This document shows positions 1-64,000 of a stretch of DNA of 64,000 nucleotides, piece after piece (the first letter of the stretch is position 1; the number at the start of each line of letters is the position of its first letter). Below the pieces are notes generated by a model. It was not told the origin of the DNA. It worked only from the letters and a program-made list of their open reading frames with translations, and did not search any database. The position numbers and the translations under genes are program-made. Source of the stretch: Macrostomum lignano (Eukaryota); the NCBI GenBank assembly GCA_002269645.1, contig NIVC01002162.1:133564-197563 (forward strand), read 5' to 3'.

Positions 1-926
1 AAAACCGATCAAATAAAGAATTGGAGTCAGACAGAACAATACACAACAAAATACCAAATAAAGTTGACGCCCCACATTGAGCGTTGAAAAATTTATTGAA
101 TAGACGCCAATACACCGCAGTTAACCCATTTTACATTTAAGCCGTAAATTCCACGTAAGAGTGTTATTTTATATAACATTTTAATAATTTATATAGTTTA
201 TTTTATATACAAAAATAACCGACATATAGAGTAGTGTATATGGTACAATTAAATAACCAGATTTCAAACATCTAAAGGCTTGCACCAGAGCGGCAATAAA
301 CTAAAATCTGTAGTTGTGATGGGCAAATTTCACTCGCTTGTCATGATTATATTCAGTTCCTAATCATATATACTACTATAGCATTCAACAGTAGTATAAT
401 ATGGATTTGCTAAACTGATCTTGGTCAAGATAAAAGAATCTGATAATTGTAACGAGACATTTTTTGTATTATGAGAAAAATTATTAATTACAGATTATGC
501 CGTTAACAGGTTTTTTGCAACATAATTTAGAGGGAAAGAAGTTAGCAAAACATATAAATTAATCTTGGCAAACACCATTCAGACAGATGGAAGACAAGGT
601 TAGTGTGGCCAAACTTTTATTCAACATTGCTTAACATCATATAACTTGTGACACCAACCAAAAAGAACTATTGTGAATTGTCGAAATTTAAACTAATAAG
701 CTTTACTTACTACTGACCAATAAAAACAACGGTTGTTACACAAAAAGCGACAACAAGGGCAGAGAGGCAAACACAGTGCTAGTGAGGTGTTATTAAGGCA
801 CAATTATTTTTAATTGACTTAAAAAATACCGAGGAAAATAAAGAATATAATTTGGAACTTTCTATAGACTTTTAAAGCAAAAATTCTACTTGGTCAATTA
901 ACTTTAAATTTAATGGAAAAAAATTC

Positions 927-1000
927 GGCCCCGTGCACGATTCGAACCCGGTACCTTTCACGCAACAGACGGCAACGCTAAGCAACGGCCTAATTTTGCT
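927..1000 (-). mobile_element. tRNA-derived SINE-like head (degenerate)
   Basis: Minus strand reads ...GGTACCGGGTTCGAATCGTGCACGGGGCC with a B-box (GGTTCGAATC); no convincing cloverleaf. Confidence 0.4.
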
Positions 1001-1424
1001 TACAAGTCTAAAAATAGAATCCATATAATGAGTCACAGCCGGCTTCTATAAGCGTACGTTAGCTAACACAGCGGCAAGAACAGTCGAATCAATAAATAGA
1101 TTTCCAAGAAACATATATAATGTTCGGGCAGCTCAAGATATATCTGGAGAGCCCGGCAGCAGGGAAAAAGAAATTGTACAACAAAAACAAGCATTCAATT
1201 TAAATGAAGTACAAGATACTTAAAAATACATTACAGAAGAGACAGAAGTCTGGTTTAGAATATACCCGAAGCCAGAAATTTTGAGCTGCAAAATTACACC
1301 GCAAAAACCATTTACTACTACTGAGAGGCATAGAGAGAGAATCTTGCATTTGGTTGACTAAAATTATTAATAAGACAAAGTAGTAATCAAATATAATTTT
1401 TATCACTTCGGAACATTAGCGCTG

Positions 1425-3367
1425 CAAAATCTCACTGATCTAATAGAGATTGGCGCCAAAAAATCTCACTGATCTAATAGAGATTGACACTACAAAATCT
1501 CATTGATCTAATAGAGATTGGCGCCACAAAATCTCACTGATCTAATAGAGATTGGCACTACAAAATCTCATTGATCTAATAGAGATTGGCGCTACAAAAT
1601 CTCACTGATCTAATAGAGATTGACACTACAAAATCTCATTGATCTAATAGAGATTGACACTACAAAATCTCATTGATCTAATAGAGATTGGCGCTACAAA
1701 ATCTCACTGATCTAATAGAGATTGGCGCCACAAAATCTCACTGATCTAATAGAGATTGGCGCCACAAAATCTCACTGATCTAATAGAGATTGACACTATA
1801 GAATCTCACTGATCTAATAGAGATTAACGCCACAAAATCTCACTGATCTAATAGAGATTGACACTATAGAATCTCACTGATCTAATAGAGATTGGCGCCA
1901 CAAAATCTCACTGATCTAATAGAGATTGGCGCCACAAAATCTCACTGATCTAATAGAGATTGGCGCTATAAAATCTCACGGATCTAAAAGAGATTGGCGC
2001 CACAAAATCTCACTGATCTAATAGAGATTGGCGCTACAAAATCTCACGGATCTAATAGAGATTGGCGCTATAAAATCTCACTGATCTAATAGAGATTGGC
2101 GCTATAAAATCTCACTGATCTAATAGAGATTGGCGCTATAAAATCTCACTGATCTAATAGAGATTGGCGCTACAAAATCTCACTGATCTAATAGAGATTG
2201 GCGCTATAAAATCTCATTGATCTAATAGAGATTGACACTACAAAATCTCATTGATCTAATAGAGATTGGCGCTACAAAATCTCACTGATCTAATAGAGAT
2301 TGGCGCTATAAAATCTCACTGATCTAATAGAGATTGGCGCTACAAAATCTCACTGATCTAATAGAGATTGGCGCCACAAAATCTCACTGATCTAATAGAG
2401 ATTGGCGCTATAAAATCTCACTGATCTAATAGAGATTGGCGCCACAAAATCTCACTGATCTAATAGAGATTGGCGCTACAAAATCTCACGGATCTAATAG
2501 AGATTGGCGCTATAAAATCTCACTGATCTAATAGAGATTGACACTACAAAATCTCATTGATCTAATAGAGATTGACACTACAAAATCTCATTGATCTAAT
2601 AGAGATTGGCGCTACAAAATCTCACTGATCTAATAGAGATTGGCGCCACAAAATCTCACTGATCTAATAGAGATTGGCGCCACAAAATCTCACTGATCTA
2701 ATAGAGATTGACACTATAGAATCTCATTGATCTAATAGAGATTGGCGCTATAAAATCTCACTGATCTAATAGAGATTGGCGCTATAAAATCTCACTGATC
2801 TAATAGAGATTGGCGCTATAAAATCTCACTGATCTAATAGAGATTGGCGCTACAAAATCTCACTGATCTAATAGAGATTGGCGCCACAAAATCTCACTGA
2901 TCTAATAGAGATTGGCGCTATAAAATCTCACTGATCTAATAGAGATTGGCGCCACAAAATCTCACTGATCTAATAGAGATTGGCGCCACAAAATCTCACT
3001 GATCTAATAGAGATTGGCGCTACAAAATCTCACGGATCTAATAGAGATTGGCGCTATAAAATCTCACTGATCTAATAGAGATTGGCGCTACAAAATCTCA
3101 CTGATCTAATAGAGATTGGCGCTATAAAATCTCACTGATCTAATAGAGATTGGCGCCACAAAATCTCACTGATCTAATAGAGATTGACACTATAGAATCT
3201 CACTGATCTAATAGAGATTGGCGCCACAAAATCTCACTGATCTAATAGAGATTGGCGCTATAAAATCTCACTGATCTAATAGAGATTGGCGCTATAAAAT
3301 CTCACTGATCTAATAGAGATTGACACTATAAAATCTCACTGATCTAATAGAAATTGGCGCCACAAAA
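1425..3367. repeat. 34-bp tandem minisatellite, about 57 copies
   Basis: Unit CAAAATCTCACTGATCTAATAGAGATTGGCGCTA, period 34 (1561 to 1595); each unit holds the inverted pair AATCTC/GAGATT. Confidence 0.97.
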
Positions 3368-3437
3368 AACTAACTCAATATAGTTTAGTCGCAAGCATCT
3401 ACAGAAAAAGTGCACATCTTACAATCTAGTCAGTTCG

Positions 3438-6400
3438 CTAGCCGAAAAAGTGTGGCTCAAAAATCTTAGCCAAAGTGACAAACAGTGACGTGATAGATGC
3501 CAAGCAGCCGAAGCCGCAGATAGTGGCATCTTTAATCAGCACTAAGCGCTGCTGGGTGCTAGCCGGCCGATGCCAAACAAGCCGCAGATGAGCGGCGCAG
3601 GGCAGCACAAAAGCCAAGAAGATTGACCCGACAGCGCCAATAAACGAGCTGACGTAAGCGTACAGTTTGCGCAATAGTATAGCCATGGCTAACTGGCACA
3701 TTACAATGCCAAATCTGAGACAGTTTCTCATCCAAGTTGGGGCGCCGTCGGGAGTTGAAGTGGACAGCAGAGCGTGAGCATCATTGGCGGCATTGTTATT
3801 GGGTGAGTCGGAATCCAGCTGAACAGAAGCAGACGCGATCAGGGCTTCTTGCTCTTCGGGAGAGACAGAGTCTGTAGAGTTGGGTTATTTGTGCGTTTGT
3901 TTGGCTTATTTTCCATACAAAAATTGTCTTCACTGTGCTACTTATCACAGGGTTTAAAAGTAGTGCAGTTAGGATTTTTTAAAATTACCGTTAATTTCCG
4001 TGTATTCTACTTGTTTATTAATATCATAACAAGTAGTGCAGTGAAGTCAGGAGTTTTTCAAATTTGTGAATAGCTCATTTTATGCTAAGGAAAATTGAAA
4101 AGAAACTCGACAAAGCTACTAATATCTGTCCTGAAATGAGTAGTGCTTGTTAGATTTTGTCGGAATTTTCCCAGAAACAAGTGTTAACACACAAGTGTGA
4201 CAGGGAAAAAATTGCTTTAGATTTTGGTGTTTGACAATTTGTGTTTCTATTAATAAGCATGGTAGACAGAATGGAATTTACCTCTATAACCTGCCCCAGT
4301 GAGTAAAAATTCCATTGCTTACTGGAGATTATTAAGAATTCGTTTGAATTGGCTCTATACACCTCTGCATAGCTGCACACATGCACACACAGACACGTAC
4401 ATTTGCACGACTCGAAAAATTTATTAAATAGATTGGAAAATATTTCAAGGCTACTACACGCCCACATATTGCCTAGGCCTGGGCCAGGTTGGAAAAATTA
4501 ATTCTGTGCTACCTAATATTGCTGCTTCTATAGTGCAGATACAATCTGATGACACAGATATGTACTTAATAACGATGAACACTGCACAACATGTTATACA
4601 TCCTTAAGTGACAACGCTAATAAATTTTTGTAAACAGTGTTGTATTGTAAACTCAACTTAATAAAAAACCTAGAAATGATTAATCGAATTCAAATTATAT
4701 AAACTCCGCGCTTGACTTAAATTAACTGCTTCAATTTTGTTTAGCTAATTTTTAGCAATCTGCTTATTTGCATTGATCGCTTGCAACAATCAATACTAAT
4801 ATTGAGCAGGAAATTTATGATTCAAAGCGAAGGGTGTTTGCTTTTACGTGCCTTTGCCTAACTACTGACCTGTTTTAGACGTCTGTCTAGATCTACCTGT
4901 CTGTCCAGATCATCTAGCTGTCTAGATCTACCTGTCTGTCCAGATCATCTAGCTGTCTAGATCTACCTGTCTGTCCAGATCATCTAGCCGTCTAGATCTA
5001 CCTGTCTGTCCAGATCATCTAGCTGTCTAGATCTACCTGTCTGTCCAGATCATCTAGCTGTCTAGATCTACCTGTCTGTCCAGATCATCTAGCTGTCTAG
5101 ATCTACCTGTCTGTCCAGATCATCTAGCCGTCTGTCCAGATCATCTAGCCGTCTGTCCAGATCATCTAGCCGTCTGTCCAGATCATCTAGCCGTCTGTCC
5201 AGATCATCTAGCCGTCTGTCCAGATCATCTAGCTGTCTGTCTAGATCATCTAGCCGTCTGTCCAGATCATCTAGCTGTCTGTCCAGATCATCTAGCTGTC
5301 TGTCCAGATCATCTAGCTGTCTGTCTAGATCATCTAGCTGTCTGTCCAGATCATCTAGCTGTCTGTCTAGATCATCTACCTGTCTGTCCAGATCATCTAG
5401 CCGTCTTTCCAGATCATCTAGCCGTCTGTCCAGATCATCTAGCTGTCTGTCTAGATCATCTAGCCGTCTGTCCAGATCATCTAGCTGTCTGTCCAGATCA
5501 TCTAGCTGTCTGTCTTAGATCATCTAGCTGTCTGTCTAGGTCTGTGTCCTAGTGCCTGTCTCAATAATCCCGTCTGTGTGTCCTAGTGCCAGTCTGATTT
5601 TAAAGTGCACATGAAACAGGCTATGCCAGTCAGAAGCTGTTAAAACATCGCAGACATCAAAAAGATCAGCTGCAGATTTTAGTTTAGAGGTTAAAAAAGC
5701 ATTTAATTAGCTAAACTTTCACACAATCACACAAAGAAAAAATATGTAAGAATTGAAGCAAAAATAGAGATGCAAAACTCTGTTCTGTTAGAAGGCCGAT
5801 AGATCCGCTGATAATAACGATGTACTCCAGTTGTGTAGGTAAATAGTATTAGAGAGTTTCAATTAAAAAAGGATTAAAAACAGCCTACATTATTAACTAT
5901 GCATTTGTTATAAAAAGGAAGCATTGACAACCCTTAAAAATTTCTAAAAAGCAACGCTTGGTTCTGCATTCGCATCACCTATTATTAGAAAACTGCGTAC
6001 TGGAAGGAAGTTAATTTTTAAAATTATTAGCTACAGAAGACTGCATTAATAAAAAAAAAGATAAAAAATAGAAGATATATGCACACATATACCGGGCTCA
6101 TCATAATTAACTGAGGAACCATTGACGCTTGCCGAAGTTCGATCTGGTGGGTGTGATATAATTATGCAGCGGCAGAGAATTAATATTCATAAATATATTC
6201 TGACGATAAAAAGGCTATATGAAAAACTACCAAATTAACAGAAATACACCAAAATTTGGACTATTGGTAAAATCCATGACTAATAAAAATAATAGGCATT
6301 AACAAGAAGCCTTCGGCGACATTGTCCCGCAACCAGCGTTGAAGCAATTCAGCACATTCCTTCCTTGCTAATTTTTCTCCCATTTTTTGGTCATTTACTT

Positions 6401-9400
6401 CTACCATTGGTAGAAATAAACTGTTAGGTTGAATTACATCATCGCCCATTAAGACAGTCTTCTCAACACAAGTCTCCACCTGTAGCAACTCACGGCTTGA
6501 GCATCCTCTCCACCTGTAGCAACTCACTTCTCCCACGGCTTGAGCATCCTCTCCACCTGTAGCAACTCACTTCTTCCACTGCTTGAGCATCCCTCTGATT
6601 GAATTAACATGACATCAAAAGTCCACCGTATTTATAATTTGAAAAAGCATCAACCATTTACCAAAAACAGTCAATAGTTGAACACAGAAATAAACTCACA
6701 TCTAGCCAAGAAGAGTTTCTCAGTCATCTGAATAACCGGATAAATCTGCAGTGGGAAAGTGAAGATCACTCCCAGGATGAGTGTAGCATCCAGTATGACA
6801 ACGAACAGAGATTGGGTAGGCAGATTTTGCACCACAATCTGTCTGGTGTCCTGGCCATAACGCAGGTAACCAATAGTGCCAACACCGCCAAGTATAGCTG
6901 TCACAACCACTAGGGAGCCGCGTAGGAACGAGCGAAAATTATGTCGGTTGTCTTCCATGCTGGATTCAATTGGGATTACCTGTTGGGATGTTGAAATTTG
7001 ACATCTTTTAAGTTGGAATCATGGTGCAATTTGACAGGCCAATTGAGCGCCACAACTGAGACTTCAGTGTGATTTTAGCACCACAACTGAGACTTTAGTG
7101 CCAATTAAGCGCCACAACTGATATTTTAGCGCCAATAAGTGCCACAAAAAATGAGATTTTAGCGCCAATTAAGCGCCAGAACTGATATTTTAGCGCCAAT
7201 AAGTGCCACAAAAAATGAGATTTTAGCGCCAATTTAGCGCCACAACTGAGACTTCAGTGTGATTTTAGCACCACAACTGAGACTTTAGCACCAATTAAGC
7301 GCCAGAACTGATATTTTAGCGCCAATAAGTGCCACAAAAATGAGACTTCAGCGCCAATTTAGCGCCACAACTGAGACTTCAGTGTGATTTTAGCACCACA
7401 ACTGAGACTTTAGCACCAATTAAGCGCCAGAACTGATATTTTAGCGCCAATAAGTGCCACAAAAATGAGACTTCAGCGCCAATTTAGCGCCACAACTGAG
7501 ACTTCAGTGTGATTTTAGCACCACAACTGAGACTTTAGCACCAATTAAGCGCCAGAACTGATATTTTAGCGCCAATAAGTGCCACAAAAAAAGAGATTTT
7601 AGCGCCAATTTAGCGCCACAACTGAGACTTTAACGCCAATTTAGCGCCACAACTGAGACTTCAGTGCCAATTTAGCGCCACAACTGAGACTTTAACGCCA
7701 ATTTAGCGCCACAACTGAGACTTCAGTGCCAATTTAGCGCCATAACTGAGACTTCAGCGCCAATTAGCACCACAACAACGGAGAATTTAGCGCAAATTCA
7801 GCGCCACAACTGAGACATTAGCGCTAATTTAGTGTCACAACGGATTTATGTTGTGATTCTTTAATATTTTCTGTTAAACCAAATGGTTTTCTATAGGTCA
7901 CAGTACTCGTATTATGCAGTAAATATTTAATCACACAGCCACTGACTCCGTTAATAAACCTTAAGTAAAGGTCTCCAAGAACTAATTCTCCAGGGCCGTT
8001 CTGGCTCGTGAAACAGATAAAATAAAATTCGACCCCTGCTGAGAAAAGTAGGTTTCAAACTCTCTTACTTACACAAACTTTATAGATAAGATTTAAAGCA
8101 GATCTGACCTCTTTCGAATCTTTCCTCAACAAGCATTTGGTTCACAGACATGGCAAGCATTCACAGTTATAGTAGAACGCTGCACGCTAACACTATATAT
8201 TCTACAACATTACTTTCTGGACTTTCGACTTTACAAACCTCTGTATGTCAAAATGAGAAAAATACTTGAATTTCAACCTACAAGAATGGAAAATATTTTT
8301 TGCCAGGGAGCAGTGTCCTTCCATCACAATCACAATGCACTTCCTTTTTGCCGATGCATGCATGCTAAAAGTGCACATTGTTGATACTGGGGTTTCGATT
8401 TAAAGTACTAAAGCACTAAAGCACTAAAGTATTTAAGTACTAAAGTACTAATTCACTATAGTACAACTGAAGTACTTAAGTACTAAAGTACTAATTCACT
8501 ATAGTACAACTGAAGTACTTAAGTACTAAAGTACTAATTCACTATAGTACAACTGAAGTACTTAAGTACTAAAGTACTAATTCACTAAAGTACTAATGCA
8601 CTAAAGTACTAATGCACTAAAGTACTAATGCACTAAAGTACTAATGCACTAAATGCACTAAAGTATTAATGCACTAAAGTACTAATGCACTAAAGTACTA
8701 ATGCACTTAAGTACTAATGCACTAAAGTACTAATGCACTAAAGTACTACAGTACTTAAGTACTAATGCACTAAAGTACAAGCTATAAAAGAGGATAGAGC
8801 TGTTGCTTACCGTTCCAATCCCTTCGTAGGACACGGCCACCATCCCAATATACACTGGCAGAGTGGCACCTGTAGCCTGTTGAACAGTGTCGCTAACAGA
8901 GAACTGATGCAGCATAACGGCTAGGACAGCTACAACTCCGGCACAGATGCTGATATTAGCTACAACACTAACGCTGCCCATACTGCGAATATTGCGAATC
9001 AAAGCGAAGCCAAGAAACAGAGGCAACGGCGCGCAAACTAGAAGCCATAGAGGCGGCACAGACCAAGTTGGAGTCTCCGTAAATCCGTCCAAATCGCTGT
9101 TTTGCTGCTCCGCCTGAGTGTGATAATCGTAAGCCTGCGGGATTTGTTGGGAGATTGGGAATATCATTTTTGGGGGGTTAGAGTGCAACAGTAACTTATG
9201 CCTTATGCCTGAAGGGTTTTCGTACGAATCACAGGCATGAGGGCCAAGCCTAAGGCACAGAGAGAGTACATGCCTGACGATAAGAAAGTCAAGGAGGGCC
9301 GCTGTACACATTCGGTATGTCAGGAGTCAGCAGAATGGGCAGAATTGCTTCATCGCCGCTTGTGGGACGGGACATAAATGCCCAACACCTGACCGACCCA

Positions 9401-11375
9401 GCTGATTCGGCCGGGTGGCGAGAGGTCTGGCCAAGGTAAGTCGCAAAAATGCTGACCCGAAAAGACTAGTACTAATTAGACGACGAGGCATTTAGCCTCA
9501 GAAATACAGTTATAGTTACTCCAGCCGTTAACCCAAATTACGTTAATTTTGCTTTAGTTTCTTTAATGGGTAAATCGCATTTTTGGTCAAAAAGTAAGTC
9601 GCACGGCTGGGTGAACTTTCGAAGTTGGGCATGTATGTTATGGGACGAGGTCAGACGTAGCCCTCGCCTTTGCCCTCCTAGGAATAAATTTGATTATGAT
9701 TAAAATACCCAGCTGCATTACACAACAAGGACGCCAAAAGACTCTCACCTGAAACGCGACCGTATCGGTGTCATTTCTACCCAAAGACAGCACCTGATGC
9801 AGAGTATTGCCAATAAATATAAAATAATTAATGCAGAAGCCGAATTGAGTAATAAACAGAGACGCATTGACTAGCCACAGGCCGGGCCGACCGTACGTGA
9901 ACTTGGCAATATCCCCTAGCGTGACAATCCGATGCAGAGCGTCCGTCTGTCTGCGCTGATGACTAGCATCGTCTGCTGCTCCGTCTGAACCATTATTACT
10001 CGAATTATTATTATTGTTGTTATTACTATTACTATTATTGGTGTTAGTAGTAGACGGAGAGGCCCCTGGTCCCAATGCATCAGGACAAAAGCCGTCGTTA
10101 TAGTAATACGGACTAGAATTATTATTATTACTGCTACTATTTTGGCCAATAGTGCCATTGCCATCCAGAGACGCCTCAGATCCGGAATCTTCATCATTAA
10201 CTAACGATTCAACCATCAGCTGTTTGCAGGTAACTATCAGGTAGCAGCAGTGATCAGTTAGTACGGCTATGATCATTAGTAGAGCGAAGCCGAGCTGTCA
10301 GAGTTAATAAAGAAGTTGACGGGTTTGTTTGTGTTGCTACTGACTGACAGAACTTTTATCAAGTTCATTGTGTCCTATGAGCCATTGTTACCCCTTGCTA
10401 CCTACCCTGGTTCCTCTATGATGGGTCATTGTTACCTCACCTGGTTCCTCTATGATGGGCCATTGTTACCCTCACCTGGTTCCACTATGATGGGCCATTG
10501 TTACCTCACCTGGTTCCTCTATGATGGGTCATTGTTACCTCACCTGGTTCCACTATGATGGGCCATTGTTACCTAACCTGGTTCCTCTATGATGGGCCAT
10601 TGTTACCTCACCTGGTTCCTCTATGATGGGCCATTGTTACCCTCACCTGGTTCCTCTATGATGGGCCATTGTTACCTCACCTGGTTCCTCTATGATGGGC
10701 CATTGTTACCCTCACCTGGTTCCTCTATGATGGGCCATTGTTACCTCACCTGGTTCCTCTATGATGGGCCATTGTTACCCTCACCTGGTTCCACTATGAT
10801 GGGCCATTGTTACCTCACCTGGTTCCTCTATGATGGGTCATTGTTACCTCACCTGGTTCCTCTATGATGGGCCATTGTTACCTAACCTGGTTCCTCTATG
10901 ATGGGCCATTGTTACCTCACCTGGTTCCTCTATGATGGGCCATTGTTACCTAACCTGGTTCCTCTATGATGGGCCATTGTTACCCTCACCTGGTTCCTCT
11001 ATGATGGGCCATTGTTACCTAACCTGGTTCCTCTATGATGGGCCATTGTTACCCTCACCTGGTTCCTCTATGATGGGCCATTGTTACCCTCACCTGGTTC
11101 CTCTATGATGGGCCATTGTTACCCTCACCTGGTTCCTCTATGATGGGCCATTGTTACCACCTGGGTCCTTTTATTCTATGAGCCATGGTTACTACATTTC
11201 AGTCCTTTTATTAACCATTAATACTAATAACAATAACAAAAAAGTCTTAATAATACTTACAGCAAGACCAGACTGACTAAAGGCAAATGGCATCGACAAA
11301 TAGTTGGAGCCAATAAATGCCTTGAATAAGTTGGCAAAGTCTGATACATGCTGCAGCGCTGAAACCATTGTATCA
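3438..11375 (-). CDS. SLC36A: Proton-coupled amino acid transporter (SLC36/Aa_trans family), 5 coding exons, about 560 aa
   Basis: GT-AG exons, all phase-compatible: 11261-11375 (ATG 11368; ANLFKAFIGSNYLSMPFAFSQSG), 9749-10294 (LTDHCCYLIV...TQFGFCINYFIFIGNTL), 8811-9134 (VSYEGIGT), 6700-6979 (VIPIESSM...GYLRYG...FTFPLQIYP), 3438-3871 (FIGAVGSIFLAFVLPC). Confidence 0.9.
4881..5540. repeat. Intronic minisatellite, 21-bp unit with a 35-bp compound variant
   Basis: GTCTGTCCAGATCATCTAGCY; early units add GTCTAGATCTACCT. Confidence 0.95.
7045..7850. repeat. Intronic minisatellite, about 31-bp monomer with 125-bp higher-order repeat
   Basis: GCCACAACTGAGACTTCAGTGCCAATTTAGC variants; same block recurs at 7237, 7362, 7487. 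Confidence 0.9.
8400..8780. repeat. Intronic AGTACT-rich minisatellite (16-bp and about 43-bp units)
   Basis: TAAAGTACTAATGCAC repeats and TACTAAAGTACTAATTCACTATAGTACAACTGAAGTACTTAAG x3. Confidence 0.9.
9225..9400 (+). mobile_element. SINE family A fragment in SLC36 intron
   Basis: GAGTACATGCCTGACGAT...GGGCCGCTGTACAC...GGAGTCAGCAGAATGGG, shared with copies near 24060, 37745, 51900, 53000 and 55250. Confidence 0.7.
9425..9640 (+). repeat. Dispersed repeat, related copy at 16195-16640
   Basis: Shared blocks GGTAAGTCGCAAAAAT, CTAGTACTAATTAGA, GGCATTTAGCCT, ATGGGTAA..CATTTTTGGTCAA. Confidence 0.55.
10375..11165. repeat. Intronic minisatellite, 34/35-bp unit, about 23 copies
   Basis: TATGATGGGCCATTGTTACC(C)TCACCTGGTTCCTC. 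Confidence 0.96.
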
Positions 11376-12159
11376 CTGTTTTAGGCATGAAATTCCAACT
11401 GGCAGTTTTGTAGTCAAGCATGCAAGAGAATGAAATATATACAAATTATAAAAACGAAGACAAAATAACATTTATCAATTAAGTTAGATAGTTTATACAA
11501 TTATTTATTGTTTATTGTTTCAATTTATTATAGTAAAAGGGCCATTCCATATAATTATGGTCATAACATGACAGACTATTTTTACTTATAAAATGAAATC
11601 TAATAATAGAATATACTAAACCAATATTTTGAATGAAAGATTATTTTGTCAAGAATATGCTTATAAAGTTTCATATAGATATCATCATTAGTATAGATGC
11701 TATTAAACCTTGAATGGCACTTATGGTCGTAACAACAGGGTTTTTGACACATAGAAACTAAAAGGTTCTTAGATTGTATACATTGCCCAAAATTTCTCCT
11801 CATGGCAATGACCCATGGCAATGGCCGGCCATTGCCTAGAATTCCAATTCCAATGCAACCAATTAATTGAAGCCAGTTTTTATTCAGCATCTTGCAAAGC
11901 ATATTTTGCATCAGTCAATTCAAAACGTTTATTTTAAGATGTAAATAATTAAACTGGCACAGGAATTGCAAAATCGACAGTACAAAAAGCACAGTGTCAG
12001 TATATCATGTAAATTTTTGTCGGTGATGAACATCATACTGGTCGAGCAAAGTACTAAAAGTCATTAAATAAATAATATTAAACTAGACTGTCGTTCTTAT
12101 TCTTTCAGTAATTCTACGAGTATAATTTGCTGATTCCTGTAGAAGTAAAGATTGCATGC

Positions 12160-13696
12160 CTAATTAAAGGAACATCCGTGAAAGGTGCAATTGTTGAAGG
12201 CAAACTTCGTACCAACAGAATAGGCAGCTTCAGTGCTAACACTGACCTCCGTTGATACTGCAGTCTCACCGACGATCTCAACAGCATCAGCATGTTCGGG
12301 TGGCCCAGCTTCTTGCTCTAGATCATGACGATTCAACGCCACCTGAACAGACTCACTCGTCTTTTGAAGCGACCGGTCGCGACGCTTGGCTAGGTACCTC
12401 CTAGTCGTTCGCTCGCTCAGCTGTCCAGTAATGCTCATTATATCGCTCATGCTGTGCCCTGCCGCCTCGAGATCGCATATTCGCGTGACCCTGTTTTAGA
12501 GTGCAAATTTATATAGTTGGATTCATGAGTAATTGGTAACATAACATGTATCATAACATAATTAAAGTTACTATCATTAATTTATCAGTCTTACCGAATG
12601 CAATGATTCGTGTAGGTCTTCGCAAGTCCCGCCTTCGTACTCAAGTTTCTCATGAAGCCACTCAGATAATTCTCTCCACGGTTCTGCTTCGAGGAGAAAA
12701 CAGGGCCTCCATCGTTGCGGCTGGCCAAAGGACGAGGAAACAGATTGTTGTCCTTCGTTGTAACTGGAAGCAGCTTGAGGTATTTCTCCACCTTTTCCAC
12801 GTCGTAAATTCTGGCCTGCTTGTTGTCCGGCTGCTTCTTGGCCTTCTCTGGATCTGCTGACTTATTTTTCGAGGGCAACGGAGGCAGACAGTAGTACGGC
12901 TTTCCATCAGAGTCGACGTGCAATTGAAGTGAGCTTCTATCCTTCAAGAACTTGAGGTGCTCCTGGCCTCGCTCGCCAAAGCTGTATATGATGTAGAATA
13001 AGAATTTGTCCTGCTCAACTTCAGCTGTGCTGCCTTGGAAGTAGATCATCAGCTTCCTCATGTCCCCCTCCTCGATTGGCTCAAACTGCTGCGTCCTCCC
13101 ACCACTCTGGTGAAAGTCTCGAACCTTCACACGCAGCATGCTATTTGCAGAAGAAAAGTCTTCTCCATTGATGATGTCAACGGTTAGCTTCTCGATCATC
13201 CGCAAATAGCGCTGCAGTCCAGCCCTGATGCACACCAGCGATGCGGGCGAGTAAGGTTCGCCGTCAATCTTCTTCAGTTTAAAGTAGAAGTAGCGAATGT
13301 ATTGGTTGAGCACCGAATTCGGAATGGTTTGTAAATTGCGCTGAAGATTTTCCTCTGTGAGGAATGTCTTGAACCGCTGTCCATGGCTGATCATATGCTT
13401 CCTGCTGTCTGCTGGTAGGCTGTCAATCTCGGCGATGTCCATGGCGCTGATATCTACGCCGCCTCCCGCAGGAGCGGCAGATGCTCATCGGGCTCGGGCT
13501 CCTTTTGAATGAATTCGAGAAATCTAGCGAACTCGTCGTCCCTTCTGTCATTGTAAGAAGCCTCCGAAACAAAATTCAATTTGTCCTTAGTCACGTTGCC
13601 CAGCTCACTGCAGGGCAAATGCTTCCAATTAATGAGCGGTGCCTCCATCTCTGCAGCCGTCCGCTTTTCTCTATCTGAGATTTGACCTCTAGACAC
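12160..13696 (-). mobile_element. Crypton-type (DUF3504-related) tyrosine recombinase gene with one intron
   Basis: YSPASLVCIRAGLQRYL, FGERGQE (catalytic R), NHCIR (HxxR), GT-AG intron 12491-12594, then ITGQ-x8-Y; upstream ORF 13454-13696 joins by a 1-nt frameshift near 13485; element ends not identified. Confidence 0.85.
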
Positions 13697-13904
13697 GCAA
13701 ATATTTATATTTGTAATTAATTTAGGGGTGGGTGCAGAGTAAGGGGTGGCTGACTTCAGGTGCGCGACTTAAAGGTGAGACATAGGCGAGGTGGAGGTAA
13801 CCTTATCTCAAACCCCCTTAGAAGCATCGACTGATAAGAATTCACGATAGTGTACATAAAGTGCGTAGATTATGTAAGAGTTTTGAAATTTTAAGCAATG
13901 ATGC

Positions 13905-14026
13905 TCATCGGAAGTCAGAGTTTAAGGCGATGGCCTAATTGACAGTCGCGGCTACCGCCTGGTTTGTAAATTGCGCTACCGCTGCTTGTGTCAAAGGCCA
14001 TTGCCTTAAACTCTGACTTCCGATGA
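13905..14026. repeat. Inverted repeat with about 40-bp arms (hairpin)
   Basis: TCATCGGAAGTCAGAGTTTAAGGCGATGGCCTAATTGACA pairs with TGTCAAAGGCCATTGCCTTAAACTCTGACTTCCGATGA. Confidence 0.85.
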
Positions 14027-14599
14027 ACCCTCCATTAAATACAAAAAAAGATTTTGTAAAAAAATTGGCTGATAAGGCAATGACAAACAAAAAATTGACT
14101 TTTTTTTCTATTTTCAAAATATGTCCATCTTATATGGAATGGGCCAAAAGCATCTTTTAATCTAGACAAATGAGTTAAAAAAATGTAACAAAATTTAAAT
14201 TTATATCTTGGAATTATGCTAAAAAATGTATACTGCATGTTTTAAGGATATTTTCTATATAAACAATATTACAAATAAAACTAAACTACAATAAACAAAA
14301 TAATTATAAATTGAATATTTTTAAATGGCTCCTATCACTAAAATGAACACTTGTAGAATCTTTTATTTTTTAGTAAAGCCAAAGCAAAGTGTAGTACATT
14401 TATCATAAAAACAACTTGTCACTATAACAATATATATGCTAGGCCCTATATTTGTGTGGCATGTCTTCTAGAGACCCCGTGACTTGGCCTTGTCAGCCTT
14501 GTAGACTAGAATATATTCAAGAATTCTCTGTGATTATAGCAAAGACCATCTTCTTTACTATATAGGGTGCTAGGCCCTAATCAATTCAATGAAAAATAA

Positions 14600-15490
14600 A
14601 TTTGATTTGACAGATTTATAATAGACACAGGGCCTATCAACTTAAGCTTATAGAGTGGAGCCTAAATAACATGTATACAAATAATTGTGTCATTCTTGGG
14701 ATAATTACAATAACACTAAAAAGCAGCTTTTGGCAAAAAAGCAACAAATATTAGACTTAAGACAACAAGAAAGGGGATAATTAGCAATTATTATGTCAAC
14801 TTAAGCTTATAAAGTAAAGTCCCTAATTATCTTTTTGTTTGTTCTCCTCTATCCCAAGTCCAATTTTTGTTGCTTTTTTGTCAAAGCCTGCTTCTTAGTG
14901 TCATTGTGAGCTGAATGATGTATCACTTGTATGCACAGGTTACTTGGGCTCCACTTGATGAGCCTAAGTTGATGGGTCCTTTATTGACAATCTAGTCAAT
15001 TTTGTAACAATGAAAGAAGAAAAATGAAGGAAGAAAGGAAAGAAAGCTTGAAATTTATGCTTAAAAATTAACCTCTAGTATATGTGTGTAAGGGGGTTTT
15101 GGTGTTTTACAAGCTCTATCTGAAATTGATCACTATCTCAATATATGGCTAGCTTTGGTTCACAATCATTTACATGTATTTCTTCTATTTAAATGATTGT
15201 GTACCAAAGCTGAGGGGGTGTCAAAGACATATATAGTCACATATATTTATTTGTTTGACTGGGACTTGTTAGTGATTGAAATGTCATCTTGAGTTAACGT
15301 GTGCTCCCAAGTAACTTGATGCTTTATTATTCTCTGCACGCTGCTACCCCCCTCAGTTTTGGTTTACAATCATTTAGATATAAGCAATATATGTAAATGA
15401 TAATGAACCAAAGCTAGCCATGTATTAAGATAGTGATTGATTTCAGATAGAGCTGGTAAAACACTAAAACACCATTACACACATAGGCCC
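14600..15490. repeat. Two adjacent diverged long inverted repeats
   Basis: About 14600-14785 versus reverse complement of 14820-15005, and about 15080-15220 versus reverse complement of 15345-15485. Confidence 0.7.
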
Positions 15491-16194
15491 TACACTAGCT
15501 TCAGTTCAGGATCATTTATATATATATATAAACTGAAGTGGATATATAGGATTATCTTCTTGGATTCAATTTTAGAAATTGAATTCATGCACTAATGCCT
15601 TTACACACACGCTAGCTTTGGTTCATGATCATTTATATGTATTGCTTCTGTTTAAATGATTGTAAACCAAAGTGGATATATAGGATCCTCGTCATCGCCA
15701 TGCCATGAAAGAAACCATGCCATTTGTTGGCTATTCTATTCAGTTTTTTCTAATGTAACAAATAGGGGGCCTAAGCTCAGTTTAACCATTTTTGTTTATT
15801 TCAAGCAAGCTATGATCATTTATATGAAAAATTACATGGGGATTGTGATCCAAAATGTGGGTGGAAAAATGATAGTAAACTGAAGGAATGCCACCCTAGC
15901 CTAGTATTCTAAAAATTAAGGCTAGGCAGTAGGCCTAGGCCTATTTAGTACTTTCTTTTAGTTTATAAATTTATTTAATATTTTTTTTATTTTATAGGTC
16001 TATATAATTGGAATCCTAAGAAGCCATTATGACTATATTACCAAAGCAGGCTAGGGTCTATATCTATATAAATATAACCCATTAAATATTAGGGCCTAGA
16101 AACTGGACCTTGCTATTTATATAATATAAATATATACAATTGCTGGCTGACATGGCTAATCTAGCCACTATAAATTAGGCCTATGATAGGCCTA

Positions 16195-16640
16195 GACCAG
16201 GGGTAAGTCGCAAAAATCAAAATGCCCATCCAAAAGAATATAGACATAGCCTACCTAGTACTAATTAGATAGGGCATTTAGCCTTGATAGGATATGCCTA
16301 GGGCTTAGTCATAGTTAGGCAGCTAAGCCTAACAAGAAGTCAAAGAGTAGGCCTAAGCCGCATTTTTTTAGTTTTTTGTTTTTTGGGGGTTGAAAAAAAA
16401 AACTTTTCTTTTTTAAAAATTATGTTTGTTTTTTTCAGGATTTGGGTTTTGTATTTTATGAGTAAATATAGATTGCGGCTTAGGCCTACTCCTTGACTTC
16501 TTGTTTAGGCCTAGTCAGGAGTTTTGCTTTTTAGGTTAGAATTTCTGCTTTAGGGACCTAAGGTTTCTTTCATGGGTAAGTCACATTTTTGGTCAATCAA
16601 AACATAAGTTGCATGGCCATTGTAAATCTGGGGGGGGGGG
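16195..16640 (+). repeat. Dispersed repeat related to 9425-9640, with an internal inverted repeat
   Basis: Shared blocks as at 9425; AAGAAGTCAAAGAGTAGGCCTAAGCCGCA (about 16333) pairs with TGCGGCTTAGGCCTACTCCTTGACTTCTT (about 16474). Confidence 0.5.
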
Positions 16641-18186
16641 GGTTGCATATAGATGGTATAATAGCACTAATAGGTCAAAAAGCATGACTCAAATTTTCAG
16701 GCCAGGCCATGGCTGAGAGGGACCCTGGCCCCCTTTGGCCTCCCCAGATGCTAGGCCCTACTTCTTTAGGCCTTGCCTATAGGCCTAACGTTTCTCTAAT
16801 TAACTTCAAACTTGTGCAGCCAAATACATTGCTAGAAAACACTAAAAATTAAATACCACTAGGCCTATATCATTTAACCTTGTAAAAAACCTTTACAGCT
16901 AAAAATAAAAATTGAACTAGACCTAGTGTGCTAAAATCAGAAAATTCAAAAGGTGTTAAGAATAAGACTTGATGTACTTTAATTACTGTAAGCACACTTT
17001 AAATGTTCGATAGTTAAATTAAAATAAATAGGACCAAGGCCAAGGGCAAAGATTCAAGGCTACAGCGTACACGGTCATCATTATCGCTAATAAGCGCGTT
17101 CAAACGTGTCAAACAATTGTTTTAAATGAATTACATTGCCATTACACAAAGTCACAAAGACATCTATAGCCAAGGACTGATTCTATGAGTTGCATTCTTG
17201 AAATCAAAGTGGTAAACCGTGGAAATTAAAAAATCACTAAGTTCATAAGCTAAGCCAAGTTCATATAATAAAAATAAGTACATTTTTTGAATGCGTGCTG
17301 CTCAATTTTTTTGTTTAGTATTTTTTATTAAAAGTAGAGCATGTTTCCATTTTTTATTTATTCGTTTGCTGGTACCTTGATTTTTGTTAAATACTTAAAT
17401 AGGTTTTGTTTAAGTGTGCTTAAATTATAAATATTTAAATTGTGTTTTTCACTCCAACTGAGTGGAACGGACTTCATGTGCAATTTCACCGTGAGCAGTT
17501 TGGTCAGTAGTAATTTAGGAAATAAATCACGTGAACTACGAGGAACATGATCCAGTCAACTAATCAATTGTTCAACTACCATGGAAGGCATGGAGCCGAA
17601 TATGTATTGCCTGTTTAGTTGACATACATGTATGTACATGCAAGTACATAAAAACCCAGTTTTAGTTTTTTGATTGATGAAATATTTACCCAGTGGATAT
17701 TTTTGAGTGCTCAGCTGTTCTGATAAACCTGACATGTATGAACTTCAAAGCACAGACAAAAGAAAACATACATGTACGAGTAGCTACATATAGTAACTTT
17801 ACGCTCAAACCGAATGATGTAGAAATAGTGCTTTTAGAACCTGGATAATACAGTACGAGTACATGTAAATTAAGATTTTTAATCTTATTTAAGATAGGCC
17901 CTTGAAACGAGCGTACACTGTAAGTCGTATTGAAGTATGCATTACATTTTTTGATTTCGCAACCTGCCAATCAAGTGACACAATACTGGCAAGTAAGGAA
18001 GTTAACGTTAGTAAAAATGCTGATAATGTAAATGCCTAACCAGTGTATTTAGCTTCATCATTGAAACTTATAAATAACGTTATACATAGCTACCACACAG
18101 ACGCATTACATGCACCTGATGTTTAACAACATTAAAATAAATAAAAAGCAACAAACAAACCGCTAAGTTAAAATTAATAGCAACCA

Positions 18187-21100
18187 TCACTGCCCAGAGG
18201 TGAGAGTTACCAGTAGATCTTCAGCATCATCTGGCAGAGGCGGCAACAGAGGCTGCTGTTGCTGCTGCTGGGTTGGTATTAAATTCGAAGCCAATTCTTC
18301 ATCATCAACATCTTCGTCGTCTTCCTCATCCAAATCGTCATCGTCGCCCTCTTCATCTAGTTCGGCATCGTCAATGGCGGTTTCGTTGGCTGTGGCTGCA
18401 GCGGCAGAATCAGCAGCGGTGGTGCCAGTCGAAGACGCGGAGGCGGCGCTGTCAGCGGAGGCGGCCAGGACCGCACGCGGCAGCAGGCGCCTCACGTGCT
18501 CTCTGAAAAGCGTCACGTTTAATGCCTTGCGTCAATCCGCTATAGCTATACTCAGTGCAAAATAGATGAGATTATGCTCAGATTATGCGGATCAGCTTGT
18601 GTGAATGTCAACTTAAGCTAAGGACCCGAGTGACTGCACAATCGATAACTTTCTGGACCCAGTTGACTAGAAACGACGAGACCCGGTCCCTTTCCTTAGT
18701 AAGGCCTTAGTATCTAGTCGTTGCCTTGAAGGAGCTTCCATTCCATGAGTCCCAAGTTAAACATTGAATCCCTTCTTGAGTACTTTCCTTGGGTTCCTAA
18801 AGTATTTTGAACTTCATTCCAACGCTTAAATTGACATCCGCTTTTACAGACTCGAAATTTTGCAAGTGACCTGTAAGACGTCTTTGATGACGTGCAATTC
18901 TGAGCGTCAGCAAGGGTATCAACTCGAGACTGGATTTGGCTTACTTTTCGGGATAATTAAATTGTTTCTAGTAATCTTCCTTTTCTGGATTCTTACATGG
19001 AACTCTGCAGGGTGGATTTTGACCCTAACATCAAACCAAATGTCTGGATTCTGACCCTGACATCAAACTTAATGTCTGGATTCTGACCCTGACATCAAAC
19101 CGAATGTCTGGATTCTGACCCGGATACCAAACTTAATGTCTGGATTCTGACCCGGACATCAAACCGAATGTCTGGATTCTGACCCGGACACCAAGCTTAA
19201 TGTCTGGATTCTGACCCTGACATCAAACCGAATGTCTGGATTCTGACCCGGACACCAAGCTTAATGTCTGGATTCTGACCCGGACACCAAACTTAATGTC
19301 TGGATTCTGACCCTGACATCAAACCGAATGTCTGGATTCTGACCCGGATACCAAACTTAATGTCTGGATTCTGACCCGGACATCACACCGAATGTCTGGA
19401 TTCTGACCCTGACATCAAACCGAATGTCTGGATTCCTACCCTGACATTTTATCTGCAAGGTACACGTAAAGACGCATAAAGACAATCCAACGAAGAATAA
19501 TATATAAATAAATATGCTACACAACGTTATTTAAAGACTGATAAGTTTACATCGTATTAACATCGTATTACCTGGTCAGCTGTCGAAATTCCGCCATATC
19601 TGACTCCGAGTACCAACCGAAGGTGTCGTGACAAACCGGTTGAATTGGTGCAGCTGCGACGCGTTCGGCAATGGACGGCACGTGAATGTGGCAGAGCTGC
19701 AGGCACAGCTGGCCAACCCGGGGCAGCCGGTCCGGCTCCAGTGAGAACTCCGAACCGGCCGACACCGAGCGGCCGTGACGACGAATTTGACGTACGCGGA
19801 CGTCCAGGCACTGGTAGATCGCAGCACCTTAGGACGGGTGATGAGTTGAGACTTCAAGTTGAATTGAAACTGCTCAAAAGTTGACAGTAGAAATCTGTTC
19901 AGATCCTTCACTTACAGCAGGGGTCGGCAAACTTTTTACCTCCAGGGCCGCATAGAGAACCCAGCGCATGACTGCAGGCCAGAGGGGGGAGAGGAGAAGG
20001 AACAGAAGAAGAGAACTAGGAGAAATCAGAGGTGAGGGAATAAAGGAAGAGAGTTGAGAGGAGAGGAGAGAGGAGAGGGGAGGAGAAAGAGAAGAGAAGG
20101 AGAAGAGAGAGGAGTAAAAAGGAGAGGAGAGGAGAGGAGAGGAGAGGAGAGGAAAGGAGAGGAGAGGAGAAGAGAAAGGTGAGAGAAGAAACAAACTTTG
20201 AGCGGGAGGGATTGTGAAGTTTTAAAGAACCCGAGGGCCGGATGTGGCCCGCGGGTCTGAGTTGCCGACCCATGACTTACAGGGGGGGGGGGGGCATCAC
20301 AAACCCGAAAAATCACAACTCCGAAATTAATAGCAACACACATCATAAACCCGAAAAATCACAACTCCGAAATTGATAGCAACGCACATCATAAACCCGA
20401 AAAATCATAACTCCGAAATTGATAGCAACGCACATCATAAACCCGAAAAATCACAACTCCGAAATTGATAGCAACGCACATCATAAACCCGAAAAATCAT
20501 AACTCCGAAATTGATAGCAACGCACATCATAAACCCGAAAAATCACAACTCCGAAATTGATAGCAACGCACATCATAAACCCGAAATATCATAACTCCGA
20601 AATTGATAGCAACGCACATCATAAACCCGAAAAATCACAACTCCGAAATTGATAGCAACGCACATCATAAACCCGAAAAATCATAACTCCGAAATTGATA
20701 GCAACGCACATCATAAACCCGAAATATCATAACTCCGAAATTGATAGCAACGCACATCATAAACCCGAAATATCATAACTCCGAAATTGATAGCAACGCA
20801 CATCATAAACCCGAAATATCATAACTCCGAAATTGATAGCAACGCACATCATAAACCCGAAATATCATAACTCCGAAATTGATAGCAACGCACATCATAA
20901 ACCCGAAATATCATAACTCCGAAATTGATAGCAACGCACATCATAAACCCGAAATATCATAACTCCGAAATTGATAGCAACGCACATCATAAACCCGAAA
21001 TATCATAACTCCGAAATTGATAGCAACGCACATCATAAACCCGAAATATCACAAACCCGAAATATCATAACTCCGAAATTTCTAGCAATGTTCAACACTA

Positions 21101-23986
21101 GTTTGGTTTTCGGAGTTATGATATTTCGGGTTTGTGATTTTTCGGGTTTATGATGGCGACCCTTTACAGGGTCCTTACTAGCTTTCTCAAATGCTTCAGG
21201 GGGTCCTCAATTAATCCTTTCAGATCGTTTCCCATCTTACTGTTAGAAGCTACTTCTCAAATCCTTTCAATGGTCCCCGCTACCATCAGGTCCTACCTGA
21301 CCTGACCTCAGGGTCAGGTCCTATAATGGACGCTGTTTAGTCACCAGATCCCACCCCAAGAAAACAATGAGAAGCCCACCTGACTCAACAATGGGATTAT
21401 ACCCAAAGCGCAGCCACAGATGATGCCAAGGCCCTCTGTACATGTGATAGGCCTTAGCCTTGATCAGCAGTTTAGCCTGGCTCCTATTAGCAATATCGCG
21501 TAGGCAATGAGACACGTAGGCAATCGATATAATGGGAGTTTCAGCTAACAGCTGGTCTAAACGTTCCAGCACGCGCTGCGATCGAAGGTCTCTCAGCCTG
21601 GTCACTTGGGCTTCAATCTCAGGCGTGGGGCCGGTGGGTGCGCCAGACTTGCGCAGATCCGCCAGAGTGGTCGACACTGTCAGACCGCAGCGACTCTTTC
21701 TAGTGAACATGCGCGGTCCAGCGACGTCAGGATCGGCAACGGAGGCGGCGGCCGCTTGAGGTCCAGAATCCTCGGGATCGAAGCGCATCGGCTCCCAGAG
21801 TCGATAGTCGCTTTGCGCGTCCGGCCGCGATAACGGCATAGTGACGAGGTGCAGCGGTACATCATCGCGACAGAACCAGTCTTCTACCTGGCGGTTTTTG
21901 GGGATAGGGGATTAAATTATTTTTGAGCTGATCGGCTCCACTACGGAAATCCAAATGTGCCATTTTGAAACACGATTGCGCCATTGTTAAATCCAAATGT
22001 GCCATTTTGAAACACGATTGCGCCATTGTTAAATCCAAATGTGCCATTTTGAAACACGATTGCGCCATTGTTAAATCCAAATGTGCCATTTTGAAACACG
22101 ATTGCGCCATTGTTAAATCCAAATGTGCCATTTTGAAACACGATTGCGCCATTGTTAAATCCAAATGTGCCATTTTAAAATTCAAATGTGCCATTTTTAA
22201 TCCAAATGTGCTATTTTTCCGTCAGGGTGTGTCACTTTTATATCCAAATGTGCCATTTTTCTATCAGGTGTGCCCTTGTTAAATCCAAATGTGCCACTTT
22301 TCCATCAAGGTGTGCCCTTTTTAAATCCAAATGTGCCATTTTTTCATCAGGGTGTGCCATATTTAAATCCAAATGTACCGTTTTGAAACACGATTGCGCC
22401 ATTGTTAAATCCTAATGTGCCATTTTTATCCAAATGTACCATTTTTATCCGAATGTGCTATTTTTCCATCAGAGTGTGCCATTGTTAAATCCACATGTAC
22501 TATTTTGAAACACAATGTGCCATTTTTAAATCTTAATGTGCCATTTTGAAACACGATGTGCCATTTTTAAATCAAAATGTGCTATTTTGAAACACGATTG
22601 CGCCATTTTTTAAAATAAATGCGCCATTTTGAAGTCCAAATGTGCCATTTTGAAACACGTTTGTGCCACTTTTAAATCCAAATGTGCCATTTTTAAACCG
22701 AAAGTGAAAACAACAATAAATCTTGTCACATGAGCACACAGCGCACCTGATCAAGCGGTCTCGAAGGTACCAAATCGTCGTACAGGTCGCGATACTGTTC
22801 GAGATTTGGCCCGGACCGAATAAATGTCAGATATTGCAAATCTGCCAGACCATTGAATTCGTAGGTGCAGCCGCTTTGACCAAGGCATTCGATTTGAAAG
22901 CGTTCATCGCCTGTGACTTTGTGCCGCTGTCTGCAGGGAACGGTTTATGCACTCTTTATCAAGGAGGGCTTACAAACCAATTTAAAAGTATAATAATTAT
23001 GCTGAATATCAGAAGGGCTAAATAGCTCAGCGGTTAAGCCGTTTGTTTGACTGTTTCGCACGCAGAGTTCCCTGGGTTCTATTAAGCTTTGTGCAAGGAT
23101 ATATTCATGTATTTAGCCTGGCCACCAGTTGTGAGACCAATTTCGCTTACTATAGTGTACAACATAGCTAAGAAAACGTTATAACAAAACGACTACATAA
23201 AACATGCGTCGGCAACTCGGGCCCGCGGCCCACATCCGGCCCGCAAAGCCTCTATATCCGCCCCTCGGGTTCTTTAAAACTTCACAATCTCTCCCGCTCA
23301 AAGCTTGTGTCTCTTCTTAGCTTTCTTCTCTCACCTTTCTCTTCTTCTCCTCTCTCTTCTCCTCTCCTCCACTCCTCTTCTCTCCTCTCCCTCTTCTCTT
23401 CTCTTTTCTTCGCTCCTCTTCACTCGTCTTCTCTTTACTCCTCTCACTTCTCCTATTTCATCTCCCCTTTCCTCTCCTTTCGTCAACTCTCTTCCTTTAT
23501 TCCCTCACCTCTCATTTTTCCTAGTTCTCTTCTCTGTCCCTTCTCCTCTGTCCCCTCCCCTATTTTTAGCACAATTTAATAAATCTGTTGCTAAAATATT
23601 AAAGCAGAAAAATGCAAAAAACTTTGAAAAATATCGAGATAAAGCATGCCATGCGCACCATTTAAAAAAGCACTCGAGCTACACATTAAAATATATATAT
23701 AACCGCACCTGACTACTCTCAGTACAAAAGCAGCTCGGCTAGTTACGGGATCTGCGACAGCCACTCTAGGCAGAGCATCCTCTGGATTGAATTGCAGCTG
23801 CAGTCTCAGCTGGTGCTGCTGCTGCTGCTGAAGCCGCTGTGGCTGCTGCAATTGAGCAGCAAAAGACTCTGCGAGTTTGTCCAGCCCGCCAAGCATCCGG
23901 ATCGCTCGATCTTCATTGCGAACTATGCCGGGAAATTCCACGGCTAATAGTTGCCGATTGGATAGGGGCACCTCCTGCTGCTGCGA
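18187..23986 (-). CDS. GTF3C5: General transcription factor IIIC subunit 5 (Sfc1/Tau95), 5 exons, about 514 aa
   Basis: Phase-compatible GT-AG exons 23709-23986 (LAVEFPGIVRN...LGG), 22747-22930 (YEFNGLADLQY), 21380-21887 (GPWHHLWLRFGYNP), 19572-19827 (IYQCLDVR...QLC...FGWY), 18187-18502 (acidic tail); no in-frame ATG before the first exon. Confidence 0.92.
19020..19446. repeat. Intronic minisatellite, 32-bp unit, about 13 copies
   Basis: CTGACCCTGACATCAAACCGAATGTCTGGATT. Confidence 0.95.
19918..20274. mobile_element. hAT-type MITE with GA-rich interior
   Basis: Termini CAGGGGTCGGCAA / TTGCCGACCCATG; exact 8-bp TSD ACTTACAG at 19910-19917 and 20275-20282. Confidence 0.9.
20283..21160. mobile_element. 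Foldback-like element whose left arm is expanded into a 46-bp tandem array (about 16 copies)
   Basis: Unit CATCATAAACCCGAAAAATCACAACTCCGAAATTGATAGCAACGCA; reverse-complement copy of the motif at about 21105-21155. Confidence 0.75.
21948..22700. repeat. Intronic minisatellite, 42-bp unit (5 near-perfect copies, then degenerate)
   Basis: AAATCCAAATGTGCCATTTTGAAACACGATTGCGCCATTGTT. Confidence 0.93.
23203..23565. mobile_element. Second, truncated copy of the 19918 hAT MITE in opposite orientation
   Basis: Starts CATGCGTCGGCAACTC...CACATCCGGCCC...GGGTTCTTTAAAACTTCACAAT, then CT-rich body; other TIR missing. Confidence 0.85.
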
Positions 23987-24059
23987 CTGCAATTACGCAA
24001 TATATAAATAAAACTGCTTTGCAAAGTTTACTTTCGATACATATCGGATCAATCCAAAA

Positions 24060-24290
24060 TTCACGCTCACATAGGGTGTACAGCGGCACTTTGACTTTCC
24101 AGTCGTCAGGCATGTACACTCTCAGTGCATTGGGGGTTGTTTCTCGTGGATGTGCATCGCGCTATAACCCTCTTCGGCCAATTTTCGTGTACTAAAAACC
24201 CCAAATGAATGCGGCCGCGCACGGAATCGAACCAGGGGCCACGGGGCGAGAGTAAAAAATTGCGTCTACTGCTGAGCTGAGCTGAGCTAC
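24060..24290 (-). mobile_element. tRNA-headed SINE family A
   Basis: A-box-like GTAGCTCAG, B-box GGTTCGATTCC, then body GAGAGTGTACATGCCTGACGA...GCCGCTGTACAC. Confidence 0.75.
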
Positions 24291-25074
24291 AAACAAAACA
24301 AAAAAACGAATACGAAAAATAGCAAAATAAATTAGAAGTTTTACCCTCTATGCAGGTAAGCCTACCCTTACAACTAGTAGAATATTCTAAGAAACGCCTA
24401 TTATAGCCCATCGCAAAAACAAAAAATAACAAAACTTCATTATAACATAATTGTGCTCAACCAAAAAAGAGAGAAAATTAGTTTGCACAAAACTCGAGTA
24501 AGAAATACTTGAATAATAAGTTTATTTTTATAATAAATTCGTCCAAGTGCTTAAGGAGTCTAAAAGAGATTTGAGTAACACTATTACAATTTATTTTTTT
24601 AAAGTTATTAAAGTTAGACAAATCACAGATCAAAAATGGTACACAGCGTAAACTTTAAGTAAAATTGTGGACAGAAAGGAAATCTAAATTTTAAGGTAAT
24701 TATGTAATGTAATTAGAAGCTCCGCTTCGCTGTTTTCATTACTCATAATCTTTAGTTGGTATCCGTATAGTTTAAATAACAAATTATTAGACAAAGCTAT
24801 TAAATAATAACAGAACTCTTTAGATGCTAGTAAAGAAGATTTACTAGTCAATTATTAACAAGTATTTAGAGTTGTTTGAAAACATTACTGCAATCGTTTC
24901 CTTCAAACTTAATTCACTATCTTTTCCATTGCTAAAGAAGTATAACAAGTTCCTACTTTCAGTTTAGTAGCAGGGAAGCATACGTAAGCTATTTTGTAAA
25001 AATAAGGCTGTTAAAACGACTGCGGAGCTTGCAGACTTGATGTAAACAGTGCATTAGCCCAGCCTGGTACACTG

Positions 25075-25660
25075 GGGAAGGCAATAAAAATTGGGTGGCG
25101 GGGCGGGGGTAGAGATTTTGTCTTGAACGGCGCAGTAGGGGGTTCAGTTGGGGAGGATGGTAAGAAAAAAACTGGGGTGGCGGGGCGGGGTAGAGATTTT
25201 GTCTTGAACGGCGCAGTAGGGGGTTCAGTTGGGGGAGGATGGTAAGAAAAAAACTGGGGGTGGCGGGGCGGGGTAGAGATTTTGTCTTGAACGGCGCAGT
25301 AGGGGGTTCAGTTGGGGGAGGATGGTAAGAAAAAAACTGGGGTGGCGGGGCGGGGTAGAGATTTTGTCTTGAACGGCGCAGTAGGGGGTTCAGTTGGGGG
25401 AGGATGGTAAGAAAAAAACTGGGGGTGGCGGGGCGGGGGTAGAGATTTTGTCTTGAACGGCGCAGTAGGGGGTTCAGTTGGGGGAGGATGGTAAGAAAAA
25501 AACTGGGGGTGGCGGGGCGGGGTAGAGATTTTGTCTTGAACGGCGCAGTAGGGGTTCAGTTGGGGGAGGATGGTAAGAAAAAAAACTGGGGGTGGCGGGG
25601 AGGGGGTAGAGATTTTGTCTTGAACGGCGCAGTAGGGTTCAGTAGGGGGAGGGGAGGTAA
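25075..25660. repeat. G-rich tandem repeat, 82-84-bp unit, about 7 copies
   Basis: GGTAAGAAAAAAACTGGGGGTGGCGGGGCGGGGTAGAGATTTTGTCTTGAACGGCGCAGTAGGGGGTTCAGTTGGGGGAGGAT. Confidence 0.95.
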
Positions 25661-26003
25661 GAGGTCCAGGCTAATAAACGAGTTCTGTTATAAAATATAA
25701 TAAAATGTTCATGCTTATTTAACTTTTTACTTCACTGAATTTAAGAGGAACAGCCCGATCGCGCGCCTTTCCCGCTGCGTCCCTCCCGAGACTGCCCTAC
25801 AGCTAAAGAACTGAAAGTAGCTTGCTTGCACGCAAATGCGCTGATTGCGCCTAATCTAGTTATTATACATGAACTATTATTGTCTGGGATCCCCTTCAAT
25901 GCATGTACAATATACGCATATGATAGTTAAGTTGCAAAAGAAACCAGAGTAGCAAAAAAAGACAACAGTGGTTATATGTGTAGATAAAAGACACACGAGT
26001 CTG

Positions 26004-28445
26004 TTAATCCTGGTTGATCTTCTTAAACTCGGCCACCTGAGCCAGCACGTGAGCTAGTATAGCCTTGGCGTCTCGTTTATCTGCTGGCAGTTTGTTAGTA
26101 ACGCCCAGAATCTCTCCGCACTGCCTAACATAGTATTCCAAGTCTTCGTCTGTGCACTTGTTAGTAATCTGAGCTAGGCGAACTTTCTCCGTGCTAAACT
26201 GTTCGTCTAGATCGAACAGTTCCAGTGCCGGGGCTGGCAACTCGCGAAAGCTGGGCGGAAACACGGCCGGTTGTAGAGGCGGTAGCGGTGTCTCAAATTG
26301 CGGCTGAATCAGCGACAATTGCTCGTGCTTGACGCGCAGCTTGTCGTAGGCAGCGATGGCCTTGGGCACCAGGCTGGTGTCCATCACGTATAGAGACGAG
26401 TCGTACAGGCTCAACACATCTTTTGGTACATCGTCGCTCTCTTGTAGGCAGGCCTTGAGCTCTTCGGACAGGGCTTCAATGTCCGGCGCGTGCTGATAGT
26501 CGGCCACTTCCGGCTCTTCAGCATCGATGGCGTTCAGTTGCAAACTATCCGAGGACAGGTACTGAAGTAGCACTTCCAGCAGCTGGGACAGGGGCGGGTT
26601 GGATGGAAGTTTAGTGTTCGAGTTTAGGGATTGGAGTTTAGTGTCCGAGTTTGGGTATTGGAGTTTAGTGTCCGAGTTTGGGTATTGGAGTTTAGTGTCC
26701 GAGTTTGGGTATTGGAGTTTAGTGTCCGAGTTTGGGTATTGAAGTTTAGTGTCCGAGTTTGGGTATTGAAGTTTAGTGTCCGAGTTTGGGTATTGGAGTT
26801 TAGTGTCCGAGTTTAGGTATTGGAGTTTAGTGTCCGAGTTTGGGTATTGGAGTTTAGTGTCCGAGTTTGGGTATTGAAGTTTAGTGTCCGAGTTTGGGTA
26901 TTGGATTTTTGTGTCCGAGTTTAGTATGTCCGAATTTTTGTGTACGAGTACGAGTTTAGTGCCCGAGTCTAGGTGCTGGATTTTTGTGTCCGAATTTGAA
27001 CTGAGTTTCCAAGGTGTCCAACACCAAGGGTGTTTAAGTTTGGATGTCCAATGGATGTCAAATTTTAATATAGGAATTTATGCGTTAAAGATGTGTGTCT
27101 TAGACGGAGTCTACAAGATGTAGTGTGTCCAAGGTTTAGATCGAGTGTCCGAGATTGATACTAGTGCCCGAGATTAATATTAGTTTCCAAGATCAATTAT
27201 TAGTGTCCGAGATTAATATTAGTGTCTGAGATCAATATTAGTTTCCGAGATCAATATTAATATCTGAGATCAATATTAGTTTCTGAGATTATTATTAGTG
27301 TCTGAGATTAATATTAGTTTCTGAGATTATTATTAGTGTCCGACACTATTAAATAATAGTGTCCGAGATCAATATTAGTGTCCGAGATTGATATTAGTGT
27401 CCAAGATAAATATTTCTGTCCGAAAACAATATTAGTGACCGAGATCAATATTAGTGTCCGAGATCAATATTAGTGTCCGAGATCAATATTAGTGTCCGAG
27501 ATCAATATTAGTGTCCGAGATCAATATTAGTGTCCGAGATCAATATTAGTGTCCGAGATCAATATTAGTGTCCGAGATCAATACTAGAGTCCGATCACAA
27601 ACTGTTAATTCACTTACCTTGAAATTGTCCTCCTTGTCGATATACTCGTCCGAGAAGGCGGCGGCAGCACCGAACACGGCCACTTTGCCGCCCCCGCCGC
27701 TGCCAGCAGCGCGGCTACTAGACGCGGGAGCAGCAGAAGCAGCAGCGGCAGCAGCATTGGCAAAGGCGCAGACAGGCCTATTAAGCGGAAACGCTACGCT
27801 CCCAGTGCTGAGAACAGCCACGGCCGGCTTAGCGACATTAAGCGTGGCGCCGTACGGATAGACAAAGTGCAGCGAAGACTTGTGCACCGACGATGAGTCA
27901 CCGCCGCCGCCGATACCGGCAATCATCGGCGGGAGAGCTTTGCCAGCGGCCTCGCTAATCGCCCTATTCAGCACACCGTTGGGCACGTAGCATTCCTTGG
28001 GGTGAAAGTACTTATAGTAGGCTGTGCGAACAACGCAATCGCTATTTACTGAGATGCCCAACTCTTCTAGAAAGAAATTCACGTTAGTATCGAATCGCGA
28101 CTCGCCGCCTTCGCCCATGAGCACCAGGATGCTGCCGCCCTTGGCCAAGTAGGCCTTCATCGCGTCGAACTCGGACACAGAGAACTTCTCATTAGGCAAA
28201 GCGACTAGAAATATTCTAGCCTCGGACAGTCGCGACTCGGTCACTTCGTCTTTTAGGCTGACAATTTTCCAGCTGGATTTCAATTTCCTAGTCAAAGTTT
28301 TGAAACCATAGTTGGGACCGAAAGCATCGTGTTTGGAGGCGTTAATTAGCAGGACATTGCTGCCAGCGATTCCAGCTGAAGCGTCTGGATGGTCGCGGCC
28401 TCCGTTCATCACCGCCGATGGCTCCGTGGGCGCCGGGGCTGGCAT
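26004..28445 (-). CDS. IFT52: Intraflagellar transport protein 52, 2 exons, about 468 aa
   Basis: Exons 27618-28445 (ATG in GCAGCCATG; GGSILVLMGEGGE, YYKYFHPKE, FVYPYGATLNV) and 26004-26582 (IQPQFETPLPPLQPAVFPPSFRELPAPALELFDLDEQFS...QITNKC); GT-AG intron in phase 0. Confidence 0.97.
26612..26930. repeat. 27-bp minisatellite in IFT52 intron
   Basis: TTGGAGTTTAGTGTCCGAGTTTGGGTA, about 12 copies. Confidence 0.95.
27140..27592. repeat. 19-bp minisatellite in IFT52 intron
   Basis: AGTGTCCGAGATCAATATT repeats. Confidence 0.93.
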
Positions 28446-28511
28446 GGCTGCGACCAAATTGCTGCAACAGTGAATTGAAATTGACTTGTCTTGGACACCT
28501 TGGGTTTATAG

Positions 28512-29008
28512 GGGAGTGAAACTGCCTTCAGACTGGTCATTCGGGGAGTGAAACTGCCTTCAGACTGGTCATTCGGGGAGTGAAACTGCCTTCAGACTGG
28601 TCATTCGGGGAGTGAAACTGCCTTCAGACTGGTCATTCGGGGAGTGAAACTGCCTTCAGACTGGTCATTCGGGGAGTGAAACTGCCTTCAGACTGGTCAT
28701 TCGGGGAGTCAAACTACCTTCAGACTGGTCATTCGGGGAGTCAAACTGCCTTCAGACTGGTCATTCGGGGAGTGAAACTACCTTCAGACTGGTCATTCAG
28801 GGAGTGAAACTGCCTTCAGACTGGTCATTCAGGGAATGAAACTGCCTTCAGACTGGTCATTCAGGGAGTGAAACTACCTTCAGACTGGTCATTCAGGGAG
28901 TGAAACTACCTTCAGACTGGTCATTCAGGGAGTGAAACTACCTTCAGACTGGTCATTCGGGAAGTGAAACTACCTTCAGACTGGTCATTCGGGGAGTTAA
29001 ACTACCCT
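28512..29008. repeat. 32-bp minisatellite just upstream of the IFT52 start, about 15 copies
   Basis: GGGGAGTGAAACTGCCTTCAGACTGGTCATTC. Confidence 0.96.
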
Positions 29009-29571
29009 CTTCAGGTGTCTTTCAGAGTGGCCCTACCTTCAGGTGTCCTTCAGAGAGTGGAGCCCTACCTTCAGATGTACTTTAGAGAGTGGGGCCTTAC
29101 CTTCAGGTATCCTTCAGAGAATGACCCTAAACTCAGGCTTCCTATAACGCATAAAATCAACAAAATACAAGCAAATCCAAACATAAAATAAAAGCTCAGT
29201 GCATGCTGAGAAAGTTTATACTTTTTTATGATCGGTTTAGATGAAAATTAAAATGCGAACAGTCAATATTTATAATTGACGGCATAATCTAGCACTCAAA
29301 ATGATCATATCATAAATGATCCGTTTAGCAAAATGAGTCAAAGCAAATTTATTATCTTGATGGAGCACTGAAAAATGATTATACCCCAGAAAATGAACGA
29401 GAAGCATTTTTCGATGAAATCGAAATTCTCCGATAGATATTTGGTAGCGATCTAAAATATCAAAGGGGGTCAGTTGACCTCCTTATGTCCTCACTCACCT
29501 GGCATTCTCTACCTGATATTAGATTTAAACCATCAAAGGGGGTCAGTTGACCTCCCTATGTCCTCACTCAC

Positions 29572-30936
29572 CTGGCATTCTCTACCTGATATACCCGTTG
29601 GCAGCAGGGCTTCCGTCATCTCCCTGGGTATCACCTGATTTCATGTAAGGGGCAACAACAAACAAAATTGTAACAATTATACTATCGGTTGAACTGATTG
29701 AGCATTTTTATAGCATTTTAGCACTATCAACCTCTTCTACTAGTAAGCTTACAGTGTATGTTCCCTGTCTCTTCCCTCCTGCTTCCCATTCTCTTCCCTC
29801 CCGCTTCCCTGTCTCTTCCCTCCCGCTTCCCTGTCTCTTCCCTCCCGCTTCCCTGTCTCTTCCCTCCCGCTTCCCTGTCTCTTCCCTCCCGCTTCCCTGT
29901 CTCTTCCCTCCCGCTTCCCTGCCTCTTCCCTCCCGCTTCCCTGTCTCTTTCCTCGTGCTTCCCTGTCTCTTCCCTCCCGCTTCCCTGTCTCTTCCCTCCC
30001 CTTCCCTGTCTCTTCCCTCCCGCTTCCCTGCCTCTTCCCTCCCGCTTCCCTGTCTCTTTCCTCGTGCTTCCCTGTCTCTTCCCTCCCGCTTCCCTGTCTC
30101 TTCCCTCCCGCTTCCCTGTCTCTTCCCTCCCGCTTCCCTGTCTCTTCCCTCCCGCTTCCCTGTCTCTTCCCTCCCGCTTCCCTGTCTCTTCCTCGTGCTT
30201 CCCAGTCTTATTCTATTAATCTAGCGGTTCGCAACCAACTCACCTTGTCAACCTCCCCGCTAACGACCATACAGGGCGTATCGACTCTTTTATCGTAATA
30301 CTTATTGTGCCCGCTGCAGGGACTTTTGAATGGCGCGAACAGGATAGCAAATTTGGGCAGAAGCGACGGCTCCTCGTTCTCTAAGTGTCGCAGTACAATA
30401 TAGGCCATAGCGGCGCCCTGGCTGAAGCCCATCAGGCCGTCGTAGGCGTGCTTCCTCAACTGGGCCACAACCAGCTTCAAAGACTCCTCCAATCCGTGCT
30501 CCCAGTCACTTTGCTCTGAGGCATTGAATCCGCCAGTAGGTTTGGAGAACCACCAGGCCCGCTCGGTGCCAGCGGAGCCGCCAGTCAGGCACAACAGGCC
30601 GCTATTGTTGCTGACGCCGCTCAAATCGACATCGGCAGCCGACGGCGAATCAACCAAATGCGGCGCGTCGATAAAATCGTAGCGAATAGTTCGAAAAGTA
30701 TTCGTAGTCTTCTTAACTAGTTTGCGGAATGCGCCAGTCTTTTGGCGAAACGAACTGCCAGTCTGACGATAGCCGTGCAGGCACAGTATTCTCATGCTGT
30801 CGTCCTCTTCTTCTTCCTCTTTCTCTAATTCCGCTTGTTTGGTGTCTTTTGCTGCAACTTCTGCAACAAGCGTGTCGCCACCTGCTGCTGCTGGCACCGC
30901 TGCTACAGAATCCAATGCGGAGTTGATTGGGTCGGA
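29572..30936 (-). CDS. OVCA2: OVCA2/FSH1-family serine hydrolase (C-terminus not found)
   Basis: Exon 30244-30936: MRILCLHGYRQ (ATG 30795), FIDAPH, RAWWF, DGLMGFSQGAAMA, VSGEVDK; next exon 29572-29634 VIPREMTEALLP; HxGGH exon not located. Confidence 0.88.
29762..30205. repeat. 22-bp pyrimidine-rich minisatellite in OVCA2 intron
   Basis: CTTCCCTGTCTCTTCCCTCCCG, about 20 copies. Confidence 0.95.
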
Positions 30937-31047
30937 CTGGAAAAGGCAATGTTGGCGTGGAAATTGCGGTAACATGAGCAGGGCGGATAAGCAGTGGATA
31001 ATCACTGGCTTAGCTGAAGGGAAGTTGCGAAGAGACGAGAGAAAATG

Positions 31048-31790
31048 AACAGGTGAGATAGGGAGGAGGGACAGGTGAGATAGGGAGGAGAGACAGGTGA
31101 GAGGGAGAGGGACAGGTGAGATAGGGAGGAGGGACAGGTGAGATAGGGAGAAGAGACAGGTGAGAGGGAGAGGGACAGGTGAGAGGGAGAGGGACAGGTG
31201 AGAGTGAGAAGAGACAGGTGAGATAGGGAGGAGAGACAGGTGAGAGGGAGAGGGACAGGTGAGATAGGGAGGAGGGACAGGTGAGATAGGGAGGAGAGAC
31301 AGGTGAGATAGGGAGGAGAGACAGGTGAGAGGGAGAGGGACAGGTGAGAGGGAGGAGGGACAGGTGAGATAGGGAGAAGAGACAGGTGAGAGGGAGAGGG
31401 ACAGGTGAGAGGGAGAGGGACAGGTGAGAGTGAGAAGAGACAGGTGAGATAGGGAGGAGAGACAGGTGAGAGGGAGAGGGACAGGTGAGATAGGGAGGAG
31501 GGACAGGTGATATAGGGAGGAGAGACAGGTGAGAGGGAGAGGGACAGGTGAGAGGGAGGAGGGACAGGTGAGATAGGGAGAAGAGACAGGTGAGAGGGAG
31601 AGGGACAGGTGAGAGGGAGAGGGACAGGTGAGAGGGAGAAGAGACAGGTGAGATAGGGAGGAGAGACAGGTGAGAGGGAAAGGGACAGGTGAGATAGGGA
31701 GGAGAGACAGGTGAGATAGGGAGGAGAGACAGGTGAGAGGGAGAGGGACAGGTGAGAGGGAGAGGGACAAGTGAGATAGGGAGGAAGACA
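31048..31790. repeat. Purine-rich minisatellite, mixed 19/22-bp units
   Basis: GAGACAGGTGAGATAGGGAGGA and GGGACAGGTGAGAGGGAGA. Confidence 0.95.
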
Positions 31791-32181
31791 GAACGAATAG
31801 GAAATATGATAGTGAGATATAAGTAGGATAAGAAGAAAGCAGAAATCCTGATAAAAAAATCAAATTTTTTGAAAGCCAAGTCAGCGAATGAAACACAGAT
31901 AATGATCTGAAAAATGAGTTTTTGCGAATATCGAAAAAATAAAAAATTGGCTTATTCAGTTTAGCTAGTGCAAAAACCAGAACGTCATTACCTAATCTTT
32001 ATAAACACATTGTTGGAAACTAATGACCTAAGCTTAATTTTAAGCAGTCGTCTAAAGCCTTTAGCTTACAAAAATAGACCAAAATGGGTGGAAAACTGTG
32101 TAACAGTTCGTAATTAAACCTGTTTTGCCTAACCTACTGCTTGATTTTAAATTAACCGATAGCACACTTTGCTCACTGAAT

Positions 32182-33600
<1,419 letters not shown>

Positions 33601-34562
33601 TATGTGTAGATGTAAGCAATAAATAAAAATAGCTCCGGAAAAATCCATTTATCCAAACATTATCCTGGAACCACTACGAGTAACTAATTGACAAGTCAAT
33701 CGCAACTTTACTATATATCGATTATAGTGTTTAATAATTTAGGCATTCGGATAATGGCTTTCATATTGACACGAGCAGTCAATCACTCTGGGAAGGAGAA
33801 ACGCGGCAAATGCGCAAGATAAATGCGAGGAGCGGAATTGGGAAGAATATCCTTTAGATTGACGAAGGAAGAAGTCATTGGGAGTATGGATATTTATGTC
33901 AACACCAGAAATGTAATGTAATAAGTTCTAAAAGTGTTCAAGTCGCTCACTACCCACCACATACTATAGCTAGTCTGTATTTCAGCAGTTCCCCCCTCCC
34001 ATGAGCCTTGGTATCTCAGCACTTCCCCATCCCACAGCTGCGATGCAAATGACTCGACCGCAATTTATAAACACAAGCCTATATTTAGACTGAGTGCAAT
34101 ATAATTTGATTATTCAACTGGGCCATGCTTGTTAATTGAGCGCAGGCGCTTATCTACACATTAAAATTAAACACGTGGCTTGGTCAAAATGAATGATAGA
34201 AAAAATCGTTTCAGGAGTTTATGCGAGTGCACAACAGTGTCCCAACGTGCCTAAAGTGATTCAAACACTCCTTAATTTATTCACCTCTCATTAGCTACTC
34301 CGATGTACATATGCAATTGCACGTTCAAGTGATGCCTTAATTAATAGTAGAGCCAGCTATAAAGTGAAGTTGATTGACAAAAAGGCACGGTGCAAAGACT
34401 CATGTGCCTCTCTATATTGCTCAAATACTACCAACCAATGAGAATACTTCTGAGCGAGTTGCCAATAGAAACGCCTCGATTCCACCAACATATACTTACT
34501 ATGAGACAGTTATTATCGCATAAAACCAAACCAGGAAGCATCGCTCTGCACTTAGCTGCATA

Positions 34563-36156
34563 GTGAAATTAAGGTTTTTTTTAATACACGCCTTGTACAA
34601 ACTGGATTCAATTACGATAGACAACGTTACTTATCAGTTTCCAGATAGACCTACCGAATTACTAGAACAATGCACTTCGCAGCATGGTAATAATGAATCT
34701 GCTGAACAACGCAACCTGCTATGCACCACGGCTACTCTGCTTGGCGCCTTGTACGCTTATCCGTTTCCAGCGGTGCTAGCTATCGGCGTCATTGGCAACA
34801 TACTGACTATAGTTGTACTCGGCTTCAAAAGCATCCAAGTAAATAGGCACAGCGTCTACCTATGCGGTGTAGCATTTGCTGACACGCTTCACCTGCTATT
34901 CGTCGGATTAGGATGGCTATTCTTAGCTAAAGGCTTGCCGTGGGCAACGGGGGGCAGCAGCTACGTTTATTTGATGAACTTCGGAGTTTGGCCGTGTCGA
35001 CTGTACAGATTCTTGGCCGGTCTGGCCAGCATACACGCCTATAATTCGTTTCTACTCGTGGCAGCCGATCGATGCCTAGCTGTGTACTTTCCATTCAAAT
35101 TTATTAACGTTAGCAACAAGACGGCAATTAGACTGAGTCTGGCTACTCTGCTTGTTAGCCTGCTTAGCGCTCTACCGTTTGTTGTTATGATGGGATATGT
35201 CACCGTGCCGGAGCAGAAACTCGTCTTCTGCTGGCTCACCGTCAATAGCGGCGCTTTTCAACTATACGACGCTCTCTATGTCAAAGGTTAGTTATTGAAA
35301 GTTTACACTTTTTCTGTTTTTTTACCTATTAAAAGTGGCTCTAGCTCAGTGGCTTTAGCTGAGATAGAGCCACAGTGGCTCTGGTGGTAGCCCAGCAACT
35401 GAGGATCCGGGAGACTGGCCCAGCAACTGGGGATCTGAGAGGCTGGCTCAGCAACTGAGAATCTGAGAGGCTGGCCCAGCAACTGAGGATCTGGGAGGCT
35501 GGCCCAGCAACTGAGGATCTGAGGATATTGGAAAACAAGCCTGAGGATCAGGGGGGAAGCAGCTCTAAGATTAGGGAAGGAAACGACTCAAAATTGGAGA
35601 TTGGGGCAGGCGAAAACAAAGATGAAAGTAGAATTAATTAGGAAAAAAGTTTTTTAAGCAGGGACATTTAGTTTAGAAGAAAAAGCAATGTCAGTTTATT
35701 ATTTTTTCGCAAGAAATTGTTCTCAATCAAAAACATCCTCTAGGCATCGCCCAGATGCTGCTGATATTCCTCATCAACCTGGCTCTGCTAATCAAAATGG
35801 CGCAGGTAACCCGCCAGCACAATCGCCTAGTAAATGGCGGAGCTAATCAGAGCAACATCATGCCGAAACAACTGGAGACGGAAGAAATGAAAGCCACAAT
35901 AATGATAGTACTGCTATCTGTGTTGGTTTTAATCTGTGCAGTACCAGCTGCCAGCCTGGGCCTAATCAACTACATCACTGTGTACATCAGCCACAATGCA
36001 AGCAATGGCCAGCTGCAGTTAATGTGGAACTGGCTAGATATCAGCTTATTCCTTGTGTTTCTAGAGCAAAGCACCAAGTGGATTGTCTATCTGGCGCAGA
36101 GCAGGACATTCCGACGAAAGATGATGATTTACCTGCGGTACAGGAGGCGCAGTTAA
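34563..36156 (+). CDS. Rhodopsin-like (class A) GPCR, divergent peptide-receptor-like; N-terminus unresolved
   Basis: TM1 GVIGN, TM2 AFAD, TM3 CRLY...ADRC...FP, ECL2 Cys, phase-1 GT-AG intron 35287-35743, TM6 KATIM...ICAVP, TM7 STKWIVY, helix 8 SRTFRR. Confidence 0.88.
35385..35525. repeat. Short about 28-bp tandem repeat in GPCR intron
   Basis: GGCTGGCCCAGCAACTGAGGATCTG x5. Confidence 0.85.
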
Positions 36157-37584
36157 GGCCTAAGCTGGATCCTCAGCAGTCTGCCTGCATCACATAACAG
36201 CTGCTTCTGTTTAAATTGTTATAAAAAATATTCAACTTTTATCTCAAACTTTGTAGAGTAAGCTTAAATATCCCTGGCAAAGTATGAGTCATTTTAGCAT
36301 TGAAACAACTATACTCGTTCATATGTGCAAAAAAGCCTACTATCAGTAATAAAATCGAAAAGAATAAAAGTAGAAATGCAATAATAAAATAGCACCTATC
36401 AACTAAGCTGCAAAAAATGAAACTCGCTTTCTTTTGAATGTATTACTTTTCATTATAAAACAAAAAACAATTCTAGTTTTTATATTTCCAGGTTCATTTA
36501 AGCTGTTATCAAATAAGCAATCAAATAAGTCACCAAAATCCATTAAAAGTTTGCTATCAAGCATTTGCATGTTTACAATTAATACATTATCATAATATTT
36601 CAAAGCCTATTAGTCTAAGACACATTAGGATATATTTAGGAAATTATTCATAAAAAATAATTTATAGATAAAAATTTAATAGTAAGTAAATATATAAAAA
36701 TTTATGCACAACTTTCTTATCTAATTATTGCTGAGATATCAAGGATGACTAGGGAAAATTGCTAAGATACCAAGGTGGAGAGGTCAAAAACTATACATTG
36801 TTTAATTAGAAAATTACTCCATTCTTTGAATGATTTTAATTAAATAATATGATTTATTTAACTGAAAAAGGAATGCTACTAAAGAAATATGCTTACATTT
36901 TAAAGGATTCTCAAATAATTTTTATTCATTGCTTTTGTATATCCCATAGGGCTAGTCTCTCTATCGCTAGTCTTTACCCTAAAACCAATGGTCATCAAGT
37001 GGCAGCCTTAATCCAAATCTAGCCATAACTCTTCACTCTACCCTTACCAATACCAACCTAAACTAAGGTCCTTATGTTACAAATTGCATCTCCTTTAGTT
37101 ATGGTAAGAACTGTGGGGATGATAAGAATTAGACTGATTTGGGGCTAAAATCTAAGAAAAGTTTATTATTGGCTTTGAGAAAGACATTTAAATATCTTTT
37201 ATTAAATGTAAAAGTACACTACAAGCAAAATTTGATACTAGGAACATGACTACACAGAATTATAGAAACATTATTTTTTAAGCAATAGAAATAGACTTTT
37301 ATTCAATTTGAATCTAATGATTTCTCTAAATAGGATATTAAATATGTTTAAGCATATAAGCATACTAATTGATTTAATTATCTATATTGGACACTATTCA
37401 TTTCTATATCCCACATGTCTAAATTTAATGTCATATAAAAAACCAAGGTACTAGCTAGCATCAATCAAAAAATAGAAATCTAGATACTTATATAATAGGC
37501 TTCATTTTTAGTAGACTAACTCTCTTAGAAATATAAAAATTCAAAACTCCATTATTTTTATACTATACTATTTGCTTACTTAGG

Positions 37585-37893
37585 GGGGCCGTAGCCCAGC
37601 GGTCTAGCACAGGCTCTGGTGTGCCAGCGACCCAGACTCGATTCCAAGTGCAGTCACATTAATTTGGGGCTGAATTGGAATCTTGGCTTGGCTCTGCTCG
37701 TGCAATTAATGGCCTTGAGAGCCAAACCCCCCAAGGCGCAGTGAAGTGTACATGCCTAACGATAAAATAAAGTTAGGGCCGCTGTACACTCCTGTATGAG
37801 TGTGTGCCTGCGTACGTATCTGCGCGCTTGTATGCCTGCTCAGGGGAGTCGGCGGAATGGGCAGTAATGCCTCTCGCCAGTTGTGTGCCTATG
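37585..37893 (+). mobile_element. SINE family A, 5' part (interrupted by hAT; 3' part at 43832-43890)
   Basis: tRNA-like head GGCCGTAGCCCAGCGGTC...CTCGATTCC, family A body; resumes after the hAT and ends in an A-tail. Confidence 0.75.
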
Positions 37894-40800
37894 CCATGGT
37901 CAGGAAGGTGCAGCGTGTGCGCCGGAATAACATCCATCAAAATTTTTGTTGTGCGCCGCGTGCGCCGAGAAAAAAAATTACTTGTGCGCCATGCGCCGAG
38001 AAAAATAAACTTGAAAAAGCACAATCAAGTATTAAGTATCTTCCATTCAAAAATTCACACCGGTCAAAGAGACCAAATTTTGTGTGATCATGTAATTTTT
38101 TTATTCAACTCATAGACCAACCTACTCTAGCTAGACTCGTCACTTTGCTCCTCAGCTTCCGCTTCCTCAGCCAACTGACGCCGCTGATGCTGATACCGGC
38201 CAATGAAGGGACAGCGAGGGATGGAGTTGCTGTGCCGGTCAACAACCTTGCTTACGCGATACTTTTTTGCTGCCCGCTGCTGAATGTCGTAGAAAAATGG
38301 GCCACGATGAGGCCGAAGACCGCGTTGCCTGTCTCCGACAAAAAAGAGCCTAGCAGCTTCGTTCAAAAGCAGTCGGCACTCCCGCGTATTTACTTTGGGG
38401 GGCAGCATCCAGCTTAGTTTAGTTCGTAACGCTAGAGTGTCATTAGTTTGGCCCCCTTGCTGCTCCTGCGATCGCATTACTGAGTAATACGTTTCGACTA
38501 TCGCCTCTGAAATTAAAGTATATGCTGCTTCTCCTGTCTATTGTCATATTTTATAATTGCTAACAGTACATGTAGCTCGTACTTTTTAAACCTATTTCTA
38601 CATACAGAAACTTTACAAGCAGAAAGAAACTCGTATGGACACCAAAATACTTTAAGAATTACTAAAATACTTTACGAAAGGCATAAAAAAATTATTTTCA
38701 CCTGTGCCTCCAAGATGAAGCGCAAAGTCTAGCAAGCGGCATGCCTCCTGGCCGGCTGCTTTGTAAAGCCTTGGATCGGAGTACAGCGACCTGTACACGG
38801 CAGCTTCGTTCAGCCGTACTGAGCTCTTGTATCCGGACTCAGTAGTCACAACGAGCTGCAACTGAAGCGAAAGCACGTTTGGAGCACACGACTCTGGGCA
38901 TACGACTCGTTTGATGGGCCCTTTCACGCTGGGTTCGAGCCAGGAATCGCGGCCAACACCAGACAAAAATGCCTGGTGAATGGCACCGGCATAGTCGGCC
39001 ACGTACTTCCGAGCCAGCTGAGACCTCACACGCAGACTCTGGTGCTTCTCAGCCTGCTCGACGAACTTCAGAACGGCGGCAGAGGTGGTGAACTCCTCAG
39101 TGCTAATTTCGGGGTTGGCGGAGGTGAGAAGCAGGATAATATTAGCCGCATCCATGACCATCGCACTAGCAGCCACAGAGGAGTGCTTGTCAGCCTTCGC
39201 TATACGTGATGAGAGGCTCTCAAGCAGGGCAGCAGACAGCCGGACCAAGTCCTGCTCCATGTCACGGAGGTCCCGAGCAGTCCAGTTGACACGCTGGTCT
39301 CTCTCGTCATCGTCCGTAAGCCAGCCGTCGAGCAGGGGCACACCGCGGAATGTACCACCTGTTGATAGAATTTGATTTATTGAAAATATGTTGCTTGGGC
39401 TAGCTTACAGGAATTTTTATAAATTAATAAAAATAAGATTTAGCACCCAGTCTGAGTCTACCTGGATGAAGCGATCCGTAACAAGCTTTTAGCCTCGGAT
39501 AATCCTCGACATTAAAGCCTCGAGCTCGGCATTCTAAGAAGCTAGCCACCTTCGGCCATAAAAGCACCAACTTCCAATGAGGCTGTTCCAGATCTTGAAC
39601 AAGCTCCAATAGCTTTCGGACGGGATCCAGCAAGTCTAGTAGGCCAAGCAAATCGAACAGGAAGTCGTAGCCAAAGAGCCAATATTGGATTTTCTCGTTT
39701 GGGTTGCTCTCCGGACGCTCTTTCCGGAAGGCAGAGTATAGTGCCTGTATTAGACATTTAAAAGAAAGGAATTGATTGTATTTACTTCAATATTACCAGT
39801 AATATTTCCCCCTTTTCAGTCTTTAATTTCTGTAAGCAGTAAAAAACTTACTTCGTATGATTCTTCAACGGCCTCCCACATCTTCATTGCAGAGCTCAGG
39901 AAGCGTTGTGCAGCAAAAACTGAGATGCACCTTGCCCTCGCACTTTCCTTCGCCTCCTGCTGAGCTTTGGCTGCTTTTTCGAGAGCAGCAAAGCCACGGC
40001 CGCGCCCAAACATTTTGGGGAAGACATTAGCTCGCTTTATAAATCGCTTAAAGAACTCCATTTCCTTGACGTCACGGACGTCCTGAACGCCGAGATTTAA
40101 AAAATGAGCTGCATCCCAGCAGACTGGTAAGCTGTTGTCATTTTTATGATAGCCGAGTTTCTCGCGTAGAGTTGCGACAAAAGGCCCGTTTTGATGATAC
40201 TGACCATCTCCAACAAAGCCAACAACGCTTGGCAGCGGAAGGTTAAGCTTTTGAACACTTTCCAATAGAAGATTGGCTAAGGCTTCCCCTCCGGCATCCA
40301 TGTCGTCATCATAAATAGGCGGTGCGCCAGCCGGAATTGCCACCGCTCCACCTGATGAATCTCTAGCAAGAATTAGGGCGGCTTGATTAGTGGTCCGGCT
40401 TGGTGTGCTTTTGTCGCAGGTAAGGCAGACCAAGGGCGGATGGCCAGTGGATGGAAGCGCCTCGTGCAGAAACGTAGAGGCATCTCGGTCAACGCAATAC
40501 TCGAGAAGATGCCAGAGTTCTTTGCAGAAAGCGCTGAATAAGAAGCGTGGGAAATGCGAATTCCAATTTTAGTTTTGAAAAAAACTTACTAATAATAATT
40601 TTAATGTTAGCCTACAAACAAACCAAGAAACCAAGAACTTACAAGCCGTGACCAATGTTGCCGATAGCTGCATCAGATGCGTCCAAATGGCACATAAGGT
40701 CCTCGTAGTGCGCATTAGCGGTTCCGATTTGTATGATGAAGATAGCGCTGCGCAGTAGTGTTCTTACAACCTTCTCATTGCCTGATTGGCGCTTCTTATC

Positions 40801-43800
40801 GTCATGAAATTCTCTCACAGCGTTTGAGTGTTCCTTGCCGGCAACACCCGAAAAGTGATCTGCGACAGTTGCTCGAAAGTGGCAGAATTTCGAATGGTCG
40901 CTGTGGTACTGCTGCATGGTTGTTGATAAAACTAACAGACCAGTGCTGAGAGAACCTTTCTTCAAGGGGTTCCTGTATAATTATGAGGGTTAAATTATAG
41001 AGGATTTTATGTCAATGTATTGTAGCGTGTTAGTGTTACTGTATTAGGTTCTACATCTCAGCATCTGCTTCGCCATGTTACCTGACTTACATTTTTAGAA
41101 AAGCTTCTTCTATAGAACATTCCGCTGGCAGGTGAAGACTCGGAACTTTGCGACACCTAGCGAAGCAAGGTTCACAGAAAACGATGTGGTCGACGCCGCA
41201 TGATGCCACACCAACGAATGGATGGTCCAGCAACTCGGCAATATTTTTGGCACTTTTAATCATAGTGTACTGCTCATCAACTGGAAGACTAGGAGCAGCA
41301 GCTGCACTATGGCTACCAGCCTTTACAGCAGCAGCAAGACTTTTTAGGGCTTCAGTCAGGTGCAAAATTTGCTGCGATTGATTATTTACTAGACCACATA
41401 GCGACTCAAATTGTTCAACACTGACAGCTCCGGGTGGAGCAGATGCACTAGTGGAACGCTGCGGCTCAAAAATAGCTGGCGTTGATTGAACAGCTGCTGC
41501 ACCTGTTTAATAGACATTAGAGAAAATGAAAAGTAGGTGGTCGTATCTCTTTGATCAGTGAATCATGCCATAGCTACAGTAAGAATTACTTAACTTAATT
41601 CATTTTTTTAATAAAAGATTAATGTGCTGCTTCTATGACTTACCTGATAATGATAAGTCTGAACGTGGCAGCTGAACAAACAGCTGGAGAGAGGAAGCAT
41701 CAGTGACAGTAGCAACGGCTGCAGCATCAGCAGAATTGGCAGCAGCATCAGCAGATTTGGCAGCAGCATCAGCAGAATTGGCAGCAGCATCAGCAGAATT
41801 GGCTGCAGCATCAGAATTGGCTGCAGAATGAGATCGCTTCCGATCAATTCTTTTACTCTTCTCCTCCCTGGCCCTGAGAAGACTCTGGACGATTTCAAGG
41901 TCAGCGGTTCCAAAGCTCACATTGTGAGCATCAACAGTGTCATGATTGTTGCGAATATGTCGCTTTTTGGAGGATGGATTGCCTCGAACAAATTGGCATT
42001 TTTCGAGATCTTTTTTGTCATTCTGAAGGCAATTTATGCAGTAAAAGATCTGAGGCTGTCTTGCTGACGGCTCTGTATCTGCAGCAGTTGCAGTGCTTGT
42101 TGATGCTGACCCTTTCCGTTTTGATGCTGCTGCTGCTGCAGAGCTTCTGTGAGAAGTACCAGTGCCAGGTGCTCCCACACCACCAGACTTAGTCAGGAAA
42201 CTCCATTCCTTTTCCTGAATAGCTAAAAAATAAAATAATGGCTTAAATTGTTTATACTAGTTTGAGCTTCTAGTTTTATTGACCCCCAAATCCAAATCCC
42301 CAATGGGCTATTATCATTGTTATGGGCATGTCCAAATGGCCTTTAAGTAGTCTAGCCAGACTAGCCTTAGCACTAGTAGCCTAGAATTATATTTAGAATG
42401 GTGATTTGCTTTTGCTATTGAGAATTTTGTTGAAAATTTGAAAAATTTCATTTTCTAATATATTTTTGGCTTCAGCCTTAGTTTTAGCCTAAGCTGAAGC
42501 CCGCTACACTTGACTCCACTCTTTAGTCTCTCTACTCTTATAGGTACACAAAATTATTTGAATTGTAACAAACCTTACAAAAATATACATCGCTACCGCT
42601 ATTGCCTAGGTGCATTACCTGCGCGCCGCGCTGCGCATTCGGCGCATAGCCAATAGCCATAGCCATAGCCTATGCCCTTTCAATTATTGAAAATATGGCC
42701 CATATGGCCATGGCCATGGGTATGTATGTATGGCCTATGTGGCTCAGTGGCTGTGCAGCCTGTGTTGTGCCTCCCAGAAAAATTTCTTTGATTACCCCTA
42801 GCTAGGCTAAGCCCTAAGTATCAGAGTTACAAAGTATGGGGCTATCAAGACAAGTCACAACCACAAGTGACTTCTATTGCTAATTTAAATTTAAAAATGC
42901 CCTTCAGTTTTATTTGTTATTAACTTATTAATTTTAAAATACTATTAATCTTACTCTTATAAAATCTTATATAATTTATAATTATATAAATTCTATCCAA
43001 TTCTAAATTTCTATCCAATATTTAAGACAACTCAAGCAAGTGCAAGAGTAAGAGTTTTTAACAACTAAAGTCTAAACATAAAAGTGATAAAATAATAACT
43101 TTATAAGTAACTAATTTAATTACGAATAATAGACATTCACTTCACATAAGTCATAATAGTAAACACTAAAAGTAAAAATTAACAATAACAGTATCACTTA
43201 ACAGTCAGTCAGACAGTAAGTAATTAAGTAACTTTGTAATTGTAAAAATGTAACATTGGTCATTGAAGTCATGAATATCATATCATATCATGATATATGA
43301 TATTCGATTTTTGATAATTGATAGTCATCACTGGAAATTCAAATTTGGAATTTGACTCCACTTGGATTTGGACGAACGACCCACCTTTGGCATTTTTACT
43401 GATGGTAGTAGCCGTGCCCGTAACTTCAACTTCAAAATCTGCATCTGAAGATGCAACTGAAGATGCTCCATGAGATGAGTCCATTGCTGAATGCTGAGTT
43501 GCTCGTTGCATTAAATTGTTAAAAGCTACGATTAATGAAATTTGAATTTTGAAATAGAAACAACATTAGAAATAACGACTATCGTATCGACTATCGTTTA
43601 TTATATTGATTGATTGACATTTAATATACATTTTTTTATTATTCATTATTGTATTGTCACGTACACTGACGTACCTTGTGTGCCATGCGCCGAGCCATGC
43701 ACCGATGCACCGAGCCATGCGCCGATGCGCCGAGCCCATGCGCGCGGCGCAGTGAAGTGTGCGCCGTGCGCCGGCAAATTGCTGATTTGCGCCGGAAAAT

Positions 43801-43831
43801 TCCGAGGATTCTACCGTCTTCCTGGCTGTGG
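37894..43831 (-). mobile_element. Full-length hAT DNA transposon (5938 bp)
   Basis: Exact 8-bp TSD TGCCTATG (37886-37893, 43832-43839); TIRs CCATGGTCAGGAAG / CCACAGCCAGGAAG (11 of 14); clustered TGCGCCG subterminal motifs at both ends; transposase inside. Confidence 0.9.
38127..43511 (-). CDS. hAT-family transposase, 8 exons, about 1154 aa, no stops or frameshifts
   Basis: Exons 43362-43511 (first exon least certain), 41644-42214, 41091-41502, 40643-40972, 39852-40533, 39462-39744, 38702-39358, 38127-38506; BED-like CxxC...H...H, TCDKST, VGDG, WDAAH, GGTEAIVETYYS. Confidence 0.85.
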
Positions 43832-46041
43832 TGCCTATGTCGCTTAAAGTGCGCCAGGGTGCACACAACCCCCCTGCCTCTAATAAAAAAAAATTTGCTT
43901 ACTTAAATTACTAATTAGATAATTAGGCATTTTTGTAACTTCAAATTGTCATAGTTATTCTTACCATTTGCCTTACCTTTAATTTTTGCTTATATTTGGA
44001 AACACATTTAGATATTTAGATTATTTGGATTCAGCATTTTTTGTACATTTGGATTTGGTTTTGGGAAACTCACAAAAATCCACATTTAGTCCATCACTAG
44101 CCAAAACTTAGCAGATTAAGTTAACTCAAAATGATAGGGCCTAATTACTTTCAATGAAATCTCAAGATATATGTCAAACAAATGTCCAACATACTATGCA
44201 TTCTTACAATTTGCCCTTGATATAAATATATAATCCATTGTTCTCATGATGGCATTGATGTTTTATGTATGCAAAGATTATTCTAAGGTTTAATTATAGG
44301 GTTGACAAAATATAAATAATAGTATGCTATTTAATATTAATACTTACTCAGCTAGTTGTATAAAAGATGCAACCTATTGGTGGAATTGGTAAAGAAAGAT
44401 AATTGATTTTAACAATGATAGAGGGCCTAAGCTAAGCCAGGGGATAGGTTTTGAGGGAGACACTAGGTGTAACCAATGGCAGTGCAGTATCTCTTGTTAG
44501 GGGGGGGGGGGCAATAGTTAGGTGGTCACATTTCCCCTTAGGTGGTCATCCCCCCTTTTAAGAAAGTAAAGAATTATGAACAAATTTTGATACACTTCTT
44601 TTAAAATGAATGTTCAACATAAAGTTTCCTATAAAAATGCATTTTTAATCATTGATGCAAGTTGCATAACAAGGGGAGACCTTCTTAAGGTCTTTTTGAG
44701 GGCCATGGGGATAGTGGGATAGATACCCCCATGAGGCAGTGACCTGTGGTCACCCAAGGGCAGCTGCCCCTCCTTGCCATTCTTACGCTGCCACTTGGGA
44801 TGACCACAGTAGGCCACCCTTTTCCAAAATATCTTGATAGAACATATTGTTCCCCCAAAAACAAACCTAAGTTTGTGCCTTTAAGAGCCTTGATTTTTTG
44901 TCTTCTTTATATTTTTACACCTTTAAGCTTGATTTTTTGTTTCCTACATGAATTTTTAACATTTCCTAGCTTAAAAATTGGTGCCTCTCATATTTATATT
45001 GGTTCCCAAAACTTTGATCCCCCAAAATGAAAGTCTAGATCTGTTATAGGCTAAGGCTAAGCTTAACTAAGGATTAAAGAACTATTAACTAGAATAGTTA
45101 AAAGTTAAAAAAGTATTAGGCCCTAGCTAATTGAAATAAAATTAAAAAGTTCAATATTTGTCAGTGTTGCATATATAGATAGGATTTTTAGATAGATCAA
45201 GGATAAATAACTTCATTTCCCCTGCCTTAGGGAATGGTTACTATGTATACCTAACAGCACTAATAGCCCAAAATGGTCAAATGAAAAATGCAATTGTAGA
45301 CTTAAAGGACCAATTAAAAAGTACTTTTGAAAAATATTATATATTTCTAGGCCTTTGTCATATCGTCTATTCTTCCCTTAGTACACAAAAATCAGAGATT
45401 TTTTTCCGAAAATGATAGGCCCTAGGGACGTACAGAGTGACACTGAAACTAACTATTAGCTAATATTAATAAGGTCTTGAGTCCTATTGATTGATATAAT
45501 TACAATTCAAAAAATATTTTGATATACTAAAAAATACACTTTGTATAGCCAGGATTTCTTACTTCGAATTTAATTATATTTAGAAAAAGTACATTACAGC
45601 ACATGCGCAGAGACTCTTTAGACAACCCTAGGGCCTATGATTTCTCCCTCTACCTTAGAGAAGAAAACTTTTAGATTACACTCTTTCCTTGAAAAAATGC
45701 TGGAATGTACGGTTTGTGTTGATTGACAACAAGCAGTAAAACAACAATAAAGTTATTTTCAGAAGTTTAAACGCTCATTTTACAAAAAATGTTATTAAAA
45801 GTTAATTAAAAAATAATTTTTAGGTAAGCCAAAATTATTTAACGCAAACACGTCACACCGGATAGAGGCTAAATTTTAACCATTAATTTATGTCCTGCCA
45901 GCTATAGCTATGAGGAGTGTTTATAATATTTTCGAAAATATTCACTTCTAGTCATAAAAAAGGCTGGTTTTTCACGCGCATATTCTTTAACTGTATTAAA
46001 TCTTCTTAGCATGATTTCCAGCTGTCACATTAGCTGTCACA

Positions 46042-46215
46042 TTCTTCTTCTTCAGCGCTCCGAAACGCACGAGGGCCAGCGCCCCATGCTCCGTAGGAGC
46101 GAAAGAGCGAAGCCCGGCTCGGCGATGAGGTGCTCCACTTCAGTGCCGACCAGGCGTATGCGGTGCGCGTCCCCCCTCGGGCAGTTGAAAATCGCGTGTA
46201 GGCTCGAATCCGGTG
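46042..46215 (-). mobile_element. 3' end of non-LTR retrotransposon (C-terminal half of CCHC knuckle and (GAA)n tail)
   Basis: Joined across the insertion to 48636-49130 it reads CQDCGAPDSSLHAIFNCP; (GAA)4 tail at 46042-46053. Confidence 0.8.
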
Positions 46216-46519
46216 AGTAGTAGAGGATAACACAACTCTGCCGCAGGGAAAGCCACGGAAATTCCGTGGGCCCGGATCAGAAGGGCGCCTATGTGTTTGC
46301 ATAGCTCAACTCTGCCGCAGGCAAAGCCATGGGAATTCCGTAGACTCCTAATGAGAGTACATAGGCACCTGTGTTCCATAGGGGTAGGCCCCCTAATGTG
46401 AATACATAGCTGCATGTGTTTACATAGGAGATATTTGTATATAAACCAGAAAATTTGTTTTCACAAATAATAAAATTTTTGAAATTCTTGCTCCGTTACA
46501 TCGTAATAACTAATTAATA

Positions 46520-47263
46520 ATGGTCGATATTGGAGAAGGCTACAAACTTCAAGTACAAGAGTATGAAGGAGTACAGTTTATTGCGATTCGGAAATTTTAT
46601 CGACATGGCAGCACAGCAAGTTTAAAACCCGGCGTTCCCGGATTTAACCTCAACATCCGACAATGGGAGAAGTTGAAAGAACCGAAGCGAACTCTCGTGA
46701 AGGCGGCCCTAGGCGGGCAACAGAGGATCATCAAACTCGGTTTTGATAAGTTTGTTGAGGTTAAGAACGGCATCATCTGGCTAAGACGGCTTCCAGAAGA
46801 TTGCTGCGAAGAATTTTTGAAGCGAAACACTGTGGCCTTGGCACCAGCTCTGTGGCGAAAACTGTGGGAGCAGGCTGCATGGATCGACGAGCAGCTGTCT
46901 GCCCCACGCCAAATTTCTGATGTGTATGAGCTGGAGTCGGGATCTTCGAGCGAGAGAAACGGTGATGATGATGACAACAGCAACAAGGACGACACCATGC
47001 GGCTTGCGAAGACTGAGGATGAGGGCGTCCAATCAAGCACTCTACGCATCGACGATGAAGTGGTCACATCAACGCCTCTACCGGTGACAAGAGCTGCAGC
47101 TGGCTTTATCCCAAAGCAGGATTCGGATTTGCTGCAGGACCCAGTCTGGTATCGCTTCCGGGCTGAAGCAGCTGCGGTCGAGAACGTCAGGAAGCGCAAG
47201 CAACCATATCCGCTGCGCAGGCAGAACGCCATGAGACTGCGCCTCAATGAGGATGAGGAGTGA
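46520..47263 (+). CDS. Tandem PC4/Sub1-like ssDNA-binding domain protein with acidic tail and basic motif, 247 aa, intronless
   Basis: DIGEGYKLQVQEYEGVQFIAIRKFY...LKPGVPGFNLNIRQWEKLKE matches the PC4 pattern; second degenerate repeat ends WRKLWEQAAWIDEQL; TATA-like TATATAAA near 46439. Confidence 0.8.
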   Translation: MVDIGEGYKLQVQEYEGVQFIAIRKFYRHGSTASLKPGVPGFNLNIRQWEKLKEPKRTLVKAALGGQQRIIKLGFDKFVEVKNGIIWLRRLPEDCCEEFLKRNTVALAPALWRKLWEQAAWIDEQLSAPRQISDVYELESGSSSERNGDDDDNSNKDDTMRLAKTEDEGVQSSTLRIDDEVVTSTPLPVTRAAAGFIPKQDSDLLQDPVWYRFRAEAAAVENVRKRKQPYPLRRQNAMRLRLNEDEE

Positions 47264-47709
47264 AGAAGAAGAATAAGAAGTGCTTTGAAGAACTTTGGTG
47301 ACTGGTGACATACTTAAATTGGCTCATTTAACAATTTCTATAATTAACATTGCTCATTTATCCAGAAAACTTAATTAAGTCTCTCCATGTAAGAAAATCA
47401 TGCAACTTATTGTTTCTTATCCGCTAAAAAATATAAAAGCTTCTTTTCATAAAAAAATTGTTTTCCTTTGTTCTTGTGCTTAAGAAAAAAATTAGACTGT
47501 TGACTTTTGTTTCTTGAGAAAATGGAAAAAAATTATTTGCTCCTGGCCAACCAGCTAGTTTTTCAATTTGCTCAAAGCTGCTGCATCAAGTTAGAGAAGA
47601 GGGTGGGCATAAAAATTGAAAGAGCATTGAACAGTGGCTCAATGAGCAAACCGCGAAAAGAACTTAAAAAAATTTCATTCTTTCTGGCAGGAATGAAACT
47701 GGCAGGCTT

Positions 47710-47940
47710 TCATTCAGCTTGATTTTGATAATGGAAAAGATCTACTACAACCCTGCTCAGCCTGCCAGTTTCAGGCTCAGGCTCGAGTGCCAGCTCAGTT
47801 GTCTGGCACTCGTGGCAAAGCAACCAGCGACTTATAATGCAGCTGTCTTTTTTGTTATGGAGCTTTAACCCACCGAGCTCACATGAATTGCAGCTGATGC
47901 ACACCTCGTGCACGTAGGATGGACACCGAGATTTATTCAT
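47710..47940 (-). CDS. Small Cys-rich (CxxCxxC...CxxC) putative zinc-binding protein, 76 aa
   Basis: ATG-started GC-richer island within AT-rich DNA inside the TIR element, convergent to the PC4-like gene. Confidence 0.5.
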   Translation of the reverse strand: MNKSRCPSYVHEVCISCNSCELGGLKLHNKKDSCIISRWLLCHECQTTELALEPEPETGRLSRVVVDLFHYQNQAE

Positions 47941-48635
47941 TATTTAAAAATCTATGAGAAATTTAGTTTAAAATAAAATTTAAATTTAAACTTCTCATAT
48001 GCACATATTTAGCCTCTTATATACCCACTTCAACCAAATCTGTGTTAATAAAAACATAGCCGCTATGTTTTCAGCTTTGCTATGTTTACAGTCAGCCACC
48101 CAATGTCCAATGATTTCATCAGCGCATCCAGGTATTGAGCCCTTGTTAAATTCCCGCACGCCCCGCTAAATTCTTTTGAATACGCCGCCAACTTTACCCC
48201 ACCCAGTCGAGGGTGGCAATAAAACTACTGATAACTGAGCACTCTCTCCTTTCAGCAACAAAGCCGCCGCCGCCGCCAGCTCCCAGACAGCGGGAGAGAG
48301 AGAGGCTTGGCTACCACTATGTTTGTTTACAGAAGTTTGTTATTACCGATAAAATTATATAATAAAGTATTAGTATAATACTGAATACAATAAAATACCG
48401 CTGATATTTGCCAATCGTTCAACACAATTTCTAGAGATTCCCCTAGCTCGCCTCTGTGCATACTTGCGGATTCCCCCATGAGGTGCCTATGAACTCTCAT
48501 TAGGAGTCTACGGAATTCCCATGGCTTTGCCTGCGGCAGAGTTGAGCTATGCAAACACATAGGCGCCCTTCTGATCCGGGCCCACGGAATTTCCGTGGCT
48601 TTCCCTGCGGCAGAGTTGTGTTATCCTCTACTACT

Positions 48636-49131
48636 CCGGTGCCCCGCAATCCTGGCAGAGCAGGAGTCCGTCAGGCCGAAACGATGTCGGACCTCGGCGC
48701 CCAGCATGGAAGCACAGGCTCGGAGTTGGCAGGCAGCTGTGTGCTCGGCCCAACTTGGAACTTGTTCGCTCCCAGGCTCTGCGGCGCGCCATCTGACGCG
48801 CCCTGCTCTAACTGTGACTGTGCATGCGGGGTCGCATATACTTTGTTGTTTGTTGTTGTTGTTGGTGTGAAAAGTCGGCTAGGTAGGCCGGTGGCATGAC
48901 GCTGTCATCAAGGCGAATAGCGGCCTTGGCGGTACTACTGAGCGAAATGGCAGCCGAGGTTTGCGGCAGGCGGGCTGCGTGATTTGCGGTTCGGTCCGCG
49001 GCTTCATTAGCGGGTATGCCACAGTGGGCAGGGACCCAGGCGAGGTCGATGTCGTTGTAGTCGCAGGTGCCCAGGTTGATGAGGTTGTTGATGACGCCAG
49101 CAGATAGGCCGCTGTTCCTTGCTGTATACAT
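48636..49131 (-). mobile_element. 5'-truncated LINE fragment: RNase H C-terminus (I-group-like)
   Basis: LAWVPAHCGIPANEAADRTA motif followed by start of the CCHC knuckle. Confidence 0.85.
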
Positions 49132-50769
49132 CCAAAGGGATTTATCCTTGAATAAACTAGCTCGTATACATGTACTCGTAGCTTAATTTTGACAGCAATA
49201 TCATCATCTCAATTAAGCGACCCCCTGCGAGAGCCTTTTCATCTCAGCAACTCCCCAATCATGCAGCCTTGACATCTCAGCCATACCCCATGAGCCTTAA
49301 TAGCCGGACAGCTCAGCGATTCTACCTGTGAGACACAGCATTTCATAAATATCTTCCAGCTTTTCAGTCAGAGCAAAATGTTTTACCTTGAAGTACACCC
49401 GATCAAAAATACTTTCTTTCCTAGAGTTTTTTAATATTTAATCCTATAAAAATGAAGCAATTTCTTAGTAAAATTACGTGTACCAGCGCGTTATCAATGC
49501 GCATAGAATATGCTGCAAAACCAAACGAAAATCGGTTCCCGCAGTGTCATGTTAAACCAAAGTTCTCAAGCACAGATGATACAACAATATATTGTATATT
49601 TAAAGCAGTGAACTTTGACAGCTTGGCTTTTGAAGACTGCTTCTCGGAAAAGTTTGCCAAAATATACAGCAGTATACGTTCATGTAGGGTATTGAATACT
49701 GGCTGAAAAATCATTGGCTATATGCAGGGGTGGGGGAGGTGGGGGTGGCCGATGGCCTCCCTTGGGTACCTCTGTAGTAGCTGCGGCGGCCCGGTATTGG
49801 CGCCCTTCTGATGTTGGTGCCCTGGTGTTAAGCCCCTGGTGTTAAGCCCCTGGTACTAGCTAAAGCCCCTGGCACTAAAGCCCGGGTCCGGGGCCCCTGC
49901 ACGATGACGCCCTTCCGAGGAATGGCACCTCAAGTTGACCCCCTCGCGCTGGCGCCTTCAGAAGACGTGCTTTATCTAATAAAAAGTCCTGGCGACACCT
50001 GTGAATACATAAACTTTATTTTAATGTCTACATTTTAAGTGACAAAACGAAGTGATGCACTACTACAAGTAATACCTATTTAGCGTTTGCTTAAAGGCGA
50101 ATCGCAATTGAAGTTGCAGTTACTAATGGCACATTATTAGCTGTTGAAAGTGTCTTTCAGACTGGCAGTTTGCATTGGAATGCAGTCTTGCAGATTTTGT
50201 TTGAAGTCGTCAAGACTGCGCACTTCAATGCCCTGCAAAGGATATATACGAGTATGTACACGAGTACAATTAGGGCAATGGTTGAAATATTGATCAGCAC
50301 TTACTGCTAGTTTATCCTGTTAAAGCTTTACGCTATTTTTACTTAGATGACGATACACTCAGATTTTTTAATTTGCCTGAGAGCCTAAAGGTACTGTATA
50401 CCTGTATTTATTCATAACTACACGCCGAAGGCAACATTTCCAGTTTAAAAAAACAGAAAAGCACATGTACACTCGTACAATGCTGCCGGCTCACCTGATA
50501 GGTAGCATAATAATCGTCCTGAGCATTAAAGGTGAACTGCTGCCTATTGATTTTGTGAACACTCAGCACACGCCTGTCTTGCGAACCCTGTTTCAGCCAT
50601 TTCTAAAATATATAGTTTACAGTGATTACATGTAATACAGGTATGTACTGTGAGGGCTCATTGGCACGATGGGTTACAATGTAAGTGGGAAGTTTTTGAT
50701 TGGACAAATCAAATAATCAAATCATCATTTATTTGTACAAGCACTAGCTGATGAACAACTTTGACAGAA

Positions 50770-51100
50770 ATTGTACATTGGGGCAGTAGTGGAAGGGCTG
50801 GGTAAATGTACATTGGGGCAGAAAGGAAAGGAGTCGAAGGACTGAGCAACAATATGTGCATTGGGGTAAGGAGTGGAAAGTCTTGGAATTAAGCACATGT
50901 ACATCGGGGCAGGAGTGGAAGGGCTGGGTAAATGTACATTGGGGCAGAAAGGAAAGGAGTCGAAGGACTGAGCAACAATATGTGCATTGGGGTAAGGAGT
51001 GGAAAGTCTTGGAATTAAGCACATGTATATTGGGGCAGGAGTGGTAAGGGGCTGGGCACATCTACATTTGGGTAGAAGTGGAAGGACTGGGACATGTACA
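50770..51100. repeat. 126-bp tandem duplication built from GTACATTGGGGCAG subrepeats
   Basis: 42-codon periodicity visible in ORFs 50725-51108 and 50744-51061. Confidence 0.85.
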
Positions 51101-51699
51101 ATAGCCACACAGTACGAGCTATAACGACGTTATAGTATGTATATTGCTGGGAAAATTTGTGCCAATGCGTCAAAGTCTTGAAACTTTAAACGTTCACTTC
51201 GGATTATCGAACGCTTACTAGTGGGTAAACAACTAGACAGCTCACCTTCCAATAATTGTAAAGATCCTTTTTGCTAATTCTATCCAGAATAGTTTTGACA
51301 TTGGTGTCCAAACTATGGGTATCCCAGCTGAAATCGTAGTCGCCGCAGGTGATGTGTCGCCAGTACAGCTCATGCTGCCTGTTTAAATTTGGCGCAGTAA
51401 ACAGACGTGTCGCAAGCTGTTGCACTCGACTCTTCATACCCGCCAGCTGCTCCTTGGTTATGGAATCCACTGTTTTACCGACGCATGCGATTACCAACTC
51501 GATTGTTGTTTCAATCTGCGTGCAGATGTTTAGCAACAGGTCAATATTCATGCAGTAAAACAGCTTGCTACATGTCATTCTGAATGTAAATCCGCAAGAA
51601 AATACAGTAGCAAAATATTCTGTCAGCCAAGGTCTCAAGAAACTGGGGCACAGAGTCAAAGGGCGTGTCTCTGAATCGTCCACCGGCAGTTAAAGAAAC

Positions 51700-51970
51700 G
51701 CCGACTGAGAATGCCGTGTCCTTGCTGTGAATGCATATATCTACTGCATCTAATACCTAGAATAATTGCATGCAGAAGGCAGGTTGTGAGCGCGCAGGCA
51801 CAACGCTTTCGACGACATGGTTCCACGGCCAATGCTCCGAGGCAATTCCGAGCGCGCCAATACTGTACGCAGGCACCCATGCACTCATTATACACACGCT
51901 CACACAGAGTGCACAGCTTGACCTTCTAATCGTCAGGCATGTGCACTCTCTGCGCCTTGGAAGTTGGTCC
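51700..51970 (-). mobile_element. SINE family A body
   Basis: CCAAGGCGCAGAGAGTGCACATGCCTGACGATTAG...GTGAGCGTGTG...CATGTCGTCGAAAGCG. Confidence 0.7.
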
Positions 51971-52984
51971 TCATGGCTGTGAATCGCACGACAGCTCTTC
52001 TAATGAGAAGTTCAAACCAAGAGACTTACCGCAACGGGATGCGACTCGGAGACTAGCTCAATGACGATGCAGTTGGCATTGCAGCCAATCACCGTGTCCC
52101 ACCTTAAATCGCGCTTTGTACAGTCGGGCAGTTTGGTACAGAGTGTCAGAGCTTCTTTCAGTAGCCACAAGCAGCAATTATGCCAGAACCGACGGAAGAA
52201 GAAGTCGTCGTATTTTGACGCTTGCTTTTTTAACCCTCCCGATATCGCAGTCGGCATCTGAAGCAGCAGGCCGCAAACCGACTTGGTCAACGCAGCGTCG
52301 CCTTTCTTCAACCTCGTAGTCCGGCTGGTAAGTTCGATGCTTCTGTTAGTAGCGAAGTTCAACCGGATGAAATGGTGACTGCCTCTTGGTAGGAGTCGCT
52401 CAGAACAGCGCATAAAAAATGGATCCAATCGAAACGTGTCCGCTGGACGCCGCGAAAGTGGTGGAAGAACAGCTGTAATTGAGTCAACCAGTGAGATGAC
52501 TTGCTCAGCAGTGAGATTGCCCAGCGCCAGAATCTCAGCATACAGTTCTGGCCGGCTGGGCCAGTTCTCGCGTTCCAGCGGAGTGGCATGAGCGGGATTG
52601 GAAAAGTGATGCGCTATGAAACTTGACGGATTGATTTCCACTTCTCGGTCTGGCTTTTGTGCTATGAGAGGAAAACATTGTGCAATTATGGTTGAGCTAC
52701 AAGTCAGTGCGACAGTTTACAATCAATGGTACCTCACTCACCCAGCGTTTGCGTATCCAAGGACTGATAGTCTCGCTGGATGTGTAAAAATCCAGCCAGA
52801 TCCAAGCGATTTGCAATCTGGGATAAGTCTGAACAGGGCTGTAATGAAAACTTCTGCGCTCTAAGATTTCCAATGCGCTCCTGTGCAAAGGTGAACGAAA
52901 TGTTCAAAATTAATTTGAATGCAATGAATGTAATTTTAAATTTAAAAAATAACTTTGATGGGCTGCATCTTAAATCCTGAGCCG

Positions 52985-53600
52985 CTGGACCCTAAGCACA
53001 TACTGTACGCAGGCACGCAGTCATAACAACCGCTCACACAATGTTTACAGCGGCCCTGACTTTCTAATTGTCAGGCACGTACAGGGGCGTCGCTACCGGG
53101 AGGACAGGGGGGGGGGGAGGACATGCCAATGCCTTGTCCCCCCCACCCCATCTTCGTTGACCTGTAATGGAAATAAAAAAATCGCTTCAGAGCGACAAAA
53201 CATAGCGCCTGCGGACAAAAATGGTGCCTGCGGCGCTAAAATGAGTGCCTGCGGCGCTAAAATGGGTGCCTGCGGTGCTATAATGAGTGCCTGTGAACCA
53301 AATTGAGTGCCTGCGGCGCTAAAATGAGTGCCTGCGGTGCTAAAATGAATGCCTGCGGTGCTAAAATGGTCGCTGACGACACCGATTCTGAAAAAATGTA
53401 CATATAGTAATTTAGTCGTGTACATGTACATTTACAATTCTTGGCTTTGTCCCCCACCATAAAATCCATGGCAACGCCCCTGGGCATATACACTCTCTTT
53501 GCCTTGGGGGTTGGCCCTCATGGCACCACACCTCCCGGTCAATCTTCCGACCTTCTACGGAATCGAACCAGGGGTCGTGTTGCGCGAGATTCAGACGCAT
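52985..53600 (-). mobile_element. SINE family A copy split by a hAT MITE
   Basis: B-box GGTTCGATTCC near 53570; body resumes at about 53081 with GCCTGACAATTAG...GGGCCGCTGTA. Confidence 0.7.
53082..53482. mobile_element. hAT-type MITE with internal 21-bp repeats
   Basis: TIRs CAGGGGCGTCGCTA / TGGCAACGCCCCTG; 8-bp TSD GGCACGTA / GGCATATA (each one change from SINE consensus GGCATGTA); GCCTGCGGCGCTAAAATGAGT about x7. Confidence 0.85.
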
Positions 53601-55234
53601 TATAACTGAACTTCTCTGCCCACAGTGTTTTAAGGCAGTCTGCCAAAGGAAGACACACCTGGTTGAAGTAGTTTAAGGGAACTCGCAGCTCTGCAATGCG
53701 ACCCAATGCGGCCAACAAAAGGGCCGGTAGAGGCTCGCTGTGACCGCTGCAGCACACCTGGATGCCGTTGCAGCTTCGAGAGACGCTCAGCTCAAGGTCG
53801 GCTTCAACCGCTTGCATTTTCAGATCGGCCAGCTCTTCAGAAAATAGATTGGCCAGAATGCTGATCTGCAGAGACGAGGCCAGGGCGAGCCTCACAACGT
53901 CAACTGGAGGCAGCAGGTCAACGGATATGTAGGCAAGTTCGGTTTGGAACCGGTCATCTTGTCGGAACCAGAGATTAGTGCTGGATGAGCTGCCGTCTAG
54001 TGTACTTTGGCGTTTGATTTTTCGAGGCCCGTTAGGCTGTGGGTTTTAATTATCGTTTTATACCGCAGATACTACATGATGAATACGGTGAACTCATTGC
54101 TCATAGCTCATTGGCCCATAGAGTAGAAAGCAGTTGAGTAGAAAGCTTCATTGGATAAGACTCGTTTATTGGTCCAGCTCGCTTTAACCGTAGCTTAAAT
54201 TTTTTCTTGAACACGTCTTTTCACAAATAGTCTTTTTACCTCCTCTCTAGACCTCTTCAGCCTAACGCTTTCATGCAATGCATATTCTCAATGACGCTGT
54301 TTAGTGCACATTACGTCTGCATCAATTAGCAAGCTGTAGACGTCTACAAGTCACTACAACTACGGTTCTTTACATAAAATAGCTATCACATTCTCGCTTG
54401 CTACTTCCTGACTGAAATTTAAGGAACTAAGCTGGCATGTCTAGTAGTCCGTGATCTATCGATTATAGCAAATGCGGTTAATGTCAGTATGACCAAAAAT
54501 ATGACCGCAGTCAAAAATTTATTTATTTACTGACCTGATTAGTTAAGTCTCGGGGCTTTAAACTAAAATTTTTGCACACAAACGGCCTCGGTCTTGGCCA
54601 GGTGAACACAGTGTCAATCTGACAGCTTGCAGTTGGCCATTCGGCTCTGCACAGAGCCAATAAGTTTTCAGACAGCTTCTCCAAATTGTAAGGAGCTATG
54701 CCGTCGGGCTGGCAGCACAGCCTTCCGTCGGGAGCTGAAGTTGATGTGTTGAAGTTGCGATTGTTGCTTCTTAACTACAAAATACATGATTTACTATTCT
54801 TCGACTACAAAACCCTTTGGTCCCGCAAGAAACAATAAAGAGATTTTAGCGCTTTTTTGTTGTTGAAATTCTTGCAAATTTAAGTCCGCATGATCAAGCG
54901 AACTTGTGATGGCCAAGTTCTAATAAATCCATGTACACACTCTGTGTGCCTTGGGGTTAAATTGGTAGGACAGCCCCTAGAAAGATTCCTGGAACAAGCC
55001 CAAATTATGTAGACTAACACAATCGAAGCATGGTTTGTGTTGTGCAAGAGTCAGAAACGCTTCCGCTGAGCTGGCCTGCCTTAACAAAGTAAAGACAGCA
55101 ATTCTCAACAGTTTTTAGACTCTCTGTTCGAAATTCATACGTTCGAAATGCATCTGACTCTTGCGCAACACCACCGGCTTGTGCATAAAATTAGCGAGAA
55201 GGGGGTTGCAATGCGTACACGATTTACGCCTTCG

Positions 55235-55435
55235 AGAGCCAGAGGCACAGAGAGTGTACATGCCTGACGATTAGTAAGTCAGGGCCGCTGTACACTCTGC
55301 GTGAGCGTGTGTATGAGTGTGTGTCTGTGTACAGTATTGACGCTCTCGTATGTACGTGCTCAGGAGTCAGCGGAATGGCCAGAATTGCAGCGCTGGTTGT
55401 GGAACGATGTCGCCGAAGGCGTTGCGCCGTCCCTA
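55235..55435 (+). mobile_element. SINE family A body
   Basis: GGCACAGAGAGTGTACATGCCTGACGATTAG...GGAGTCAGCGGAATGG...ATGTCGCCGAAGG. Confidence 0.75.
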
Positions 55436-58400
55436 CCTACATCGCTCCTGCGAAGGTTTATACTTTTTATAACCCAAGTCTCACAGCTGAATAAGCATAC
55501 GTGCTCCGTATGCCAGTCCAAGTCGGAAACGAACACTCTGCACTGGTCCACAGTCAGACAAGCCAGAAACCCGTTCATTTCCTCGGCAGAATAGCTCGAA
55601 AGCAAGTGCCTGGCTGAGAGCACATCCGCGATCTCGTACCGGTGCAATCGAGTCGCGATGTTGAACTCGTCATTCACCAATGGCAGGCGTTTTAGCTTCA
55701 GAAAAGCAGACCAATCGTCAACTTCAGGTAGGAAATGCGCCCGTCTATCTAACCTGACCTCATTGTGCAGCTGTTCGAAATGCTGCGCCTGACTGCGGAT
55801 CATTGCCAGGTAGCGGAAGACTGCACTAATTATCTGCGAGTCAATGAAAGTAAGTTGCGAAGAAAAAATTAGGAAATAAGTTTTTATAAGAGATCGCCTA
55901 ATGAAGAGTACGAAGATACTGAAGCGATATTAAAGACACAGAAACAGGTCCTTAGCTTATGTCGAAGCTTATGTGAAGCTCAAAGTTTTAATATTGATCT
56001 CAATTAGATTTCCGCCCTTGATAAATTTAACCAAACCAAGTACAAGTCTTCTGTTTCCACAGTATACTTCGTTGTTTCATCGCAGTGAAGAGCAATGCAG
56101 AACGTATCAAAATCAATGCAGCCTGTGTCCGTCAGGGACGCGCTATCTAGCTGAACTCCGAGCTTAGTACGCAAATACTCCTTCAGACTGCCCAGTCCAT
56201 CCCTGCCAAACAGATACTTCACTAATAGATCGGGCGATTTTTTGTGCAGATCGGTCTGATCTGGCAGCGGGAACACAATGAATATGCCGCCCAAGTTCAT
56301 GCGCTTGCCGCGAATCTGTGCATAAGTAGCAGGGTGAGTGGATGCAGTGGATGCAGTAATCCGCACTGCTAGACACAATTTCTATGTTTGTATTCTTCGC
56401 CTCAAATCCACTGTTTTTCACTGTAAACTACCAGAGGAAGAACACCCTGAAAATTAGCCAGAGTAAAAGGCCAGTGACGAGCGAGGCCAGAGCTGACGCA
56501 GACACATGTCGTCGACGTGCTGATAAAAATTTGGAGAGTTGACAAGGCCGCACTGAGACGCAATGCTGATTGACACATAGGGGTGTATTGAAATGCACTA
56601 AGGTTTACAAGGGAAAAATTCTGGTAGAATTGTTGAATATCTCGACGGTCTGGAAAATGGCTAATTGGTATTCTTTCTGTTAATTTAGGAGCACTCTTTT
56701 TCGGTGGCTGCGTTGACGTGACGCAAAAAGCCTATATTTGTCTGTGTAAGCAACCAGTACTAACTCGTAAGTATAGGCATTGTAAGTTTAAATAGTAGTC
56801 ACAAAGAAGGAGTACGTCACTGATCAAGTCTATTTCCCAATTACCTTGGTTCCGCCTAACGCAGTGTATGATCCCTCCAACGGATGCTGACCTTCGAGCG
56901 TACTCGAGAGTCAGTCGGGGTTGAAAAATCAAATTTTGTGGCGGCAGTCAGGCTCTGAAATAAAGAGTTCGGAGTTCTCATTTAGGGATTAGACGCCTGT
57001 AGTTTATCGCAGTTTAAATTGGAGTTGAGTATTTTTTATTTCTAGTTTTAATACTTCACTGTGGCATGCTATTTGTTCATTGAATGTCATCCCGTACATA
57101 CCACAAGCTCGTCAGTTGAGCGACCATCTTCCAAAGCCATTCGCCTCCGGCAGTTTGAGTTGAAATGCCGCTTGTGGAATTCAGCTAGCCTATCGCACAG
57201 TTCCTCGATCTGAAACAACTCGACTGTGCGCTGGCTCGGTTGAACCATCCGATTGTAGGGGTGATTCGAATTTCCCGAACAACGCTGCAGCCAATTCAAA
57301 GAGGATAGTTGTTGCTTGTACTTTTCCTTTTGATTAAATGCTTGATTCTGTTCGCAGAAAATTCCGGTGTTGTAATGCTTTTGATCAACTGTTTGAGCAC
57401 CTTTGATACGCTGTCTGAGGAGGTTATTTTGTAGCTGAACTCAGTTCGGTCATCGGCAACTCTCACACTGCCAGTCAAGCCGATTGTAGAATCCGTTTGC
57501 ATGGCAACCATGCCTGCCAGCAGTTCAGCCAGTCCCAGACAGTCTGGCGGATCGTGCAAGCGACCAACACCGATGGTGAGGCAGAGCAGCGATTTTCGAT
57601 CGAGCGTGTCCTCAGTTTGGCTGACTAGACAGGCCGAGTAATTAGACGCTGTTTCTATGGCAACGCACTTCGACTGCAATGGTGCCGGAACATCTTTTAA
57701 TATTTTGCCGATTTCCATCGCCACTTTCAGTTGAACGAGCTAGGTGTCTAGAATTTTAAGAGTAGAGATGAAGATGCGTAAGATTAGCTTACTCTGTAAC
57801 TCTGTCTTAGGTACTCTGGTCGCAGGCTACTCTTGATCACAGGTACTACTGGCCACAAGCATTCTGGTTAAGTTATTGTGGTATTACGGTAAAAGACTCA
57901 AATAAACTTCTGCTAACTGCTTCTGCTAAAATGTAGCAAATGTATCTATTAGAGAAAAAACATATGGCAAATGCCACAGCTCAACTTACGTTTCTGATCC
58001 AGCTCAAAGAAAGCAGATTGGCCGCAATATTTTTTATGTTAGAGCAGTTCAGTCAGATTCACGGGAAAAATGATTTTAAGTACAGTTTTATATACTCTTG
58101 GGGTCTTGAAAAATTATCGAAATTCCATTTTGGCTCAATCATTAATGCGTCCGTTTCTTTACTTTGTTCTTCATACATTTACTTTGTCGGACTTTTTAGA
58201 CATAGAGTGGTGCGTTTGTTCAACTAATTAAATTGGAAAATCTTCTTTCATAACAAAAATAGCCCCTCAAATATCTTTTAGCGGTAATCAATTTTCTGCA
58301 AAATTTAGTCTATGACACAGATTTGAGATCAAATTTAAATCATCATGAAATACTTTTTAATCTTCGGTAGTTCGGTCAAGCAACTGGTGGTTTAAAGGAC

Positions 58401-60585
58401 AAAAGAAAGAAGATCCAAATTGCATGAAGAATGGCTCAATCAGGGAATGCGGTAAGTTTTATATAGACCTTAAGAACGTAATTTTTACGATGTCCACAAT
58501 TGCATTGTTTTGTACAGCATTTTACGAGCTAGAGGATGTCAGTTTCTCTGAAGAAAATTAATAGTAGTTGTTTCATAAAAAATTATTTTATACCACTACT
58601 AGACTGATGCAGCAGCCAGTGTGTCTCAGAGAGTCGACAACCTGCCTGGGCCGAAGAAGTGCACCTACAGAGCCATCGAGCTGACAACCGGTGCCACCGC
58701 CTGTCTAATTCAAGAAGCTGAAGACGCCGACCCTTACGGACGTCCGTCGCAGTCAAATTTGATTGTCAGCCTTGGCGTCGGTCGTCAGCAAGATCCGCCA
58801 GACTGTCGTGGCCTGGCCGAGCTCTGCGCCGAACTGACGGTGCTCGAGCTTAACCAAAACTTTCTTTGTCAAAGCATTCTCGACGATTTGACTTCTTACA
58901 TAATTCATTTGGAATCGTTTCATCTCGAAAGCTTCTTAGAGGCCTTGTGCGCTGGAATTCGAAACCCCCGATTTGAAGAGGCCAACATAAAAAGTCTGCC
59001 TTCAGTCTGGCCGATACAAACAAAGCTGGCCAGCTCTGGAGTTTCTGCAGCGCTGCTCGGGGAACAGCTCCTCAGCTCACCCATTCTATCGGCTTGCTCA
59101 ACTGACGTCAGCCGAGCGAACTGTTGAATCATTGGAGATCAGCGAGCTTAGAAAACGACTGATTGAATTTCACGAACGATACTACTCCGGCAATCTGCTG
59201 CGTATAGTGGCTGTTGATTCAAGATCGCTGGACACATTGGAGGCAAGTGTTCCTGTTCAAATATACGTTTAAAAGAAGTCAAGCAGATTCTTCTAGCTGA
59301 AAGTATCCCAGCTACAAATGAAGCATGTAACAATCAATTTTAGAGCATTATTGTGACCACATTTGGCGGCATACCAATCGTTCGGCTCCTAAAGTGGACA
59401 TCAGCTCTCGAGAATTGGAGGACGTGAAAGTAAAATCGGCGGAATCAAGGTAAGCATTCGAGTGGATTGAAAACAAACAATAGCTTGTTTCAAACAATAA
59501 GAGAAACATAAAATGACTCTTTGCGCTGTTCAATCCCAGATTCGAGGCAAGAGCATGAACGTGGACGGAATTCATCTCGTGTTTCCTCTGCCAGACCAAT
59601 CCAGCTTGAGTAGCATTGCACCGGATCTTTATGTGAAGCATTTGCTGCGCAGCAAGCATGTCGGCAGCCTTGAAGCAAGTCTAAACTTGCACGGATTTAG
59701 CTTGAACTCTGCCCGGTTGATGGATTTCGGACAAGTTGGATTCGATTTCTTCTGCATTTCTGTGCAGTGCAATGCTGAAAATAATCAGATAGAAGACGAA
59801 AATATGGTCAGTTTTAATTTTTGTTATCTCTAACGATTGCTGGTTCAGTGTGTGACAGTACTTGAGTGGCATGACCCTACTTCGAAGTAGATGCCAAGGC
59901 CATGGGAGGTATGCTGAAACTCTGTGTCTCATGGAGAGTTGTTCAGATGCCTTGAGCCAAAGCTCATAGGAACTCTCATATTTTAGGGTGGATACCTGGC
60001 TTTTAGAGCATCATTTAGAGTGCGACTGTACAAGGGAAAAACCTACATGTAGTTTAAAAAAATGTACTCTTTCTTTGTTGCCTTCCAAACGAGGGGCGCA
60101 GATTGCTAGTTAAAACATGAAAATACATTGACTTTATTTCTCGAATTCTCTACAGGCCATCAAAATAGTGTTTCGCTACTTGGCCATGATTCGCAGTGTT
60201 GGTCCACTAAATTGGCTACACAATGAGCTTCGCTTGACTTTGCAACGCGAATTCGCACCGAAAGGAAAGCTGGACGAGTCCCTTGAGCCCATGGATCCTA
60301 TGATTAATCTGCTACTGCATCTGGCATCTGACGATTATTCGTTAGCAACTCGGCTTCAAAGATTTTCACAGCGCGACGCTTTAACAGCTCGACACCTGAT
60401 CACTGAGTACTCGGCTCAGGCCATTGCAGACTTTCTAACCTTTTTGACGCCGACAGGTGTATTGTGTACGTCTCTGATATTGGTTGGAATAGCAAGCCGC
60501 TTGCAACTACCAGAGTAAGCTTCTATTGGTCTATGACGGACGGATGTATTTCACGCTGTGGGGTTGTAGCGCCGTAGTGGGTTGG

Positions 60586-60875
60586 AGCCTTAGTGGTTAG
60601 AGCGTCAGACTCACGACTGATAGGTCGCACTCAGAACAATTTGTGTCCTTGAACAAGACACTCTGCATTAACTCTACACTGTTTCAGTTCAACCAGCTGT
60701 AAAATGAGTGCCAGCATTAGCTGGTGTAATTGAGGGTGTGTGTGTTGCGACCCCCCCCCAGTCATTGGACTGAACTAAGTAAGCAGTCTTCGGGATGCGC
60801 CGCGCAATAGCTGCGGCTGAGCTGTCGGTTGCACATCTGGCCATTAGGATAGGTGTAATCATTATTATTATTATT
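60586..60875 (+). mobile_element. SINE family B (tRNA head, CORE-like middle, (ATT)n tail)
   Basis: A-box TAGTGGTTAGAGCG; TGTGTCCTTGAACAAGACACT...CTGTAAAATG resembles the MIR/CORE segment; second copy at 63144. Confidence 0.75.
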
Positions 60876-63143
60876 CACGCTTGGACACAGAGTACATACT
60901 TGACGATCGACAAATTCAATGCTGCTGTACATTCCATTTAATTGTGTACCTCCGTACGTATTTGTGTTCGTGTTTGTGCCTCAATGGTCTGCGGAATGGG
61001 TATGACTGCTTGTCTGACTTCCAGCCGTGTCGAAGCTCCCCAGCTACTAATTAACATTAAGTCTCACATCTAATTACCGAAAGACTTAACGTCAATGCTT
61101 AAAAATAGTATTTAAAGACGTCTTAATCTTGACCTTGCAGCTCCCAGTGGCAAGCTCTGCTGCGTGCCGGAAGGTCAGCAGGCTGAGTACTCCACCGAAA
61201 AGCTGCCACCAGCTCTGCTGAACCTCTGTTCAGCTCCGTGGCCGAAACAAGACTGCGATTTGGATAGAGAGTTCAAGATGCCGCATTCAAAGCCATTTAT
61301 GCCTTCGGATATTAGTTTAAGAGACCGAGAGTTAGCAAAGCTCAGGTAAGAACTTTGATTTGATATGTAGTCAAATTACAAGGTTGAACGAAAACTTTAA
61401 TTACTTTTGATTAAAGCTGTTTATCAGTCAATCTTCGATTAATAAAAGCTAAAATCGGTGCTTTTGCTACTTCTTTTATAATCTTCTAATAAAACTTCAT
61501 ACTAACATCTTAATCAGGATTGCAATAATTTGCTGTCGATAGTAAACAAAAGCTATGAAAAGTTATTTTTTTCAGTAATTATTACCAAGTTTGTTTAACC
61601 ATGTAATACTCGTACAACTGGACCTCATCTGACAAAAAATGATAAAATCGCATTCTCACGAAGTTGTGTCAGCTCTTAATTGATCCCAACAGGCGTGCGT
61701 CACAATTTCTTTATTTGAACACCTGCTGCTTATCCGCATTTTCCCTCAGCTTCCGGGGCCTAGGCAGCTTCGCATACCACCAATGCCGAACTCGGTTTCC
61801 TCAAACTCCCGACTCTGGTTCAGACAGGACGACAGGTTTCAGTCCGATTTGGCCTACGTTTCAATCGACCTAATTCCTCCAATTGAATGCAGTCCAAAGA
61901 ATCAAATTATCTTGGAAATTTTGGTTCAACTATTTTCTAAAGCGTTGCACAAGCTCAAGAAGCAAGCTGCCGAAGTCTGTATGGAGTTGAGCATCTCCCG
62001 TAGCAGCAACGGTATCCAGCTGTGCTTTTCGGATACAACGAACCGCTGCTCAAGTTAATAACGACTGCTCTGTATCAGATTGCCGATCTGAAGATCACCA
62101 AAGAAAGCGTTCACAAGGTCTGCTGTGGCGTTATTCATATCCTTTAGAGACTTGTCAAATTTTACTTTAATTACATACTTTGCCTACCAATACTAATTTC
62201 AGGTCGGCTCAAAGGTTTTGCACCTTGCAGATGAATCGGCGAGCAAAGATGAAGAAGTCGACCAGCTCGCGTGCCAGTTGAACTTGGCTGGCTACTCGCA
62301 TATGCAGCAGAAACTGGATGGAGGAGCAGTCTCAATGGTGAGCAGTTATTACTGTTGTTTCGTCGAAAGGCATATCTGCTTGCACTATCCAATTTTTGCG
62401 ACACTTAGCGTGTACCAATCAAGGATTTATGTCCGTTGCCAGTTACTTTTGCGAAGCCGCACAAAACAGTACAAAAACAGCCGAGCAAAAGCCAAGACCG
62501 GTGCGAAATCTGCACCGGGTCTGTTTGCTGACATCCTGGTGTTTGGCAACGCACCGCGGACGATGCAGTCAAAGCTGCTCAATCGATCCTGACTGCCCTG
62601 CAGTCGCTCTCGTCAACAGCAAAGATGACATCGAATCCTAAAGACCAGCAGCGTCGCCCTGAGTACCTTCTTAGCAAAGGCAGTTACAGTACAGTGCAAC
62701 TTGGAGGCGCTGAAAAATGCGTGGCTGTCAGTCAGAGCGACTGCTACAGCAGCACCTCCTGCGTCTGCGCCATTCTCATTCAAATTCCATTAGCAAAAGC
62801 AAAGCCTCCAATATCGATGAGTGCCGCAACGAAAGCGCTTGGGGAAGAGTTTTTCACGCGAGCAAGTCACGATTGTCTGCTACAGATGATGCTAGCAGCT
62901 GCAGTTGCTACACGTTCTGACAGGATTGAAAATAAAATATCGCTTGGTTACGGCGCGAACTGTGTCATATTTCAGAAGATCATCGAGCAGTCACCTGCTA
63001 AGGTAAGTTTCAAGCATTTTTTGCCAAGTTTGCCAATTTTCCCCAGTAGTTTAGGTTTTCCTGTCATGGTGATAATTCCTTGTGAACTCAGAATTATAGC
63101 CTATTATAAGTAACTTAAGTCTTGTCTTAAGTCTTAGGGTCTT

Positions 63144-63418
63144 AGCCTAGTGGTTATAGCGTCACACTCACGACTGAAAGATGCGGACCCACGTGAAATA
63201 ACTTGTGTCCTTGAACAAGACATTTAACTCTGCATTGCTTCAATTCAACCAGCTGTAAAGTGGGTGCCAGAGCATTAACTGGAGTATTTAAGGGTGTGTG
63301 TGTGGCGACTCCCAGTCCTTACGCAGCTAAACGAGTCGTACGCAGCCTTCAGATGCTGCTGAACTGTCGGTTGCACATATGACCATTAGGGCTGGCGTAA
63401 TCAATTATTATTGTTATC
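63144..63418 (+). mobile_element. SINE family B, second copy
   Basis: Collinear with 60586-60875 through head, middle and tail. Confidence 0.75.
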
Positions 63419-64000
63419 AAGTCGTGCTGATTTGAAGCCCCAGAATGAAAGAATCTTTTTCAGATGGAAAAAGAGATCGAGTCATTTATTGCTAAGATCG
63501 GAAATCACTTGACTGCAATGTCTGCGGAGTCTTTAGAGACCTACAAGCAGAAAGCTCTTCAATCAATGCAAGCATTGACATACCTAAAAGCATTGAGCAG
63601 CATCACTCAATGTACTGGACTCGCATCATGTCCAGAAATTTCGAATTCAGTTGGGATGACCCGCGAGCGATGGACTGTCTGCGCGCTATTGTGGACAGTA
63701 TAAAAAGGAGGACCTGTTGAACTACTGGAAGGTAAACGTCTGGCTTTACATATAAATTCAATTCAATTTTGTGACAGCCAACTGTCGCGTAAATCCCTGA
63801 TCAATAAATAAATGAGTGATTTAGTTGCTACTGCACTCCAAGACGTGCAAACCCTTTTATCAGTAAGACGTCAATAATCATCCCCAACCTAACGCCCCTA
63901 AATCTATAGAAATGGTTTTGTTCGGAATCTAAAGACCGCTCCATGCTCTGTCTCCAAAACTATTGCCGAATGGACATCGACAAGTCCGGAACGTCTGTAA

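Follow-up and report, generated by a model that had tools for sequence, protein, structure and literature searches.

A single-site 2.42-kb element of Macrostomum lignano as a probable deletion relic of a 16-kb Maverick/Polinton

Non-autonomous Polintons are on record in Repbase, where they form multi-site families, unlike the single-site element that we describe here, a miniature of 2.42 kb (hereafter the mini) lying in a 64,000-nucleotide stretch of the Macrostomum lignano genome (assembly GCA_002269645.1, contig NIVC01002162.1, positions 133,564 to 197,563 of the forward strand), which we call the window and from whose first letter all coordinates are counted. As given in the available text of PMC8097293, Maverick ends carry an (AGT)2//(ACT)2 or (AG)3 motif in their TIRs and are accompanied by a 6-bp target-site duplication (TSD), and the TIR lengths reported there and in the available text of PMC8502044 range from 46 to 1,447 bp. 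The mini shares the (AGT)2//(ACT)2 end motif and the 6-bp TSD, the two features by which Maverick/Polinton ends are recognised, with the animal Mavericks/Polintons (adintoviruses), and its TIR length lies within their range; it differs from them in that all core genes are gone. The family from which it descends is ~16 kb long and is like other animal Mavericks/Polintons in having pPolB, an rve integrase, a C5-like protease, an A32-like ATPase, a DJR-like capsid and two inward modules, and differs from them in its tandem PC4, its TBP-like gene and a pPolB that contains an endonuclease VII domain. For the Polinton-1_CB remnants of C. elegans, the available portion of 10.1101/2024.01.15.575659 describes elements that were partial at insertion or deleted later, the two being undecidable. 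The mini resembles these remnants, as far as that portion describes them, in being a deleted copy of uncertain timing, but differs in that both of its TIRs and its TSD are intact and that its parent and its empty allele are identified. We consider it very probable that the mini is an internally deleted copy of the same genome's 16-kb Maverick/Polinton, present at one site of the assembly and likely an inert relic of error-prone end joining. It offers a well-resolved case of Maverick decay, in which the parent, the empty allele and the scar of the repair can all be inspected.

The mini occupies 2,420 bp (46216-48635) between two copies of CCGGTG, the left TSD at 46210..46215 and the right one at 48636..48641. 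Its termini are AGTAGTAG at the start and CTACTACT at the end, giving AGTAGT ends, and direct comparison of the two 155-bp TIRs (left, 46216..46370 on the plus strand, bearing the (AGT)2 end motif and two internal 41-bp repeats at 46227-46267 and 46301-46341; right, 48481..48635 on the minus strand) finds one mismatch, at TIR position 144. The host is a LINE on the minus strand whose 3' region (48642..49131), an RNase H remnant (PF00075, E 1.6e-5) followed by a CCHC motif that the insertion splits, resumes left of 46210. When the element is excised in silico, the minus strand reads CQDCGAPDSSLHAIFNCP downstream of the RNase H remnant, in a LINE frame in which a stop was already present upstream of the CCHC motif. 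One exact match in the assembly (G000:C657), homologous to the window over ~40 kb at 91-98%, is an empty allele with a single CCGGTG, and the empty site is seen again in a contig from a public run (X1). The near-identical TIRs, the 6-bp flanking duplication and the precise insertion into the LINE CCHC frame had all been proposed from the letters of the window, and the TIR comparison, the natural empty allele and the restored frame now confirm them. By its ends, its TSD and its descent, the mini is a member of the Mavericks/Polintons.

Sola2-like elements have G-terminated ends and a 4-bp TSD, and because the CCGG at this site is palindromic, the mini could also be parsed as such an element or as another cut-and-paste element. 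Other copies, however, start with AGTAGTAG and carry varied, perfect 6-bp TSDs, and not the G-terminated ends and 4-bp TSDs that the sequence-only reading had named as the mark of this parse; the interior, moreover, is Maverick sequence. We hence reject the 4-bp parse and regard an origin of this kind as vanishingly improbable.

A TIR search of the genome, in which 40 of 156 candidates were scored at 96-100% identity, recovered the full-size Mavericks with the same TIR that had been anticipated: six TIR pairs enclose elements of 15.5-17.1 kb. The gene order of the parent, annotated on one natural copy with the A32-like ATPase scored on a second, runs from the PC4-like gene through a 356-aa rve+chromo integrase (rve E 2e-12), a 275-aa ORF, a basic ORF, a 427-aa ORF, a C5-like protease (Peptidase_C5, E 0.003) and the ATPase (Pox_A32, E 0.011) to three ORFs, a TBP-like gene, pPolB on the opposite strand (phrog_1907, E 7e-10, with no match among PDB sequences) and a right-end ORF of 323-475 aa. 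The 427-aa ORF falls in a DJR-like cluster with a score of 0.98, which is nevertheless under the Atlas recognition mark, and the 275-aa ORF is a minor capsid candidate assigned by position only; no relatives of the TBP-like gene were found in viral contigs. Having pPolB, integrase, ATPase, protease and major and minor capsid genes so assigned, the parent family counts as an autonomous Maverick/Polinton. Perfect TSDs at other copies include ACTGTG, ATTGGC, CATGCG, CACGTT and CAAGTC; in the mini's subfamily a perfect 6-bp TSD was found at 5 of the 10 other two-ended copies examined, the remaining five being mismatched or rearranged. Pieces of ~290 bp with AGTAGT ends (L175, L181) were considered as a MITE family and rejected, being devoid of TSDs.

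Both arms of the mini match full-length copies of this parent, which upholds the earlier description of a Maverick/Polinton derivative without polymerase, integrase or capsid genes. The left arm (46216..47772, plus strand; bases 1-1,557 of the mini) is the first ~1.54 kb of the 16-kb parent at 95-98% identity including gaps, and the right arm (47791..48635, plus strand; bases 1,576-2,420) is the parent's last 845 bp, 99.8% identical to four copies. Between the arms, 18 bp of junction filler (47773..47790) stand in place of ~13.6 kb of parent. Both breaks interrupt parent genes, the left one following integrase codon 14 and the right one following codon 50 of the right-end ORF, and the loss comprises all of pPolB, the capsids, the ATPase and the protease and nearly all of the integrase. 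An autonomous element would encode pPolB and an rve integrase; the mini retains only the first 14 codons of the 356-aa rve+chromo integrase (47731..47772, plus strand) and is hence not autonomous. Relative to nine longer copies it has 8 substitutions and one 1-bp insertion that occur in none of them (~0.3-0.4%), while over the left arm its three nearest relatives differ from each other by no more than one gap; positions 46683, 47092 and 47227 are among those private to the mini.

The junction has the composition of a repair scar. Its filler includes an inverted copy of the sequence just right of the break, and ~70 bp upstream lies a mini-specific insertion (47676..47701, ~22 bp net), absent from all 13 other copies aligned and made of direct and inverted pieces of nearby sequence, among them 14 nt inverted from the left breakpoint. 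The matches of filler and insertion were reached in 0 of 1000 random 150-nt windows of the parent. The available text of PMC2895639 describes templated insertions that mix direct and reverse-complement pieces as a product of polymerase-theta alternative end joining, and we suggest that the join would have been made by end joining of this type or by template switching; were templates switched while the element replicated itself, a similar scar would result.

The mini represents one insertion event in the assembly, the only one that our counts of insertion sites cover. Its exact junction occurs at three places genome-wide (contigs C2162, C654 and C4151), and when the 221-bp region around the junction was compared, 3 of the 42 DNA matches crossed it. 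All three filled contigs share the same LINE flanks, which stay homologous to the window for 15-20 kb, although the left end of the element on C4151 is lost at the contig start. The four homologous contigs thus comprise three that are filled, in one set of flanks, and one that is empty (C657), which leads to the count of a single event. The exact termini of the mini's subfamily number 39, and the five that lie in these flanks are all on the 2.42-kb form. The sequence-only reading had seen in the mini a young satellite element whose one retained function was ssDNA binding, and had looked to a uniform 2.4-kb family with different 6-bp TSDs as its confirmation. No such family was found in this assembly: a non-autonomous family would show the same deleted form at several sites with different TSDs, and all three junction matches lie in the same flanks at one site, the single-copy outcome that had been set down in advance as speaking against a satellite.

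Could the junction instead be an assembly artefact that collapses a full-length copy? At both breakpoints, contig pieces from four of the 24 public runs listed have the letters of the parent and continue as the parent does; none of the pieces listed spans the deletion junction, and the flank-TIR pieces reach 27-29 letters inside against a bar of 31 letters; such a gap proves nothing. An artefact would, however, have to recur in three contigs that were assembled separately, with the junction, the filler, the 22-bp insertion and the private substitutions alike in each, and the filler is novel templated sequence, unlike repeat collapse. We find this explanation hardly credible.

Two orders of events could have produced the deletion relic that we favour. 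With a little better than even probability, a full-size copy would have inserted first and then undergone internal deletion in place; among the four homologous contigs, no full-length allele was found at this site. The alternative, in which the deletion came first and was followed by a one-off insertion carried out by proteins from a full-size copy, would fall just short of an even chance.

Across three subfamilies, 11 distinct two-ended deletion forms were examined, with sizes of 1.3, 2.4, 3.0, 5.5, 6.7, 7.8, 7.9, 8.4, 12.1, 13.7 and 14.9 kb, hence spanning 1.3-14.9 kb with no uniform size class. In subfamily B, the sister of the mini's own, two deletion forms each occur at two sites with base-identical junctions and different TSDs or flanks, one of them without most of pPolB (C84/C106) and the other without most of the major capsid gene and all of the minor one (C3033/C2466), and these two forms do show the recurrence at different sites by which a non-autonomous family is recognised. 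That forms so deleted lie at separate sites is evidence, from the genome, that Mavericks can be replicated and integrated by functions provided in trans. Defective forms have likely moved in trans in this Maverick clade, and since such forms sit at separate sites in a sister subfamily, the mini could be mobile as well.

These observations lend some appeal to the view that the mini is a genuine satellite, or a mini-Maverick of the defective-interfering kind, which other elements replicate and integrate in trans and whose PC4 is under selection. Its TIRs are intact and nearly identical to those of full-size copies, identical deletions do occur at two sites in subfamily B, and C356 is a second mini, 1,334 bp long and of independent origin, with PC4 as its only gene. 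PC4 sequence is kept in 11 of 11 two-ended deletion forms, against 7 that keep most or all of the right-end ORF, and the three smallest forms have a left arm longer than the right, a weak asymmetry that speaks against a mere relic. We nonetheless judge it improbable. The direct check for a unique junction covered two forms, those of 2.42 kb and 1.33 kb, and each lies at one site, the junction of the latter being spanned by just 1 of 40 scored matches. The retention of PC4 is predicted by its position, the gene ending ~1,050 bp from the left end while the right-end ORF needs ~1,700 bp. Nor does PC4 always survive whole: the deletion cuts it in C414, it is frameshifted in C109, and in the mini it has acquired a private proline in a helix. 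The most elaborate version would posit that TIR-PC4-TIR is the minimal viable defective-interfering form, arisen twice (2.42 and 1.33 kb), copied and integrated by full-size relatives, and that the tandem PC4 is kept as a predicted ssDNA-binding product which favours the form's own replication or poisons that of the helper; we would not rate its chances any higher. In the deletion relic, by comparison, PC4 would likely have been retained because it is the first gene and adjoins the left TIR. The case counsels that insertion sites be counted before TIR-bounded minis are named satellites.

The PC4/Sub1-like gene itself (46520..47263, plus strand) encodes 247 aa, comprising a predicted tandem PC4 domain at aa 1-127 (PF02229, E 8e-7, 28.9 bits against a cutoff of 25) and an acidic tail, and the PC4/Sub1 assignment is agreed by Pfam, by a PDB sequence search (4usg, E 5e-5) and by Atlas. 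With at least 150 scored matches in the genome, across several subfamilies, it is a core gene of the Maverick family. A structure model (pLDDT 89), for which 20 sequences were aligned, shows two strand-helix repeats, the first of which overlays human PC4 at an rmsd of 1.4-1.8 A; the two-repeat unit compared with PURA I-II gives a TMq of 0.62, and PDB Foldseek E-values are 4e-3 or weaker. The repeats and the fold matches agree with the tandem PC4-like protein that had been proposed, on the level of predicted structure; BLASTP yields no alignment of repeat 1 with repeat 2, and the word tandem hence rests on the model. The best viral fold match is MOSUB of a Branchiostoma lancelet adintovirus (UniProt A0A5H3CIS2, E 5.9e-6, TMq 0.73), similar in fold to the mini's PC4 model yet only 19% identical, so that databases already contain a gene of PC4 type from an animal Maverick. 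No PC4 relatives were confirmed in metagenome and viral contigs, and our literature search found no paper discussing a PC4-type gene in an animal Maverick/Polinton, with the supplementary gene maps of PMC8502044, which may show MOSUB or TBP genes, lying outside that search. We suggest that the parent's PC4 be regarded as a predicted single-chain tandem ssDNA-binding protein for strand-displacement replication or transcription, its candidate roles being that of an SSB in strand-displacement replication or of a coactivator beside the TBP-like gene. With a tandem PC4 as well as a TBP-like gene in the parent, the idea of an SSB or transcription module encoded by a Maverick becomes open to testing.

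Codon comparisons indicate that purifying selection acts on the PC4 domain within the family, with a dN/dS of 0.07 against the C210 and C3389 copies and of 0.07-0.21 in comparisons that include silent changes; between subfamilies A and B, dS in this domain is saturated. The dN/dS check that had been put forward is thereby answered for the family; for the mini itself, the private changes number three and are too few to establish neutrality. Its PC4 ORF and an upstream TATA-like word are intact, a point against the relic reading, and of the three private codon changes two alter an amino acid and one is silent. One of them places a proline at residue 55, in a predicted helix and in a column that is invariant in the other 20 ORFs. 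Taken together, these changes would fit neutral decay, three being too few for proof.

The second ORF of the mini (47710..47940, minus strand) had been read, beside the PC4-like one, as a 76-aa Cys-rich protein. Both ORFs are present, but the 76-aa ORF is no whole gene: residues 1-50 are the start of the parent's 323-475-aa right-end ORF, and the last 26 derive from the filler at the junction and from integrase sequence read in antisense. It is a truncation. The 50 retained residues keep the whole Cys/His cluster with an LLCHE motif, which is conserved in subfamilies A and B, and no homologues of the right-end ORF were found at E<=0.001 among 30 candidates. An adintovirus 'Oncoid' class, located upstream of PolB and marked by an LXCXE motif that has paired CXXC and a CK2 site close by, is described in section 3.2 of PMC8502044. 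As characterised in that section, the class shares LLCHE, CXXC and position with the right-end ORF, which sits upstream of pPolB, but the latter is without the adjacent CK2 site: LLCHE is five letters long and overlaps a CXXC, and no (S/T)XX(D/E) follows directly after it.

One might posit that the mini is an allele, fixed or spreading, and that either its variant of PC4 or its 50-residue Cys/His peptide with the LxCxE-like motif has an effect in trans, be it on Mavericks or on the host. The mini is indeed on 3 of the 4 homologous contigs, and the completeness of the Cys/His cluster, the conservation of LLCHE and the position upstream of pPolB would all suit such a function. We hold it to be very improbable, given that an empty allele exists (C657 and the X1 contig), that the homologous contigs are maybe redundant haplotypes, that so short a motif overlaps a CXXC and has no CK2 site beside it, and that the genome holds at least 150 other PC4 matches.

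Two further ORFs complete the inventory, one of 211 aa in antisense with no Pfam match and one of 66 aa (47522-47722) with no open counterpart in the parent copy checked. In its general build, the mini resembles any internally deleted TIR element, having intact ends and no enzymes and being potentially mobile in trans.

Two internally deleted forms of Maverick recur at separate sites in the Macrostomum lignano assembly. The copies at C84:667694-679831 and C106:360392-372511 (C denoting contigs) share one internal deletion that removes most of pPolB, and they lie at different insertion sites, with the target-site duplications (TSDs) TCTATA and CTAGCA. A second pair, at C3033:16910-30651 and on C2466 from position 132278, likewise shares one deletion at different insertion sites; here the minor capsid gene is missing, together with the greater part of the major capsid gene. 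We suggest that both forms were likely mobilised in trans.

A genome-wide search for the PC4-like gene (277 candidates, 150 matches scored) indicated that the order PC4-integrase-minor capsid-basic-major capsid is common to at least five Maverick subfamilies, and integrase sequence follows PC4 in 18 of the 20 loci sampled. The assembly also holds a second PC4-only mini-element, of 1,334 bp, which belongs to subfamily B (C356:361552-362885; 501-1834 of extracted locus L117) and is independent of the 2.42-kb element. It has an open 254-aa ORF and a 6-bp TSD with one mismatch, and its junction was seen once among 40 scored matches. In further elements (C664:26381-38918, C3189:41270-55473, and on C2692 and C1450) both sides are the same end region, so that either PC4 or the right arm is present twice; these are either inverted duplications or assembly fold-backs. 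A 335-bp element without genes (L171:3746-4080, on C12), whose ends carry the AGTAGT motif and which is flanked by a perfect TSD, GAAATT, is nested inside the TIR of another Maverick; no close second copy was found in the assembly, and its ends resemble those of a further TIR-bounded family of about 17.6 kb.

In the full-length parent copy on C4371 (L031), an endonuclease VII-like domain (PF02945, E 3.4e-6) lies within pPolB (3253-7086), where it covers residues 478-516. The same copy encodes, on the minus strand at 7816-8406, a 196-aa TBP-like protein with two repeats (PF00352, E 4.8e-26), which matches TBPs in the PDB at E about 1e-14; its gene overlaps a 283-aa ORF, and the subfamily B counterpart is 78-79% identical. 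In PMC8502044, TBP is named solely in a figure legend, in the section on non-animal viruses.

On one side of the 2,420-bp element that it carries, contig C654 matches the window at 99.5%; on the other, its left flank is nearer the empty-allele contig C657 (98.6% versus 94-97%), through either recombination or an assembly haplotype switch. Within the window, GC and AT skew is pronounced, as high as 0.73, at positions 31001-34000, which are probably simple repeats.
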